A stretch of 64,000 nucleotides of DNA from an uncultured virus (IMG/VR IMGVR_UViG_3300046530_000052) (Duplodnaviria; Heunggongvirae; Uroviricota; Caudoviricetes). Made by a program: the position numbers and the translations under genes. This document shows positions 1 to 64,000 of the stretch, in pieces; the first letter of the stretch is position 1; every line of letters begins with the position of its first letter. The stretch is taken from positions 1 through 64,000 of IMG/VR virus record IMGVR_UViG_3300046530_000052. One strand, 5' to 3'. The notes beneath the pieces were generated by a model. That model did no database searches and was not told where the DNA came from. It saw nothing but the letters and a program-made list of their open reading frames with translations.

Positions 1-240
1 ATCACCCCGCCAGCATTCACGATCTGATCGATCATGGTCAGGTAGGTAGCTTGGTCTACTGCCACCGGCGCAAAGACTTGCTGGAAGATGTTTACGCCCA
101 ACCCCTGCATCTCACCCACTGTCCGCATTGCTTCGACAGTATAGGAGGCCATGGGATTGATCACTCGATCAAACGGCGCTAGTGCTTCGAACCGTCCCGT
201 TACCTTGAGGGAGGGGATGATGGTATTCTCAGCCATAGGG

Positions 241-1584
241 TTACTCCGCTACGATTCCGTCTTGAATCAATTGGTATTTGGTGAAGGCCACGTACTTGAC
301 CCGGTTGATACGTTTGGTTACACACAGTTTACCCAAACGCTCGACACGTTGAACACCCGGCGGGAGCAGCGAGATAGGAGTTACGATCTCAGCAGCAGCC
401 ATCAGTTCGTCCATGCCGTATGCAAAGTCCATGGACTCCTGAGACATGGTTCCGAACTCAGGTTCTTTGGACGCGATCAACTGGTAATCTTTGACGATAG
501 CGTAGATCTTCTTCATTCCGTCCCGGTTGTTAACCTTAGCAACAAACAATGCTTGCAAAGATTTGTACATCAGTGGAACGGTCTGGGCGGATTTTATGAG
601 ATGGTCCGCTGGCATAGTAGGACCAAGGTACGCAGTTGCAATGTCCATCATGGTTTCACGATCGACAATTGGCGAGTACGTACTGGATCCATTGGTACGG
701 TTCACGACACCAATACGGCCAAACTCTGGGAGGACGTAGAACTCCAACGGGTTGAAGAGATCTGGGATCTTTTCTTCCCAACGAGAGAGAGGGTATTGAC
801 TATCCTTCAGAATCTCGTTACGGATCTGTTCAAACAACTGGTCTTCTGCGTCTTCACCATTACCCCAGTGCCAGATAACCCAAGTACCAACGTTGAACTT
901 ACCCAGGTTGATCAAATCCATGATCTGGAATTCGATAGGGTTACGCTCGGTACCCGGCCACTCATAACCATTCGTTGCAAGCGATTCCCGCTTAGCCACG
1001 ACCACAGGCGTTTCCAAAGCCAACCGCGTTGCGATGTCCTGGTAGTTGGCATTCATCAACCAATCCATTTCCCCCAGAGGAAGCGGATGAATGACGGTAA
1101 ACTTAACATTTGGGTATTGCAGACGAAAATAAGCGTCAGCCATCCACATGTAGAACGGTTGTTGTTCCGATCCAACAATATGGTACCCTTTAACAAAGCT
1201 CGGTAACCAGATGGCGTTGTTAGTTGCCATCTCACCAATATCTTCAATGACGATGTTGGTGGTGAACTGGGTCTTAAGGATTTGCAGACAGTTGGGACGA
1301 CTGGAAGTTACATTACCAGCCAACGCTTGCGCATAGAGCCAGTTGGCGATACCAATTTGTACCTCAGCAATTTCCTGAGGCATCTTGATGTCTTCGCCGT
1401 CTTGTGTCGACAAGAAGTTGACAAGGGAAGCAGCACTTGCTACGTTAACAGCCAGAGAGAACTTCCCTGGGTCTTTAGCGTAACTTAGTGCTTTGCCGCT
1501 CAGCTCACCAATGGCTGAAACGGTATTTGCTGTGTTGTTGTACAGTTTGGTGATAGTAGCAAACGACAGATAGGACGTGCTCAT
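241..1584 (-). CDS. Conserved jumbo-phage protein, probably virion structural (447 aa)
   Basis: Long ORF with phage-like codon usage and a GAGAG RBS-like sequence upstream; lies in the conserved core; no diagnostic motif recognised. Confidence 0.6.
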   Translation of the reverse strand: MSTSYLSFATITKLYNNTANTVSAIGELSGKALSYAKDPGKFSLAVNVASAASLVNFLSTQDGEDIKMPQEIAEVQIGIANWLYAQALAGNVTSSRPNCLQILKTQFTTNIVIEDIGEMATNNAIWLPSFVKGYHIVGSEQQPFYMWMADAYFRLQYPNVKFTVIHPLPLGEMDWLMNANYQDIATRLALETPVVVAKRESLATNGYEWPGTERNPIEFQIMDLINLGKFNVGTWVIWHWGNGEDAEDQLFEQIRNEILKDSQYPLSRWEEKIPDLFNPLEFYVLPEFGRIGVVNRTNGSSTYSPIVDRETMMDIATAYLGPTMPADHLIKSAQTVPLMYKSLQALFVAKVNNRDGMKKIYAIVKDYQLIASKEPEFGTMSQESMDFAYGMDELMAAAEIVTPISLLPPGVQRVERLGKLCVTKRINRVKYVAFTKYQLIQDGIVAE

Positions 1585-1622
1585 ATTAAAAAACTCTCAC
1601 CGTGAAGTAAGGAAAAAGACCA

Positions 1623-2072
1623 ATGACGCTCGGTATAGCGAAGGAGATGGCCGACAGACTCATAGAATTCATAATAAAAATGTTTCAGGGAGAGTCTGTT
1701 GAAGATCAGTTAACGAAAGCAATTAAAGGCATTGGCCTAGTCTTGGCAGTGTCGTTATTTGTTAACTTTTCAATGTTCTTGGCTAACCTCAATCTGCGGA
1801 TGGAACTGGACGCAACGCAGGGAAGCCTTGCTAAGGTTGGCGTGCTATTCGACGGAGGGGAAAGTTCTGCACTCAGTTCGTTCGTTCGGGTTAATAACCA
1901 GACGGGGAGTCAGATAGCACTTATACAAGAACAGAACAATTGGCTAGGGCGCTATGCAATTTCGTTGACGGTAGAGAACCTGTATCTCAAACGCTCTATT
2001 GTGGTTTTGGCAGCCACTAACCGTCGGATCATAACGAATAACAACATGCTTTTACAGATGTGTCAGCCTTAA
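1623..2072 (+). CDS. Putative membrane-anchored protein (149 aa)
   Basis: AAGGA RBS; hydrophobic segment IGLVLAVSLFVNFSMFLANL followed by a helical region. Confidence 0.6.
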   Translation: MTLGIAKEMADRLIEFIIKMFQGESVEDQLTKAIKGIGLVLAVSLFVNFSMFLANLNLRMELDATQGSLAKVGVLFDGGESSALSSFVRVNNQTGSQIALIQEQNNWLGRYAISLTVENLYLKRSIVVLAATNRRIITNNNMLLQMCQP

Positions 2073-2130
2073 CATTTATCTACTGGGAGGTGCATTGTAG
2101 GAATGCACCAACCTTAGAAGAGACCTTCAA

Positions 2131-3633
2131 ATGGAAGAGATTGTACCGACCATTAACTTGGTCATGTATTTCATGTTGGACTCGATCAAACAGAAGTCCA
2201 TCCACCATTTCTTCGGGGCTCACGGTTATACGTACGATGTAACCGAGACGGGGAAGAAGAAACTGGTTAAAGATGTCCCGACGTCTTCGGGGTATTACAC
2301 CAACAACGTACAGAAAGCTAATACGGTGGTGGTGGTCAAGGATATCGTCTCTCTAGAGATCACTGACAAACGCACTAAAACAGAAGCGCTATTGCAAGGT
2401 TTCTTAACGACCCTGGATCTGTTCAAGACACGTCCAGAGATGAAGAACCTGTGTGTCATAACGGTTCAGAAAGAATTGGGAACGATCGGTCGTTATAAAG
2501 AAACCGATCTGAAGAACAAAGAAGACTTGAAGTTTGGCGGTGAGGTCGTTAGCAATAAAGAACGTGAGTTGCTGACTGATATCTTCCACACGTTGGAATG
2601 GTTCAAGGATACCGGCAGATCGGTTGTCTTTGACTTCACTGGTATGGCTGAAGGCGGTGCAGGTGTTCGTGAGTGTCAGAAACGTCTGGACTTGGCTCAG
2701 GTTATTACAGTTTGGGACTTCGAGTCGAAGGATGAGTTGGTTATCGTCCCTCGTAAGGAGTACGAAGACCCTGAGGTACACTTTAACAAGTTGGTCGATG
2801 CTACCCGTTGGTATTGCAGCAGCGGTGAAGGTAGCACGTTCTACGAGCTCCACGAAGGTTACCGCGTTTATGATTTCGGCAAGGTAGAACCGGACAAGAA
2901 CTACTACGGTAAGTTGACTCCGGACGTTACCTTCGCCAAGTTGTTCACCAAGAAGCCGTTGGAGCTGCTGGACAAGCTGTACGAGTTCTGTAACAAACGT
3001 ATCGAGAACAAAGACGGTTATCTGCTGGCTGGTGATCTTAACAACATCGTCAGTAAAGACTTGGCTCGTTTGATCGATCAAGTTCCCGGCGTTCCTAACA
3101 AGAAAGGCAAAGTCTTCAGCCCGTTCACTAAGCAGAAGAGTAAACCTTTGTTGATGGAGCTGATCAGTCCAGTTCTGATGTCGTATCGTGTCAAAGATTA
3201 TCTGGGTGCCCTGAACATCATCTTCGAAGCTTTCATGAAGAAGGATGAAGAAGGTAAGTCCGGTTACTCGACGTTCTACGACATTACCGACATGATCTAC
3301 GTTAAAGAAGTCAACGGTAAGGGTATTACCAAGCTCAAACTGAACCCTGACTTCAATCAGGATCGTAAGACACTGGTGGTGAAGATTCATCATCCGTCGG
3401 CCAAGAAGCCTGTACCTATCAACCTGTCGGTTGGTTATGATCTTCCGGATCGTAACTCGTTTAACAGCGTGGAGGATCCCAACGTTAAAGTGTGGTGCGT
3501 TACTGACACCCGGAACGAGAAAGGCCTGCGTTACTCGACTGTTGTTGAGACGGAGGAATTCATCTACGTTCACACTTCAGCGGTGGCGAACTTGCGAGTA
3601 CTGACGTTGAACGAATTAGGTAAAGACGCGTAA
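2131..3633 (+). CDS. RNase H-like protein of the phiKZ family, apparently divergent (500 aa)
   Basis: GAHGYTY motif near the N-terminus, size, and position next to UvsX resemble phiKZ-type RNase H; canonical acidic catalytic motifs are not evident. Confidence 0.5.
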   Translation: MEEIVPTINLVMYFMLDSIKQKSIHHFFGAHGYTYDVTETGKKKLVKDVPTSSGYYTNNVQKANTVVVVKDIVSLEITDKRTKTEALLQGFLTTLDLFKTRPEMKNLCVITVQKELGTIGRYKETDLKNKEDLKFGGEVVSNKERELLTDIFHTLEWFKDTGRSVVFDFTGMAEGGAGVRECQKRLDLAQVITVWDFESKDELVIVPRKEYEDPEVHFNKLVDATRWYCSSGEGSTFYELHEGYRVYDFGKVEPDKNYYGKLTPDVTFAKLFTKKPLELLDKLYEFCNKRIENKDGYLLAGDLNNIVSKDLARLIDQVPGVPNKKGKVFSPFTKQKSKPLLMELISPVLMSYRVKDYLGALNIIFEAFMKKDEEGKSGYSTFYDITDMIYVKEVNGKGITKLKLNPDFNQDRKTLVVKIHHPSAKKPVPINLSVGYDLPDRNSFNSVEDPNVKVWCVTDTRNEKGLRYSTVVETEEFIYVHTSAVANLRVLTLNELGKDA

Positions 3634-3645
3634 ACACGCTATAGC

Positions 3646-3673
3646 CCCTACCGGCCCCACAAGGCCGGTAGGG
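3646..3673. terminator. Bidirectional hairpin terminator between convergent genes
   Basis: CCCTACCGGCC-ccacaa-GGCCGGTAGGG, 11-bp perfect stem. Confidence 0.8.
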
Positions 3674-3686
3674 TGCTTGATGCGCT

Positions 3687-4556
3687 TTAGCCTTTCAGTG
3701 CTACCACTTCTTTGATCTGCTCACGGAAAACAGCGCTCAGCTCGTTAAGGAGGGTCATCATAGCGCCACTGATGTCTACCAGACGAACAAAGTTGTTAAT
3801 AGTGAGTTCCAGGTCAGTCAACACACTACGCTCGAAGGTCAGCTGGTTCGACTTGATCTTCTCGATCAGGAGTTCACCCAAGTGATACGTCTTGGTCAGT
3901 TCACTGGCTACGATCTCGATGTCGCGAGCGCTGAGGGTCTTGAGGGACGTGTTGTACGTGTCCATCACTTCCATCATCTCGTTGAAGTTGACGTACACCT
4001 CGGACAGCGGAACCTTGTTACGACGTTGTTCATCCGGCAACGACTTGACGAACGTGTCGGCATTAAGGATGGATTCGTCGAGGTTGTTGATGGTCCACTT
4101 GAAACGCTTGTCGCTACGACCGGTCTTGATCATCTGCTTCAAGAAGTCGTAAAGACGAGTGGTTTCAGTACGCAGAGAGCCCAGCAGGTAAACCCCCTCA
4201 ACTGCACCTTTAACGTGGGCCATCATATTGGCGATGCCCGGGGTGTAGTTGGTAGGGACCGTGATAGGGACGGCGCTGTGACGCACGAAGCTGATTTCTT
4301 TTCGTGCAACCATATTACGCAATTTATTGTTGTCTACCACGTGGACAGGACGGGAGAAGAGAGCAACCTTCTTGTCAACCATGGTACCGAATTCGGAAAA
4401 GAACAGGCCGATGCCCTCACCCAAACTCAAGGATTCAATCCCTGCGATCTCCAGGGGTTCGTAGTTCTTGACCGCATCAATGAACTTAAGCTCTTCCAGT
4501 TCTTTCTGGAAGACAGTGTACTGACTCTCGAAACTGGTGTCGTCAATATTTTCCAT
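3687..4556 (-). CDS. Probable virion head protein with acidic propeptide
   Basis: ORF (alternative start 4607); acidic N-terminus ending in AGIE/S, like prohead-protease-processed head proteins; divergent from uvsX. Confidence 0.55.
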   Translation of the reverse strand: MENIDDTSFESQYTVFQKELEELKFIDAVKNYEPLEIAGIESLSLGEGIGLFFSEFGTMVDKKVALFSRPVHVVDNNKLRNMVARKEISFVRHSAVPITVPTNYTPGIANMMAHVKGAVEGVYLLGSLRTETTRLYDFLKQMIKTGRSDKRFKWTINNLDESILNADTFVKSLPDEQRRNKVPLSEVYVNFNEMMEVMDTYNTSLKTLSARDIEIVASELTKTYHLGELLIEKIKSNQLTFERSVLTDLELTINNFVRLVDISGAMMTLLNELSAVFREQIKEVVALKG

Positions 4557-4645
4557 AACTGTAGCTCTTATCAGTATAGTTGGGGAAGTGTGATTTAGAG
4601 TATCCACCTCATTAATTTCATAAAATGACCGGGATTTATTAGAAC

Positions 4646-6115
4646 ATGGCGAGTCCTCTCAAGTTCATTTCAACACTTGAATCCTCCAGCACCATTACGC
4701 TGGACCTTCCGTTTTCACCAGTATTCGATATGCTGAACACGGAAATCGTTTACGGGATCCACGGGGAAGCTCTTAACAACGGCGGGATCCCTCGTAACGA
4801 AGCTGTAACCGGTGGTAACAACACACAGAAAACTGGGGTGTGTGTTCTTTCTATCGCTCGCGTTCTGTACCGGGTCGATGGCAGTATCGCAATCGTTAAC
4901 GACATCGAGGATAACTTTAAGGTTAGCAGGCTAGCCGATGCAGTTGACAAGGAATTCGGTATTCCTGGTTACTTCGAAGAACACATCAACGGGAAACGCT
5001 TCTTCTACTTCTCGAAGAGCGATATCAAGAATCCGTGCGACGGTAACTTTGTTAAAGCTAAGTTCCGCGAGATCAATGCTGCTGTTCGTGAGCAGTTGGC
5101 AGCAGGTGAAGACATCTTCGTCAAGACTCCTGTTGTCGATGAAAAGAAACAACCGATCAAGATTATTGTTCCGATTCTTATTGTCACTGACTCCATCTCT
5201 GAAATGCACTTCGGGAAGATCTCCCAACACTTCCAGGAAGGCGATGTAGACGAAGGCGGCGAGAAGCGTACTCGTGACCTGTCCATCGGTAACGCCCGCC
5301 GTATCGTGCACGAGGACGCCGACGTTCTGGGTTCGGTTTGTGGTATCTACCAAATCTGGGTAGCTCAGATCACCGAGAAGATCAACCTGACTGGTCGTCC
5401 GGAAGAGAAAGAGTCAGTGTTCATCCGTCCTGGTCGTAAACTGAAGGGTCCTCGCTCGCTGCTGCGTATCCCCCAGATCGCTCACGAGATCATTAAAGGT
5501 AGTCTGCTCAAAGAAGGCAACGAGTGGCTCTACCCGAATCCGTTCGGTCGTGATGTGGAACTGAACTCGGATTCGAAAGAAGTACCGGATCTGATGCACT
5601 ACGCTAACCAGCCGTATCGTAACAAAGCTGGCATGTCCGGGATCATGTCGTTCTTCATCGGCAGTCAGTCCATGGGGATCCAGGAAGGCCTGACCATGTA
5701 CCACGCCTTGAAGTCGTCGAAGTACTTCGGTTTGGACGGCAGCAAGATCAGCCACTGGTCCACTCTTTATCCTGAGTGCAAAGTGGGTCGTACCACTGTA
5801 TGGGCGAAGACTTTGGAAGACCCTAAGTTCGTTCGCGCCCTGACCATTATCTACCACCTGTGGTTTATGCGGACCTTCTGGTTTAAGTTGCCGTTGCACT
5901 ATCGTCTGACCCCTCAGGAATTGTACGACAAGATTAAAGCACGTGGATTGGACTGGAACGACATCCTCGAGAACACCGTGGACTACTGGTTTACCAACCC
6001 ATCGATCAAGAAACACACAGTCACCACCTTTGAACTGGTGCGCATCGCCTTGGGCGAACGGGATCCTTACTGGATCAAAGACTACAAAGATCCGGCTAAG
6101 AAAGCAGACAAATAA
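4646..6115 (+). CDS. uvsX: UvsX/RecA-like recombinase (489 aa)
   Basis: Walker A-like VTGGNNTQKT, Walker B ILIVTDSISE; size and context match phiKZ-family UvsX. Confidence 0.8.
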   Translation: MASPLKFISTLESSSTITLDLPFSPVFDMLNTEIVYGIHGEALNNGGIPRNEAVTGGNNTQKTGVCVLSIARVLYRVDGSIAIVNDIEDNFKVSRLADAVDKEFGIPGYFEEHINGKRFFYFSKSDIKNPCDGNFVKAKFREINAAVREQLAAGEDIFVKTPVVDEKKQPIKIIVPILIVTDSISEMHFGKISQHFQEGDVDEGGEKRTRDLSIGNARRIVHEDADVLGSVCGIYQIWVAQITEKINLTGRPEEKESVFIRPGRKLKGPRSLLRIPQIAHEIIKGSLLKEGNEWLYPNPFGRDVELNSDSKEVPDLMHYANQPYRNKAGMSGIMSFFIGSQSMGIQEGLTMYHALKSSKYFGLDGSKISHWSTLYPECKVGRTTVWAKTLEDPKFVRALTIIYHLWFMRTFWFKLPLHYRLTPQELYDKIKARGLDWNDILENTVDYWFTNPSIKKHTVTTFELVRIALGERDPYWIKDYKDPAKKADK

Positions 6116-6178
6116 ACTTTATTTAGAGGAAGGGTGACGGAGGTTGCCCTTACCTTTAGCTTTATAAGGAATGTGGAC

Positions 6179-6580
6179 ATGATGGACCCCGCCGAGCAAC
6201 GTATCAACATCCTGGTGGTTGTAGAAAGTAATTTTGTTAACCTGTGTGAAAAGCCACAGGACTACATCAACAATTTCAAAGACAAAGTTTCTGCTAAGAA
6301 CGACAATAAAGCGTCGCTCTTCACGGTGTCCGGTAAGTACGGTCTGACCAACGTTGATAGTACCATTCCTGCTATTGAAGTCATGGACAAGAACAAAACG
6401 ATGTTCCGCCAGATGCTGGAGAACTCGTCGACTATGTTTGACGCGGTAGTCGTCATTACTTCTGTTCCTAACGATCCGTATATCGAATCGGCGCGTGAAG
6501 TAGCGACCAACACCAACAAGACCTTCACCCAGTACGGTTACCCAAGGAAAGAGAAAAATGGCCAATCGCAAAGCTTTTGA
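6179..6580 (+). CDS. Hypothetical protein
   Basis: ORF with AAGGA RBS upstream of ATG 6179; the upstream GTG at 6134 lies inside a hairpin. Confidence 0.65.
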   Translation: MMDPAEQRINILVVVESNFVNLCEKPQDYINNFKDKVSAKNDNKASLFTVSGKYGLTNVDSTIPAIEVMDKNKTMFRQMLENSSTMFDAVVVITSVPNDPYIESAREVATNTNKTFTQYGYPRKEKNGQSQSF

Positions 6581-7238
6581 GAAGCTGGTGCTGGACCGGA
6601 TGGCTCGGGTTACTGACGGTGGCGGTAACAAAGTCATTTACGAGCGCATCTTTAAAGAAGCGTCGAACGAAGACATCGAATCGATGGTGCAGTTCCTTGA
6701 GCGGGGTAACTCCCTACCTATCTGGTCTCCGGGTGGTATCAAGAAAGAAGAATTGCGTTACGAAAACCTGATGGCGCTGTGTGAACTCGACAAGGTCAAG
6801 ATCATGCAGCGGGTGATCTCGTACGACGAAGACACCAACATCATGTCGATGTCTCCCAACGAGGCTATCGTCGGCCGGTCTGAACTCCGGGCTCAGCGTC
6901 AGTTCTGGGCCAAGAAGTTCAACGCAGCGAAGAACGACTACAAGATCGACGACCTCACTGGTCAGGTTTCGATGGAGAGTCGTGCTACGGGCATCAGTAT
7001 GCCGGAGATCACAGTACTCCGGGGTCTGGGTCTACCCACCATGGCGAACGAGCTGTACAACGTCAAGGGTGGCGACCCAGACGCACTGAAGGCTTACAAG
7101 AACGACCTACTGACTACCGGCAAGACCACAACGGATGGCAGCCTCCGTAAAGGTTCCGGTACCAAGGTACTGAGCACTGTTCACTTCCTGCTCCGCGGTC
7201 GTTTGATCGACAACAATATTCACAGTAAGGCTGCCTGA
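6558..7238 (+). CDS. Virion RNA polymerase beta subunit, C-terminal part (phiKZ gp149-like)
   Basis: IDDLTGQV...SRATGISMPEITVL resembles the C-terminal rpoB motif (lTxQP..G...gEME) as found in split vRNAPs. Confidence 0.75.
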   Translation: MANRKAFEKLVLDRMARVTDGGGNKVIYERIFKEASNEDIESMVQFLERGNSLPIWSPGGIKKEELRYENLMALCELDKVKIMQRVISYDEDTNIMSMSPNEAIVGRSELRAQRQFWAKKFNAAKNDYKIDDLTGQVSMESRATGISMPEITVLRGLGLPTMANELYNVKGGDPDALKAYKNDLLTTGKTTTDGSLRKGSGTKVLSTVHFLLRGRLIDNNIHSKAA

Positions 7239-7239
7239 T

Positions 7240-7722
7240 ATGTCAACGGTGAAAATGGAAAACCTGCGGGACCTGAAGGACGTCATCACGGTGGTTTATG
7301 CCAGGATGATTACTGAGAACCCGATGCGCAGTGATCTGGCCTCTTACTTGGTGGACATGACCAAGAAGTCGTTGCTGACCTTTACCAGCGGCTACGTTGA
7401 TTTCGAGAAGCTTATTGGCGGGGAAACCGACCTTTACGCTCACTGGATGAACACCCAGCTTCAAGTCATGACCCTGCTGGATGGTGATGATGCGCTGCTG
7501 GTGCGTCACACTCGAACGGTGTACGAGACCTTGCTAGGAACCACTGGTGGTCCTGCGGCTGACGTGTTCCCTAAAGACTTTGATTATGCCAAAAAGAGAG
7601 AGCTTCCTAACCCTTCTCGAAGTGTGATGATTGCTTTGGCTTTCCGGGTCTTTCTGGATAACATCGAGATTGTCGCCGCTCCTCCAGGGACTCCGAATCC
7701 TCCACCTCAACCTAAGGCCTGA
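7240..7722 (+). CDS. Hypothetical protein (160 aa)
   Basis: ORF tightly packed in the operon. Confidence 0.7.
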   Translation: MSTVKMENLRDLKDVITVVYARMITENPMRSDLASYLVDMTKKSLLTFTSGYVDFEKLIGGETDLYAHWMNTQLQVMTLLDGDDALLVRHTRTVYETLLGTTGGPAADVFPKDFDYAKKRELPNPSRSVMIALAFRVFLDNIEIVAAPPGTPNPPPQPKA

Positions 7723-7724
7723 AC

Positions 7725-8501
7725 ATGAACCGTATCATTCAGTGCTATACCGAGGTCGACTCCATCTACGATCCTCGTCGTGGCATTCACCAGAAGTGGT
7801 TGGTTCGTGATCTGATCAACCCTAACGCTGACCAGTTGTCGGATGAAGAGTACGAAGCTTACGTAAAGATGTTGCGTTACGAAGGTGATGCTCGCTGGGA
7901 GAAGTATGTCCAGACCAACTACAAAGAACGGCGGATGGACCGTTTCGAGTACCCGGGGTTAACCTTCGATCGGAAACAGTTCAGTGAGCTGTATAAAGAA
8001 CGAAGCTTGGGTGATTTCAAGTTCGGGTACTACAAGACCAAGTTCACACAGAACTTCTTGAAGACCCTGATCGATCTAGAGCTGATGACTGAAACGCCGA
8101 ACATGTTCAGCAAGATCGTATTGCACGTCAACATCTACCCTTACGTAATGGATGAAGCCATGCGTCAGGATCTGGTGGACCACCTCCAGTTGCGCTTCGG
8201 GGGTAAGGTCGAGGTCAAGACGATCAACAGTCGCAGTACCAGCCATGATGTGGGGTTCTACAAACAGTTCGATTACGTGCTGAAGTACGACCTGCTGATT
8301 GGTGAAGATAGCAAAACGTTGGCTGAAAGCGTCGGCAGTATTCCAATACCGGGGACTACATTTATTATCCCTGATATTTTAGTTAAAGAGTCCGACGAAT
8401 TTACGGGAGAGATTGCTGATCGCATCTTCTCATCGACGCTGCAATTGGCGCCGGTGTTCAAGCTGATGCCTATCCATCACTCTTTCTACGATTATGCGTA
8501 A
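7725..8501 (+). CDS. Conserved jumbo-phage hypothetical protein (258 aa)
   Basis: ORF tightly packed in the operon and followed by a terminator. Confidence 0.7.
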   Translation: MNRIIQCYTEVDSIYDPRRGIHQKWLVRDLINPNADQLSDEEYEAYVKMLRYEGDARWEKYVQTNYKERRMDRFEYPGLTFDRKQFSELYKERSLGDFKFGYYKTKFTQNFLKTLIDLELMTETPNMFSKIVLHVNIYPYVMDEAMRQDLVDHLQLRFGGKVEVKTINSRSTSHDVGFYKQFDYVLKYDLLIGEDSKTLAESVGSIPIPGTTFIIPDILVKESDEFTGEIADRIFSSTLQLAPVFKLMPIHHSFYDYA

Positions 8502-8510
8502 TGGACTTAC

Positions 8511-8541
8511 TAACCAGGCAGGGGACTCCCCTGCCTGGTTA
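8511..8541. terminator. Bidirectional hairpin terminator
   Basis: TAACCAGGCAGGGG-act-CCCCTGCCTGGTTA, 14-bp stem between convergent ORFs. Confidence 0.8.
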
Positions 8542-8553
8542 TGTTTGCAATCG

Positions 8554-9078
8554 TCAAATTTTGTTGCCATCAAAGTCCAGTTGCTGGATACCTTGATCGA
8601 GCTCGTATTCGTTAATAGGGTTGAAGAAGACCTTATCACCCATGATCGGTTTGCTTGGATCGAGGATGTAATCACCGAAGTCGAACACTGGCATCTTGAT
8701 ACTGCCGTTGTTGATATTGGTGAGGGCTTCCATCATCTGGTTGAAGGTTATCGCGTTGTCTTCCTTCTCTTTCTTCTTAGCTCGTTCTTTACGGTCCTCA
8801 CGGATCGTTCTTTCCAGAGCATCGATGATGGACTTCACGCTACCCAGCAGCTCACCGTTCTTCGGGTTGTCGAGGTAAGCACCCATGGCGTATTCCAACA
8901 GGAAGGCACGGTTCTTCTGAATCATCTTGACCATTTCGGTTTGGTCAATGTCTTCATCGTTCCCGACCATCACTGCACGCAGCTCCTCGATAACGACTTT
9001 CATTTTGTCGGAATCGTAAGGATCTGCCTTCTTTGCTTCTTTTAGCTCTTTTGGTTTGTCGTTCGCAGGACTGTCCAT
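8554..9078 (-). CDS. Hypothetical protein (174 aa)
   Basis: ORF encoding a charged helical protein. Confidence 0.7.
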   Translation of the reverse strand: MDSPANDKPKELKEAKKADPYDSDKMKVVIEELRAVMVGNDEDIDQTEMVKMIQKNRAFLLEYAMGAYLDNPKNGELLGSVKSIIDALERTIREDRKERAKKKEKEDNAITFNQMMEALTNINNGSIKMPVFDFGDYILDPSKPIMGDKVFFNPINEYELDQGIQQLDFDGNKI

Positions 9079-9090
9079 TGGATTATAAAC

Positions 9091-9102
9091 CTATATTACT
9101 TG
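9091..9102 (+). promoter_or_regulatory. Putative phage early promoter (CTATATTACTTG)
   Basis: Matches the repeated CTAYATTACTAG motif and the TATATTAC-type early promoter of phiKZ-like phages; 30 nt upstream of ORF 9132. Confidence 0.6.
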
Positions 9103-9131
9103 GGTAGATTAGGATAAGGAGAGCTTTATCG

Positions 9132-9713
9132 ATGGGCCTAACACGTAAGCAAAAATATGGCATGCTAGGCACACTCCCCTTTGTTGGGAAGTACGTGCGC
9201 ATGCAAGTGGATAAAGCAACACTCAAAGAACTGTTGTTGATCGAAAAGAAGTTTACTTCGTCGACAATAAGGTTTGATACGCTGATTCACGATCTATACG
9301 ATTGCCTCAAGGACCTAGAACGGCCCTTGCTGGTTAATCCGCATAAATTCCATAACTATGGGTGTCTTATCCATACTCGCAGCTCTAAAACGATTGCAAT
9401 CTACTTAGAGCGTATCTATAACAACGAAAATTTAAACATTGATACTTACTTCAGTGTGTACGCTAATTCAAAGCAAGTTGCTTTCTTGGATTGGTTCAGC
9501 ACTGAGGAAAGCGTAGAGCAGTTCGTAGATCAGATGATGGGTCTGCTGGTGTTGTCGTGTATACGGTTCAAGTGTGACGGTTATGAAACTTTGGAAGCAC
9601 CTAAGAGTAACGTAGCACTGGATCAATTGGTATCCAGTCGTTGGCTGAAACTGTTGGTTATGGACCTCATACAGGTTTTGGTCACGGTACTCGAAGAGCG
9701 CATTGGAGGGTAG
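9132..9713 (+). CDS. Hypothetical protein (193 aa)
   Basis: AAGGAG RBS; AT-richer codon usage. Confidence 0.7.
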   Translation: MGLTRKQKYGMLGTLPFVGKYVRMQVDKATLKELLLIEKKFTSSTIRFDTLIHDLYDCLKDLERPLLVNPHKFHNYGCLIHTRSSKTIAIYLERIYNNENLNIDTYFSVYANSKQVAFLDWFSTEESVEQFVDQMMGLLVLSCIRFKCDGYETLEAPKSNVALDQLVSSRWLKLLVMDLIQVLVTVLEERIGG

Positions 9714-10169
9714 ATGGATAAAGGAGAACGCAAGCTTCGGTCAAGAGAGCTGAGCAGCATTTCTCAAAAGTTTATACCCGATGATTTACTTAGAGATACT
9801 CCGGCTATACTTTTCCGAAAGATACTCCGTAAACTGGATATGGACCCACAAAAATGGGTTCGTTACTTAAGAGATTACCTAGATAGGGTTATTGATGAAT
9901 CAGATCCCGCAGAGGCCAAGAAAGATCGCTTGACCAAAACGGGGAACATTAAAGATACCTACTTTCAAAAACCGGGACTGACGTTCAGTAAATTGTTGGA
10001 AGGCCTGACAATTGTACGGATGCGTTCAGTGAAGATCATCATTGAAGTTACAGACGAAGATGGTAATGTGCATGTAGTGGACGACACTGTTCGGCTTTTG
10101 AGTAAAGAGCAGATGAAGAACCCACCGCCCAAAGACCCATCCCCATCCACTGACCCGGGTTCAGATTGA
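9714..10169 (+). CDS. Hypothetical protein (151 aa)
   Basis: GGAGG RBS; abuts the previous stop codon. Confidence 0.7.
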   Translation: MDKGERKLRSRELSSISQKFIPDDLLRDTPAILFRKILRKLDMDPQKWVRYLRDYLDRVIDESDPAEAKKDRLTKTGNIKDTYFQKPGLTFSKLLEGLTIVRMRSVKIIIEVTDEDGNVHVVDDTVRLLSKEQMKNPPPKDPSPSTDPGSD

Positions 10170-10198
10170 TTGAACCTATAGCCCAGAATAGCAATACG

Positions 10199-10224
10199 GA
10201 GTAGCTGGGTATACCCAGCTACTC
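10199..10224 (+). terminator. Intrinsic terminator (26-bp perfect palindrome)
   Basis: GAGTAGCTGGGTA|TACCCAGCTACTC with a T9 run shortly downstream. Confidence 0.75.
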
Positions 10225-10256
10225 TAGACTGTCTTTTTTTTTCGGAGATTTTGGAC

Positions 10257-11378
10257 ATGGCAGGTTTATTGGAAGGACTTGACCTAGGTAAAGACGTAAA
10301 GGCCTTTAAGACCAGTACCAACACTTCAATGCGTTCGGTGCGAGGCAGTACCCTTACGCCTATCAATACCACCACTGCACGTTTGGATGAAGGCGTTGCA
10401 CTGGTTAACCCGAACGACACCACGCTTAAAGATCGGATCACCAACTACCGCGGTCAGTACATTGAGCAGCTGGACGGTGTAATCGGCGCTCTCTCTGGCG
10501 GGTTCCTGAATACCAAGGACATTACCAAGGCGATCAAAGTTGGTCGTGACGGTGTAGTGTTCGACACAAACAATATCCTTAGCGCTGTCAGTACTAAACT
10601 GGGGTTCCCGGTGAGTAGTGAAGCAGGTGCTATGCGTAAGCTGGCGAGCGGACTCAATAAAGAGTTCAACCGCTTGACTGGCTTGAACATCGATCAGCTC
10701 TTGACAGTTGACGGTGAAAAGATTCGTATGGACGGCAACTGGCGTGGGCAGATCGGCGAGAGCTTGCTGGACACGTTGGTGGATTACGCAGGGATCGATG
10801 AGTTCGTCGACGTATCGCTGAAGACCTCCCTGTACAACAACGTGATCTACAACAGCTCGATCTTTGGCATGGCTGACATGTACCAGAGCCTCTGGGATAA
10901 CTACCCGTACGCGGCTACTCGTCAGGATGCGTTTATCGAAGCCATCAACATCATGATCAAGAAAGGCGACGTTATCAGCATCGATAAGGTCATGGGGATG
11001 TTGGATGAGCAGGGTAAGAACAGCCTGTTGAACAAGTACCCTGATTTCATTGAGAAGCTGTTCACTGGCTTTACCTTTGATCAGGGTGCCCTGCCTGAAG
11101 AATACCCGGCTTTGAAAGCCAAGCTCATTGCCATTCTGGAACGGGTAGCGGGTACTCGCTGGATGTATCGTGACACTCAGTTCGGTGAGGCTTATAACCT
11201 AGGTCTGGTTTCCTCTATCAGTCCTGACATGATCACCCTGTTGAGTCCAGTGACTGTTGAAGAGGCGACCAACGAGTACATTCCTCTGCTTGCCTGTAAC
11301 GGGATGTTCAAAGAAGAAAGTGCGTTGGAAGTACTGGATAAATCTTTTGAGAATCCACCGATCGTTTTGATGGGATAA
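10257..11378 (+). CDS. Probable virion structural protein
   Basis: GGAG RBS; ORF convergent with the tail genes, as in phiKZ-like gene order. Confidence 0.6.
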   Translation: MAGLLEGLDLGKDVKAFKTSTNTSMRSVRGSTLTPINTTTARLDEGVALVNPNDTTLKDRITNYRGQYIEQLDGVIGALSGGFLNTKDITKAIKVGRDGVVFDTNNILSAVSTKLGFPVSSEAGAMRKLASGLNKEFNRLTGLNIDQLLTVDGEKIRMDGNWRGQIGESLLDTLVDYAGIDEFVDVSLKTSLYNNVIYNSSIFGMADMYQSLWDNYPYAATRQDAFIEAINIMIKKGDVISIDKVMGMLDEQGKNSLLNKYPDFIEKLFTGFTFDQGALPEEYPALKAKLIAILERVAGTRWMYRDTQFGEAYNLGLVSSISPDMITLLSPVTVEEATNEYIPLLACNGMFKEESALEVLDKSFENPPIVLMG

Positions 11379-11391
11379 CAAACCTTTAGTA

Positions 11392-11424
11392 AACCCTACC
11401 TAGCCTTATGGGCTAGGTAGGGTT
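11392..11424. terminator. Bidirectional hairpin terminator
   Basis: AACCCTACCTAGCC-ttatg-GGCTAGGTAGGGTT. Confidence 0.8.
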
Positions 11425-11443
11425 ATTAATGCAACTTTATTTT

Positions 11444-13609
11444 TCAGCGTGCAAGAGGACGGATGAACAGACGAGACAAGTCACCGATCACACTGTCGTT
11501 CAGCTTAGCTGCAATGTTGTCAGCACGGAAGCTCTGCTCAACACCCAAGATAGCTTGAGAGATCTGACGATTCAAACGAGCGTACTTCAGAACAGTGTCC
11601 AGGTAATCCAAACCGCCGATACGAGAAGCCATGTTAGTCCAAGGACTGTCATCGTTCAGGATGGTGTTAACAACAGCCGCCGGGTTGGTCAAATCCGCAA
11701 TACCGATCGAACGGTCAATTGGAATGGTAACCAACGACTCCAAGTCTACCCAGTTAGCAGTAACCGACAAGTTCAATGGCTTACGGTCACGTGTCCAACC
11801 AGCAGGACCTTCACCAAAGGTAAACTGCATGCTTTCACACATTGCAGTCCGCATGATCTGACGAGACTTGCAGAACACCCTGTGGTAGAAAGGTGTGGTG
11901 TAAGTGGAACCACCTGTGGTGAAACCAGCAACCATGGTTACCAAGATGGAGAACGGAACAAAGATCTTGGTAATGATCTCGAACGGGTGAGCGTAGTTGC
12001 AACGGAAGTTGAACTGGTAGCTTTCCCGGTGAAGACTAGCCGAAGACTCAGCCCAGTGGTTAGGGATCTTGACGTAAGCGTTACCCGCCAATGCCAGAGG
12101 AATGTTCCCGATCACTGTACCGGACAAGGCACCAATAGCACCTTCTTTGATCGTGTTGATAATCCCATCGATCAGAACGTTACCGATGTTACCGCCGGCT
12201 ACGTCGAAACGGAAGTCGTTGGCAGAACGAACCAAGTTGTTGAACTTATCAGCCAATGGCGATGGAGCACTGCTGCTACTGAAGCTGTCAGTAACCGGAC
12301 CACTACCACCTTCACAACGGATAGTAATGGCGTCCATACCACCATGTACCGCCGTGTTAACCAAGTCGAAGATGTCACCCATCCATGTACGGTTGTCTGG
12401 GTTGTCCTCGTAATAGATCTGCTGACCCCCCGCCACGTTAGGATCTGCTCCGGTGGTAGTTCCGGGACGACCTTGTGTTTCATTGGGGTTAGTGCTCGTA
12501 GTGGGTTGAGTGAACTGGTTAGCGGTATCCATACCAGCGTTGCCACCAGTTGTACCACCACCTGCACCCATTGAAGTACCCAGACCACCCAAGCCAGTTT
12601 CAGCGTTGTTGATGTTCTGGTAAGCCTTCTGGTCGAGGTAGGCACTGTCCTGCTCAACGTACAGTCCTTCATCATCACCGCGGTACTTACCAACGGTGTT
12701 CATCTCTTTCTCGATGTAGTCCTGAGAAGGATTGCCAGAGATAACCCCTTGGTCAAAGGTTACTTCTTCAAGGATCTGTCTTGCTCGGTTAAGCTTCTGA
12801 TCTACTGTCTGGATACTTGGGTCGTTATCCATCTCAGCCAAACGGTTCAGCAGTACCCGATGCTTACGAGCACCTTTACCCAAGAAGCGCATCAGGTCGA
12901 ACGTACCATCACTGTTAAACGTATCAGGCGCCAGCTTGTTAAGACTAGCCACACTGTTAGCAGCGTTGTAATCAGGCTTGAGACCGTGCAGCGGGTCTGT
13001 CTGTTCCTGAGTGCGCTTAGGGAGCACTGGGTCGATATAACCCGACTTAACCATCAGGTCGTTCAGTACGCCTGTGGCCGCCATGGTGAAAGCACCCATC
13101 GCGGGCTTAGCAGTCCAGAACTGGTGACGAGGTGATTCAGCCAAGAAAGCAATAAACTGTGTACTGATACTAATCAACTGCATCGGCCAGAATGCAATGG
13201 AACCCAATGCCTGACCCATGTAGAACGCTGGCCCCGGTGCCCGACCTTTGTTAGCAATGATCGCAGCTGTCGGGGAGAACATATTCGTAACGAAGCTGAG
13301 TACCCCTGCAAACTGAGCGGTACACGGAGTAATGGTTACCGTAGTAACGTTGTTCTCGAAGATCTCTTTGTACATGCCACCGAATGAACCCTCTTCACTC
13401 ACCATCAACCGTCCATAACGAGGATCAGTTGCGGGGTCCCATTGAGAAATGGGGTTGAAGTAACGGTTGTCGCCCATGGCACTACTGAATACGTTGAAGT
13501 ACTTATCCCAATCCAATATTTCCAAAATCTGGGTAGGTGCTACACCTCCCGTCAAAAGCCTGAAAGACTTTGTGACAATATCCCGGTCTCTCGTAGATAC
13601 CTTCGCCAT
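11444..13609 (-). CDS. Tail/baseplate-associated structural protein (phiKZ gp182-like, 721 aa)
   Basis: Directly downstream of the tape-measure-like gene; size and synteny fit. Confidence 0.65.
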   Translation of the reverse strand: MAKVSTRDRDIVTKSFRLLTGGVAPTQILEILDWDKYFNVFSSAMGDNRYFNPISQWDPATDPRYGRLMVSEEGSFGGMYKEIFENNVTTVTITPCTAQFAGVLSFVTNMFSPTAAIIANKGRAPGPAFYMGQALGSIAFWPMQLISISTQFIAFLAESPRHQFWTAKPAMGAFTMAATGVLNDLMVKSGYIDPVLPKRTQEQTDPLHGLKPDYNAANSVASLNKLAPDTFNSDGTFDLMRFLGKGARKHRVLLNRLAEMDNDPSIQTVDQKLNRARQILEEVTFDQGVISGNPSQDYIEKEMNTVGKYRGDDEGLYVEQDSAYLDQKAYQNINNAETGLGGLGTSMGAGGGTTGGNAGMDTANQFTQPTTSTNPNETQGRPGTTTGADPNVAGGQQIYYEDNPDNRTWMGDIFDLVNTAVHGGMDAITIRCEGGSGPVTDSFSSSSAPSPLADKFNNLVRSANDFRFDVAGGNIGNVLIDGIINTIKEGAIGALSGTVIGNIPLALAGNAYVKIPNHWAESSASLHRESYQFNFRCNYAHPFEIITKIFVPFSILVTMVAGFTTGGSTYTTPFYHRVFCKSRQIMRTAMCESMQFTFGEGPAGWTRDRKPLNLSVTANWVDLESLVTIPIDRSIGIADLTNPAAVVNTILNDDSPWTNMASRIGGLDYLDTVLKYARLNRQISQAILGVEQSFRADNIAAKLNDSVIGDLSRLFIRPLAR

Positions 13610-13675
13610 AAAAAGAAATCCTTCAGAATGAAAAAGAAAAGAGGGGACGTTACTCCCCTCTTAACACTTACAGCT

Positions 13676-16600
13676 TTAGTTCATCGACACGTACCCATCC
13701 TTGTCACCACCGCCACTACTGCTCTTAGCGATAGTGTTACCTTCTTGAGCTGTCTTGACCAAGATCGCGAGCAACTGTTTAACCTCGTCGTCCGATTTCT
13801 TGTTCTGACCCACTATGTCCTTCAACCCAGACAACAGATCATTAACGACAGAACCGTCATGACCAGCCGCAGCGTTCCGTCGCTGGTTGGCATCGTATCC
13901 TTCCGGAGTCGCCTGAGGTTGCGGACCACGAGGGTCTTTAGGCAGAGGAAGGCCGGTGAGGTTAGGCTTACCTTGGAACTCGTCGTCAGGTTCACCCACA
14001 CCTTCAGGCGCTTTAGGTTCACCCACTGGAGGAGGCGGAGGAGTAGGCATGGTCCTAGGTTGCTGTGGTACCTGTGGCTGTGCAGCTGGTACTTCTGCCG
14101 CAGGCTCGCCAGTAGGAGCAGAACCACCCGGTTGCTGAGTAGGCTGTACCATCCCGCCACCTGCACCCGTTGTATCCTGTCCATTAGGTTGAGTCCCACC
14201 ACTGGCTTGCAAGAACTTCTCAGCAGCCCCAGGTGTTTTAAACCCAGCGTGGATGTGACCACCCGTACCAATCGCAGTCTTCACCATGTACTCGTTAATA
14301 ACCGAATACTCCGACGGCGACAACCCAGCACCACGCATGATCTCGGTAACAATGGCTACAGCGCGCTGACTTCCTTGAGCGCCCATTGTCAACGTAAAAT
14401 CGGCAGCCAACCCTTTAGGGTGCAATCCCTTAGACCCTTTCTCGACATGGTAGCGGTCATTCAGTGCAGTAAAGCGATTGAATCCAGGGACTCGAGACTG
14501 AATGATTTTGCACAACGCTTCCAAGCCAGGGTGATGCGCTCCACCGCCAGTAGTTTCTTCACTCTTGAGAATGAGTCCACTACCAGCACCTGTGTTGGTG
14601 TAGTTCCCCTCGGTACCGTAGTTGGCAAAGTCACTGCCACCTTGAGGAGTACCTGAGTAAGCCCCACCTCCACCGCCAGCAGGACCACCGGTATAAGCAG
14701 GCGCTCCTGTTGCTCCACCGCCGTAGCTAGCCGGGGTCTTCATTTCAGAAGGACCAGTATTCCCGTACATCTCAGTAGGAGTCTGGCTACCCGAGTTCTC
14801 GGCCAAGAACTTATCGTCAGCACCCAAGGTTTTCTCTTGGATCTGTTTCAGATAGTCCATGTACAAGGCGTAACGCTTCTGCATATCCGGGAGTGCATTA
14901 CCTCCGTTCAACCCAGCAGCAGCCTTACCGAAGTCACCGTCCTCAGAGATACCCCGCAACAGCTTGGAGTTCTTAAAGAAGGCAACTGCTACTTGTGCCA
15001 TTACGTTTGGATCGGTACTCAGTAGTTCTGGCTTGTTGACCAGATCAATCCCCAGCTCCTTACCGTACTTCTCGTAGTTGGCTCGGCCAGTGAGTTGTAC
15101 CATCCCTCGACCCCGGTACTTGTAACCATCACCCGGATCTTTGTTACCAAGGGACGCACCTTTACCACCACCGTAAACAGTGTTGGCAATCTCGACCTCA
15201 CCCATCGCGATCAGTTGCTTGGCTTGATCAATGGAGCGCACTTCCTTAAACACTTTCATCAGCTGTTCAGGAGTGGAGTACTTCATATTCTCCACAGTAC
15301 GTTTGTAGCCACCCGTTTCGTAGTTAGTCAAAGCCAACATCTCAGCGATTGCTCGCGGATCTGTAAAGCCCTGCTTCATCATCTCACGGATAACCAACTG
15401 TTCCGCCAGTTTCTTCGGAACAGATACACCACTGTCCTTACCTTGTTGGGCTGTTACACCCGACATGTCCAAGTGATCCGTACTACTATCACCCGACATT
15501 GGTTGGAAGCCAAACTGGTTCTCAGGTGTTTTGAACGCACCATTCAAACCGGAGATGTTGCCAGCTGGAGAACCGTTGGTACTGAACTGCCCACCTCGCA
15601 TTGCATCGGCTCCAGTCTTGAACTGGGACGCATCTTGAGTGTTGGCGTACTTCTCGGTAAACCCACCGCCGGTCTTGTGAGGACTGATGGCATTAGCCCA
15701 TGTTTGTGCGTTCGTTTTCCCTGCTTCCATTTCAGGGTCTTTCAAACGAGCGGTCACAGAGGCTTCGCTCAGGATCTGCAACATCTTGTCGACTTTATCC
15801 GAGCGATCAGGAGACGATCCGTCTTTAAACGGAGCAGCTCTGACATACCAGATACTGGTGATCAAACCAGCACCTACTTCTACCTTCGAATCTACCAGCG
15901 CTTTAGCAATCTCATACCGTGCAGTGACCGAGAGTGATTTCCATACCACACCTGGACGACCTTTACGGTACTTGGCGACTTGGATCATGTAGTTCGTCAA
16001 TACCGGAAGGAAACGGTCTTTGAACCACAGACACCAAGTTGGCGCATAGCCGGGCTCAGTTCGGAATGCATCTTTGAACTGAGGGAAGAGGTCACCAATC
16101 TGACCGGTGAACTCCGCGGCATCCCCGTTAACTTTGAAGTACTGTTCGCAATAGCGTTCGAGCTTAAGCACAGCCTCTACACGCCAAGGGATGTTCTCAT
16201 CGTTACCATAGGCCGCCAAACGGATAGCCGTGAGCATGTCGATCGGACGACCGTCAGGGAGCATGTCCTTGACGAAGATCTCAGCAATGGCAGTACCCGC
16301 TTTGTACGCTTCGTTAAGCTTACCGATTTCACCCTGAACCTCATTCAACCTAGACTCAGCTTTGCTTCTACCAAACCAACCCTCAAATTCAGCATTAGGG
16401 TCACGCAGTTTGGTTTCCAGTCGAACCTTCTCCTGTTGCAGGGCTTCAACGCTAGCCCCTTTAACAGTCTCAACCGCAGCAAGTGGTTCAACACCAGCCA
16501 AACGGTCAGCGGTATCCGAGTTCTCCTTCAACTCAGCCAGATAGTTGTTAACCCGGATGATCGTAGTTTCACGTTCCAGGATTGGGTTTTCAGGATCTAC

Positions 16601-19600
16601 CTTAGCAGTAATGGTGTACGGGAAAGGAACCAACAGACTGATAGCTTCATGAGTCTGCTTAGCCACTCGGTAGACATCACCGTTGCGCAGCTTGTCGTAG
16701 TCTTTGAGAGACTTGATCTTGACGACGTCCAAGCAGGCCATATACGTCATGAATACTGGCTTGAATCGACCGTTAAACCAAGACAGGGCATCACTCACCC
16801 CTTTCTTGTCCGGAATAGTCCCAGTGAGCATTTGAACAACTTTGTCAATGGGAGCACTCTGCGACAGACTAGCCTTACCGTTACCTATCACTACATACTC
16901 GGTCAACATCTCCTCAATTTGCAGAAGCTTCTCAGCCAGATCACCGTTAGGGTCAGAAAGACCGTACTGGGTCATGCGAATCAGGAACTGTCTAGGCTGC
17001 ATGGCTTTAACCAACTGCCAACTCTTGTACATAGTCCCGCCAACAATCGCGGCACCAACAGCAACAGGAGCTGACAACAACCCACCGATCACAGCAGGCA
17101 ATGCACGGAGACCAGCCATCGCCATGGAACCAACCGTTCCACCGCCACCGATACCCATCCACTTGAGTGCAGTCAAGCCCATCTGACCAACGCCAATAGC
17201 AGTAACTGCGTTACCGGCGTAATCCAGAGTCTGACCCATCCCGCTGTCTTTATCGATGTAACCAGCTTCCATCGCTGCGTTAGCCGCGGAGCTGATCCCT
17301 AGACCCAGACCAACCTTACCGAGACCACCGCCCAGACCACCCAGTACCCCACCAGGACCACCACCAATACCACCGGCTTTAATCAAGGCAACGATACCAC
17401 TACCGATAGCACCAATCCCTGTCAGTAGTTTAGGGAACGTCCGTAGACCGAAGGACGCAAAGCTGAACAGAGTGCTCAAGCCTCTCCAGAGGATCCCGCT
17501 GGTGAAGAAGCTAGTCAGTTGCCCAATACCAGTAGCAATGCCACCGATCATGGAGCCTATCATCGCAAAGAGACCTTTAGGACGTTCCTTCTGCTCCTGA
17601 CCTCTTTGTTCACCGAAGCCAAAGTTCTTGGCGATCTCGATGATAGCGTCTTGAACTTCTTCCTCCTTCTTCATGTACTCTTTGTTCTTCTTGTCCGCCA
17701 GCGAGTTCAAACGATCAGGGTCGTTGGTATCAGCCGGTTTATCAGCCTCTTCCCCGTTCATCTCTTTCTGACGGTCTTCATAACGCTTACGGTACTTCTC
17801 CACCTCATCAGCCATGAGCGGGAAGCGCTTCTTCATATCGTCGTAATCCCGCTTGAAGATCCACGTCCGAGGAGGTGCATCATCAGGAGCGTCAGCAGGA
17901 GTGATGATAGGCTTAGGCGGTTCTGCTTCAGGACCCCCTTCCGGAGTAGGAGTCTTGAACGGCATCGGTCCTACGAAATCAGGAGCAGGGGTTTGACGAC
18001 GCAACTTAAGAAGCTTACGACGTGCTACCAGATCTTCTTCCGACTCTTTAGGCGTTCCGTCCATTGCCTCTGGGTTAACAGGAACCGTGATATCACTTTC
18101 CGGTGTAGGGAAAGGACCCGGTGCAGGAGGACCCATGACTGGAGCAGGGATAGGTGCATCAGGATCCGTTGGAGGAACATACCCCTCGTAACCCCAGTGA
18201 CTCAGCAGCAAGTTGTAGATGCGGTCAACCGCACTCACGATAGGGGTGTAGTCAGCCTTCAAGGCTCCCTTCCCTTTGTCCATCGCTTTCTTGGCCCAAG
18301 GCATTGCGTGTTCCTTAGCCTTGTTGAAAAGATCGAGACCCCACTTCTTAGCTACCTGAGCGCCTTTACCCAGTTTGTTGATGTTCAAACCCATCGAGGT
18401 CTTCAGGCCAGCGTCGTACTCTTCTTCCGTAATGAGCACACTGCCATTCTTGTCGTAGACTGCACCAGTGATCTCGTTCCAACCACTGATCGAGACGAAG
18501 TTACCGTCACTGTCTTTGACGTAGTAATGACCTTTACTGAAACGGTTACCGTAGAGGGCAGGTTCACTCTCACCTTCCACGTACACATCCATTTGGTAGA
18601 ACCGCTCAGCGACCTTACCCATCATCCCTTTAATACGACCAACTGGATCAAACCACTTGAAGGCTTTAACCATCAGGTCACGGACTTTACTTAACCCAGC
18701 CAAGAAGACTTCCTTGTTGTCTTCAGTGAAGAGTTTGTTAGCCAAACGTTTAGCACCAATAACGGTGTTGTTCGACAAGTCCATCACAGCGCCTGTGATG
18801 GCATCCCACGTATCAATCGCCTTACCGGTAAGCTGATCGTAGTAATCGCCACGACGGAGCTTCCAGGCCTCCAGGATCGGTATATCAGACCCTTCCTCGT
18901 AAAGGTCTTGGTCATCCATTGCTTTACGAGCCAATGCCATGGAACGGAACTTCCCGTAAGCCATTGCCACTGCAATACCGCCACCTGCAATAGCCGCTGC
19001 TTTAGGGTTGTAGATCGCCATACCAGCCAAACCACCCAACAGTCCACCCAGTACCAGCGGTTCGTGTTTGAGGAGGGTATCCATGCCCTTGTTGAAGATG
19101 TCCTTGAAGCTGGTTTGTTTCAGGCGATCCAGAATCGAGAGCTTCTCAGCCTTGACTTCAGCACTTTCTGTTTCGTCCAACTTATCTTCAGCCGCTACAG
19201 TCTTGGCTTCCAAGATCTTCAACAACGTACCGTTCCGGTCAGTTGCCAAAGTCACCAAGGTTTCCAGCTGAGCGTTAGTACGGTCAATCCGCTCACCCAG
19301 CTTATCGACGTAAGAGCCGATGTTGGTAGAACGGCCGTCCAACAGAGTCGACTTGGTGTTCTCAGCTACCTGATCCATCGAAGCTTTCATAGCCTTCATG
19401 GTTTCCTGGAACTCATCCGGAGCATCAGGACCTGTTACGTCAGGGGTAGGTTTAGGACCTATAGGAGCGACGTCAGCATCAGGGGTAGGGAAAGGGTTGC
19501 CAAAGGAACGCGTGCGGCGGTACGGCTCTGCCTGAGGGTCAGGACGGGTGATACGCTTGTTCGGGTCGTTAACGAACTGTTGGAACAGCTCCCAGACCTT

Positions 19601-21724
19601 ATCCTCGTCCATCCGATCACGACCATACTCAGTCTTGGTCATTCCCCATTCTTTCATCAGGTCATGATAGCCGCTGTTCCGTGCGACATCGATGTTACCT
19701 GCCAAGTCAGGAGCGAAGTTACCCAAACGGATCGCTTCATCAATGATCTTAGCCGCCAGTTCCCGACCAGACTCAGTTGGGAGGTAGGTAAGCTTGGCTT
19801 TACGCTGAACGTGGTCACCTTCCTTGAACTCATCGAAGATCTCATCCGTGATCCCGAAGTTACGTTGCATCAATCCACGGATCTCAGCAGCGTCGTTAGG
19901 GTTAAGGTGAGGAAGCTCCATGTAGTTGTACGGACTGAACCCTTTCTTACGGTCTGCCTGCTTAGCCATTTCCATAGCCAAAGCGTTAGCAGCCGATTCA
20001 GTCAGCTCCTTATTGGGATCCAACTGCTTAGAAGTACGCAACGCCATGTCAGCATAGTTACGGAAGTCGTTCTGCTGAAAGGTACGGTTAAACGCATCCG
20101 ATACCTTTTGACGATGGTCGATCAACTTACCCCGAACATAGTCGTAAGACCGTGCTTTAAGGGTGTCATCACCAGTACGGATCTTTTCCAGACTCAGTTC
20201 AATCGCGCCCAGCAAAGCAGGGATTGCTTCGTTAAGGGTACGGGAGTCCTGACGACGCCAGACCTCAGCCTCAAAGTTATCCTTCAAGGTACGACGTTGC
20301 AGGTTGTACTGAGTAGCGGTGCTGGAGTACATGTCGTCCAACACAGCAGATGTACCCTTGTTGACCGCATTGCGGGCAAAGGTCTTCATCTTCCACTCGT
20401 ACTTACCCATTGGTTTACCTTCGCCAGTGTGCTGGTCCAGGTAATCCTCGTACGTCATGTCGTCGTCTTGATAGAAATCATTCTTGTTGAAATCCACCAA
20501 GGTGTTAGCCATACCTTCAAGGTTAGCCAACCCGTAGTTCGTCACGTTACCCAAGTCTTCCAGACGAATGTAAGCATCTTCTGCTTTCTTCGCTGCTTCA
20601 GGGAAACGTTTCTTAAGCTTGTCCAGCGCAGCTTTCGCTTTACCGGTACGGAGCAGTCTAGGAAGGCTGCTAATGAACATACCAGCGGCAGCGTTACCCA
20701 TCATGCTACCGAAGTTGAAGTCCATCCCCTCGGTCATCTCAAGGGCCATGCGGAGGCTGCTGGCAATCTCACCAACACTACCTACTGCATCACTGCGAGC
20801 TGATTTACCAAAACGCTCACTGAAGTAATCCGCAACGCCACCGAACTGTCCTTTAACAGTAGTGAACACCGAGTCACGAATGCTCTTCTTAGCCGCTTGA
20901 CTGTGAGTGGTCTTCTCGTAATCAGACTTAGCCGAGTTAGTCGCAATAGCTTTCAACTCACGGATGATGCGGTGGTTGGAAGCTTCTTGGAACTTGTAGT
21001 ACTTGCTATCGGTCAAGAACGAACGAGCAGCCAGAGTCAAACGCATGGCATCGTTACGAGCCTGTACCTTGCGCTGGTAATCCAGGATCCCTTCCAAGAG
21101 CATGTTGCTCCGGACGAGTTGCTGGTTCATGACGGTCAGGCCACCGATGGTACGACCACCAATCTCTGCCATCATACCAATCTGTGCATTACCAACATCT
21201 ACTGCTGTTTCACGCTCAGCGATAGAGTTAGCGCCCGCTTGGTCGACGACGTCATTAACTTCGCCTTCCTCAACGGTTTGCATGGAGTCAGGGGTGTCGC
21301 TACGGTTACCTCCAGTGTTCTCCCAGCTGCTGTAATCGTTCTTACTGAACTCGATTAAACCGCCGGCGATTTTATTAGGAAAGGATTTCTGAAGCCTTTC
21401 ACCCGCACGTCTGGCCAGATACTGAAGGTCGTCCATCGACCCGTGGATCTCGCCCTGTAACTCTCGGGTCAGTTCACGACGCTTACGGTTCAGTTGGTCC
21501 AGTGTATTGAAGGCACGGGTCCAAGTTTTTGGAAGCACCATCTTCAGGGTATCGATACGAGCATCCGTATCCCCAACGGTCTTTTCTACGACGCCAGACA
21601 GAAAGCCAGTAGCAAAAGATCGGATGAAACCATGCTTCTCTGCTTTATCAAAATCTGAATCGAAGTCAATATCCCCATCAAAGGGATCATTGCCCCAATC
21701 ATAGTTGCCAACGTCATCAGCCAT
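13676..21724 (-). CDS. Tape-measure-like tail protein with C-terminal GH19 muramidase and M15-type Zn peptidase domains (phiKZ gp181-like, 2682 aa)
   Basis: Very long helical protein with Gly-rich hydrophobic segments; GH19 motifs YETGG and YKYRGRGMVQLTGRANY; H-x6-D (HPKGLAAD) plus HxH (GHIH); divergent from the vRNAP genes. Confidence 0.85.
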   Translation of the reverse strand: MADDVGNYDWGNDPFDGDIDFDSDFDKAEKHGFIRSFATGFLSGVVEKTVGDTDARIDTLKMVLPKTWTRAFNTLDQLNRKRRELTRELQGEIHGSMDDLQYLARRAGERLQKSFPNKIAGGLIEFSKNDYSSWENTGGNRSDTPDSMQTVEEGEVNDVVDQAGANSIAERETAVDVGNAQIGMMAEIGGRTIGGLTVMNQQLVRSNMLLEGILDYQRKVQARNDAMRLTLAARSFLTDSKYYKFQEASNHRIIRELKAIATNSAKSDYEKTTHSQAAKKSIRDSVFTTVKGQFGGVADYFSERFGKSARSDAVGSVGEIASSLRMALEMTEGMDFNFGSMMGNAAAGMFISSLPRLLRTGKAKAALDKLKKRFPEAAKKAEDAYIRLEDLGNVTNYGLANLEGMANTLVDFNKNDFYQDDDMTYEDYLDQHTGEGKPMGKYEWKMKTFARNAVNKGTSAVLDDMYSSTATQYNLQRRTLKDNFEAEVWRRQDSRTLNEAIPALLGAIELSLEKIRTGDDTLKARSYDYVRGKLIDHRQKVSDAFNRTFQQNDFRNYADMALRTSKQLDPNKELTESAANALAMEMAKQADRKKGFSPYNYMELPHLNPNDAAEIRGLMQRNFGITDEIFDEFKEGDHVQRKAKLTYLPTESGRELAAKIIDEAIRLGNFAPDLAGNIDVARNSGYHDLMKEWGMTKTEYGRDRMDEDKVWELFQQFVNDPNKRITRPDPQAEPYRRTRSFGNPFPTPDADVAPIGPKPTPDVTGPDAPDEFQETMKAMKASMDQVAENTKSTLLDGRSTNIGSYVDKLGERIDRTNAQLETLVTLATDRNGTLLKILEAKTVAAEDKLDETESAEVKAEKLSILDRLKQTSFKDIFNKGMDTLLKHEPLVLGGLLGGLAGMAIYNPKAAAIAGGGIAVAMAYGKFRSMALARKAMDDQDLYEEGSDIPILEAWKLRRGDYYDQLTGKAIDTWDAITGAVMDLSNNTVIGAKRLANKLFTEDNKEVFLAGLSKVRDLMVKAFKWFDPVGRIKGMMGKVAERFYQMDVYVEGESEPALYGNRFSKGHYYVKDSDGNFVSISGWNEITGAVYDKNGSVLITEEEYDAGLKTSMGLNINKLGKGAQVAKKWGLDLFNKAKEHAMPWAKKAMDKGKGALKADYTPIVSAVDRIYNLLLSHWGYEGYVPPTDPDAPIPAPVMGPPAPGPFPTPESDITVPVNPEAMDGTPKESEEDLVARRKLLKLRRQTPAPDFVGPMPFKTPTPEGGPEAEPPKPIITPADAPDDAPPRTWIFKRDYDDMKKRFPLMADEVEKYRKRYEDRQKEMNGEEADKPADTNDPDRLNSLADKKNKEYMKKEEEVQDAIIEIAKNFGFGEQRGQEQKERPKGLFAMIGSMIGGIATGIGQLTSFFTSGILWRGLSTLFSFASFGLRTFPKLLTGIGAIGSGIVALIKAGGIGGGPGGVLGGLGGGLGKVGLGLGISSAANAAMEAGYIDKDSGMGQTLDYAGNAVTAIGVGQMGLTALKWMGIGGGGTVGSMAMAGLRALPAVIGGLLSAPVAVGAAIVGGTMYKSWQLVKAMQPRQFLIRMTQYGLSDPNGDLAEKLLQIEEMLTEYVVIGNGKASLSQSAPIDKVVQMLTGTIPDKKGVSDALSWFNGRFKPVFMTYMACLDVVKIKSLKDYDKLRNGDVYRVAKQTHEAISLLVPFPYTITAKVDPENPILERETTIIRVNNYLAELKENSDTADRLAGVEPLAAVETVKGASVEALQQEKVRLETKLRDPNAEFEGWFGRSKAESRLNEVQGEIGKLNEAYKAGTAIAEIFVKDMLPDGRPIDMLTAIRLAAYGNDENIPWRVEAVLKLERYCEQYFKVNGDAAEFTGQIGDLFPQFKDAFRTEPGYAPTWCLWFKDRFLPVLTNYMIQVAKYRKGRPGVVWKSLSVTARYEIAKALVDSKVEVGAGLITSIWYVRAAPFKDGSSPDRSDKVDKMLQILSEASVTARLKDPEMEAGKTNAQTWANAISPHKTGGGFTEKYANTQDASQFKTGADAMRGGQFSTNGSPAGNISGLNGAFKTPENQFGFQPMSGDSSTDHLDMSGVTAQQGKDSGVSVPKKLAEQLVIREMMKQGFTDPRAIAEMLALTNYETGGYKRTVENMKYSTPEQLMKVFKEVRSIDQAKQLIAMGEVEIANTVYGGGKGASLGNKDPGDGYKYRGRGMVQLTGRANYEKYGKELGIDLVNKPELLSTDPNVMAQVAVAFFKNSKLLRGISEDGDFGKAAAGLNGGNALPDMQKRYALYMDYLKQIQEKTLGADDKFLAENSGSQTPTEMYGNTGPSEMKTPASYGGGATGAPAYTGGPAGGGGGAYSGTPQGGSDFANYGTEGNYTNTGAGSGLILKSEETTGGGAHHPGLEALCKIIQSRVPGFNRFTALNDRYHVEKGSKGLHPKGLAADFTLTMGAQGSQRAVAIVTEIMRGAGLSPSEYSVINEYMVKTAIGTGGHIHAGFKTPGAAEKFLQASGGTQPNGQDTTGAGGGMVQPTQQPGGSAPTGEPAAEVPAAQPQVPQQPRTMPTPPPPPVGEPKAPEGVGEPDDEFQGKPNLTGLPLPKDPRGPQPQATPEGYDANQRRNAAAGHDGSVVNDLLSGLKDIVGQNKKSDDEVKQLLAILVKTAQEGNTIAKSSSGGGDKDGYVSMN

Positions 21725-21753
21725 GTTGGTTATTCTCTTTAAAGGATAAAGTA

Positions 21754-23379
21754 ATGAAGCCCACTAACTTAACACTCTTAGACCCCCGGACGATTGTCCC
21801 GGGTGTCTTTAAACCTATTACGTCCACTGACGCGTTCGAAGGGATGACCCAGAACCTCAACGACGACGGTTTGTATTCCATTGAAATCTTTGGGAAAGTA
21901 GGGAGTAAGGAGCGGGATAAGACTGAAGCTTACATTGACGTAAAGCTCCCTATCTTCAACCCTACTTACCTCAAAGCCCTCATTTTGGTGAAAGCACTTT
22001 ACCAAGGAATTTTGAGAGGTGCGGAATACGCCGTCTTCGACGAGGAGAAGGGTGATTTCATAAAATCGAACATCCTCGAAGGGGAGTCCGGTTTTTCTTT
22101 CTTTGTCCGTAAATTAAAGGAGATTGTTTTCAGCACGACTGCTTCGTATAAGCGTGGTCAGCGTGTAAAACTCTTGATTGATTTCCGTGACATTGCGATG
22201 ACTGACAAGGTGTTGGTTATCCCTGCTGGTCTGCGTGATATTCAGTTCGGGGCTAACGGTGCTCCTACTGAACCGGAGATCACAGAGCTCTATCGCGCAC
22301 TGATCTTCCGTACTCGGGTAATCCTCGGTGGTAAGGGTGATTCCGAGAACCCTCTCTACGACAGCGTCCGGTGGGGTGTGCAGACTGCGTTCAACGATAT
22401 CGACCAATACCTCTTCGACCTGTTACAAGGCAAGGGCGGTATTCTCCAGCGTCGTATGTCGACACGTGGTGTGGTAGGCGGTACTCGTAACGTTATTACT
22501 GCTCGTAAAGTCAGCCGTAAGAACCTGAAGGCTCCAATGCTGGTTTCACCTAACTCGGTGGACATGGGCCTCTTCCAAGGCTTGCTGAACTATCAGTACG
22601 TCTGTGCTCACGGTGTCATGAACGAATACCTAACGAACGTCTTCACTATTGGTAACCAAAGCGCCAAGTTGGTGAACAAGAAGACATTGGAGTTTGAATA
22701 CGTTGAAGTAGCCCCGGCTATCGTGGACAAGTGGACCACCTTTACTGGGATCAACAAACTCTTCAACGGTTTCGCTGACGCTTCGATTCGTAACAAAGAG
22801 ATTGTTATTGACCATCGGTTCCTCATGCTGGTTTACGATGACGGTACTGATGTGTGTGTTCTGCATGACATCAACGATCTCCCTGAAGGTAAGGACAAGA
22901 AGTTCGTTAAACCTATTACCTACATGGAGTTCTTCTACCTCAGCTGCTACAAAGCGATTGGGGATCAGGTGAGTCAGCAGACACGTTACCCGATTATTGG
23001 TATTGGTTCGATCTTCCCTGCTGCGGTGAACCTTATCACAACCGAAGGTGCTGGCTCCCGGACTATCCGTGATCCGTACGACTGGTCTGAGCGTGATGTG
23101 TGTCACTCGTACCCGTCTCGTCGTGATAAGCAGGACTTCTTCGACGCAATGTCGGTTGACCCGTCTCGTGAAGCCGGCCTCGACTCTGACCACGACGGCG
23201 ACCAATTGAACAGTAACTCGGTCTGTGCAGAAGACAGTAAGGAACAAGTTAAGGAGTTGTTCGGTAAGCGTTCATACTACATCAGCGGGACTGGACGTTT
23301 CCTGTACGACCCTATTAACGAACCCATTCAATTCATGTTTAAATCTGCTACCAGTGGGTTAGAAGGACTTGAGCAATGA
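21754..23379 (+). CDS. Virion RNA polymerase beta' subunit, catalytic part (phiKZ gp180-like, 541 aa)
   Basis: GLYSIEIFG, LVIPAGLRD, GKGG..QRR, RNVIT, RYP and the metal-binding DSDHDGD (DxDGD). Confidence 0.9.
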   Translation: MKPTNLTLLDPRTIVPGVFKPITSTDAFEGMTQNLNDDGLYSIEIFGKVGSKERDKTEAYIDVKLPIFNPTYLKALILVKALYQGILRGAEYAVFDEEKGDFIKSNILEGESGFSFFVRKLKEIVFSTTASYKRGQRVKLLIDFRDIAMTDKVLVIPAGLRDIQFGANGAPTEPEITELYRALIFRTRVILGGKGDSENPLYDSVRWGVQTAFNDIDQYLFDLLQGKGGILQRRMSTRGVVGGTRNVITARKVSRKNLKAPMLVSPNSVDMGLFQGLLNYQYVCAHGVMNEYLTNVFTIGNQSAKLVNKKTLEFEYVEVAPAIVDKWTTFTGINKLFNGFADASIRNKEIVIDHRFLMLVYDDGTDVCVLHDINDLPEGKDKKFVKPITYMEFFYLSCYKAIGDQVSQQTRYPIIGIGSIFPAAVNLITTEGAGSRTIRDPYDWSERDVCHSYPSRRDKQDFFDAMSVDPSREAGLDSDHDGDQLNSNSVCAEDSKEQVKELFGKRSYYISGTGRFLYDPINEPIQFMFKSATSGLEGLEQ

Positions 23380-26300
23380 CGCCTATTCTTTATAACGACT
23401 TCTTCCGGACTATGGTCCTACGGAAGAAGCAGGATCTGGTTAATCCAGTTTTCCATGGCATCAGTGAAGTCAACTTACCGAAAAACAGCTTGCTGCAATT
23501 CGTTCCTAAGAACCCAGCTGATTACGGCCCAAGTAACAGTGAAGCGTTCATCAGCAACTATCCGGCGGAGATCTACATTGACTTCGTGCAGGACCTGCTG
23601 CATCCAGTAATGGGTAATGGTCGGGTCGCTACCTTCGATCTGAAGAAAGCGATCAGTAACTATCGTGCCGGTCATTACAACTACAACTGGACTCGTGACA
23701 TCACCACGGTGTACGAGAAGGAACGTGTACTGGTTGTCCGTAACTACGGCCTGATTCCTCATCGATTCATTTATCGTGCAAGTCTGTACGTGAACTATGA
23801 GAAGTACTACAACCAGATGGCGATGGTTATTGAGGGGATCAACAAGGAAGCCGAACGTGGGAACCGTCACCAGTTCCTGCGCATTGAGCTTCCACTGAAC
23901 CTGCCTAGCTTTACGGAGTTGTTCGACGACTACCGTTTGCTGATTAAGAGTTTTAAAGACGGGTTGCCAGTATTGAGCCCGCAAGTGATCGGCGCTACTA
24001 AAGCCGAGAACACTTATTGGTTACTAGACCTGTTGGGTTGGTTGTTGGGTCAGTCTGAGTTTACCCTGTTTGGGAAAATCAGCGAGAAGGCCTTGGGGGA
24101 TCTGCACTTCATCTTCACTTACCAAAGCAAGGCGCTGGTGTTGAAAGCCAGTCTTGTGAAGGAGTGGCTGGATGAGGTTGGTTTGAAACCCGGTCAAGAG
24201 TTTAAAACTCCCCTGCTGGAGCTGGAAGGACTGAAGAGTACCAAGCGGATGAACGTTGTGAAACGTTTCTACTTGGTCTTCCTTACCTTAACGAGAGACC
24301 TGGTTCCTGAGAAAGAAATTGCTAAAGAGGAACAAGGAAATGTCGGAATTGGAGGAGCCGGTGAAACCGGTAACCCGTCGGATTCCAAAGTGGATCCAGG
24401 AACGGCGGGAGAAACGTCGACAGGGCAACGGCAAGGCAACGGAAAAGACGGGAAGCTTCCTGGCTCGGGCCAGCCCCCTGACGCTGGTAATGATTCTGGT
24501 AATATCCTTGACATTTTCGCTAATGATGCGAAGAACGATCGAGGACTTCCTGAAGCCGAAGGAAGTGCGGGAACGGGAAGTATTGATGAAGGTGCTGCGG
24601 AATGGTCAGCCGAAGTAGCTGACGAGCTGCTGGAGGTTGAAGCTGCCGGCGGTGAGATCAATACCAGCAAGGTGGCTTTCCCTACTCCTGAGAGCGGCGT
24701 GAAGCTGTTGCTGGCTGAACGGGCTCGTGACGGTAAAGTGACTGTTAACGAGCAAGAGTTCTTCATGCGCAAAGGAACGCGCTACCAGCACATCGAGATG
24801 CCTAACGGTCAAACCTTCTGGGAGTACATTCAAGTCTCTCAAGAAGAACTCGATGGCTTGGCGAAGGAATCGAAGATCGAGGCTAACATCGCCACGGTTA
24901 CCGACGAGAGCATGATGTACAGTCGGGCGACTGAACTCAAGAACGGTTACGCCGCTAAGTTCTTGCAGAAAGATATCGGCTCCATGGCACTGGCTTTCCA
25001 GAACGCCGGCTTTGCAATGAACGACTACCGAGTTGAAAACCACAGCAGTGTGGAAGGTAGTTACAACGTTCACAGCATTCAGTTCCACCACGTTAACGGT
25101 GATCAGACAACTATCCATCCACGCTTCCCTGTGGTGAATGACGATGGCAGTTTCATCATTGACAGCGTTAAGCAGCACTTCCAGTTGCAGCGTAAGGAAC
25201 GAGTCTTCCGCAAGATCTCCTCGTGGGAAGTAGCGCTGACTACCTACTACGACCGTAAGCTGATGATTACCAGAAGTCGAAAAGTTGTCGACGATCTGGA
25301 GAAGTTCATGGTTAAACAGATTGCCCTGCAAAGCAAGGTTAAGAAGTACACCTTCAGTAAGGGCGGTAAGTTTGACCGTAGTTACAAAGCCCCTCGTATC
25401 TACTCCATGTTGGCTAAGCAGTACAAGTCCATCACGGTTGGCGATACGGTTCTGGATTTCAACGTAGCTGCACTGCTGGAGAAACATCCAGACTTCAAGA
25501 AGTACACCAAGGAGGATCGCTTCCTGATTGGTGTGAGTGGTGATGAACCACTGACCATCGATGACTACGGCAACCTCTACAAAGGGGATACCAGCACTGG
25601 TACCGTAGAAAGCCTGTTGGGTGTAGACCTGACCAAGGCTCCGTTGGAACATGCACTTATCAACATCAGTGGGTATCAATTCCCGTTGGGCGTTGTACTG
25701 TGCTACTACTTCGGCATTGATGAACTGTTGAAGGTTATTAAGGCCACGACTCGTAGCGTTCCTATCACTACCCGTCTGAAACTGGAAAGCGATGAGTTCG
25801 CGATCAAGTTCAACGACCAGTATCTGGTAATGAGTCGTCGTGAGAAACTGACCACCATGATTTTTGGTGGCATGCCTAAACTAACCAACATTAGTAACTT
25901 CAGTAAGTCGGACTTGAACAACAACACCATCTGGACTGCATTGATGGGTGATGCTCGGGTACGTCCTGCTCAGTTCCAAGAGATGAACAACCTTTATAAG
26001 CTGTTCCTTGACCCGATCGCTCGGGAAGAGTTGCGGAAGTACAAGTTGCCTGACTCGTTCCACTATCTGCTGATCGAGGCTGCTAAGGTCCTAGGGACCG
26101 ACTACAGTCGTCATGAGGTGGAGATTGAGGAACAACGCTTCGTGGGCTATGAGCGCTTCGCAGGGCTGTTCTATCGGGAGTTGTGTAAGGCTAACCGTCA
26201 GTTCCAGAACAAGGGCACTGGCCGTCGTCACAAACTGGACTTCAACCCGGATGCCGTTATCATCGCTATTGGTGAAGACAACTCCGGTCAACAGGTGGAA

Positions 26301-27710
26301 GAGGTTAACCCTGTTCACCAAGTGAAGGATCAGGAGGAGGTTACCTTTGGTGGTACTGGTGGTCGTAACGAGATTACTGTGGTTAAGCGAGCTCGTACCC
26401 AACTGGTCAGCTATCAGGGTCGTATCTCTGAGGCGAACAAGGACAGTGGCAAAGTTGGCTTCGTAACGTACACCAGTTCTGATCCAGCGGTTATCGACTA
26501 CCGTGGGAACATGGACCTGAACAAGCCACGGACTCCTTGTGGCGATGGTTCGGTTACCATGAACCTGATGTACGGCGGTCGTCACGATGATGCAAAACGT
26601 GCGGTGTTTACTTCGACGCAGTGGAGTCAGGCGATCAGTGCTAGCAACTATGGCATTGTGTCTCTCCGTACCGGTTATGAAAACGTTCTCCCTCACCGGA
26701 CTTCTGAGCTGTACAGTAAGGTTGCGAAAGCTAACGGTACTGTTACTGAAGTCAAAGACGACGAGTTGGTAATTACCTACGACGATAAGTCTGTGGACCG
26801 TTACCCGCTGGGCTTGTACGTCGGCGAAGCAAGTGGTGAATACCATCGACACACTCGTGTTACCGATATGAAAGTCGGTGATAGCTTCAAGAAGGGTGAC
26901 GTTGTTGGTTGGAACGACAACTGGTTCATGCGCGATCACTTCTGCCCGGGTCAAGTGGGTCTGAAAGGTGGGTTCATGGTTCGCGTAGGTCTGTTCGAGG
27001 ACCAAGACACCTATGAAGACTCCATCGCAATCAGCAGTCGGATTGCGAATGAAACACTGATCCCGTATATCAAACCTACCCCCTTCACGATGAACATTGG
27101 GTTTAACCTGGTCATGAGGGCTAAAGTAGGGGACGAGATCGAGCAAGACTCGATTTTATGCGATATTGAAGAACCGCATTTGGTGGAGGGAAATCATGAT
27201 GCTTCGTTTGTTGCTGAAGTGAACAAGCTGGGCATCAAGCAAGTCAGAGCGACACACCACGGGAAGATTGTGGATATCCGGGTACAGTACAACGGTGCTC
27301 TGGAAACCATGTCGGAATCGGTACGTCAGTTCGTTGCTAAAGCGAACAAGTTGACTAAGCGTCAGAACCAGATCGTCGGGAAGAATGTTGAAACTAACGC
27401 TGTGTCTGGTGTCTTTAACGTTAACCGTCCGAGCATCCAGCCCGATACCCTCTTGGTGATTTTCTTCGTAGAGTCCCTTGATGGTCGTACCCGTGCTGAC
27501 AAGTTCGTATTCGGTAACCAGCTCAAAGCCACGGCAGGTCGAATCATGACCAAGAAGATGTTCACCGAGGACAAGCAGGAGATCGATGCGAAAACGAGCT
27601 TTAAGGCACCTTTCAACCGGATGGTGATTTCCTTCCGCAACCGACTCATTGTGAACGAATGGTCTTTCCAATTCACGAAGCGAGCGATCGCCGTTTATCG
27701 AGGTAATTAA
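23376..27710 (+). CDS. Virion RNA polymerase beta subunit (phiKZ gp178-like, 1444 aa)
   Basis: rpoB-like motifs FGGTGGR, SEANKDSGKVG, HDDAKRA, TGYE, TYEDSIAIS, DKFVFGNQLK; ATGA-coupled to beta'. Confidence 0.9.
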   Translation: MTPILYNDFFRTMVLRKKQDLVNPVFHGISEVNLPKNSLLQFVPKNPADYGPSNSEAFISNYPAEIYIDFVQDLLHPVMGNGRVATFDLKKAISNYRAGHYNYNWTRDITTVYEKERVLVVRNYGLIPHRFIYRASLYVNYEKYYNQMAMVIEGINKEAERGNRHQFLRIELPLNLPSFTELFDDYRLLIKSFKDGLPVLSPQVIGATKAENTYWLLDLLGWLLGQSEFTLFGKISEKALGDLHFIFTYQSKALVLKASLVKEWLDEVGLKPGQEFKTPLLELEGLKSTKRMNVVKRFYLVFLTLTRDLVPEKEIAKEEQGNVGIGGAGETGNPSDSKVDPGTAGETSTGQRQGNGKDGKLPGSGQPPDAGNDSGNILDIFANDAKNDRGLPEAEGSAGTGSIDEGAAEWSAEVADELLEVEAAGGEINTSKVAFPTPESGVKLLLAERARDGKVTVNEQEFFMRKGTRYQHIEMPNGQTFWEYIQVSQEELDGLAKESKIEANIATVTDESMMYSRATELKNGYAAKFLQKDIGSMALAFQNAGFAMNDYRVENHSSVEGSYNVHSIQFHHVNGDQTTIHPRFPVVNDDGSFIIDSVKQHFQLQRKERVFRKISSWEVALTTYYDRKLMITRSRKVVDDLEKFMVKQIALQSKVKKYTFSKGGKFDRSYKAPRIYSMLAKQYKSITVGDTVLDFNVAALLEKHPDFKKYTKEDRFLIGVSGDEPLTIDDYGNLYKGDTSTGTVESLLGVDLTKAPLEHALINISGYQFPLGVVLCYYFGIDELLKVIKATTRSVPITTRLKLESDEFAIKFNDQYLVMSRREKLTTMIFGGMPKLTNISNFSKSDLNNNTIWTALMGDARVRPAQFQEMNNLYKLFLDPIAREELRKYKLPDSFHYLLIEAAKVLGTDYSRHEVEIEEQRFVGYERFAGLFYRELCKANRQFQNKGTGRRHKLDFNPDAVIIAIGEDNSGQQVEEVNPVHQVKDQEEVTFGGTGGRNEITVVKRARTQLVSYQGRISEANKDSGKVGFVTYTSSDPAVIDYRGNMDLNKPRTPCGDGSVTMNLMYGGRHDDAKRAVFTSTQWSQAISASNYGIVSLRTGYENVLPHRTSELYSKVAKANGTVTEVKDDELVITYDDKSVDRYPLGLYVGEASGEYHRHTRVTDMKVGDSFKKGDVVGWNDNWFMRDHFCPGQVGLKGGFMVRVGLFEDQDTYEDSIAISSRIANETLIPYIKPTPFTMNIGFNLVMRAKVGDEIEQDSILCDIEEPHLVEGNHDASFVAEVNKLGIKQVRATHHGKIVDIRVQYNGALETMSESVRQFVAKANKLTKRQNQIVGKNVETNAVSGVFNVNRPSIQPDTLLVIFFVESLDGRTRADKFVFGNQLKATAGRIMTKKMFTEDKQEIDAKTSFKAPFNRMVISFRNRLIVNEWSFQFTKRAIAVYRGN

Positions 27711-27713
27711 GTT

Positions 27714-28628
27714 ATGGACTTCCGTACTCAGAACGGTTTCAAGGACACTCAGGTGATCCTCAAGGAACTGAACCTGTACGGCGGTGATATCGACGGCATC
27801 TGGGGGTCTAAGTCGGCCTCCGGTGTTGTTGAACTCATGCGCACGTATGCCTCATTCATTGGTCGTGGTATTTTCACTGCGGCCAGCATGCCAACCAAAG
27901 CCTCGGCTGATGGCGAGAACATTGTTGAACAGCTCCAGCTGTACATGAAAGACCTGGGTGTTTACCTGACCAGTGTTGACGGTACTTGGGGTAAGGGATC
28001 GTTGGGTGGCCTTGAGCTGCTTGCTTCACATTACCGCCGGACCAACAAACTCCCAACCTACGACATGGCTTGGAGCAAGAAGGTCTCGAAGGAATTCCGT
28101 GCAAAGATTTACGCATGGTGTTCTAAGCAGGGTTACGACCCGATCGTTGCCAGTTGGTTGATGGCTTGCATGCACTTCGAATCGGGCGGTACTTTCAGTC
28201 CGAGCAAACAGAACAACGGTGGGTCGAACTTCTTCGGCCTTATCCAGTTCGGTGAAGATGCGGCTAAAGATCTGGGTACTACCTTGCCTAAGTTGATTGC
28301 CATGTCTCAACTGGAACAGCTCGACTACGTGTTCAAGTATTTCGAGATGTGGGCGAAGCGTGGCAAGAAGTCTACTCAGTTGGAAGACTTCTACTTGACG
28401 ATCTTCTACCCGGCTGCTGTTGGTAAGAAAGCTGATACGGCACTGTTCCGTGAACGTACCGCTGAAAACCAAAAGCTCGTCGGTGACTTCGAAGCCAAAG
28501 CATTCATCCAGAACAAGGGCTTCGATCGGGACAAGGATCGCATCATCACCATTGGTGAGATCTGCACCACTATCTACAACACTTATTACACAGGCATGGA
28601 TCCAGTCAACCGCCTGCAACTTTCTTAA
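27714..28628 (+). CDS. Modular endolysin: two peptidoglycan-binding repeats plus a lytic transglycosylase-like domain
   Basis: Repeats DIDGIWGSKS and SVDGTWGKGS (PG_binding_1-like); catalytic motif MACMHFESG and GLIQF. Confidence 0.85.
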   Translation: MDFRTQNGFKDTQVILKELNLYGGDIDGIWGSKSASGVVELMRTYASFIGRGIFTAASMPTKASADGENIVEQLQLYMKDLGVYLTSVDGTWGKGSLGGLELLASHYRRTNKLPTYDMAWSKKVSKEFRAKIYAWCSKQGYDPIVASWLMACMHFESGGTFSPSKQNNGGSNFFGLIQFGEDAAKDLGTTLPKLIAMSQLEQLDYVFKYFEMWAKRGKKSTQLEDFYLTIFYPAAVGKKADTALFRERTAENQKLVGDFEAKAFIQNKGFDRDKDRIITIGEICTTIYNTYYTGMDPVNRLQLS

Positions 28629-28640
28629 GGACGTCTCCTC

Positions 28641-28826
28641 ATGACCCCTACCCAGATCAACAACGTGATCACGATCGCCAACTCCGTGGCCTTCATCCGC
28701 AAGACCATCGAAAAGGTCGGGCTGGAATACATCGCGCCGCTGGATCCTGCTGAGCAATCGGAAAAGATCAGCAAAGCCCTCAACCATAAGGTTCAATCCT
28801 CCCTCATCAAACAGGATCCTCAATAA
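28641..28826 (+). CDS. Small hypothetical protein (61 aa)
   Basis: AAGGA RBS, strongly biased codons, stop overlaps the next start (TAATG). Confidence 0.6.
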   Translation: MTPTQINNVITIANSVAFIRKTIEKVGLEYIAPLDPAEQSEKISKALNHKVQSSLIKQDPQ

Positions 28827-30403
28827 TGCTTAATAAAGACGATTTGATTCTCGCGCAACTGATCGCTAGCGGTCTGCCCGAGAACATTGAGGTGAAAGCC
28901 TCCGGCATCATTGCAGGGTTGAACGAAGTCAGTTACGCAGTTAGCCCGTACGCGCCGACTGCCTTGATCGACCAAGCGATGGAAGTCACCCGTAACCTGA
29001 CGCCCCACAACGACGTCATGGAACTGGCCACCACTGAAATGGCGAAAGTCGTTCGTGGTGCTTTCGACATGGTCAAGACCTACGGCGTTCCGATGGCCCT
29101 GGCTATCGCTGACGGCGTGAGCTGTCTGTACTCGATGGAATCGGTTCTCCGCACCATTCGTTCGGAACTGGACATCAAGTACATCAATGTTGACGATCCA
29201 CTGTTCAACTTGGGTATCTACCCGGTACAAGTGGCCAACAAGTCGCTGTCTTTCGAGTCGGTCAACTTCGGCATGCTGGAACGCCTGAAGTTCGGTTACG
29301 TCTCGGACTCCGACCTGGTCGAGTGGGTCAACAGCAAACACCCTGAGATCGTTGCTGTGCTGGAAGACAAATCCACCAGTACCTATACCGCTCTCTGGAA
29401 CATGACCAGTCCTGACGGCATGCGCGGCGTCTTCAAGGTAATGGAAAACGGCCAGATCAACTTCGCCGACATCCGTACCATCGACGTTCCGTTGCTGATG
29501 AAGATGTTCGTCATCGCTTCGAAGATGTTCATGACCGACAAGCCAGTGCCTTGGCTGGAAGAAGGTTCGCTGGAAGACTACCGTGAATTCACCAGTTTGA
29601 TCTGGAACGGTATCTCCCGCTACCTGATCGGTCTGAAGCATATCACTGGGCTGTACCGTGCCCGTGAGATGGTGATCACTGACGTTACTCCTGTACGTTA
29701 CAAAGAGATCACTCCTCACGAAGCGCTGGGCGTTAAAGTGAATGTGGTTGAAGGCAAGGTACTGGTGTTCTACACCGGCGCAATCATGCGTGCTATCACC
29801 GAGAGTGGTACTGCCATCAGCGACGTAACGGTGGCGTACCTGTACTCCCGTGTTAAAGGCAAGAGCTTCAGCCTGAGCGAGCTGGCCAACAACAAGCTGC
29901 GTGTAAGCGAACTGATGTCTCAGTACGTTGACGAAGTTTCGGGCGTTATCCACAACCGCGCCAAGGATGTCTTCTGTGAAAGTGCAGCGATCGCTATCGC
30001 TCAGTTCATTGATGGCAACCAAGCCGCCAAGGAAGCGCTGTACACCTCGATCGGCGAGAAGGGTAGCATGACTGCCACTGTCGTCCGTCAACGTCTGGGA
30101 GCGGCTATCAGCAAGCTCTACAGCATCTACAGTTCCCGTGTCGGTAAGAACGACGAACTGGTTGCTGAAGCCGACGGCGGCAGTACTCAGACTCTGATCG
30201 GTGAACGTAAGAAAGAGTGCATCAACATCATTCTTTCCACTGACATCGTTCCGGTGTTCCTGAACCTGCTGGGTTGCAACATGGCTGCCGCGATCATCGC
30301 CGCTACCTACGTGACTCAGGACAAGGTCTTCACTGCCGTGGATGAGCGTAAGCAACTCCACTGCGCCTTGATTCAGGTAATGGCAAACCTTTCCCTGGAG
30401 TAA
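28826..30403 (+). CDS. Virion head protein (phiKZ gp177-like position, 525 aa)
   Basis: Synteny between vRNAP beta and the protease; strong codon bias. Confidence 0.6.
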   Translation: MLNKDDLILAQLIASGLPENIEVKASGIIAGLNEVSYAVSPYAPTALIDQAMEVTRNLTPHNDVMELATTEMAKVVRGAFDMVKTYGVPMALAIADGVSCLYSMESVLRTIRSELDIKYINVDDPLFNLGIYPVQVANKSLSFESVNFGMLERLKFGYVSDSDLVEWVNSKHPEIVAVLEDKSTSTYTALWNMTSPDGMRGVFKVMENGQINFADIRTIDVPLLMKMFVIASKMFMTDKPVPWLEEGSLEDYREFTSLIWNGISRYLIGLKHITGLYRAREMVITDVTPVRYKEITPHEALGVKVNVVEGKVLVFYTGAIMRAITESGTAISDVTVAYLYSRVKGKSFSLSELANNKLRVSELMSQYVDEVSGVIHNRAKDVFCESAAIAIAQFIDGNQAAKEALYTSIGEKGSMTATVVRQRLGAAISKLYSIYSSRVGKNDELVAEADGGSTQTLIGERKKECINIILSTDIVPVFLNLLGCNMAAAIIAATYVTQDKVFTAVDERKQLHCALIQVMANLSLE

Positions 30404-30406
30404 GGT

Positions 30407-31132
30407 ATGGACGTTGGCTCTCTGGTCAGGGACCGAGCCAAGATCAAGAAAGCTTATACGGTTCAAGATGACTTCTCAGTTATTGCGAACCGTACACTCG
30501 AAGTACACATTCCTCGACGGTTTGTGGAGAACGGGTTTACTACTCTCGATAACCATGTGTCGTCTACAGTGGTAATGGGCATTGTGATACCGGGGGAGTG
30601 CTACACTCCTCTGATTGCTTTGGCTGACTTGATTCTGGCTCCGTCTGGTATTCGTGATGTAATGATTAATGGAGTGCCGTACGTTATTCTGGAGTTTGAA
30701 GAAGGGGACACGTTGTTCGAGACCCTACACTACATTCAAGACCCCAACAAGAACTACGGTTACTTTATGGAGTTTAACTTCTACGCTAAACTCCCTTGGT
30801 ACATGAGTGATGATGATTTCACGTCCTTGTATGACCATGCAGCCCAGCAGTGTGGTGCTGAAATGGGGGGTACTCCTGAGCATATGCGCGTTTATGCGTC
30901 GTTGCAGATGCGAGACCCTGACAACTTGGACAACCAGTACCGTAACAGTAAAGCAATGTTGGAAGGGCGCCCTGCGGTTATTGTAGGGCTTAATAACGGT
31001 GCCATGTTGATTGATGGTACTATTCCGAAGTTGACGGGTGGTTATCTGCAAGACAACACCATTGCAGCGATCGTTAATCCGGATACCAAAGTCACTGACC
31101 TCGAGAAGATTCTCAAAGGAGTTCCGGGATGA
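30407..31132 (+). CDS. Conserved virion protein (phiKZ gp176-like, 241 aa)
   Basis: Immediately upstream of the prohead protease; C-terminal KLTGGYL...LEKIL pattern recalled for this family. Confidence 0.6.
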   Translation: MDVGSLVRDRAKIKKAYTVQDDFSVIANRTLEVHIPRRFVENGFTTLDNHVSSTVVMGIVIPGECYTPLIALADLILAPSGIRDVMINGVPYVILEFEEGDTLFETLHYIQDPNKNYGYFMEFNFYAKLPWYMSDDDFTSLYDHAAQQCGAEMGGTPEHMRVYASLQMRDPDNLDNQYRNSKAMLEGRPAVIVGLNNGAMLIDGTIPKLTGGYLQDNTIAAIVNPDTKVTDLEKILKGVPG

Positions 31133-31986
31133 GTCAAATTATTACACTGGGGAACACTATCCTCGGTCCGGGTAAACGGGGGATGCTCAAGCCTCTCTCC
31201 GATGGCTCGGGTTACTATCGCATGCCAGGTGGTGGGTTCAACATTCCTAACCGTCACGGGGTCACGTATCCCATGAACGATTACCTGAAGGAGTGCATGG
31301 GGCAGGATAGCGATTTCGAACGCCGTATTAAAGACGGTCAGATGTTCTCGGAATTGGATCACCCTAAGCCTTACTACAACTTGGTTATTGGCGGGCAGAT
31401 TGTCCGTAAAGAGATCACCGAGCTGTGGGAGTGGGTGAACCGTCTGAAGATGATCGACATGGACAACATTGCCGGTCACATCCGCAAGATCATCTGGGAT
31501 ACCACCAAAGGTATGTCGGGTGCTGTACTGTGGGACGTCGAGATCTGCCCATTCGGCGATAAGAAGTGGTTCCTGGAAGAAAGCCTGCCAAACCCTGACA
31601 TCAACACCGCTCTGAGTGTTCGTACAGTAACCACGCCAATGAAAACGGGTGATACTACTCGTAACGTGGAATACTGGAGCACTGTGGACGTTGTTCCTGA
31701 GCAAGGCGTGCTGCGTGCCTGCAAACACCTCAGTGCCGGCATGGAAAGCTTCCTCACCTCGTTCCGCCCAAGCGATATCGCTCAGGACGTCTACGAGACC
31801 ACTGTGGACGAGCTGATCTACATCTGCGACAAGAAGATCAACAACCCGGCAGTTAAAGAGCAGTACGCCGGTAACGAGAGCTTCAACCAAGTCGTCAAAA
31901 TGGTTGAGCACTTCAAGAACACCGTTGGTCGCGGTCGTGCTCCTGCTGTACTGGTTAACGCCAACAGCCTGGGTGCTTTCCGTTAA
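31129..31986 (+). CDS. Prohead (head maturation) serine protease (phiKZ gp175-like)
   Basis: GGFNIPN, SELDHP (catalytic His), ALSVR (catalytic Ser), TVDVVPEQG. Confidence 0.85.
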   Translation: MSQIITLGNTILGPGKRGMLKPLSDGSGYYRMPGGGFNIPNRHGVTYPMNDYLKECMGQDSDFERRIKDGQMFSELDHPKPYYNLVIGGQIVRKEITELWEWVNRLKMIDMDNIAGHIRKIIWDTTKGMSGAVLWDVEICPFGDKKWFLEESLPNPDINTALSVRTVTTPMKTGDTTRNVEYWSTVDVVPEQGVLRACKHLSAGMESFLTSFRPSDIAQDVYETTVDELIYICDKKINNPAVKEQYAGNESFNQVVKMVEHFKNTVGRGRAPAVLVNANSLGAFR

Positions 31987-31999
31987 GTAACCTACTTAC

Positions 32000-32029
32000 C
32001 TCCTAGAGTCGGTCACCCGACTCTAGGGG
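32000..32029 (+). terminator. Hairpin terminator
   Basis: CTCCTAGAGTCGG-tcac-CCGACTCTAGGGG after the protease gene. Confidence 0.7.
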
Positions 32030-32091
32030 TTGAGTGTTCTTTTGCTGCAATTTCATTATATTGCGAATAATCACATTTAAAGGATTTCTTC

Positions 32092-32769
32092 ATGTCTCCA
32101 GCTATCAGCAAGCGTCTCAACTTCATCTCTGGTGTTATGCGTCTTCGTGGTGCTTTCCACGCTGTTAACACTGTAGCGGCGTTGCATGAAGCCTCGAAGC
32201 AGGAATGGTTGCGCTGCATCAATCCCGATGACGACACCAACTACATCACTGAATTCCAACTGGATGGTCGTAAGACTGACGCGGTCATCAATTACACCAC
32301 CAAGCTGGCTGCGATCTACATGAACGCCACCGGCGCTCTCCCGGGTACTCTGTCGAAAGAAACCCTGGCCTCCGACAACGTTATCACCATGGCCATCATT
32401 CGTCGTCTGACTGGTATCCAGATCAAGAACAACGAAGAGATGTTCACGCACGTCGCTACCCGTCTGCTGGGCATCGACAGTGCGCTGGTGAAAGCCGGTA
32501 TGACCACTGACGAAGTGCGTTACTCGTTGCTGGTTACTTATCTGGTGGACGCACTGGGTGAAGAGTTCACCGAAGACAGTCTGGCAACCCTGAGCGGTTA
32601 CATCGTGAAGTTCGGTGTCAACGGTCAGCTCACCGACAAGTTCTTCACCCGCCTCCTCGAAGAAGGCGAGCAGTTCTACGCCGATCAGCCGGACAGCATC
32701 AGCGACGCTATCGACGTTATCGATCTGCTGGTTGACCGTATTGCCGGTGACAGCAAGTTCGTAGGCTAA
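32092..32769 (+). CDS. Hypothetical protein (225 aa)
   Basis: AAGGA RBS; strong codon bias. Confidence 0.75.
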   Translation: MSPAISKRLNFISGVMRLRGAFHAVNTVAALHEASKQEWLRCINPDDDTNYITEFQLDGRKTDAVINYTTKLAAIYMNATGALPGTLSKETLASDNVITMAIIRRLTGIQIKNNEEMFTHVATRLLGIDSALVKAGMTTDEVRYSLLVTYLVDALGEEFTEDSLATLSGYIVKFGVNGQLTDKFFTRLLEEGEQFYADQPDSISDAIDVIDLLVDRIAGDSKFVG

Positions 32770-32781
32770 ATATTTTCAAGC

Positions 32782-32793
32782 CTACATTACTAG
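32782..32793 (+). promoter_or_regulatory. Putative phage early promoter (CTACATTACTAG)
   Basis: Identical 12-mer to the copy at 56388; intergenic and preceded by AT-rich sequence. Confidence 0.65.
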
Positions 32794-32862
32794 GGTGACC
32801 AAGATCGGAGCCATCCGACAAGGGAATACACCAATCCCTTGGCTTACGCTTTAGGTCACCCT
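32792..32862 (+). ncRNA. Candidate structured RNA / 5' leader (three-way junction)
   Basis: AGGGTGACC/GGTCACCCT closing stem enclosing TCGGA/TCCGA and CAAGGGA/TCCCTTG hairpins. Confidence 0.4.
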
Positions 32863-32923
32863 TTGTTACTCGCGGAATTCTCAAAGAAGAATAACCGTTA
32901 CATTTACCTTATGGAGTTTCACA

Positions 32924-33379
32924 ATGACTACCAAGAAAAACCTGAACAAAGAATTCGGCGAATCGATGGACCTGGGTATCAAGAACCTAGTGGACAACCA
33001 CAAGTTCCACAAGGCCACCAACCACGTCGAATTCGACACCAGCAAACTGGAAATGCCAGAAGGCGTCACTCTCGAATCCATTGGTGTTGTCAGCGACTAC
33101 ATCAATAACCTGGCCCTGCAAGCTGAATCGGCTACCAGCCAGATCGCTCGTACCCTGCACGGCGACAACAAAGATCTGACCACTCTGGACAGTACCCTGA
33201 AACTGGGCAATGCTCTGGACATCAACTCCACCCACCATCTGCGTCAACAAGTGGGCGAAGAGTTCATCTACGGCGGTCACACCACCGCGGTCGATTTCCA
33301 CCACAGTCAAGTGCAGGCTGATTGGTTGAGCAGCAACCGTGCTGCCGATCAAGACCTGGCCGCTAAGCTGTTTGGTTAA
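32924..33379 (+). CDS. Hypothetical protein (151 aa)
   Basis: GGAG RBS; strongly biased codons. Confidence 0.75.
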   Translation: MTTKKNLNKEFGESMDLGIKNLVDNHKFHKATNHVEFDTSKLEMPEGVTLESIGVVSDYINNLALQAESATSQIARTLHGDNKDLTTLDSTLKLGNALDINSTHHLRQQVGEEFIYGGHTTAVDFHHSQVQADWLSSNRAADQDLAAKLFG

Positions 33380-33454
33380 GTCTTTTTGAGTAATGGGTAG
33401 TCAGGGGGACCTGGCTACCTCTTATTCCGCATTTTTATTTTTGGAGTAGTTGTT

Positions 33455-33760
33455 ATGGCTCGTGTAATCTCGTTTGAAATGGCCCTGGATAAAGAACCTG
33501 AACGGGTTCGTAACTGGGAGTACAAGGCGCTTTCTTTGAAGATCTCTAAGAAGGCTGCTGCCAAAGGTAAACGTCCTACCTTCCTCGTTGTTGAGAAAGG
33601 TGTAGGGGTTACTCAGATGACTGTCAAGCAGGATGCTGAGGGTACTCACTTTATTCTGTCTGAGAACTCCGAGTTCAGTCAAGCTGACTGCCAGCGCGCA
33701 GTAGGCCTGATCAGCACAGCAATGTTCCAGATCATGAGCGAACGTGGCGTCATCAACTAA
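33455..33760 (+). CDS. Hypothetical protein (101 aa)
   Basis: GGAG RBS. Confidence 0.7.
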   Translation: MARVISFEMALDKEPERVRNWEYKALSLKISKKAAAKGKRPTFLVVEKGVGVTQMTVKQDAEGTHFILSENSEFSQADCQRAVGLISTAMFQIMSERGVIN

Positions 33761-33774
33761 GTAGTGAGGGTGGT

Positions 33775-34452
33775 ATGTCTAATAACTTTGTTTTGGGATG
33801 CACTCGTGAGTTCTTAGAAGCTCAGCTCGGTAACATTCCGCTGAGGCTCATGGGGGAGCAGACTCGAGAGATTCTGGATCTGGCGTCTTGCGGTGCCATG
33901 ATCGTTAATACCGAGCGCTTGGAACACCATGTTGACCACAGTCTTCGTCTGACAGCGTTCAGTGTCATCATGAAACGTTATCAGGACCAACGCATTGCGT
34001 TCATGGTACTGGGGAGGGAGAACGGTCATTTCAGCATCGGGTTAACGCAAGAGGTTCCTCTTAACCAGATTGTCACTACTCCTTTGGGCGGTTCCAATAT
34101 TAACATTTCGGAATCCCTACTCCGGGCTGACGCCACGAATCGTTGCAAGGTGGTTATTAAAGACGAAGGGAAGGAGATCATCATCCCTACCATTTACCCT
34201 GTTGGGTTTGTACGGGGTGGTTTCGAGTTGACTAAGAAATACACCAGAAACATCGGTGTATTGTTTCCTCACGTTATTGAGTTCAATAGTTTCATGCTTC
34301 ACCAGGAAGATGGCGAGGACTTCAACGGCATTAACTGGATGAGTTTGGAGCAGTTGGAGGAGTTTCGTAAAGAACACACTTTCGATCCTTGGTCCGAAGA
34401 GCTTATCAAGGCTATCGATAAGTTTGTAATTTTCGTTAATAAAACACCTTAA
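33775..34452 (+). CDS. Degenerate NUDIX-like protein, probable paralog of the next gene
   Basis: Shares FSIGL / VGFV / NIGVL / WMSLEQL / FDPWS pattern with LSLGV / NGFV / HFGVL / WFTPAEL / FEPWS of 34481..35275. Confidence 0.5.
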   Translation: MSNNFVLGCTREFLEAQLGNIPLRLMGEQTREILDLASCGAMIVNTERLEHHVDHSLRLTAFSVIMKRYQDQRIAFMVLGRENGHFSIGLTQEVPLNQIVTTPLGGSNINISESLLRADATNRCKVVIKDEGKEIIIPTIYPVGFVRGGFELTKKYTRNIGVLFPHVIEFNSFMLHQEDGEDFNGINWMSLEQLEEFRKEHTFDPWSEELIKAIDKFVIFVNKTP

Positions 34453-34480
34453 CCCACCCAGCCAATCAAAGGAATACTTG

Positions 34481-35275
34481 ATGTTCAACTATATCACCGA
34501 AGCAATGGAAAACGCTCGTGCGCAAGAAAAGAACGCTGAGTTCACTTTCGGCGTTCATGCACCGTCTCTGCTGGAACAGGTTCCTGATAACCAGGCTACC
34601 ATTCTCGAACCACTCGCCGCTGAAACCATTCTCCACAACCTCGGCGGTGCGGTCATGGGTTCCGTGCGTTCCCTGAACGAGAAGTACGGTCTGCTGCGCC
34701 AAGCGATCATGTACGGTCTCATCTGGCGGGTGCACCCTGAGAAGGGCATCCAGTTCTTCGTATACCGTCGTACCAAGCGGAACAACGTCGGTCAGCTGGC
34801 TCAGCGCCTCAGCTTGGGCGTCGGTGGTCACGTCGATCTAGGCGATGTGCATATCTACGATCACGAGAAAGACGACGGCTCGGGCCAGGTCATTGATCTC
34901 CCTCAAACCCTGGCTGAGAACTATCATCGTGAACGCGGTCAAGAAGTTGATGGTGATGACCGTACTGTTGCTGTGTATGAAGCACCGACCATTAATGGCT
35001 TCGTGATGGACAGCCAACCGGTTGAAGGTTATGTGGGTAACATCCACTTCGGCGTGCTGACTGCGGTTAAGGTTCATAACACCAACATCGAACTGAAGAT
35101 GAAAGAGTCTCACAATGACGCAGAAGGCTGGTTCACTCCCGCTGAGCTGGTCTCGATTGTCGACGGTAAAACCAAGATCGCCCACGACGAGCAAGACGTC
35201 AACTTCGAACCGTGGTCTAAGCTCATCATCGTCAAGATCGAAGAGCTGGTCGCTACTCTGGATGTAGCAGCTTAA
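34481..35275 (+). CDS. NUDIX-family predicted phosphoesterase (COG4112-like)
   Basis: RQAI.Y, FVYRRTK, LSLGVGGHVD, VG.IHFGV, EPWS motifs. Confidence 0.7.
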   Translation: MFNYITEAMENARAQEKNAEFTFGVHAPSLLEQVPDNQATILEPLAAETILHNLGGAVMGSVRSLNEKYGLLRQAIMYGLIWRVHPEKGIQFFVYRRTKRNNVGQLAQRLSLGVGGHVDLGDVHIYDHEKDDGSGQVIDLPQTLAENYHRERGQEVDGDDRTVAVYEAPTINGFVMDSQPVEGYVGNIHFGVLTAVKVHNTNIELKMKESHNDAEGWFTPAELVSIVDGKTKIAHDEQDVNFEPWSKLIIVKIEELVATLDVAA

Positions 35276-35359
35276 TTGTTCTGGTGGTGGGCTTCGGCTC
35301 ACCATCGTTTCTTTATTTTTGACCCAATACTACGATACCAATCAATTGAGGGTCTAGTC

Positions 35360-35542
35360 ATGGGTGATGTAAAGTTTGATCCGGAACTGCTCAATAGTCT
35401 GGGTGTAGTACAAAAGGGGTTCCCTGAGGAGCCTATTCCTTATAACCCCCGTAACCCTAAGCCGTTCAATATTCAACGGGCTAACGAAGCCCCTAAACAC
35501 TTTGATTTTGGCATGGATCTTAGCCTGCCTAAAAAGGATTGA
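35360..35542 (+). CDS. Small hypothetical protein (60 aa)
   Basis: GAGG RBS before ATG 35360; downstream of a TTCG hairpin. Confidence 0.55.
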   Translation: MGDVKFDPELLNSLGVVQKGFPEEPIPYNPRNPKPFNIQRANEAPKHFDFGMDLSLPKKD

Positions 35543-35545
35543 TTA

Positions 35546-36208
35546 ATGTTTATTGCACTTGAAGGGATTGGTGGTACAGGAAAGGGTACTCTGAAAACTC
35601 AGCTGTTCGAGTTGATGGAGAAGAAAGGTATTCCTCATATCAAAACCCGCGAGCCCGGCGGTACTCCCATTGCGGAGCATTTGCGAGAACTGACCCGTAG
35701 CGGGTTCAGGATTGATGGCGGGGTAGAGTTCGCTACTCCAATGGCTACTGCACTGTTGTTCAACGCGGCTCGTAGCGAGCATTGGGCGACACTCATCGAA
35801 CCTGCTCTGAAAGACGATTACTTGGTACTGACTGATCGCTTCTGCGACTCGACCTTCACGTATCAAAGCGTGTTCATGGGTATCGACATCGAGAAGCTGA
35901 AACAGTTACACGACATGGTGATCGGTGTTTACCCAACAATGACTTTCTTGCTGGACTGTCCTGCTGAGATCGCAATGGCTCGGGTAACTGACTTTGAAAA
36001 GAGTCGTGACCAGTTCGACCGCATTGGGGTGGAGAAGCAGGAGCGTATGCGGGAAGTCTATCTGGAGCTCGCTGCCGCGGAACCGCACCGTTACTACGTA
36101 ATTGATGCGTCCGGTACCCCTGAACATGTTTGGGCTCAAGTAGAACCTCTTTTCCTCAAGACAGTACTTCCAAGCGCTGCATTCGCCGAGTACGTCTATA
36201 GCAGTTAA
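35546..36208 (+). CDS. tmk: Thymidylate kinase
   Basis: FIALEGIGGTGKGT P-loop, TREPGGT, LLFNAAR, DRFCDSTFTYQ, IDASGT. Confidence 0.95.
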   Translation: MFIALEGIGGTGKGTLKTQLFELMEKKGIPHIKTREPGGTPIAEHLRELTRSGFRIDGGVEFATPMATALLFNAARSEHWATLIEPALKDDYLVLTDRFCDSTFTYQSVFMGIDIEKLKQLHDMVIGVYPTMTFLLDCPAEIAMARVTDFEKSRDQFDRIGVEKQERMREVYLELAAAEPHRYYVIDASGTPEHVWAQVEPLFLKTVLPSAAFAEYVYSS

Positions 36209-36221
36209 CAAGGAGTAAATC

Positions 36222-36491
36222 ATGGACAATATCTTCAGACCGTCTACCGCCTTCCCAGCAGTAGAAGATAACCTGTCAGTCTTTCATGATCTGATCGGTA
36301 ATCAGATTGCCAAAGATATCGAGAAGATCGCTGCGGAAGCTTGGGGTAAGTTTGCTGGAACACGGGCTACCCCTGAAGAAGAGCAGTCGTACTTCCGTAA
36401 AGTCTACGAGGCTAAAGCGGTAGAACTCGGTCTTACCCCGGTACGGATTACTCAAACCTTTGATGTCATTGCTACAAGGACGGAAGAGTGA
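36222..36491 (+). CDS. Hypothetical protein (89 aa)
   Basis: AAGGAG RBS. Confidence 0.7.
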   Translation: MDNIFRPSTAFPAVEDNLSVFHDLIGNQIAKDIEKIAAEAWGKFAGTRATPEEEQSYFRKVYEAKAVELGLTPVRITQTFDVIATRTEE

Positions 36492-36856
36492 TGGAAAATA
36501 AGAACCTGAAACAGGAACTGGAATGGATCGATAAGAATCCCCAGTACTACAAGAACGCTCAGCATCAGGAAGATGTGAAACACAACATCACGGTTAACTA
36601 CGAGATCCGTGAACTTGAGAGTCAGTTGAATATTGTGGCTATCCATGAGCGAGCTGCGCTGGAGCTGCGCATTGGCGATCTCAAGGATTCTCGTCGTGAA
36701 GTCGATCTGAAGTACTGCTCGATCAAGTGTCCTCCTATTCCGAAAACCAAGGATGAGTTGAAAAATAAAGTAGACTCCAGTAAGCATCTGTCCAACCCAC
36801 GTCGATCACCTATCTCGACTAAGTACCCGGTTGAAAACAAAAAGATTCCTCTCTAG
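36488..36856 (+). CDS. Hypothetical protein (122 aa)
   Basis: GTGA overlap with the previous gene. Confidence 0.65.
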   Translation: MMENKNLKQELEWIDKNPQYYKNAQHQEDVKHNITVNYEIRELESQLNIVAIHERAALELRIGDLKDSRREVDLKYCSIKCPPIPKTKDELKNKVDSSKHLSNPRRSPISTKYPVENKKIPL

Positions 36857-36865
36857 GAGTATTTC

Positions 36866-37363
36866 GTGGAAAAGACTGAACTGCAATACCAGCTGAATGT
36901 TAAGACACTTCGTCAGTTCGAAGAAACGTTCCAAAAGATCCAAACCGAAGTAGCACTGGAAGATCCATGGCAAGGCATGAGTTCTGCTATGGATGTGCTG
37001 GCCAAGAACTTGAAGCCTGGGCAAGTCGTTAAAGCAGTTACTCGGGCTTGGCGTGGTAACAACAGCAGTGACAGTAAGCTGATCGTCATTGGTACTCCTG
37101 CCGGTCCGCTGTGTCTCTATCAGGTTACTCAAGGGAGCAGTACGGGTAAACCGACTATTGAAGAGCGGACGTTCATTCAGCCGCATATTCCCGGTGGTAT
37201 TTACGGGCTGCTTTTCAAGCGGTTGAATAACCCAATGGATCCGGAAGATCTTGCTTGGCTCCTTAATCCGGATGAGCCTGACACCAAGAACATCGGGATC
37301 GACCTGACTTACTTTACCTGTAACCTCGCGCCGGGGTTCAAGTTCAAAGAAGTTGAAGACTAA
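36866..37363 (+). CDS. Hypothetical protein, paralog of 37503..37967
   Basis: AGGAG RBS with GTG start; shared motifs with the next ORF. Confidence 0.7.
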   Translation: MEKTELQYQLNVKTLRQFEETFQKIQTEVALEDPWQGMSSAMDVLAKNLKPGQVVKAVTRAWRGNNSSDSKLIVIGTPAGPLCLYQVTQGSSTGKPTIEERTFIQPHIPGGIYGLLFKRLNNPMDPEDLAWLLNPDEPDTKNIGIDLTYFTCNLAPGFKFKEVED

Positions 37364-37372
37364 TCGTAATTA

Positions 37373-37400
37373 CCAGTACTTGCCCTTGGGCAAGTACTGG
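37373..37400 (+). terminator. Hairpin terminator
   Basis: CCAGTACTTGCCC-tt-GGGCAAGTACTGG. Confidence 0.75.
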
Positions 37401-37447
37401 GGTTATGTATGCTCCTGTTTATTTTTCACTTATAGGGCTTCTCAGGC

Positions 37448-37469
37448 CTATATCATCAGTGTGAATAAA
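37448..37469 (+). promoter_or_regulatory. Putative early promoter variant (CTATATCATCAGTGTGAATAAA)
   Basis: Aligns with CTACATTACTAGAGTGAATAAA at 56388. Confidence 0.5.
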
Positions 37470-37502
37470 GACCAACCTTTATTTAACCATTAGGAGTTTG
37501 TC

Positions 37503-37967
37503 ATGAGTCTTAAAGCACTTGATGAAAGCATCGAATTGGCTAAACGTTTCGAGAACGTTTTCGCCGCCACCACTCGCGTGTTGGCTTTCCAGGATAACTG
37601 GAGAAGTTCGGTAGGTCCTGGCTATGATGGCGCAGTGAACCTGATCCTCAAACCGGGTGAAGTGGCTCGTACCACTGACCTCGAAAACAAAGTTCGGATG
37701 ATCCTCATTGGGACCGATCTGGACACCGTGGTAGTTTATGAGCGAGTTACTGGTTCCAGTTTCTCTCTTGTGTACAACGCCAACGCTGCACTGGACTTTC
37801 TGCTGGGCGGCAGTTACCTGTCCATTGCACAATTCAGCTTGGTCATCACTGACTACGATATCAAAGAAAATATCGGGACCAGTCTGGCTAATCTGTACAA
37901 CCGTATCGGTCGCCGCAAGGCTCACGCTGCCGATAAGCCACGGGAGCTTAATGCTGTCCCAAAGTGA
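37503..37967 (+). CDS. Hypothetical protein (154 aa)
   Basis: AGGAG RBS; paralog of the previous ORF. Confidence 0.75.
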   Translation: MSLKALDESIELAKRFENVFAATTRVLAFQDNWRSSVGPGYDGAVNLILKPGEVARTTDLENKVRMILIGTDLDTVVVYERVTGSSFSLVYNANAALDFLLGGSYLSIAQFSLVITDYDIKENIGTSLANLYNRIGRRKAHAADKPRELNAVPK

Positions 37968-38049
37968 ATGCCCAGGTAGAAGGGTTCTTTAACCGTTTTC
38001 TTTCCTGGGCTTCGTAGTACTTAGGATCAATCCTCAACAGGAGTTGCAC

Positions 38050-38493
38050 ATGAAGAAGTTGCTGTTGGCTGCGCTCATGGCGTTTGCAGCTATCACCCCC
38101 ACCGCCCAAGCACAAGACGAGGTGATACTGTTCTGTCGGTTGGACGTTCCCGGAGATGTGTTACTCATTCTCCAGAATGATCCGGATACAGACCTCTGGA
38201 CTGTGCAAGAAGTTTCCGATACGTATCGCAAGAAAGAATCCCACCCCGCTATTAGTGTAGCTATCTCGGTCAGCGGGGCGGAGCCTAATGATGCAACGAT
38301 CGAATTGAGTTTCCCTCAATCTAAAGGCATGTTAGTAGTAACGGCCAGCAAGAAGGACTGGGAACTTAGCGGTCATGTAAAAGAGCTCGATCATGGAAAG
38401 GAAACAAACTATAGGGAATGTAAGCCCAACGGCATGCGTTTCTACATTAATCATAAAGCGCTTCAATCGGAGAACCTCACCCACGTTGACTGA
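38050..38493 (+). CDS. Secreted/periplasmic protein with Sec signal peptide
   Basis: AGGAG RBS; MKKLLLAALMAFAAITPTAQA|Q signal with an AxA site; two Cys in the mature part. Confidence 0.75.
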   Translation: MKKLLLAALMAFAAITPTAQAQDEVILFCRLDVPGDVLLILQNDPDTDLWTVQEVSDTYRKKESHPAISVAISVSGAEPNDATIELSFPQSKGMLVVTASKKDWELSGHVKELDHGKETNYRECKPNGMRFYINHKALQSENLTHVD

Positions 38494-38553
38494 CCGAAGT
38501 AGGGAGTGATAATTCACTCCCTAACTCTCTTATTTTTTTTTGTCGGAGTTTGT

Positions 38554-39228
38554 ATGGCAAGTAGGCCCGATACGTTAAAGGACATGACGGTCTTGAAGGA
38601 TATTCACGGGATACTGTCCGCTTATTTCCCTGACCGATTCATTTCGGCGGTCTATGACCACATGCGGGGTAACGATGAGGACAGTTTCAATCACGAGTAC
38701 CTGAGAGACAGTCTGTTTGTCATGCGTCGGTTGATTGAGAGTACAGATGATCTGGAACCGGATGATCCTAAGCTCCTGTACGGCATTATGGCGTTGATGG
38801 AGGCAGGTCACCCCTACACTAGGGATAAACCCTACGAACTGTCTCCAGGGATCTCTTGGGTCTTCCTGAGGCTATATGCACCGGAGGTCTTCAGTAGAGA
38901 TGACCTTGCGTTCATTAGTAAGACCTGTAAACCCCTCATGCCTCAATCCTTGCGTCCTTCCCACCGCGTTAAGTTGCAGCTTATGGTCCACAATACCAAG
39001 CACTTGACTAACGTTGTCCATTTTAAGTACCAAAGACTTTACGACAACTTCACAGGAGGTAAAACACGAAGAAACCCTGATGACAATATGCACGAGCTTT
39101 TCTTAGAGTACTACGGCCCCAATGGGAATGTATGGAGTGCCATTTCAGATTCTGCTAAACGGATTTTCAGCACTGAGGTTGGCAAATTTAAACGAGAAGT
39201 AGAGGCCGCAGTCAAACGTATCCGCTAG
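38554..39228 (+). CDS. Hypothetical protein
   Basis: GGAG RBS before ATG 38554; preceded by a hairpin and T-run (38500-38540). Confidence 0.7.
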   Translation: MASRPDTLKDMTVLKDIHGILSAYFPDRFISAVYDHMRGNDEDSFNHEYLRDSLFVMRRLIESTDDLEPDDPKLLYGIMALMEAGHPYTRDKPYELSPGISWVFLRLYAPEVFSRDDLAFISKTCKPLMPQSLRPSHRVKLQLMVHNTKHLTNVVHFKYQRLYDNFTGGKTRRNPDDNMHELFLEYYGPNGNVWSAISDSAKRIFSTEVGKFKREVEAAVKRIR

Positions 39229-39240
39229 GAGAGAACCCTC

Positions 39241-39657
39241 ATGTACGACAGTTTGTATGAAATCGCCATGAACCTTATCTTTTTAGCCGTGTACGCCGCG
39301 CTTGGTCTAGTGTTGCTGTACAGGTACTTAGCTTCCAAGGATTTGGACTATACACTTGTAAAGATCACGAGCGGCTACGTCTTCAGCTTTAAAGTAGGAA
39401 TATTCGCAGGGAAGCTCAAGCTTATTCGACAACGTGGCTGTGCAGTACCGCGTTTCGTTAAGCACCTCGACGGTTGGGAAATAGTCTTTCCCGTCTTCTA
39501 CACCGACAACCAGATCAATTCTTTCATAATGCGAAATAACCCACCCGGAAGTAAGACAGCGTCTCACGCTAAAGACTTAGAAGTCTACCGGGAAGTCGTT
39601 ATCAAGCGGAATGAAAACCTTGTCTGTAAGGCAGGGACGATCTGCAAATTACGCTGA
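39241..39657 (+). CDS. Membrane-anchored hypothetical protein (138 aa)
   Basis: AGGAG RBS; N-terminal hydrophobic helix LIFLAVYAALGLVLLY. Confidence 0.7.
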   Translation: MYDSLYEIAMNLIFLAVYAALGLVLLYRYLASKDLDYTLVKITSGYVFSFKVGIFAGKLKLIRQRGCAVPRFVKHLDGWEIVFPVFYTDNQINSFIMRNNPPGSKTASHAKDLEVYREVVIKRNENLVCKAGTICKLR

Positions 39658-39667
39658 TGCATAATAA

Positions 39668-39696
39668 CCCCTCCCAGCCTTACGGGCTGGGAGGGG
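39668..39696. terminator. Bidirectional hairpin terminator
   Basis: CCCCTCCCAGCC-ttacg-GGCTGGGAGGGG between convergent genes. Confidence 0.8.
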
Positions 39697-39722
39697 GTAC
39701 ACTGCTTTGCTTCTTTTACAAC

Positions 39723-40679
39723 TTAACCCAGGTAACCAACGTCGTCCGCCGAGATCGCACCAGGCATGGCCGCAGCTTCCGCAGCGATACCAGCACCCGC
39801 AGCAACCTGCGCCTTCTCAACGGTCATCTGAGGAATGGTACCGCCCTTCGCAGCGTTGACAGTTGCCGATGGATTAATGAACCCAGCCGGTGCTGCTACT
39901 GCATCAGGGTTGTACAACGGCAGACGCTTGAGGAAGGTCCGGGCGATTTGTTTCACCGCCAGGGTATCCCACTCGAGCAGACCGGTGAACTCCATCTGGA
40001 TGGAACGCATTTCACGCTCAGAGCTCTTGTCACGCTTGATCTCGATCGGAACCAAGGAGCGTGGCATCATCCCGAGGTTCAGAGCAGCGTGAGCAATGTC
40101 GCGCATGTTCCGAGTCGGAGTGAGGTAGATGTTCGAGCAGGACTGGTCATCCAGCAGCATCGGACCTGGATCGTCGAGGATCACGATCTTGGCGTTCTGG
40201 AGTTCCGGGTCCATGATCAACCAACGGCCCCAAACGTCGAACAGCTTGGTGAAGACTTCACCCTCGACGTCGATGGCGGTGTGGGTAACCGAACCCTGGC
40301 TACGAGTAGCGCCAGAAGGAATGGACATGATGTGACCAGTCCACTCAACCGATTGGAAGCTGAAGTCCACGGTCAGACGGAGACCGTCGAAGCTCTGGGA
40401 ACGGTTCTCGAAGAACGCCTTGCAGAGCGACGCGAAGGTCTTACCAGCTGGAAGCCGCGCGAACGCGGCAGGACCGGTAAGCTGGAAGCACCAGCCCATC
40501 TGTTCCAGGTGAGGTTGTTGGTTCAGGTAGTTGTACACCAGACCTGCCCAACCGTAAACACCGTGCAACTCGCCCTTAATAACCGGACGGTTATCCAGGC
40601 CCAACGCCGTGACGAACTCATCACTCGCCGAGTACAGCGTGTCCGCATTACGATGCGGATAGTTAGTGTTGTTAGCCAT
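39723..40679 (-). CDS. Tail tube protein (phiKZ gp030-like)
   Basis: Directly downstream of the sheath; SIPSGATRS and W.RWLIMDPE motifs; strong codon bias. Confidence 0.75.
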   Translation of the reverse strand: MANNTNYPHRNADTLYSASDEFVTALGLDNRPVIKGELHGVYGWAGLVYNYLNQQPHLEQMGWCFQLTGPAAFARLPAGKTFASLCKAFFENRSQSFDGLRLTVDFSFQSVEWTGHIMSIPSGATRSQGSVTHTAIDVEGEVFTKLFDVWGRWLIMDPELQNAKIVILDDPGPMLLDDQSCSNIYLTPTRNMRDIAHAALNLGMMPRSLVPIEIKRDKSSEREMRSIQMEFTGLLEWDTLAVKQIARTFLKRLPLYNPDAVAAPAGFINPSATVNAAKGGTIPQMTVEKAQVAAGAGIAAEAAAMPGAISADDVGYLG

Positions 40680-40689
40680 GTATCAATCC

Positions 40690-42858
40690 TCAGTTCGAAC
40701 TGTTCAGTTCGTTGCTGTTGTGGGCATAGAGGTCGAACTCCATCATGTACTTCGCCTTGTTGAAGTAGCCGTGAACCACTACGTTCAAAATAGCGAGGTC
40801 GCCGACCTGACCGGAGTCGTACGAGGTTTCAGCCACGATACCTTGAACAGCGCCGCCCAGACCATCACGGCATTGCTCTTCGATCGAGTCCTTCATGATG
40901 GCCTCGTAGGAATCCTGGTCGAGGCTGCGGTCACCCACAACACGCTTCCATTGATCCGCCGAGATCTTCTCGATGCACACGCAGTTGAATACGTTGATCT
41001 CGTCTTTCAAGACCGAGTCAGGGCTTGGGTGAACAGTCGGGAGACCCGGACGATACACCTGACCATTCCAATCCCAAGGGATGAGAGTGGTGTGGCCTTT
41101 GGAGAACCCGTCCGCTTGGATCTCAGGGGATTCGAACTCGATGGTCGAACCGTAGCCGATGGTCAGACGACGGTTGTCACCGGTATCTGGAGCCTTGGCA
41201 ACGTTGACGCGACCGTTATCAGCACCGGCGTAGCCCGCATACTTCTGAGCCTTGTCGATGTTGGCCGAGAAGTACCAGCCGGTAGTTTCACCGGTCAGCT
41301 TAACTTCAGCCTTGTTGATCGACGCACGGCACGCAGGAGTACCCCACTTCTCGGATTCCGGAGTCATCCGCAGGTTGGTGGTCTGCATGTCAGCACGTGC
41401 ATACACCTCATCCAGAGGGTTCGCTTCACCTGGAGTCCAGATGGTGGCGTCCTGTTGGACGAAGATGTCTTTACGAGCGCCCAGGAACTGGACAGCAACG
41501 TCCTTAACTTCTTGGGAGAAGCCAACGTCCCACCAGATCGACTGACGGTTACGGGTAACGTCCTTCTGAGCCGAGCTGTTCACGTAAGTGGTCAAGTCAG
41601 CAACCATCAGGCTGTTGGTGATTTCCCAACCCTGCTTGATGGTAGTCGGCGTTTTCAGGCCAACCAGAAGACCGAACGGATCCGGTACGTTATCCGGAGT
41701 GGTACCAGCAGGAAGCTGACCGGTGTTGTCGAGGAACGGGGACAGGCCACCGCTTACCTTAACAGCGCCGCTGAGGTCCCACTTGATCACGCCAGAGCTG
41801 GTGCACGCGTAGTACGGAGCGCCGGTGTGGTCTTGGCAGGTGAACGGGTTCATCTGCTTGTACTGCTCACCAGGACGACCGGAGTCAACCAGGTTGTCGT
41901 TCACCGGGCTTTCCAGGTGGTACATCAGCTGGCAGAGCGCAGCGATGTTCTCGTGGTAAACCACGGTACCGTTGATCGGAGCCGGGATTGCGCGCTGAGG
42001 ACGGTTGACGTTGGTACCAGTGAAGGTACGGAACGCGTTGTCCAGACCGTACTTGACGTTCTTGACAGTCACGTCGAACAGAGTCGCCGGAACGACTTCG
42101 TTGCTGCTGGACGGCGCTTTAACGAACGAGCGAACGCCAGCCTTGGTGTCAGTGAACTCACGCAGCTGGTACGGGAACACGCCGTTCTTACGAACGAAGT
42201 CCGAAGTCGCGCGCCATGCAGCGGTGGTGTTCTGAACGCCGAACTGGAAGCCGTTGCGGTTGTAATCTTCGCCGACGCCAGCCAGAGCTTCGTACAGTGG
42301 GTAAACCACGGTTTCCGGCGCACCGCCAACAGCAGCGATGGTACGCACTTCCAGCTCACCTGGGAGTTTACCGGTGATGTCGTCCAGTTTGATCTGGATG
42401 TCGATACCCGGAATCGTAGCGCCTTGACCTACGATCGGGATGCGAGCACCGCTGGTGTCGTATTTGAAACGACCGGAAACATCGCGTTCAAATTGCGGTA
42501 CTTCAAGCTGGTAGACGAACGCCGACACTGCCGCACGGGCTTTGACGTTGTTTGCCGACAGACGACGGAAACCGATGGTGCCTTGGGCGCCGTCAGCCAA
42601 CGCTGCGATCAGACGACCGATTGGGCCGTAGTACGGAGTTTCTGGGTCCAGAATGTCACCGAACGTTTTGGCGAAATCTTTGATGGCAACCCATTGGGTA
42701 CCAACTTCCGAGGCCAAACCGCCGATAGGAGACGTACCGGAAATAACAGGAAGGTGAAGCGGAGCCGTGGCAATAGTGACGTCATACTCAGGGACCGATA
42801 CATCATTGATCCCGTTGTTGATCACCGAGCCAGGTACGATCTGGTTGAAAATACTCAT
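40690..42858 (-). CDS. Contractile tail sheath protein (phiKZ gp029-like, 722 aa)
   Basis: PG.INNGIND.S and PLHLP N-terminus, WDVGFS, PESEKWGTP; size and synteny with tube and terminase. Confidence 0.85.
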   Translation of the reverse strand: MSIFNQIVPGSVINNGINDVSVPEYDVTIATAPLHLPVISGTSPIGGLASEVGTQWVAIKDFAKTFGDILDPETPYYGPIGRLIAALADGAQGTIGFRRLSANNVKARAAVSAFVYQLEVPQFERDVSGRFKYDTSGARIPIVGQGATIPGIDIQIKLDDITGKLPGELEVRTIAAVGGAPETVVYPLYEALAGVGEDYNRNGFQFGVQNTTAAWRATSDFVRKNGVFPYQLREFTDTKAGVRSFVKAPSSSNEVVPATLFDVTVKNVKYGLDNAFRTFTGTNVNRPQRAIPAPINGTVVYHENIAALCQLMYHLESPVNDNLVDSGRPGEQYKQMNPFTCQDHTGAPYYACTSSGVIKWDLSGAVKVSGGLSPFLDNTGQLPAGTTPDNVPDPFGLLVGLKTPTTIKQGWEITNSLMVADLTTYVNSSAQKDVTRNRQSIWWDVGFSQEVKDVAVQFLGARKDIFVQQDATIWTPGEANPLDEVYARADMQTTNLRMTPESEKWGTPACRASINKAEVKLTGETTGWYFSANIDKAQKYAGYAGADNGRVNVAKAPDTGDNRRLTIGYGSTIEFESPEIQADGFSKGHTTLIPWDWNGQVYRPGLPTVHPSPDSVLKDEINVFNCVCIEKISADQWKRVVGDRSLDQDSYEAIMKDSIEEQCRDGLGGAVQGIVAETSYDSGQVGDLAILNVVVHGYFNKAKYMMEFDLYAHNSNELNSSN

Positions 42859-42977
42859 ATCGAGTCAGCCTCGTGATGAAATTTGATGGGTGGAGCAATC
42901 GTATGCACCCAATTTTTAGGGCCTTAATGTGTCATTTACACTTAACACATAACATGTTATTTAAGGAAATACCGCCC

Positions 42978-43859
42978 ATGCTCATTAATGCTTACGATTC
43001 CTCAGCCGGCAGGGTCTTGCGGTCTCTCCATAAGGTGGATGAAATCATCAAGCTTCTGCACCTAAAGCAGAACCTGACCCCCACCAGTAAGAAAGATGTG
43101 TTTGTTCTGACGTTCGCCAATAACGTTCCGTTTGATACACTTGCATTCCCGATTACGCTGGAAACACATACTCGCGAAACCATCACGGTTTACGACGAGC
43201 GCCCTTACCGAGATAGTCAGAACCGCCCAGTCAATACCAACGACATCACCATCATGAAGCTTTGCGCTTTCCTACAGCAGGACTGTGCGAACAAGAAGTT
43301 GGGTACGTTGAAGAACATGCGGGCTATGACAGCTCGTGGTTTTGCTGAAGGCTTCTCTGCCCGTATCAGCAGCCGGGCTACTCTAACGACTGATGAGACC
43401 AAAGTGTTCAAAGCTTTGGCTGTCTACTACGTCACTTGCTTGATGGAGCTCCAGGGTACCGATCTGACCTTCGTCGGCGTCAACACCATCCGCACCGTTT
43501 ATAACTGGCAGCAGGACTTCAGTCTTGGTGTTATCGAGGACCTTCCTCACATGAAGACTTTGGAGGATCTGCTCAAAGCAATCCACAAAGAGCCAATCCT
43601 TTATAAGCTGAAGGGTACGGACCTCAAGGACTTCATGGCGTTGGGTTCCTCGATCGTATCGACTGCACTGAAAGGTCCGGTTATCGGTGCTGCTCTGGAA
43701 TCCCCTTGCCTGCTGGCAGCTTTTGCCTACGGCGCCTCTAAGTTCAAGTTGTTGAATAAAAGCCCTATGGGTATGGCGTTCGATCCTAAGTACGCAGGCC
43801 AAGCCGCTTTGGAAGCGTTCTGGAAGAACATTGATTACACGTACGACCTGAATCGGTAA
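42978..43859 (+). CDS. Virion structural protein (phiKZ gp028-like position)
   Basis: AAGGA RBS; divergent from the sheath; synteny. Confidence 0.6.
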   Translation: MLINAYDSSAGRVLRSLHKVDEIIKLLHLKQNLTPTSKKDVFVLTFANNVPFDTLAFPITLETHTRETITVYDERPYRDSQNRPVNTNDITIMKLCAFLQQDCANKKLGTLKNMRAMTARGFAEGFSARISSRATLTTDETKVFKALAVYYVTCLMELQGTDLTFVGVNTIRTVYNWQQDFSLGVIEDLPHMKTLEDLLKAIHKEPILYKLKGTDLKDFMALGSSIVSTALKGPVIGAALESPCLLAAFAYGASKFKLLNKSPMGMAFDPKYAGQAALEAFWKNIDYTYDLNR

Positions 43860-43865
43860 TCGCCT

Positions 43866-46481
43866 ATGAGCATTATTGGCTTCGAGTCCAACAATCCGTT
43901 GTTGGACTATGCCATCGGTAATCTCTGGGGTAATCCTGAGGAGAATCACCAGCGTCAAGTAGACATGGTACGGATCTCGGATTACTACGGAAGCATCGAT
44001 AACTTCGGTTACATGGAAGCGTGGAGAAGTCTACCTAAGAAGGGTAAGTTCTTCCACGTATTTAGTGTGGGTGGTCTGGATCCAGGTTTCTGGAACTTCA
44101 GGACTGGTCATAGTCGACGCAATCCGCTGGACCGCTGGGTTAACCTCGGCGATCTGTGTACACGTCGCGGTTCCATGATTAACATCTATAACACGTTCGG
44201 TTTCAACTACACCAAAGCTAAAGCGTGGGTGATGTGTACTTATGACGGGCTGGTCTTCGTTGCACTGGAGAAGCTTAAGTCATACCCGGTTCCGATCAAC
44301 ATGGAAATGTTCTTCCGGGTCTACACCCCGACCGTACCGGTGCCTCGTAATGAAACGGTAGACGTACCGGGGATCAACTCCTTCATCTACGAGACCATGG
44401 TCTACGAGTACGCTACAGAGCTGAACCAGTTCATCGTTAGGTACGCGTTCCTGAAGACCTTGCCGGGGTTCACCTTCGTTTACCATAATGGGGCTTACTT
44501 CCACGGAGCTCCTAACCAGATCCCTAACTTGGTGATCGGTGATGTGGTAGAGATCATCCACGACCCAACCGTTATCCGAGCTGAGCTGTATCGGTACGAC
44601 CAACTCCCTGCGTTCTACAGTGAGCTGGACAAGGTTCGTAAGCTGATCATCCACCCACCTAAAGTGGAAGGTGATTTCAAGTTACGTTATTTCGATGACA
44701 ACGATTACTTCTTGGTAGGTCCAAAGAACTACGGCCTGTACTTCCACCGGAACAACGAGCGTTCGGTTCGGCAGATGACTCACCAGGACGTGGCCATCTC
44801 TGACTACGACATTCAAATGGCCAGCGGTCATCACCCTGATCTGGGTAACTTGGCGAGTAACCGTATCTTGGTGCTGGTCCGGAAGACTGATTGGGAATAC
44901 CAGTGGCCGTGGGAGCACAACCGGGTTCGTTACCTATACCGTTTGCCTGATGCAGATATCCTGCGGGCTATGACGGGTGCTCGGGCTACTGTTCCTGAAT
45001 GGGCAGCATCCAACCTCGAGCAAGGGCCGGTTATGTCCTTCACTCGTAGTCAGTGGAAGAACCTCTCCAGAGAAAGTGCGAAGAAGGCATTTGGTTACAA
45101 CGCTTCTACTTTGATCCTGAGTAATACTCCGGTTAAGGTTGACCACATTCCCGGTACATTGGGTCTGGAGATACCGGTTACCTACCGTGCTGCGTGCAGT
45201 GCTTGGGAGTACGACGCTGAAGGCAAACTGCTGGGTTGGTGGAACATGACCAACCGTCTGTACTTCATTCCGAAGTACGCAGATTGCAAGATGGTCGAGT
45301 TCACTCTGGGTACCGCTGGACGTAACGTGGACTACAAGGTGGTTAACACAACTACTGAAGTGGATCCATTGAACAACGTTCGGGTCTATGTTTCTTCGTG
45401 GAGCATTGATTCGCAGAAGCTGGTCGGTGAGATGGTGGACGTGACCGGTGATGATTCGATCTACTACATCGAGAACGGTCTTCTCTTCTGGAAGGAGCTG
45501 GATCCGGTTAACCAACGTGGGGTGTTGCTGTTTAACACCAAGTGCTTGGGGTATAGCTTTGAGCTGGATCACATTGACCACAGCCTGAGCTTTGCACAAA
45601 CCCACATGTACGACGGTGGCGGCCTGATCTTCCCGACGGCGTTCGCTAACTACTCGATCTGGTTGAACGGTCATCCTTTGATCGACAATGTGGACTGGTT
45701 CTTTGATGGGGACTACTTCTACATCGTTAACAAACAGTTCATTGTGGAAGGGCCGCAACAGATCACCTTCCGAGCTGACCAATTCCATCCCGATCAGAAG
45801 TTGCCTGTTCGTAAGACGGAGTTGGGTTTTGTAGACGGTGGGGTGATTGGTCGTTTCCCTCGTTATAACCTGCGAGATGATCGGGTAACCCGTTGTGTGA
45901 TCGGTGGTCGACTGTTCCGCACTGCTGATGTTCCTAGTGCTGAGAAGCGTTCCCCTGATGATCTGTGGGACACCCTGAACGGGTTGCCTTACATGGTCAA
46001 GTACACCTACACCCCGATGTGGTACGTTGAGGAGTATAACAACTTCCCAGGGTACGAACTGGCTCAAGAGGTTGACAAGCGGATCAGTGACTATATGACA
46101 CTGTACGCTGTTAAGCCGAACCAACAACCGGTGATCCATAACCAGCAAGACAAGTATCGTCTGTTCAGTCCGTTCTTGAGCGTGATTGTCAATGCTCTCC
46201 TGAACCGGCTGCTGGTACTTCCTGCATTGGAAGATATGGAAGAGGGTTACACCGATCGGTTCGTCCGGGATCAGGTTGCCAGTTATATGTGGTGGCTGAA
46301 GTACGACCCTGTTCCTCTCAAGTTCGACCTGCGTTATTTCGCAGTGATGCCTTACGCAAACTACGGGATCCAGACGATCACTTCTGACGAGATGGTCTTC
46401 ATTCGTCAGGTCAATGATTTGTTCCTGAACTCCGTGTGTCAGATTGAAGGACACTTCCAAGTAAACGATAACGTTCGCTAG
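43866..46481 (+). CDS. Virion structural protein (phiKZ gp027-like, 871 aa)
   Basis: Size and synteny upstream of the terminase. Confidence 0.65.
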   Translation: MSIIGFESNNPLLDYAIGNLWGNPEENHQRQVDMVRISDYYGSIDNFGYMEAWRSLPKKGKFFHVFSVGGLDPGFWNFRTGHSRRNPLDRWVNLGDLCTRRGSMINIYNTFGFNYTKAKAWVMCTYDGLVFVALEKLKSYPVPINMEMFFRVYTPTVPVPRNETVDVPGINSFIYETMVYEYATELNQFIVRYAFLKTLPGFTFVYHNGAYFHGAPNQIPNLVIGDVVEIIHDPTVIRAELYRYDQLPAFYSELDKVRKLIIHPPKVEGDFKLRYFDDNDYFLVGPKNYGLYFHRNNERSVRQMTHQDVAISDYDIQMASGHHPDLGNLASNRILVLVRKTDWEYQWPWEHNRVRYLYRLPDADILRAMTGARATVPEWAASNLEQGPVMSFTRSQWKNLSRESAKKAFGYNASTLILSNTPVKVDHIPGTLGLEIPVTYRAACSAWEYDAEGKLLGWWNMTNRLYFIPKYADCKMVEFTLGTAGRNVDYKVVNTTTEVDPLNNVRVYVSSWSIDSQKLVGEMVDVTGDDSIYYIENGLLFWKELDPVNQRGVLLFNTKCLGYSFELDHIDHSLSFAQTHMYDGGGLIFPTAFANYSIWLNGHPLIDNVDWFFDGDYFYIVNKQFIVEGPQQITFRADQFHPDQKLPVRKTELGFVDGGVIGRFPRYNLRDDRVTRCVIGGRLFRTADVPSAEKRSPDDLWDTLNGLPYMVKYTYTPMWYVEEYNNFPGYELAQEVDKRISDYMTLYAVKPNQQPVIHNQQDKYRLFSPFLSVIVNALLNRLLVLPALEDMEEGYTDRFVRDQVASYMWWLKYDPVPLKFDLRYFAVMPYANYGIQTITSDEMVFIRQVNDLFLNSVCQIEGHFQVNDNVR

Positions 46482-46501
46482 AACTTATCCGAGGACTAAA
46501 T

Positions 46502-48229
46502 ATGTTCAGTGATACTCCCAGTACGTCCGCTGAACGGGCAGTAGCCGCAACCAACCTGGCTGTAGCCAACGTAGGTGAACGCTTCCAGCCCTTCATGCTC
46601 CACCTTCAAGATATTTATGATCCGGACATCCATCCGGTCGATGACATCAAGCGTTACGTGGTTCCTAAAGAAGACTGGCTGGTCTTCAACGTTCCAGGTG
46701 GGGTGATCCTTCGGGTTGCTCACGTGGATACTGAAGCTACCAACAAGTCGACTCTGGTTCCATGGGCGATGATCAACGGCGATGCTTCGCAGACCACTGA
46801 GCAGGATTGGATCTTCGGTCTGAAAGGTGGTCCAATGATCGGTGAGGCTCTGCTCTCTATCGATTACACCCAGCGCCCTAACGTGGCCAAGATCGACAGT
46901 ACCATCATGCGTCCGGGTGCTGCTTACGCCAAGGTCTTCAAAGGCAACGCGGCTATTGAGTCGTTGAACATCGGGGTTCAGTACAACTCGAACCTGGTGA
47001 TCACCAGCAAGCAAGTACCGGTTAAGTTGGCAGAGATCATTGACCGGACTAACGTCAGTATCATGACGACGGGTTCGTTCTCTGTAACTGAAAACGAAGA
47101 AGCTCTGCCTAACGGCGAACGTTGCTACTTGGCGTTCTACGATGAAGGCGATAACTTCATTCCTCCAGCGGCACTGTTGCGGGTTCAGCACTCGTCCTAC
47201 ATGAAGGACCACCAGCTGGGTACCAAGTACCTCGAGTCGGTCGAACTGCTTAGCCCATGGTTTACCAACACGATGGATCCGAAGCTGTTGGTGGTTCCGA
47301 TCAACGTGGTGATCCCTGCGGTAGAGTTGCGTGCTATTGCGCATTACTCTGACGGCAGCAGTTCTGTACCTTCGCCAGTTAACGCGCCACCATGGAACCT
47401 GATCGGGTTGTCGGAATACCGCCCTACCTATCCTGGTAATGGCGGTGAGCTGGTTCTGACTCGTAAGCTGTTGGATAACGAACAGCATGCGGTAGCGGAG
47501 CCGGGTAACCCTGACTTCAAGAAGCAGATCTACCGTATCGAAGCAGGTGCTGTTAAAGGTGCATGGTCGCCGAAGCTTTACACCTTCCCTGTTTGGGATC
47601 CGGCCATCAGTGGTTACAGCCTGCGTCATTGGTTGTACGACTTGGATCGGAAGTACGTGATCGACGTTACTCAGTTCGTCACGTTCAACCAGCAGAGTCA
47701 GCCATGGCGTCCAACAGCGTACGGTGTGTCTCAGTCGTTGGTGTTCAACTTGAACCTGCGGGATGTTTCGATTCTGAACGCATCCATCACGTTCTTCCAA
47801 TACACCACGATTATCTTGCGCGCTCCGATCAGTGGGACTGGGAAACGTTGGGAAGTGTCTTTCGCCCCAACCACTCCGTTCTTCGGTGGTATGTTCGCTC
47901 AGGTAACCAACGCTGGGGTTAACACTCGCTTCAACGTTAAGAACGGCTTCGCTAACCAGAAGGCGTGGTTGGAAGGGATGTACCGGGCAGTCTCCCCAAG
48001 CTACAACCGTTGGGATGAAGAGAAAGCTCCGGAACCAACTCACTTCTACCTGACTCATCCAACCGATGGACGGAAGTGGTTGTTCTCCATCGCTTTGTGG
48101 GATCAGGACAACGGCATGCCGATCGAACTGCAACACGGTCAAACCTGGGTACTTCAGTGGGTTAACCGTAGCAGTGCGGGCGTTGAGCTTCAGTTGGCTG
48201 CGTCGGGTATTACCATTAACGCTGGTTGA
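46502..48229 (+). CDS. Virion structural protein (phiKZ gp026-like, 575 aa)
   Basis: GAGG RBS; synteny upstream of the terminase. Confidence 0.65.
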   Translation: MFSDTPSTSAERAVAATNLAVANVGERFQPFMLHLQDIYDPDIHPVDDIKRYVVPKEDWLVFNVPGGVILRVAHVDTEATNKSTLVPWAMINGDASQTTEQDWIFGLKGGPMIGEALLSIDYTQRPNVAKIDSTIMRPGAAYAKVFKGNAAIESLNIGVQYNSNLVITSKQVPVKLAEIIDRTNVSIMTTGSFSVTENEEALPNGERCYLAFYDEGDNFIPPAALLRVQHSSYMKDHQLGTKYLESVELLSPWFTNTMDPKLLVVPINVVIPAVELRAIAHYSDGSSSVPSPVNAPPWNLIGLSEYRPTYPGNGGELVLTRKLLDNEQHAVAEPGNPDFKKQIYRIEAGAVKGAWSPKLYTFPVWDPAISGYSLRHWLYDLDRKYVIDVTQFVTFNQQSQPWRPTAYGVSQSLVFNLNLRDVSILNASITFFQYTTIILRAPISGTGKRWEVSFAPTTPFFGGMFAQVTNAGVNTRFNVKNGFANQKAWLEGMYRAVSPSYNRWDEEKAPEPTHFYLTHPTDGRKWLFSIALWDQDNGMPIELQHGQTWVLQWVNRSSAGVELQLAASGITINAG

Positions 48230-48248
48230 TGTGGATTGTATGTTCAAC

Positions 48249-48277
48249 TAACCCTCCGCCCTTAGGGCGGAGGGTTA
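48249..48277 (+). terminator. Hairpin terminator
   Basis: TAACCCTCCGCCC-tta-GGGCGGAGGGTTA. Confidence 0.7.
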
Positions 48278-48302
48278 GGATACCTTTTCAAGGAATTCGT
48301 AT

Positions 48303-51300
48303 ATGTCTACTGAAACAGATGAAGACTATAATCGGTTATTAGAGTTTGCTACCAAAGTCAAGAATTACCTTGGGGTTACCAATCTCACCAAGAAGTTAGT
48401 AGACGACAAGCGCCTCCGTATCGACTCGGAAGCGCGCAGTGAAGAAGAAACCTTGATGGCGCATTTCAAGGAAGACAGTTTGTGGGGTATCAAAACCGCA
48501 CGCTTCCTGAAAGACTTCCATCTGTACAAAGCTGCGCCGGACATGGACACGAAGAACGAGTCCTTTCTGCGTACAGCAGAGATCTTCCGGTTACAGGGGA
48601 TCAAGAACTATTACTTTATCCTTCAGCTGAATAACCCGATGTTGAAAGGGGTGGATCCTCACGCTCCTGATTTGACAGATCTTCAGAAGACCATGATCGC
48701 TAAGGAGTCCAAAGAGAACTTCTGGTATTTCCTGCGAGAAGTGTGTCGGATTAAAGGCGGTATGCCGTTCTTGGCTAACCGCGGTAACGTCAGTTTCATG
48801 TGGTCTTATCTGAACCACGTTACCACGCACATGATCATGCCTCGTCAGCAAGGCAAGCCGCAACCTGACAGCAGCGAGATCCGTGTTATCCCTGATGACC
48901 CAGCAACCGCCAAGTCTGCTGACTTCTGGAAGAAGATGGGTCACATGAAGGTCGGTGACGTGGTCATGGATCAGAAGGGTGAACCTGCCAACGTGATTGG
49001 TGTTCACCCTCAGGGTAAGATCCGGGTCTACCGTATTACTGGTAGTGACGGTCGTTCTACTGATGCAGGGGTTGGTCACCTGTGGACCATGAAGAACTCG
49101 CTGGACAGCATCAATGATCGTGGCCTGTGGAGTGAGTACACCACGGCTGACATGATTCACTTGTTGAAGCAGAAAGCTGTTCTGCAATTCCCACTGGTAG
49201 AACCAGAACTGGGTGTTAAGCGAGATCATGCAATCGATCCATACGTCATGGGTTTGATGGCTACGGCCAGAAACACCAACGGTGGTCTTCAGTTCAATGT
49301 CCTCAACGATGCGCAAGCTAACTACGTTGAAGCTAACCTGCCTAAGTACACCCGTCTGACTAAAGGTAAGGGTGAATGGACCTTTGCTCGTGATGACGGT
49401 AACCCGATTACGTTCGATAAAGAAGTAGGACTTCCCGCTGCCTACTTGGAAGGGGCTCTGGAAGACCGTATAAGCCTCCTGCAAGCGTTCTGTGACAACC
49501 GGGGTATCATTGGCGATAAGAACGTCTACATCGCTGTAAACCGTGCTATCGGAGCTCAGCTGAAATATCTGGTACGTGGGTTGGGCGGTACTGCTGCTAA
49601 CAAAGGCAACGGTATCGTCATTACACTGCCGGAAACCATCCCTTACTTCAAGACCCGTGAACAGGAACGTCCGGTTAATGAGGTGAATGCTCTGTTCGTT
49701 AAGTCGATCAAGTATCTGTGGGAAGAGAAGTCTACCTGCATTGAGATTGACTCTTCGGAACACTTGTACGTTACCGATGACTTCATGGTGACCCACAACA
49801 CGGTGTCGGTTCAGGTCATTAACTTCTGGCTGACCTACATCATGGGTCGAGGGTATACATCTCACCTCATTACCCTGAAGAGTGATAACCGGGCTCAGTT
49901 CGTCAACGCCATTAAGACGATCCGTAGCAGTATTCCTAAGTTCTTGGTTAACTCGACCTATAAGGACAAGGACGCTGGTACATCGTTAACGTATAAAGCG
50001 TTTGGTGAGGATCAGGTTAATACCCTGTACATCAACGTTCCGCAACAAGGGGCTGACGCAGCAGGCGACTTGGCACGTGGTCTGACAGTAGGTTCTGGTT
50101 GGTACGACGAATCAGCGTACATCAAGTACATCGACTTGATCATCGACGGTTCTGGTCCTTCCATGCTAACCGAGATGGCTGTATGTCGTTCTAAAGGCCT
50201 GCCACACGGGATCAGTCACATCACAACACCGAACACAACGCTGCACCCAAGTGGTCAGTTCATGTTCAAACGTTTGATGGACTCTACCGAATGGCGAGAG
50301 AAGTTCTTTGACTGCTTCAGCGAGTCCGATCTGCATGACAAGCTGATTAAAGCGTCTCCAGTCGAAACCACGTCTCCTAAACTGGCGATGGTGTATAACT
50401 ACCTCCAGCTGGGTAAAGACAAGGACTGGGTGAAGTGGGTTATCGACGACCTTAACTTGAGTAAAGCTAAGGCCAAGATCGACTTGCTGTTGATGTGGGT
50501 GGAAGACGGGGAGAACCGGTTGTTTGATGACCAGACCCGTGAAGCCATTAACAACATGAAGCGGGACGTAGTGTGGAGCAAAGAGTACAAGGACTTTAAC
50601 CTTTACATGGACTTCTTTGTTACACAGAACGAACTGGCTGAAATGTGCGCGAAGTCTTACAACGACTTCTTCTTGATCGGTTGCGATACTTCCTCCGCTA
50701 TCAACAAGGACGCCTGCACCATCGTAATCCGCAGTATGAAGACTGGTAAGGTCGTTGGGGTAGGTCGATACGCTCTTACCTATCTGGACCACGTAGCGAG
50801 CATCTTGGTGGACTTGCTGGAATGCATTCAGAACAGTATCCTGATCCCTGAACGCAACTATGCTCACCACATGATCGATACGCTCCTGATCACGCTGCCT
50901 GCTAAGGGTATGGATCCATTCACCCGGATCTACAACACGGTCTACAACGACACGGTTGGTCACGAGAAGGAGTACGAAGAAGTTAGACGTACTGGGTTCG
51001 CTACTCGTAGCAAGAACTTCTACCTGAAGTTCAAGCAGCACTTTGGGTTCCTCACCACAGGTACTTCTCGTAAGACACTTTACGGGTTGATCATCGAAGC
51101 GGTAGGGAACACGGGTTATGGGTTGGCGTACAGCAAGCTTGCGGATGAACTGATTAACCTGCGGCTTAAGGCAGACCGGATTGACCACGACTCTAAGCAA
51201 CACGATGACTTGGTTATTTCGTGGCTGTTGAGTTACTGGTTCATTAAGCTGGGGATGAACAAATCGCTATACGGGATTCCTCCTGGACTGGCATTGACTG

Positions 51301-51584
51301 AAACCCGTAACTTGATGAACGAAGCAGCAGGTGTGAAGACTCCAGAAACGGAACCTCACATTATCCACTTGCTCCAGAAAGTCAGAGCGAAGATCACTAC
51401 ACTTACGGATGAGTTGTTGTCTACGAACGATAACCTGCTGGCCTTGCGTCTGGAAGCAGAGATTCGGAAGCTGACGAAGTACCTCCCACCTGAACAAGCA
51501 CGTTCGATGACGATCGACAAAGTTATCGACGACGCTCGTTTGGATCGGAACAAGCGCATTATGGATCAGCGCAGAGTTGCATAA
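48303..51584 (+). CDS. terL: Terminase large subunit, intein-containing precursor (1093 aa; about 779 aa after splicing)
   Basis: NFWYFLREV, Walker A PRQQGK|T split by the intein, Walker B WYDESAY, ITTP coupling motif, nuclease IGCDTS and HDDLVISW. Confidence 0.92.
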   Translation: MSTETDEDYNRLLEFATKVKNYLGVTNLTKKLVDDKRLRIDSEARSEEETLMAHFKEDSLWGIKTARFLKDFHLYKAAPDMDTKNESFLRTAEIFRLQGIKNYYFILQLNNPMLKGVDPHAPDLTDLQKTMIAKESKENFWYFLREVCRIKGGMPFLANRGNVSFMWSYLNHVTTHMIMPRQQGKPQPDSSEIRVIPDDPATAKSADFWKKMGHMKVGDVVMDQKGEPANVIGVHPQGKIRVYRITGSDGRSTDAGVGHLWTMKNSLDSINDRGLWSEYTTADMIHLLKQKAVLQFPLVEPELGVKRDHAIDPYVMGLMATARNTNGGLQFNVLNDAQANYVEANLPKYTRLTKGKGEWTFARDDGNPITFDKEVGLPAAYLEGALEDRISLLQAFCDNRGIIGDKNVYIAVNRAIGAQLKYLVRGLGGTAANKGNGIVITLPETIPYFKTREQERPVNEVNALFVKSIKYLWEEKSTCIEIDSSEHLYVTDDFMVTHNTVSVQVINFWLTYIMGRGYTSHLITLKSDNRAQFVNAIKTIRSSIPKFLVNSTYKDKDAGTSLTYKAFGEDQVNTLYINVPQQGADAAGDLARGLTVGSGWYDESAYIKYIDLIIDGSGPSMLTEMAVCRSKGLPHGISHITTPNTTLHPSGQFMFKRLMDSTEWREKFFDCFSESDLHDKLIKASPVETTSPKLAMVYNYLQLGKDKDWVKWVIDDLNLSKAKAKIDLLLMWVEDGENRLFDDQTREAINNMKRDVVWSKEYKDFNLYMDFFVTQNELAEMCAKSYNDFFLIGCDTSSAINKDACTIVIRSMKTGKVVGVGRYALTYLDHVASILVDLLECIQNSILIPERNYAHHMIDTLLITLPAKGMDPFTRIYNTVYNDTVGHEKEYEEVRRTGFATRSKNFYLKFKQHFGFLTTGTSRKTLYGLIIEAVGNTGYGLAYSKLADELINLRLKADRIDHDSKQHDDLVISWLLSYWFIKLGMNKSLYGIPPGLALTETRNLMNEAAGVKTPETEPHIIHLLQKVRAKITTLTDELLSTNDNLLALRLEAEIRKLTKYLPPEQARSMTIDKVIDDARLDRNKRIMDQRRVA
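48858..49799 (+). mobile_element. Class 3 intein (314 aa) with a degenerate LAGLIDADG-like domain
   Basis: Starts PQP after Walker A GK; block B GHLW, block F STCIEID, C-terminal VTHN followed by +1 Thr. Confidence 0.88.
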
Positions 51585-51594
51585 ATAACCCTAC

Positions 51595-51624
51595 CCTCCA
51601 GAGCCCTTGACGGGGCTCTGGAGG
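51595..51624. terminator. Bidirectional hairpin terminator
   Basis: CCTCCAGAGCCC-ttgacg-GGGCTCTGGAGG between convergent genes. Confidence 0.8.
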
Positions 51625-51640
51625 TATAGGTGTTTATTTG

Positions 51641-52447
51641 TTACTTGGTGTTGATGTTCAGATACTGAATCATCTCTTCGTACGAACGACCGGTCAGGCT
51701 GGCCAGAGGCTTGGTACCAGCAACACGTTCGTTGAAGGTATAACCCGCCACACTTTCGGAACGGAAGTACTCAGCGTTGATCAGAGCAGCACGATCTTTG
51801 AGCTGCAAGAGAGTACCGGAGATTGGAGCGGAGTCAAGCTTAGCCACCACGTGGATCAGATGGAGCTTCTTGTTCACCAGCACTTCGGCGAGACCCATCA
51901 TCACGTAACCACCGCCCTCAGCTTTAGAAGCTTCGCTGCGGATGATTGGGATCAGGCCGTCTTCAACATGACCTACTTGATCACGATCTTCGAAATGATC
52001 GACGGTGCAGTTGTAGGACTTCGCGAAGAAAGTCTTCTTCAGGTTGTCGAACTCCATCTCACCGGTCACCAGACGCTTGGCACAGTACTCGGCCATCTCG
52101 CGACTGAGGAAGTAGACCTCACCACCGGAACGGGTAATCTGCGAAGGGATGTTGAGGTCTACCGAGAAGCTGCCACTGAGAGACGTTTTGTGGATCAAGA
52201 CCGCAATGGCTGGCCGGCCACCATGACTGTCCAGATAGAAACCGTCCATGATGTAGAAATCGCCGTATTCGGCAGGGGCTTGGTTCTTCAGGTAGAACAG
52301 GCTGACAGTAGGGTTATCAGCTGGACCAAATTCGAACTTACCGGTCATCTTGAGATCGTCGAGAGCTTTAGTGAGACTTTCTTCATTCCCAGCAGTCGTA
52401 CCTTTCTTCAGTTCGTTAGCAGAAGAAGTGCGTTGGGCCATGTTCAT
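51641..52447 (-). CDS. Hypothetical protein (268 aa)
   Basis: AAGGA RBS; part of the minus-strand operon. Confidence 0.7.
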   Translation of the reverse strand: MNMAQRTSSANELKKGTTAGNEESLTKALDDLKMTGKFEFGPADNPTVSLFYLKNQAPAEYGDFYIMDGFYLDSHGGRPAIAVLIHKTSLSGSFSVDLNIPSQITRSGGEVYFLSREMAEYCAKRLVTGEMEFDNLKKTFFAKSYNCTVDHFEDRDQVGHVEDGLIPIIRSEASKAEGGGYVMMGLAEVLVNKKLHLIHVVAKLDSAPISGTLLQLKDRAALINAEYFRSESVAGYTFNERVAGTKPLASLTGRSYEEMIQYLNINTK

Positions 52448-52457
52448 GTTTCTTTCC

Positions 52458-52970
52458 TTACTTGCTTTGAGTCAGTGGAGTGGTAATTGGGAAAACAGGA
52501 AATTCACTGTGTTCCACTTTTTCGAATTGCTTAAAATAATCAATCATCTCTTGCGCTGTACGACAACCGAATTCATTATCGGTCACCGCGGTAACCAGCA
52601 CGCCCTTGGCTTGACACGCCAGTACACAGTTGATGGTATCTGCCAGCGACGTGAAGTAGCGCTCGCCCTCGCCACGATGGAGCGTGATACTGTGCATCCC
52701 CTCAATAGGGTAACGGACCTTCATGTTCTCTTTAGGAGTCAGCATGAAGGCTTTGAAACGATGCGGAAATTGACCCGGGTAGGCGGTTTTGTAAGTCGCC
52801 ATGGTGAACAGGTACTGATCAAAGTTTACTTCGAGGCCAGGTGGGATAAACACCCGTGGATCACCCGCCAGCGCTTTGGGTACGTTGAACTCAATATCGA
52901 ACGAGTCGTAAGGTTGGTAACCCTTAACGATCTCATCGAAAATTTCTGCCATCGGGCTTTGTTGTTCCAT
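52458..52970 (-). CDS. Hypothetical protein (170 aa)
   Basis: ORF packed in the operon. Confidence 0.65.
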   Translation of the reverse strand: MEQQSPMAEIFDEIVKGYQPYDSFDIEFNVPKALAGDPRVFIPPGLEVNFDQYLFTMATYKTAYPGQFPHRFKAFMLTPKENMKVRYPIEGMHSITLHRGEGERYFTSLADTINCVLACQAKGVLVTAVTDNEFGCRTAQEMIDYFKQFEKVEHSEFPVFPITTPLTQSK

Positions 52971-52987
52971 GGGTGTTTACTCGAAGA

Positions 52988-53695
52988 TTATCTGAGTTCT
53001 TGTGCAATACGGATACCAGTAACCGTCGCTTTCCCTACCGAGTTAACAAGCCCACGGAGATCGTTGAGAAGAGCGCCGGTGAAAACGTCATCGAGTTCTT
53101 CAACAGGGATCACGTTACCGGTAACAATGTTCCGCAAAGCAGTGAGCTTACCGGCCAGGCATTTCGTGATGAGGGAGCAGCGCTGACGATCAAACGAGGC
53201 AACGACCGAAACGCTAAGCAGTGGGTCGTAACCAAGGGCTTTGAATCCGGCGAAGACTTCTTCACCAATGTTCTTCCCGCACCAGGTCTCGGTATTAAGA
53301 CCGCTCACCTTGAGCATTCTCATATCCAACAAGACACTGCTGCCTTCTGGCGCCTTGATGAAGGCGGAGGTTGGCATCGCGGTGGTAGCAACGTGAGCGT
53401 GGTAAATCTTCCCTTCCACCTCAAAGGAAACCATCAGGGCATTTACCCGCATCGCGCTTACGTCGAGCTCGTCCATTACTCCCCACGGACGCTGGCCAGG
53501 AACTTGGCAAAGCGCGAAGTAGTTAGGAATGTCGACAGGTACCGTCAGAAACTGGCTATGGTGACCTTTACGACCGAAAGGATCGCCTTTCGAGTACTCG
53601 ACCGCTAACGGCGCAGCCAGAACCGGGGAAACAAAGAACTTTGCAGTGTCGGTATTTTCTTCGTAAACTGGATACGCGCGGGTAATGAATTCCAT
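52988..53695 (-). CDS. Hypothetical protein (235 aa)
   Basis: AGGA RBS before the ATG at 53695. Confidence 0.65.
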   Translation of the reverse strand: MEFITRAYPVYEENTDTAKFFVSPVLAAPLAVEYSKGDPFGRKGHHSQFLTVPVDIPNYFALCQVPGQRPWGVMDELDVSAMRVNALMVSFEVEGKIYHAHVATTAMPTSAFIKAPEGSSVLLDMRMLKVSGLNTETWCGKNIGEEVFAGFKALGYDPLLSVSVVASFDRQRCSLITKCLAGKLTALRNIVTGNVIPVEELDDVFTGALLNDLRGLVNSVGKATVTGIRIAQELR

Positions 53696-53703
53696 GATCT
53701 TTC

Positions 53704-55173
53704 CTATTCGAATAGTTCTTTCGTGATCACACGAATCACCATGTACAGTGACAGAGCAGTCCGTGTGGTTAGGACCCATTGCGGGGTCTTACGCCCAGTG
53801 ATGTCAATTACGATCTTGTCACCCAACTCTCGGATGATTTTAACCTGGTCGTTGTTACTGCGAGAAGCCCCGTACGCACCACGCATCTTAATCAATACGT
53901 CGTACACGTTACTCCGCTTAATACCATTGGCATGCAAGTATTCAAACATGTGCAAAACAATGGTTTCAGCAAACGTTTTGTAATCGGGGTACTTCGGGTT
54001 GTTGTACCGCTTAGCAAACTCCTGGATCGAATACTGGAGCATCTCCATACGGACGTTATCCAACACACCCGCAGCGTACTCCATCAGTTCCTCTTTGAAG
54101 AACGAACTCTCTTCAGTAAGGATCCGGTCCAGATAAAGAACATGGGCGGTTACATCTTTCGCCACGCTCTTGATACTTAATTCGTCCTTCAGTTGAACTT
54201 TAGCGGACTCAACTTTTACGATGTTGGTTTTGTTCTTCACATCGTGGAAGACTTTGTTGATGTCGTTAATAGCCCGACGCAACCGGTTCTGGATATCACC
54301 CACCATGTAGACAATCTTCTTGTCGTTGTCCATCTTGGACCACGCTTCGTAGTGAATTCCCGTCTTAGGGTTGATGATGTACTCAGCACGAGCCTCGATG
54401 AGGGCCTTCCAGCTACCGTAGCGCTTGATGTCGTACTTCAGGCTCAAGCGGTTATAGGTCTCGTATACGACTTCCTTACGAGCTTGGAACGGATAGTCAT
54501 TATGTACGATGCTGGTCAGGCACTTGTAGTGATACATGGAAACCACGTCCACCATAGCCCGGTGTTTCTCATCCGCTTTCAACGTACTCTTGTTGATACG
54601 GAACAAGAGGTAAGGGACGGTCATGTTGAACGCGTCGCCTACGACCGCCCACTCGCTCTTGATCGCGGCGCAAGCGTGCAGGTTTTCCCGCAGCTCATCT
54701 TCATCGCAGTCAAAGATCTCGTTGAACCACTCGTTACGGTCAGCCGTGGTGAAGGTGATCTTCTCCAGACCAAGGTAAGGTGCGCCGAAGAACGCCATGT
54801 GGTCGTGCATCCCAACTTTACGAGTGATGAAGTTGTAGACGTACTTCTTAAGGGTAAGGGCCCACTTAGAGTTAACCTCCAAGTACTGACCCATCTTTTC
54901 GAAGACTTGCAGGATGGCGTTGGTGCTTTCGAAGTTTACCCCTTGCAGGAGCGCTTCCATCCCTGCTACATCACTCAGTTCATACTGAGGAGGTGAAGGC
55001 TTGGCGAACTCGTGAGGGTGTCTGTCTTGAAAGAGACCGAGGTATTGATCAGGTACAAAGATCGAGGGTTGCTTGTTCCAGTACTCGTTCTCAGCTTCCT
55101 CAGCCGCTCGATCCGAACTGAGGTCTTCTGGGTTGTACTGAACCGGTACTCGGCTGAAATCTAATTCTGACAT
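53704..55173 (-). CDS. Conserved virion protein (phiKZ gp032-like position)
   Basis: AAGGAGG RBS; acidic N-terminus ending in AGME/A; synteny. Confidence 0.6.
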   Translation of the reverse strand: MSELDFSRVPVQYNPEDLSSDRAAEEAENEYWNKQPSIFVPDQYLGLFQDRHPHEFAKPSPPQYELSDVAGMEALLQGVNFESTNAILQVFEKMGQYLEVNSKWALTLKKYVYNFITRKVGMHDHMAFFGAPYLGLEKITFTTADRNEWFNEIFDCDEDELRENLHACAAIKSEWAVVGDAFNMTVPYLLFRINKSTLKADEKHRAMVDVVSMYHYKCLTSIVHNDYPFQARKEVVYETYNRLSLKYDIKRYGSWKALIEARAEYIINPKTGIHYEAWSKMDNDKKIVYMVGDIQNRLRRAINDINKVFHDVKNKTNIVKVESAKVQLKDELSIKSVAKDVTAHVLYLDRILTEESSFFKEELMEYAAGVLDNVRMEMLQYSIQEFAKRYNNPKYPDYKTFAETIVLHMFEYLHANGIKRSNVYDVLIKMRGAYGASRSNNDQVKIIRELGDKIVIDITGRKTPQWVLTTRTALSLYMVIRVITKELFE

Positions 55174-55183
55174 GGGGTCCTCC

Positions 55184-56032
55184 TTATGTTCTGCGAGCAA
55201 TGCCCATGCGTTGAGCGTCGTGTACGTTCTGCTTGTCGCTCCAAGTCATGCAAGGAGTCCAAACCTTCAGGAAGTATTCCTTGTAGTTAGTCCACGCATC
55301 CTTGTACTCAGCGATATCGTCTTTGATATCCGAGAGCGCAACACCCATCTTGACAGCGGCTTCGTTAACCGGGCTTTTCAGTTTACGGTACAAGTACGCT
55401 TTAACACCCAGCTCTACCAGCTCAGCGAACTGCAAGTAGTGGTGAGCGTGGATGCTGCTCATCGCTTCGTCGTATTCCATGATGACCTTGGCACTCATGT
55501 TAAAAGTACCCATGTTGATACCGAAGATCACAAAGACGTTGTTACCCGTCATCTGGCAATCGGTATAGGTCTGCGGCATGGACTTGTTACCGGCCATGTT
55601 GTTAATCATGGAACCCATCATTTCGTTCACAACACCAGAACCACACTCAGCGTCGTTACCCACACCGATGCCCAGCTGACCGATAGCCGAGTTCATGGAA
55701 CCGAGGTAGCACTCAGTCACCGAAACAATCTTGGCACCTCGAGTGGTCATCTCAGGAACCTTAACTTCTAGGCAGCCGTTACCGATACTGCGCATCTCTG
55801 AACCACCGAGGTCCAGGTACTCTGTCTTACCACCACCGACCTTACAGTCAGGCAGGATCAACTGGTGGATAATCTTTTCACGGATACCTTGTTCAATGGT
55901 GGTCTCGTTGACCATGTTGTACCAGTTACCGAGTACGTTGGCGTTCTTGTTAGCAAAAGCCAATTCAAAAAGGTACTCACTGATGTCGGAGTTCAAAACC
56001 CGACTGATAGCAAAATCTACTGGGTTACCCAT
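55184..56032 (-). CDS. Conserved jumbo-phage protein (phiKZ gp033-like position, 282 aa)
   Basis: AAGGA RBS; first gene of the minus-strand operon. Confidence 0.6.
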   Translation of the reverse strand: MGNPVDFAISRVLNSDISEYLFELAFANKNANVLGNWYNMVNETTIEQGIREKIIHQLILPDCKVGGGKTEYLDLGGSEMRSIGNGCLEVKVPEMTTRGAKIVSVTECYLGSMNSAIGQLGIGVGNDAECGSGVVNEMMGSMINNMAGNKSMPQTYTDCQMTGNNVFVIFGINMGTFNMSAKVIMEYDEAMSSIHAHHYLQFAELVELGVKAYLYRKLKSPVNEAAVKMGVALSDIKDDIAEYKDAWTNYKEYFLKVWTPCMTWSDKQNVHDAQRMGIARRT

Positions 56033-56147
56033 AATCTAATGTCCTTTGATTGGTCAGGCTAAACATAACATTTCCTTTGATTGTTTTCTTAGGAGTATTT
56101 CATTGTATGTCTTACCTATACTTTTTGATTTTTGAAGAGTGGGGGTA

Positions 56148-56208
56148 AGAGTAAGACTTATGGAGTGGAGTAGCCCGAAGGGATACGGAACGGAATAAGG
56201 ATTACTCT
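56148..56208 (+). repeat. Imperfect inverted repeat with symmetric GA/GGA mismatches and a C-GAA-G triloop
   Basis: AGAGTAA-GA-CTTAT-GGA-GT-GGA-GTA-G-CCC-GAA-GGG-A-TAC-GGA-AC-GGA-ATAAG-GA-TTACTCT. Confidence 0.8.
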
Positions 56209-56387
56209 GGGGGAGTTGGTTGGGTTGGTTAGGTTCCGGATCATGCCCTACTGCCCTAAGGCCGCAGGCCTTTAAAGAAAAGTATTTTATTACTGTAATT
56301 ATTATAAAGCTAATTTAAACAATTTAAATAACTCTATTCCTGTTAAGGGAGTAGGGTAAGGGTCTACTATGCAAAAAGATAATAAAC

Positions 56388-56399
56388 CTACATTACTAG
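56388..56399 (+). promoter_or_regulatory. Putative phage early promoter (CTACATTACTAG)
   Basis: Repeated motif upstream of the Ntn-hydrolase cluster. Confidence 0.65.
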
Positions 56400-56514
56400 A
56401 GTGAATAAACACTTGATAATCTATTTTAAGCAATCAAGATGACTGGGTAAGGGGTTAGTTGGGATAAATCATCCTTAGTAACCCTTTGAGTCGATAACTG
56501 TAAGGAAGAAGAAA

Positions 56515-57195
56515 ATGACCATTGTTTGTTATGACGGTAAGAAGATGATCGCTGATAGTCTGGCTGCTACAGGGGATATGAAGCTCCCCGGAGCTTTTCA
56601 GAAGATCTATCATCCGCTGGATGATGAGTACTGGGAGATCAACAAAACAAAGGTTATTGCGTTTGGTTTTTCTGGTGCCTTGCCGGCGATTCCTTATATT
56701 CGGGAATTATTGAGTCAAGGGGTTACTTACCGGACGATCATTAAGCCGGATATCGACGTGGTCTTCGAAGCACTGTGCGTACTGGAAACGGGCGACGCGT
56801 ACGTACTCAGCACTGAACCAACTCGGGCTAAAGGTCCAAGTGCTCACGAGTTCGTTATGGTTCCGGTACCAGTTCCGGTAGCGGTAGGTAGCGGTGGTGT
56901 GTTTGCCTACGCGGCTATGGGGCCTAAAGATAAGAACCAAGCCGAGAAGGGCGTAGAGGCGGCTAAACGGCTTTGTCCTTTCTGTGGCGGGGATAACGTG
57001 GTCTGGGAGCTCCCACCTCCTCCAGAAGTCCCGAGCAAGCGTCCAGTATCGGTTCTGCCTGAGCTGGTAAACATTGAAGAGACCTATCCGATCAATGGGC
57101 TCAACATGGGACAGCTTAAGCACGTGGTTAGTGGGATCGTATCTGATCTGATGAAGAAAGCTGATGAACCAGTGACGGAGGTGAAGAATGGATAA
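56515..57195 (+). CDS. Proteasome-beta/HslV-like Ntn hydrolase, copy 1
   Basis: M-T1-IVCYDG..IADS, FQKI, AFGFSG, VAVGSGG. Confidence 0.75.
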   Translation: MTIVCYDGKKMIADSLAATGDMKLPGAFQKIYHPLDDEYWEINKTKVIAFGFSGALPAIPYIRELLSQGVTYRTIIKPDIDVVFEALCVLETGDAYVLSTEPTRAKGPSAHEFVMVPVPVPVAVGSGGVFAYAAMGPKDKNQAEKGVEAAKRLCPFCGGDNVVWELPPPPEVPSKRPVSVLPELVNIEETYPINGLNMGQLKHVVSGIVSDLMKKADEPVTEVKNG

Positions 57196-57433
57196 TCCGG
57201 AAACTATCACGATTACTTTGCCTAAAGGTAAGCTGGATTCCATTGAATCAATTACTACTCGGCCTATCGAGGGATATCCTGGGGTATCTGAAGTACTGAT
57301 CAATGGGGAACCCGGTCGTCTGCTGGTCGACCTTTCTCAATTCGAAAACAATGAAAATGATCTGCGACGTCTGTACACCGGTGTCGGGGAAGGTTTTATC
57401 AAGCACCATGTGCGAAAAAATAACAGGAGCTAG
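57188..57433 (+). CDS. Small hypothetical protein (81 aa) inside the Ntn-hydrolase cluster
   Basis: GGAGG RBS; overlaps the copy 1 stop and ends 1 nt before the copy 2 start. Confidence 0.6.
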   Translation: MDNPETITITLPKGKLDSIESITTRPIEGYPGVSEVLINGEPGRLLVDLSQFENNENDLRRLYTGVGEGFIKHHVRKNNRS

Positions 57434-57434
57434 T

Positions 57435-57950
57435 ATGACTACTGTAGCTTGGGATGGTAAATTGTTGGTAGCTGACTCACAGTCCACTGTTAACGGGCTG
57501 GCTACACTTAGTGTCTCTACAAAGATCTTCCTTCCCCCTGAAGGGGTTCTTACTAAATGGACGATCCAAGGAGAGTCGGTCGCGGCAATTGGTCTAGCGG
57601 GTTGTGCCATGGCACAATATACCTTTACGGACATGCTTGCGGAGGGGCTTACCCACCGTAGTCCAGTCCCTAAAGAATCCAGCTCCTTTGCCGCGTTGGT
57701 CATTACCCATACCGGTAAATGCTTCCGGTTTAACTATCGGAAGAAAGATGGCGAGGGTCCAAGCGTCCAATTGAGTTTTTCAAACGGCAAGGACGCAATC
57801 GGTAGTGGGGGTAGTTTTGCCAATGCTGTGATGAGTATCAATATCGACGCTGGTTTGGCAGTACAGGCGGCTATCAATGTTGATCCTAGCAGCGGTGGTT
57901 CGCTTCAAATCTGGAACTCTGCTGAGCCAGGTGTTATTTCCATTCGTTGA
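57435..57950 (+). CDS. Proteasome-beta/HslV-like Ntn hydrolase, copy 2 (171 aa)
   Basis: AGGAG RBS; M-T1-TVAWDG..VADS, STKI, AIGLAG, AIGSGG, DPSSGG. Confidence 0.75.
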   Translation: MTTVAWDGKLLVADSQSTVNGLATLSVSTKIFLPPEGVLTKWTIQGESVAAIGLAGCAMAQYTFTDMLAEGLTHRSPVPKESSSFAALVITHTGKCFRFNYRKKDGEGPSVQLSFSNGKDAIGSGGSFANAVMSINIDAGLAVQAAINVDPSSGGSLQIWNSAEPGVISIR

Positions 57951-57964
57951 GGTTAAGGGTAATT

Positions 57965-58558
57965 ATGACAACAGTAGCGTGGGACGGTAATACCTTAGCA
58001 GCAGATACTCTTTACGTGGCCGGTACTCGTAAGCTGGGAGGGGATTATGAAAAGATCCTGCTTCCGGAAGATACTCCATGGACAGTTAACGGTAAACCCA
58101 TTCTGGCAGTTGGCTTCAGTGGGTCGATTGCGACTATCCCATGCATCAAGAAAGTTCTGGAAGCTGACGCAGTACCCGGGGTTGATCCAGCATGTGGAGA
58201 TTACAGCTTCACGATCTTGTTGGTAACCGATAAGAAAGAAGTTTACTACTGGAACTACGGCTCCACTGCTAAAGGCGAAGTGATTAACGAGCTCTTCGCT
58301 GTGGAAGGTAATCACGCTATTGGTAGCGGCGGGATTTACGGTCTAGGGGTCATGGCCATTAAAGGCGATGCAATCAACGCAGTGAAAGCCGGTATCAAAA
58401 TCGATGTCAACAGCGGCGGTTACATTGACGTGTGGTCTTTCGAGACTCCTCGTCTGCTGACACGGATTAACCCCAAGGGCGGTGAAATCATCTCTGCCAA
58501 ACAAAACACACCTGCTCCCGAAAAGAGCAAAGCTATCTTATGCGCCGTGAACGGCTGA
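57965..58558 (+). CDS. Proteasome-beta/HslV-like Ntn hydrolase, copy 3 (197 aa)
   Basis: M-T1-TVAWDG..AADT, YEKI, AVGFSG, AIGSGG, DVNSGG. Confidence 0.75.
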   Translation: MTTVAWDGNTLAADTLYVAGTRKLGGDYEKILLPEDTPWTVNGKPILAVGFSGSIATIPCIKKVLEADAVPGVDPACGDYSFTILLVTDKKEVYYWNYGSTAKGEVINELFAVEGNHAIGSGGIYGLGVMAIKGDAINAVKAGIKIDVNSGGYIDVWSFETPRLLTRINPKGGEIISAKQNTPAPEKSKAILCAVNG

Positions 58559-58670
58559 GTTAGCCATCGCTCCATCGAGATCGTGGTGGGTTATGGGAGG
58601 TTAGACACCACACCCCCTCTTTACAGACTATTCTCTATCTGGTCTGTGAGGGTTGCCTACAAAACTTCCC

Positions 58671-58730
58671 CCCTCTCCCCCTACTCCTTCGGGGGTGGGG
58701 GTTAGGGGGTTATATTTTTATTTCATTTTT
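58671..58730 (+). terminator. Intrinsic terminator
   Basis: C-rich/G-rich stem with a C-TTCG-G loop followed by a T-rich tract. Confidence 0.7.
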
Positions 58731-58917
58731 TGTAACTGGGACCAGATACTATGTCCCCAGTACTGATTAGTGTGTCATGGCTCTCGTCAGTGCAAGGGGT
58801 GTTGCAAACCAATGTGATCTCCCCACACTCCATTTTGGAGGCCTGGCGATGCCCTATGTGGCGTAGGCATTGCCGGGTAACTTTTTTATTTGCAATTTGG
58901 GCTGAAATATTTCGGCT

Positions 58918-58929
58918 CTATATTACTAG
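58918..58929 (+). promoter_or_regulatory. Putative phage early promoter (CTATATTACTAG) for phuZ
   Basis: Repeated motif about 70 nt upstream of the tubulin gene. Confidence 0.65.
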
Positions 58930-58995
58930 GTTGTAGAGCAAATAGAGAATGCTTTATAACCTATTTTTGTAACGTCAACTCAAGAGTGATTAATA

Positions 58996-59961
58996 ATGTC
59001 TGATTCTACCGATCTGAAAATCTGGGCTTGCGGTGGTACTGGTATCAACGTTTCGGCCGAAGCCAAAGCCAAGCCTCTGACTCAAGCAATCAAAGATGCA
59101 CACGTGATCGGCCTGGACAGCTCTGACGCCAACGACAGCTCTGACCTGTTCGAAATCCACCGCATCGCAGGTCTGCAAGGCGCCGGCAAAGACGCCAACA
59201 AAATCATGGACAAAGTCCGTCCGTTCGTGAAGGCTCTCGTTGCCAGCGAAAAACCTGGTAACCACAACATCGTCGTCGTGAACATCTCCGGTGGTACCGG
59301 TCGTGGTATGGCGTTCCAACTGGTGCGCGAACTGATCGAGAAAGAAGCGATCGTTATCCTGGCAATGATCTCGGACTTCACCTCGGTCACCGAGAAAGAA
59401 AACTCGGTCAAACAGCGCACTGCTCTGGTGAACATGATCAACCAGCTCGGCAAGCCGATCTGCTTCATGGAGTTCACCGAAGACGCTGACAAAACTCGCG
59501 GTGAAGTGAACGCGGAAGTTATCCAAGGCATTGCTCTGGCCTCGGTGTTCCTGAGCAAGTACAAGTCGGAAATGGAAGTCTCCGACCTGACCAACCTGTT
59601 CAACTACTCCTACGACAACAAGGTTCCGCCGGCGCTGAGTCGTATCCAGTTCTACGACGAAGTCACTTCCAAGGAATACAACGGCCCGACTCCTGTAGCG
59701 GTTGGTAGTTTGTTCATCGACAACGCTTCGGTTCGCCAAGTGTTCCCTGGAACGGTTTACCGTAGTACCGGTATTCTGAACAAGAAGAACAACCCGCCTG
59801 GCGATCTGAAAGAACTGCACCTGACTCTCGACCACGGTGAAGCGTACGCTGCACTGCAAGAAGAGATCAAGGCGCTGGCCGACGACAAAGCCCAACTGGC
59901 TGCCCGCTTCGTGTCCCAGAAAGACATGAGTGCCGGTGCTGCTGATGACGGCTTCTGCTAA
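58996..59961 (+). CDS. phuZ: PhuZ phage tubulin (321 aa)
   Basis: WACGGTGIN, GLDSS, GAGKD, tubulin signature SGGTG, acidic C-terminal tail ADDGF. Confidence 0.9.
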   Translation: MSDSTDLKIWACGGTGINVSAEAKAKPLTQAIKDAHVIGLDSSDANDSSDLFEIHRIAGLQGAGKDANKIMDKVRPFVKALVASEKPGNHNIVVVNISGGTGRGMAFQLVRELIEKEAIVILAMISDFTSVTEKENSVKQRTALVNMINQLGKPICFMEFTEDADKTRGEVNAEVIQGIALASVFLSKYKSEMEVSDLTNLFNYSYDNKVPPALSRIQFYDEVTSKEYNGPTPVAVGSLFIDNASVRQVFPGTVYRSTGILNKKNNPPGDLKELHLTLDHGEAYAALQEEIKALADDKAQLAARFVSQKDMSAGAADDGFC

Positions 59962-59978
59962 GTAGCAGACGGTAAATA

Positions 59979-60010
59979 CCTTAGTTAGGAGCGCGCGCTC
60001 CTAACTAAGG
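59979..60010 (+). terminator. 32-bp perfect palindrome terminator
   Basis: CCTTAGTTAGGAGCGC|GCGCTCCTAACTAAGG after phuZ. Confidence 0.75.
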
Positions 60011-60042
60011 GTTTATTATGCAAAACTGTATTTTTACTGGGC

Positions 60043-60054
60043 TTACATTACTAT
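60043..60054 (+). promoter_or_regulatory. Putative phage early promoter (TTACATTACTAT)
   Basis: Variant of the repeated motif upstream of the next operon. Confidence 0.55.
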
Positions 60055-60088
60055 AGTGGGTTGTGTATTTGAAAATGAGGGCTTAAAC

Positions 60089-60382
60089 GTGTCTAAGAGC
60101 TTCTGTATTGATTTGAATCACTATCAGTTGACCCGGACCATAGGTAACGGAGGAAAGACGCTTAGAACGGCTGTAGATCGATCCGATCTCATTAACTGTT
60201 TAGAAGGCCTCGGTTACAATAGACTTGCTGAAGTGTCTTTCGGCAATGGTCGGTTTGGTTCTATCCCTGATTTTGAAGATGTGTTGCTTAAGCAGACATT
60301 AGGTATTCCTACCTCTGCTAACGTGGAAGTTAACCGAATAGGGACAGCGGGTAACATCTATTATCTTTCCTTCACTTATTGA
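60089..60382 (+). CDS. Hypothetical protein
   Basis: GAGG RBS before GTG 60089. Confidence 0.6.
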   Translation: MSKSFCIDLNHYQLTRTIGNGGKTLRTAVDRSDLINCLEGLGYNRLAEVSFGNGRFGSIPDFEDVLLKQTLGIPTSANVEVNRIGTAGNIYYLSFTY

Positions 60383-60391
60383 GACAACCTG

Positions 60392-60967
60392 ATGATTCTT
60401 TTTAACGTGTTTGAATTGGCCAAAGATCTTTTCTTCGAAGAGAAGGTCGAAGCTTCAGTACGACAGGTACTGGCTAAGGATATGGTTGACTCAGCCGTAG
60501 AGATCTTTAATTACCCCCATCTCGAGAATGCCGAGATCTGCAAGTTCCTGGAAGAATGGGAATCTGCTTACGGGGTGATGAACATCGAAAAGGTTATGGT
60601 TGGGTTAGTCAACACCATCCGTAAAAATGTCAGAAGATCTGGTTGGGATCGCCGTTGCTTAGCTAAAGTGGAATATCAAGGTGACGGTCGTGGGTTCTTA
60701 ATGGCTCGTGTGGTAATGGACTTGGATGAAACCATGGCCAAGATGCTAGCGAGTATCCCTGCTGTGGATAACTCTGAACCAGTCGCAGAAGCGGTATCTG
60801 ACCATCCTGATCCGGATATGTTAAATGAACTCAACAAAACGGCTGAAAAACAGACCCGCCGGAATCTACAGGTACTATCAGGTAGTGTTGCTCCCAACCT
60901 ACGATCAGATTCGCCAAAAGGTTGGCGGAGTGTGCAACGGGGAGATACGGGGAACTGGGGCGTATAA
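60392..60967 (+). CDS. Conserved hypothetical protein (191 aa)
   Basis: ORF in the operon between phuZ and the DNA polymerase. Confidence 0.65.
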   Translation: MILFNVFELAKDLFFEEKVEASVRQVLAKDMVDSAVEIFNYPHLENAEICKFLEEWESAYGVMNIEKVMVGLVNTIRKNVRRSGWDRRCLAKVEYQGDGRGFLMARVVMDLDETMAKMLASIPAVDNSEPVAEAVSDHPDPDMLNELNKTAEKQTRRNLQVLSGSVAPNLRSDSPKGWRSVQRGDTGNWGV

Positions 60968-61241
60968 CGAAGTAGCTCAAGGAGTCTTCCAGATTGCTCT
61001 TGACCGGTTTGCGATGGTTAATAGAGGACTGGACATGGAGAGCTTAGCGTTCGGTACCGGCAGAGCGCGTTACCACATCAAGGATGAGGATCTGGAGAAT
61101 CTGGTTGAGGATGCCTATTACCAAATAGGGGTACCGATCTTTAACTTGTTGGCGAACACGTCGTTTAAGAAACCGTTCATGTTTTGGTTGTTCCCCAACT
61201 TCCATTTGGTAGTAGCAATTAACGCGCAGGATTTCCGATGA
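60825..61241 (+). CDS. Hypothetical protein (start uncertain)
   Basis: Stop is ATGA-coupled to the next gene; 5' part overlaps the previous ORF. Confidence 0.55.
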   Translation: MNSTKRLKNRPAGIYRYYQVVLLPTYDQIRQKVGGVCNGEIRGTGAYNEVAQGVFQIALDRFAMVNRGLDMESLAFGTGRARYHIKDEDLENLVEDAYYQIGVPIFNLLANTSFKKPFMFWLFPNFHLVVAINAQDFR

Positions 61242-61570
61242 GTCAAGTCATCACGATTACGACTACTAACGTCCATAGAGCCTTTCAGAACAAAGGTTAT
61301 ACGGACGAAAAGATTTGCTCTATTTTAACTGGGCTAGTAAGTATTTGGAGGGTTAACGAAAATATTGAAGATATCACTAACAATGTGGTGATGTCTGAGC
61401 TTGAAGATGATGATCTGATGGCTGCGTTTTTGTGGAACTCGGTTAGCAAAGAGTTAATCGAGACCGGGCGGTATGTACGGGAACTTTCTTTGAAGCACAT
61501 GTTGGTACGTTGGTCGGTTGTTCCTTTCGCAATTATGTTGGAGTTTGAAGATGGACCCAAAACCACTTAA
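61238..61570 (+). CDS. Hypothetical protein (110 aa)
   Basis: AGGA RBS; ATGA coupling. Confidence 0.65.
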   Translation: MSQVITITTTNVHRAFQNKGYTDEKICSILTGLVSIWRVNENIEDITNNVVMSELEDDDLMAAFLWNSVSKELIETGRYVRELSLKHMLVRWSVVPFAIMLEFEDGPKTT

Positions 61571-61862
61571 GACGGTTAGTCATTTGGTAACCCTTGGTTA
61601 TTTGGCGGATGTACAGTACTGTTTGAACTTGTATGCGGCACTGTTCACTGGTATGGGTATCACTAACACCATTCTCCAAGTCCCCGCTGCTGGTCCTGCG
61701 CATCCTATCGAAACTGAAGCTACAAGGATCAACTCAGCATTCTTTAGAGACATGCAAACCTTTAAACAACTCACGATCAGTAAAGTCAACGTCCACGTTG
61801 TCAGTGCCACGGTCAACGGTTTCAATCTTCATTTCATGATCGGGTATAACGAACCCTACTAA
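61551..61862 (+). CDS. Hypothetical protein
   Basis: GGAG RBS before ATG 61551. Confidence 0.6.
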   Translation: MDPKPLKTVSHLVTLGYLADVQYCLNLYAALFTGMGITNTILQVPAAGPAHPIETEATRINSAFFRDMQTFKQLTISKVNVHVVSATVNGFNLHFMIGYNEPY

Positions 61863-61873
61863 GGTCCTTTTCC

Positions 61874-62239
61874 ATGACGCAACGGATCCTAAAGATAAAC
61901 TACACCCAAGTAGCAGCTCATTTGGGTGAACGGCTAGCTCGCTCGCAGGATCCAGACACCCCTCCGCACAACCTCACTTTTGGGTGTGTTCATGGAATCC
62001 TAACCAGCTTGTTCAACGATTACGAGGGAGAACTTAACTACCCCTTTGGGAAGGAACATCTTACTGAGGTCCCATACGGCACCATTGGTACCGAAGCTCA
62101 AGCCCTTACTGAAATCCTTTTTGCGGATCTTGGTTCGGACAGTTTCGACGACGTGGTGATTAGTAACACGCCTGGGGTTGTAACGTGGTATAAGGAGAAT
62201 CCCATCATGTTCCCCTTGGTACTCATCAAAGTAATTTGA
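61874..62239 (+). CDS. Hypothetical protein (121 aa)
   Basis: AAGG RBS; packed in the operon. Confidence 0.65.
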   Translation: MTQRILKINYTQVAAHLGERLARSQDPDTPPHNLTFGCVHGILTSLFNDYEGELNYPFGKEHLTEVPYGTIGTEAQALTEILFADLGSDSFDDVVISNTPGVVTWYKENPIMFPLVLIKVI

Positions 62240-62250
62240 AGGGGGTAGTA

Positions 62251-62664
62251 ATGATCAAACCATTAATGAACGACATCGTTGATTTCAAGTACGTGCAGTC
62301 TGGGATCATTGGCGACGAAGAACGGGGCTGCGTGATCATCGGTCCCGAGCTGAACTTCCAGGCTGCGCGCTTGATTGCTCCAGAAATTGTGGTCAAGCAC
62401 GCCAACATGTTCCCGTACTTCGGGGATAAGGTTAACCAGAACAACGACCCAGGCGCTTACAACTACTTCCTGATTCGTCGTCCTAATGACTCGGTTGAAG
62501 TCATCGGCTACCCTTGGGTGAACGAAGATACGTTCAAGACTGTCTCTGGTCGAGTGCGGATCTACAACCTCAGCAACTTCAGCGAGAAGATGGCGGGTCC
62601 TATCGCTAAGCTGTTTGCTGACTTGGGAATCTCCTACACTCAGAACGATGTCGACACCCAGTGA
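62251..62664 (+). CDS. Conserved jumbo-phage protein upstream of the DNA polymerase
   Basis: GGGGG RBS; C-terminal IGYPWVNEDT motif; synteny. Confidence 0.65.
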   Translation: MIKPLMNDIVDFKYVQSGIIGDEERGCVIIGPELNFQAARLIAPEIVVKHANMFPYFGDKVNQNNDPGAYNYFLIRRPNDSVEVIGYPWVNEDTFKTVSGRVRIYNLSNFSEKMAGPIAKLFADLGISYTQNDVDTQ

Positions 62665-62677
62665 AAGTTTTCAAAAA

Positions 62678-62723
62678 CCACACCTCCTATTAGTTAGGGG
62701 GTGTGGGTAACTTTTTTATTTGC
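62678..62723 (+). terminator. Intrinsic terminator
   Basis: CCACACCTCCTA/TAGGGGGTGTGG stem followed by GTAACTTTTTTATTT. Confidence 0.7.
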
Positions 62724-62771
62724 CTCTTTATTTTTTCTTTAATCACTTAACACGCACGAGAGCATTGGACC

Positions 62772-64000
62772 ATGGGTGTACCTGCTAAAGTAGACGGTGG
62801 TGTAACCATCGCTGTATCACCCTTCATGGACAAGAATTACGAAACCAACCGAAATTTCCTGAAACCTTACCACTATCAAGCCGCTAACTTCCTGTCGATC
62901 GTTTACAACTACGATTACGACCATTTGCTAGAACTGATGCGGGTAGTGTTCGTACCTGCTGAGAATGGCTTTAAAGAAGCTAAGTTCAAGATCTTCAAGA
63001 AGAACAAACACGGTGACCGGGTCGTAGAAGTTGTATACACCCGTGAGTTCTTCAATTACGTTAGACAAAAGAATTACCACTTATCTCCGTCGCTGGTAGC
63101 GTATACCCATACCGACGAAGAACAGTCCGTTAACTCGATCGCAACTGAAACCTTCATTGACTTCCGTCGTTTCTACAAAGGTAAGTTACACGAAGCCAAA
63201 GAAGTAGGTGATTCCGAAGCGGCCAAAGCGTTCCACGAGATCCAGAACGCCTTGAAGATCTTCAACAACGCCCAGTCGGGTGCAATGTCGTCTTCGGGTA
63301 CTCCGCTATTCAACCACTCTGGTCATACCACTCTGACCAGTATCTGCCGTTCCCTGACTTCGACTGCAAACTTGATTAACGAACGATTGATTACCGGTAA
63401 CCGGTTACTGTTGTCGTACAACAAGACCATTGAAGGCTTCTTGGCTCAGTTGCAGTTCTCTGACCATCACCTCATTGAGGAAGTGATTAAAGAACACGGT
63501 ATGAAGTACGCGACTGTTGACCAAGTCATGGACATGGTTCGTCGTTGCGCTAACTACTACTTCAGCAGCAAGTCTAAGCTGGCGAAAATTCATCGTTTCG
63601 TTGAGTTGTTGACTGGTCTGGAACGTACCATCCTGCTGTGCGTGATGGACATTCGTGGTCTGTACACGACTAACCCGAAAGTCATGACCCAGTTCTTTGC
63701 TGAGTGGTGTGCGGTTCCTGAGATTCCAGAAGGCGCTGAGCCTGACGACTTCCTCAAGCCAACCAACGGGGACTACAAGATCCTCTGCTTGACCAAGCTG
63801 GGCCGTGACCCAAGCAAGTTGGCAATGAACCACCTGAACCAGTACCACGTGAGTTTGGAAGCCAAGTGGTCCAAGTTCATCATGGCATTCTTCCGTTCTC
63901 GTATCCCACCGACTGGGATTTACGATGTAAAAGAGATCGTTCGTGAAAGCGTAATGACCTCCGACACTGACTCCGTGATCTACAGTGTTGACATGGTAAT
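62772..64000 (+). CDS. Family B DNA polymerase, polymerase subunit (phiKZ gp050-like); truncated by the window end and absent from the ORF track
   Basis: ORF from ATG 62772 (MGVPAKVDGG...) with motif B QNALKIFNNAQSG and in-frame motif C SDTDS near 63960. Confidence 0.85.
   Translation, partial: MGVPAKVDGGVTIAVSPFMDKNYETNRNFLKPYHYQAANFLSIVYNYDYDHLLELMRVVFVPAENGFKEAKFKIFKKNKHGDRVVEVVYTREFFNYVRQKNYHLSPSLVAYTHTDEEQSVNSIATETFIDFRRFYKGKLHEAKEVGDSEAAKAFHEIQNALKIFNNAQSGAMSSSGTPLFNHSGHTTLTSICRSLTSTANLINERLITGNRLLLSYNKTIEGFLAQLQFSDHHLIEEVIKEHGMKYATVDQVMDMVRRCANYYFSSKSKLAKIHRFVELLTGLERTILLCVMDIRGLYTTNPKVMTQFFAEWCAVPEIPEGAEPDDFLKPTNGDYKILCLTKLGRDPSKLAMNHLNQYHVSLEAKWSKFIMAFFRSRIPPTGIYDVKEIVRESVMTSDTDSVIYSVDMV

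Follow-up and report, generated by a model that had tools for sequence, protein, structure and literature searches.

A tandem array of three proteasome-like paralogs and a small gene upstream of phuZ in jumbo phages

The window analyzed here, a 64,000-nucleotide stretch of an uncultured virus (positions 1 to 64,000 of IMG/VR record IMGVR_UViG_3300046530_000052), carries at positions 56515–58558 a four-gene array that consists of three diverged proteasome-like paralogs, A, B and C, and a gene for an 81-aa protein located between A and B. We propose that the four genes form a single operon, bounded by a promoter-like motif and a likely terminator. Its product would be a threonine peptidase of the phage PPH type that has no ATPase and is probably hetero-oligomeric, with the small protein as a lineage-specific accessory. 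This is the explanation that we consider best, and as a whole we give it an even chance of being correct. The features of the locus are as follows.

56389..56399, + strand: promoter-like motif TACATTACTAG, an exact copy of TAYATTACTAG, 116 nt 5' of the A start codon
56515..57195, + strand: paralog A, 226 aa, proteasome-like Ntn hydrolase of the PPH type, extended at the C terminus by a Pro-rich linker and a helix
57188..57433, + strand: small gene, 81 aa, matching no known family
57435..57950, + strand: paralog B, 171 aa, Ntn hydrolase of the PPH type in which 7 of 7 checked catalytic or supporting residues are canonical
57965..58558, + strand: paralog C, 197 aa, Ntn hydrolase of the PPH type; the catalytic residues are canonical and the C terminus carries a short tail
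58669..58731, + strand: likely intrinsic terminator, a G+C-rich hairpin (58669–58709) followed by a U-rich tract
58919..58929, + strand: promoter-like motif, copy 2 (TATATTACTAG), 67 nt 5' of phuZ
58996..59961, + strand: PhuZ tubulin gene (phrog_4733, E 3.9e-68), a conserved downstream neighbor outside the operon

The first-pass annotation had described three paralogs and an 81-aa ORF, tightly packed behind a promoter motif and ahead of a terminator. The genes lie as described, with a promoter-like motif in front and a likely terminator behind. A and the small gene overlap by 8 nt, a single nucleotide separates the small gene from B, and 14 nt separate B from C. The mechanically called frames of B and C begin at 57303 and at a TTG codon at 57947, with the Met-Thr starts lying at 57435 and 57965, respectively, and a Shine-Dalgarno-like purine run is found 5–11 nt 5' of the Met-Thr start of each of the three paralogs. 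The 11-mer TAYATTACTAG, with at most one mismatch allowed, has six matches where 0.96 would be expected; all of them lie on the + strand, and 0 of 100 shuffles reached that number. The same 11-mer occurs 82 nt 5' of the A ortholog and 67 nt 5' of phuZ in L070, a locus with counterparts of all four genes, and the second copy in front of phuZ marks that gene as a separate transcription unit. Downstream of C, the 81-nt segment 58655–58735 folds at -33.1 kcal/mol (z -3.3), a value matched by 2 of 200 shuffles; the hairpin is missing from the output of a simple consensus scan. Other signals were uninformative or not detected: the phiKZ-type 8-mer TATATTAC is not enriched by itself (2 matches against 0.82 expected), the counts of TATWTTAC and of the TAATTTNAAAC motif carry no information, the sigma-70 scan returned a single promoter-like site, on the minus strand, which is fewer than in shuffles, and Rfam has no match within 55900–60500.

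All three paralogs match the PHROG 1040 profile (phrog_1040, 'peptidase HslV family') over residues 1 to approximately 165, with E-values of 2.4e-20 for A, 1.8e-23 for B and 1.8e-19 for C; B is closer to C (37% identity) than to A (31%). The AlphaFold2 model of B (pLDDT 96.2, pTM 0.91) yielded 414 PDB matches in Foldseek at E<=0.001, with proteasome beta chains on top. When the same model was compared by VIA-align with 48,161 chains, proteasome beta5i (6e5b_K) was matched at Z 17.2, HslV of T. maritima (1m4y_A) at Z 16.7 (rmsd 2.2, 141 residues aligned), BPH at Z 15.6 and 13.4, Anbu at 13.3, and connectase at 8.7 and 8.1. In the HslV superposition, residue 1 of the 1m4y_A chain is aligned with residue 2 of the B model, that is, with Thr1. 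At the level of sequence, B alone found nothing in a search of PDB sequences, and only a profile built from A, B, C and three relatives reached them, matching proteasome beta5, BPH and PrcB at E ~5e-5 (BPH, at 5.9e-5, is among the best sequence matches) and aligning Thr1, Asp17, Lys33, GSG(129) and D..SGG(166-170). The proteasome-type Ntn hydrolase fold proposed from the sequence is thus upheld by Foldseek, by VIA-align (Z 15.6–17.2) and by the profile matches, which agree. No HslV chain is among the best 60 of the 101 PDB matches to the profile, Pfam Proteasome matches none of A, B or C, and no HslV or proteasome model of NCBIfam matches at E<=1.

DSSP assigns to B only the helices 60-69, 126-133 and 139-149, and the A model (pLDDT 90.8) consists of a core with helices 58-68, 128-134 and 142-153 plus a helix at 198-217. 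In both, the first helix pair is reduced to one helix, H1 being kept and H2 missing.

The active-site motif that had been read in all three paralogs is seen in the aligned columns: Thr1, Asp17, Lys33, Gly47 and Ser129 are present in A, B and C, and Asp166 and Ser169 are canonical in B and C, both being Cys in A. The L070 ortholog of A has Cys129, Ser166 and Cys169, and these Cys substitutions in A and its ortholog may alter or weaken catalysis. The Met-Thr starts, also pointed out earlier, are supported by the Shine-Dalgarno-like runs and by the family as a whole, MT being the first two residues in 132 of the 150 representatives listed. Nearly all representatives align from their own residue 1, and Thr occupies the position-1 column in 144 of 157 aligned sequences. 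These observations support an N-terminal Thr that follows Met removal, with no propeptide. Quite probably, Thr1 would be exposed by the host methionine aminopeptidase, so that each subunit would be active without autoprocessing.

The family as such seems to have been described already, as PPH/RPC and as PHROG 1040, and it is the arrangement that seems new. Fuchs et al. 2021 (PMC8665760) define PPH/RPC as phage-type proteasome homologs without H2 and without a propeptide, and A, B and C, compared with the description in that paper only, fit this type: they share with it the status of group-I proteasome homologs, the Thr1/Asp17/Lys33/Gly47 core and the absence of both propeptide and H2. A, with its C-terminal extension, recalls RPC, which the passages of that paper on these proteins list only in Proteobacteria and not in phages (PMC8665760). 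At 171, 197 and 226 aa, the proteins of the array are longer than the approximately 140 residues given there for PPH (PMC8665760); many of their lower-ranked relatives are 140–160 aa long. Tandem arrays, dead paralogs and a small partner gene are not mentioned in the PPH/RPC account of Fuchs et al. (PMC8665760), nor did we find any other paper that describes a tandem multi-paralog array of phage proteasome homologs.

The first-pass annotation knew of no characterized three-subunit phage example, and our survey of deposited sequences agrees with this. Among GenBank phage records no multi-copy array was found, the matches falling at one place each in 83, 24, 85, 38 and 120 matching records. Pseudomonas phage EL has a single detectable family copy, gp15, which lies upstream of phuZ and after a phrog_3179-like gene; it shares the locus position and the clade of A, and EL has this one copy versus three and a small gene in the window. 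Three different jumbo-phage genomes of 227–235 kb, all near-complete, have exactly three family matches each: G001 (234,503 bp, terminal repeats, 100% complete), G002 (227,388 bp, 99% complete) and G003 (229,109 bp, 100% complete). The array is located just upstream of phuZ in all three, and PhuZ is likewise encoded next after the HslV-like gene or genes in EL, L013 and L070.

To judge from sequence comparison, each gene of the window array, the small one included, has a one-to-one ortholog in L070. The ortholog pairs are 57% (A), 51% (B) and 55% (C) identical, the paralogs at most 34% mutually, and the pairs have FastTree support of 0.998, 0.93 and 0.999, respectively. Tight coupling is also found in the L070 array, with overlaps of 1 nt (after A), 4 nt (twice) and 20 nt (once). 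The L013 array, which like EL lacks the small gene, is placed less clearly. In the two trees that were built, a quick tree with SH-aLRT support and a FastTree, its copy 1 joins A and EL gp15 in a 27-row clade (SH-aLRT 98), and for its copies 2 and 3 orthology to B and C is doubtful, with FastTree support of 0.47–0.70 and open forks in the quick tree; the L013 array could be partly independent in origin.

Between the window and L070, the flanking phrog_3179 gene and PhuZ are 82% and 84% identical, so that the array genes are much more diverged than their neighbors, which argues for a fast-evolving accessory function and not a core one. For accessory genes of nucleus-forming-type jumbo phages, such a pattern is what one would expect if they interact with the host.

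The 81-aa protein has three homologs that are 86, 77 and 74% identical to it, all 81 aa long, and a further homolog, 36–37% identical, occupies the same place between A and B in L070. In the comparison of the window with L070, the frame pair of the small gene alone is conserved and open (score 147 versus at most 26 for the other eight frame pairs). The protein has no Pfam, PHROG or NCBIfam hit, its relatives in IMG/VR come only from the same phage, and an Atlas search gave no lead (best score 0.87; pLDDT of its own model 0.50). Four weak partial metagenome matches, which had no HslV-like gene alongside, were discarded as spurious. Its absence from the L013 array and the EL locus indicates that the small gene is dispensable for the array.

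In the mechanism that we favor, the operon would yield three distinct subunits of a minimal N-terminal-threonine proteasome-like peptidase, plus the small protein. A, B and C might join in one mixed oligomer and not in three separate ones, a step that we rate slightly below an even chance, and the 81-aa protein could bind this assembly as a regulator, a cap or an assembly factor, which we regard as doubtful. During infection, the complex would cut peptides, or proteins of host or phage that are loosely folded, with no unfoldase supplied by the phage. The hetero-oligomer is plausible because the one-to-one orthologs are conserved, the genes are translationally coupled, and a clade of catalytically dead paralogs exists; binding of the 81-aa protein is likewise plausible. 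The dead clade comprises copy 3 of L013, which has Ser1, Arg33 and Ser47, and its clade-mates P0043, P0047 and P0050, which have Gly at position 1 and, in two of the three, Arg33. All four keep Asp17, Gly128, Gly130, Asp166, Ser169 and Gly170, and the clade, in which Thr1 is lost and Lys33 often lost, has SH-aLRT support of 99; P0043 and P0047, used as queries, found nothing in IMG/VR. An inactive paralog kept in an array would most simply be a structural subunit of a mixed assembly.

The strongest rival to a mixed assembly is that A, B and C are three independent homo-oligomeric peptidases with separate substrate preferences, which the operon only co-regulates, with the small protein as an unrelated passenger. 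The retention of Thr1, Asp17, Lys33 and Gly47, and with them the catalytic triad, in all three window paralogs fits three independent enzymes equally well, and since the matching GenBank phages, including EL, are single-copy, the fold evidently works alone and a homo-oligomer would be ancestral and sufficient. Furthermore, A belongs to a clade separate from B and C, which makes them old paralogs with possibly separate roles, and the small gene is missing in L013. Against this, all three genes are kept in 3 of 3 array-bearing genomes, translational coupling is tight, the small gene holds its position between A and B across approximately 50% divergence, and a dead paralog within an array makes little sense as an enzyme that works by itself. 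On balance, we consider three independent peptidases unlikely.

A stronger version of the mixed assembly, a virus-encoded heteromeric proteasome-like particle made of three beta-type subunits co-translated with a small cap or assembly protein, with no alpha subunit or dedicated ATPase, strikes us as possible but not likely. Such a particle would probably be aimed at host proteins, given that its genes evolve far faster than their neighbors. Its precedent is the eukaryotic 20S beta ring, in which three of the seven paralogous beta subunits are active and the other four inactive. The parallels are that diverged paralogs are kept together, that an inactive paralog occurs in a sister phage lineage, and that the best structural and sequence matches of the array proteins are beta5-type subunits. 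Unlike the 20S particle, the phage array has no alpha subunits, propeptides or regulatory ATPase, and its putative hetero-assembly would include only three paralogs. If true, the particle would be an independent viral re-invention of beta-ring subunit differentiation. No heteromeric proteasome-like machine would have come from a virus before it, and it would serve as a minimal model of how such differentiation evolves. Its geometry may differ from that of the proteasome: according to the discussion of helix loss in Fuchs et al. (PMC8665760), such loss is possibly incompatible with proteasome-like stacked rings, which by analogy may make a stacked-ring quaternary structure doubtful for A, B and C.

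The absence of an HslU/AAA ATPase and of an alpha subunit, which had been noted for the window, extends to the complete 234.5-kb genome of this phage. AAA_2, AAA and Pfam Proteasome matched in 0 of 2 genomes (G001 and G002), the controls being matched in 14, 14 and 11 of 14 genomes, respectively, and no further Pfam Proteasome match that might represent an alpha subunit appeared in G001 or G002 at E<=1. The family's own profile recovers only three copies per array genome. The HslU-like gp116 of phage RAY, used as a query, found nothing in G001–G003 or EL in a search that had no positive control. The RAY preprint describes a nuclear-localized 'HslVU family' protein; in the GenBank record of RAY, gp116 is given as the ATPase subunit. 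The A/B/C family profile finds no match in RAY, and the two 179-aa genes that follow gp116 are unrelated to this family (hhalign probability <1%). The nuclear localization described for RAY is therefore not transferable to A, B and C, and we rejected a nuclear location by analogy.

These results bear on a second alternative, in which the phage subunits dock on host HslU or another AAA+ unfoldase and either redirect ATP-dependent degradation to targets of the phage's choosing or titrate HslU away from host HslV. Databases call the family 'HslV family', the fold resembles HslV and proteasome beta about equally, and no phage-encoded unfoldase was found, all of which would suit such a hijack or decoy. 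HslV (ClpQ, PDB 1m4y) is a homo-dodecamer that resembles the array proteins in size, Met-Thr start, N-terminal Thr and fold; unlike HslV, the array comes with no HslU gene, lacks H2 and has three paralogs. The ranking of proteasome beta5, BPH and PrcB ahead of any HslV in the profile search, the unmatched curated HslV and proteasome models of NCBIfam and Pfam, and the surface changed by the loss of H2 all speak against docking on HslU, and a decoy would need no three paralogs. We therefore regard this alternative as improbable.

Least probable of all, and in our estimate very improbable, is that the Ntn fold serves acyl transfer other than proteolysis, with amidase, connectase-like ligase or isopeptidase activity, since, although the superfamily includes amidases and connectase (lower in the structural list, Z 7–9.4) and we found no paper that tests the function of PPH-type phage proteins, the proteasome-family peptidases are closest by a wide margin and B and C keep the full Thr1/Asp17/Lys33/Gly47/Ser129/Asp166/Ser169 set. 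The suggestion in the first-pass annotation that the system might act as an isopeptidase or reverse ubiquitin-like conjugation was accordingly dropped: it has no supporting feature, connectase is a much weaker structural match, and no ubiquitin-like or conjugation genes came to notice among the operon genes and those directly next to them. Connectase is described in Fuchs et al. as being without the first helix pair (PMC8665760); the A and B models keep H1.

Among cellular proteins, the ATPase-less bacterial proteasome homolog BPH (PDB 5ovs, 5ovu) is among the best sequence and structure matches to the array. It is a single-gene cellular protein that, as Fuchs et al. describe it, keeps both helices of the first pair (PMC8665760), in contrast to the viral, three-paralog A, B and C, which are without H2. 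Phage proteasome homologs are common, with 7,291 representative proteins at E<=0.001 and 48 models in BFVD at the same threshold, and the conserved three-paralog operon, together with the dead clade and the small gene, offers a concrete handle on them.

The four packed genes that the first-pass annotation had placed ahead of phuZ were recovered as three paralogous PHROG 1040-type Ntn hydrolase genes (A, B and C) with a small gene between A and B, all on the plus strand. A overlaps the small gene by 8 nt, spacers of 1 nt and 14 nt separate the small gene from B and B from C, respectively, and 437 nt lie between C and phuZ.

Features of the operon region, in window coordinates
116 nt before A, plus strand: promoter-like motif copy TACATTACTAG, found by TAYATTACTAG search
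56515–57195, plus strand: A, 226 aa
57188–57433, plus strand: small gene, 81 aa
57435–57950, plus strand: B, 171 aa
57965–58558, plus strand: C, 197 aa
67 nt before phuZ, plus strand: promoter-like motif copy TATATTACTAG, found by TAYATTACTAG search
58996–59961, plus strand: phuZ, phrog_4733 match (E 3.9e-68)

The mechanically delineated ORFs of B and C open upstream of their Met-Thr codons, at 57303 and 57947. Despite these longer frames, the Met-Thr codons of A, B and C are likely the true starts, because each is preceded at 5–11 nt by a purine-rich ribosome-binding site, the conserved small gene, read in a different frame, fills the region ahead of B, 132 of the 150 family representatives listed start with Met-Thr, and Thr is found at the start column in 144 of 157 aligned sequences. 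Methionine aminopeptidase cleaves Met when Thr follows; Thr would therefore become residue 1, with no propeptide. The ribosome-binding sites and the family-wide Met-Thr starts thus uphold the N-terminal Thr proposed earlier.

All three proteins match phrog_1040, the 'peptidase HslV family' (E 2.4e-20, 1.8e-23 and 1.8e-19 for A, B and C). Pfam and NCBIfam models gave zero matches to A, B or C, as did B used as a single query against PDB sequences. A profile built from A, B, C and three relatives did reach PDB entries, hitting proteasome beta5 (E 5e-5), BPH (5ovu; 5.9e-5) and mycobacterial PrcB (1.2e-4), with Thr1, Asp17, Lys33, the GSG at 129 and the D..SGG at 166–170 aligned with their proteasome counterparts. 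The AlphaFold2 model of B (113-sequence alignment; pLDDT 96.2, pTM 0.91) had 414 Foldseek matches in the PDB at E ≤ 0.001, proteasome beta chains on top. When it was compared structurally with 48,161 representative chains in an all-against-representatives search, immunoproteasome beta5i (Z 17.2), T. maritima HslV (Z 16.7, rmsd 2.2 over 141 residues) and BPH (Z 15.6) were effectively tied as the nearest folds of the model, followed by Anbu (13.3), proteasome alpha subunits (10–11.5) and connectase (8.7). The proteasome-type Ntn hydrolase fold is thus corroborated by the model, Foldseek and the matches at Z 15.6–17.2.

The B model contains a single helix where proteasome beta subunits and HslV have two, helix H2 being absent. 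The A model (pLDDT 90.8) repeats this core and extends it with a Pro-rich linker and, at the C terminus, a long helix. This A-type extension (window 57010–57195, about residues 166–226 of A), also present in L013 (6500–6696) and in the family member P0002, comprises a PPxPEVPSxRP-like Pro-rich motif and an amphipathic helix (modelled at 198–217 in A), and could be a docking element. Fuchs et al. 2021 (PMC8665760) describe the phage and proteobacterial proteasome homologs PPH and RPC as group-I homologs without propeptide or H2, RPC with a C-terminal extension. A, B and C would likewise lack a propeptide, and the A and B models lack H2; the family, assigned by these described features rather than by clustering, is therefore already known. 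It comprises 7,291 representatives at E ≤ 0.001 (1,164 at E ≤ 1e-10), BFVD contributes 48 viral models at the 0.001 threshold, and we found no functional test of it in the literature on phage HslV-like or proteasome-like proteins, phage EL and Chimalliviridae.

The window record is 126 kb long, and the same operon is present at 100% identity in the complete genome of its own phage (G001; 234,503-bp contig with terminal repeats, 100% complete), which encodes exactly three copies. Exactly three tandem copies are also present in two further near-complete jumbo-phage genomes, L013 (227,388 bp, 99% complete) and L070 (229,109 bp, 100% complete). In both, as in the window, the array is followed directly by phuZ and preceded by the divergent phrog_3179 and phrog_2921 genes. 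The 121 loci compared, several of which overlap the same contigs and are not to be counted as genomes, had three hits in 9 cases (six from the window's own phage, two from L013 and one from L070), one in 106 and none in 6. GenBank phage records were matched by tblastn at one place per record (B, 83 records; A, 24; C, 85; family members P0047 and P0014, 38 and 120), although tblastn may miss diverged second copies: pSal-SNUABM-04 is reported to have two unlinked HslV ORFs (PMC7823757). Phage EL carries a single copy, gp15, at the same position before phuZ where the window has three, and the family profile found no match in phages RAY and RisingSun.

Between the window and L070, the A, B and C pairs are 57%, 51% and 55% identical and the small genes about 36–37%, whereas different paralogs share at most 34%. 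The flanking phrog_3179 gene (82%), PhuZ (84%) and the two genes after phuZ (about 70%) are better conserved. FastTree supports the three ortholog pairs at 0.998, 0.93 and 0.999. In a quick IQ-TREE tree, A, L013 copy 1 and EL gp15 fall in one 27-row clade (SH-aLRT 98). The 20-row sister group (support 86), which has no firm inner order, holds B and C together with the second and third L013 copies, which are candidate orthologs of B and C. By these sequence comparisons, the paralogs are of old origin, the triplet has stayed intact across roughly 50% protein divergence, and A, B, C and the small gene change far more quickly than the core genes beside them.

The small gene is, judging by its conservation, a real gene, since three relatives (86, 77 and 74% identical) are each 81 aa long with conservative changes, L070 encodes an 87-aa homolog (37% identical) at the same place directly before B, and this frame pair alone is conserved and open between the two phages (score 147 against ≤26 in eight other combinations). 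It matched no known family in Pfam, PHROG or NCBIfam and is absent from the L013 and EL loci. In L070 a further ORF of 87 aa (6497–6760), which belongs to no known family and is missing from the window, separates A from the small gene, overlapping the former by 1 nt and the latter by 4 nt. Each of the five genes in L070 overlaps its neighbour, by 1 nt after A and elsewhere by 4 nt (twice) and 20 nt (once); together with the overlap and short spacers in the window, this argues for co-translation in fixed proportions.

B and C contain the full proteasome set (T1, D17, K33, G47, S129, D166 and S169). A has the first five of these residues and Cys at 166 and 169; its L070 ortholog has Cys129, Ser166 and Cys169. 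With these catalytic residues kept, all three look competent, A with a modified second shell. We propose that they are PPH-type Thr1 peptidase subunits, which would probably be active once Met is removed. The suggestion that they act as an isopeptidase reversing ubiquitin-like conjugation found nothing in its support, and non-proteolytic chemistry is most improbable.

L013 copy 3 starts with Met-Ser and has Arg33 and Ser47. Its clade-mates P0043, P0047 (encoded on a 240.8-kb contig) and P0050 (SH-aLRT 99) have Gly at position 1, two of them with Arg33. All four keep Asp17, Gly128, Gly130, Asp166, Ser169 and Gly170. A structural subunit of a mixed assembly would be expected to look like this, with the fold intact and catalysis disabled, yet retained within an array. 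A, B and C may join in one mixed oligomer, a more tentative proposal. In the window's own phage, unlike in the L013 array, all three copies look active; three separate homo-oligomers, the main alternative, are rather unlikely. The small protein might be bound to the mixed oligomer as an accessory, which is possible but doubtful. We regard as new the conserved operon of three paralogs and a small gene, along with the dead paralog of a sister phage lineage.

The earlier remark that a phage HslU/AAA ATPase and an alpha subunit are missing holds for the G001 and L013 genomes, where Pfam AAA_2, AAA and Proteasome had no match (controls matched in 14, 14 and 11 of 14 genomes). The HslU-like gp116 of RAY had no match in G001, L013, L070 or EL, in a search run without a positive control. 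A host unfoldase could conceivably be used; hijacking of host HslU is quite improbable. Substrates of the proposed mixed assembly would be peptides, or host or phage proteins that are loosely folded, handled without a phage-encoded unfoldase, and the operon would serve a fast-evolving accessory function. Our certainty falls from the Thr1 peptidases through the mixed oligomer and the small accessory to action without an unfoldase of the phage's own. In RAY (KU886224.1, 86352–89163), gp116 is annotated as a 569-aa HslU-like ATPase, nuclear according to the RAY preprint, and is followed by two tandem 179-aa genes unrelated to the Ntn family. In BFVD, Special G, a RAY relative, matches the family weakly by structure (rank 38, E 1.5e-4).

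TAYATTACTAG occurs at six sites at ≤1 mismatch, on the plus strand only (0.96 expected; 0 of 100 shuffles reach six). The two 11-mers before A and phuZ recur in L070, 82 nt and 67 nt before these genes, and the motif resembles by eye the sequence at the EL-annotated 'putative phage promoter' before phuZ. It contains an 8-mer that may be the phiKZ early consensus; searched alone, this 8-mer was not enriched. With a motif before A, another before phuZ and, as noted in the first-pass annotation, a likely terminator (a strong hairpin and U-tract) after C, the operon is predicted to be a transcription unit apart from phuZ. Further copies lie at 1309, 9092, 32783 and 60044, all on the plus strand, the last immediately ahead of the conserved gene of the 97-aa type that follows phuZ.

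The phrog_3179 gene (minus strand) and the first Ntn gene (plus strand) diverge from a long intergenic region that contains a conserved stem-loop (window 56140–56222; EL about 4148–4235; L013 about 5540–5612), flanked by GGGGGTAAGA and CTGGGGGA. Its stems differ among these three sequences yet are complementary (19 pairs, 13 compensatory), and it has no match in Rfam. On a 2,955-bp contig, P0163, from the cluster of the A ortholog P0005, is called as a 486-aa gene in which an HNH_3-like endonuclease (E 1.9e-5; 24.7 bits, cut-off 24.8) runs in frame and stop-free into an A ortholog that keeps its internal Met-Thr; rather than a true fusion, the arrangement probably reflects insertion of a homing endonuclease immediately ahead of the A ortholog.
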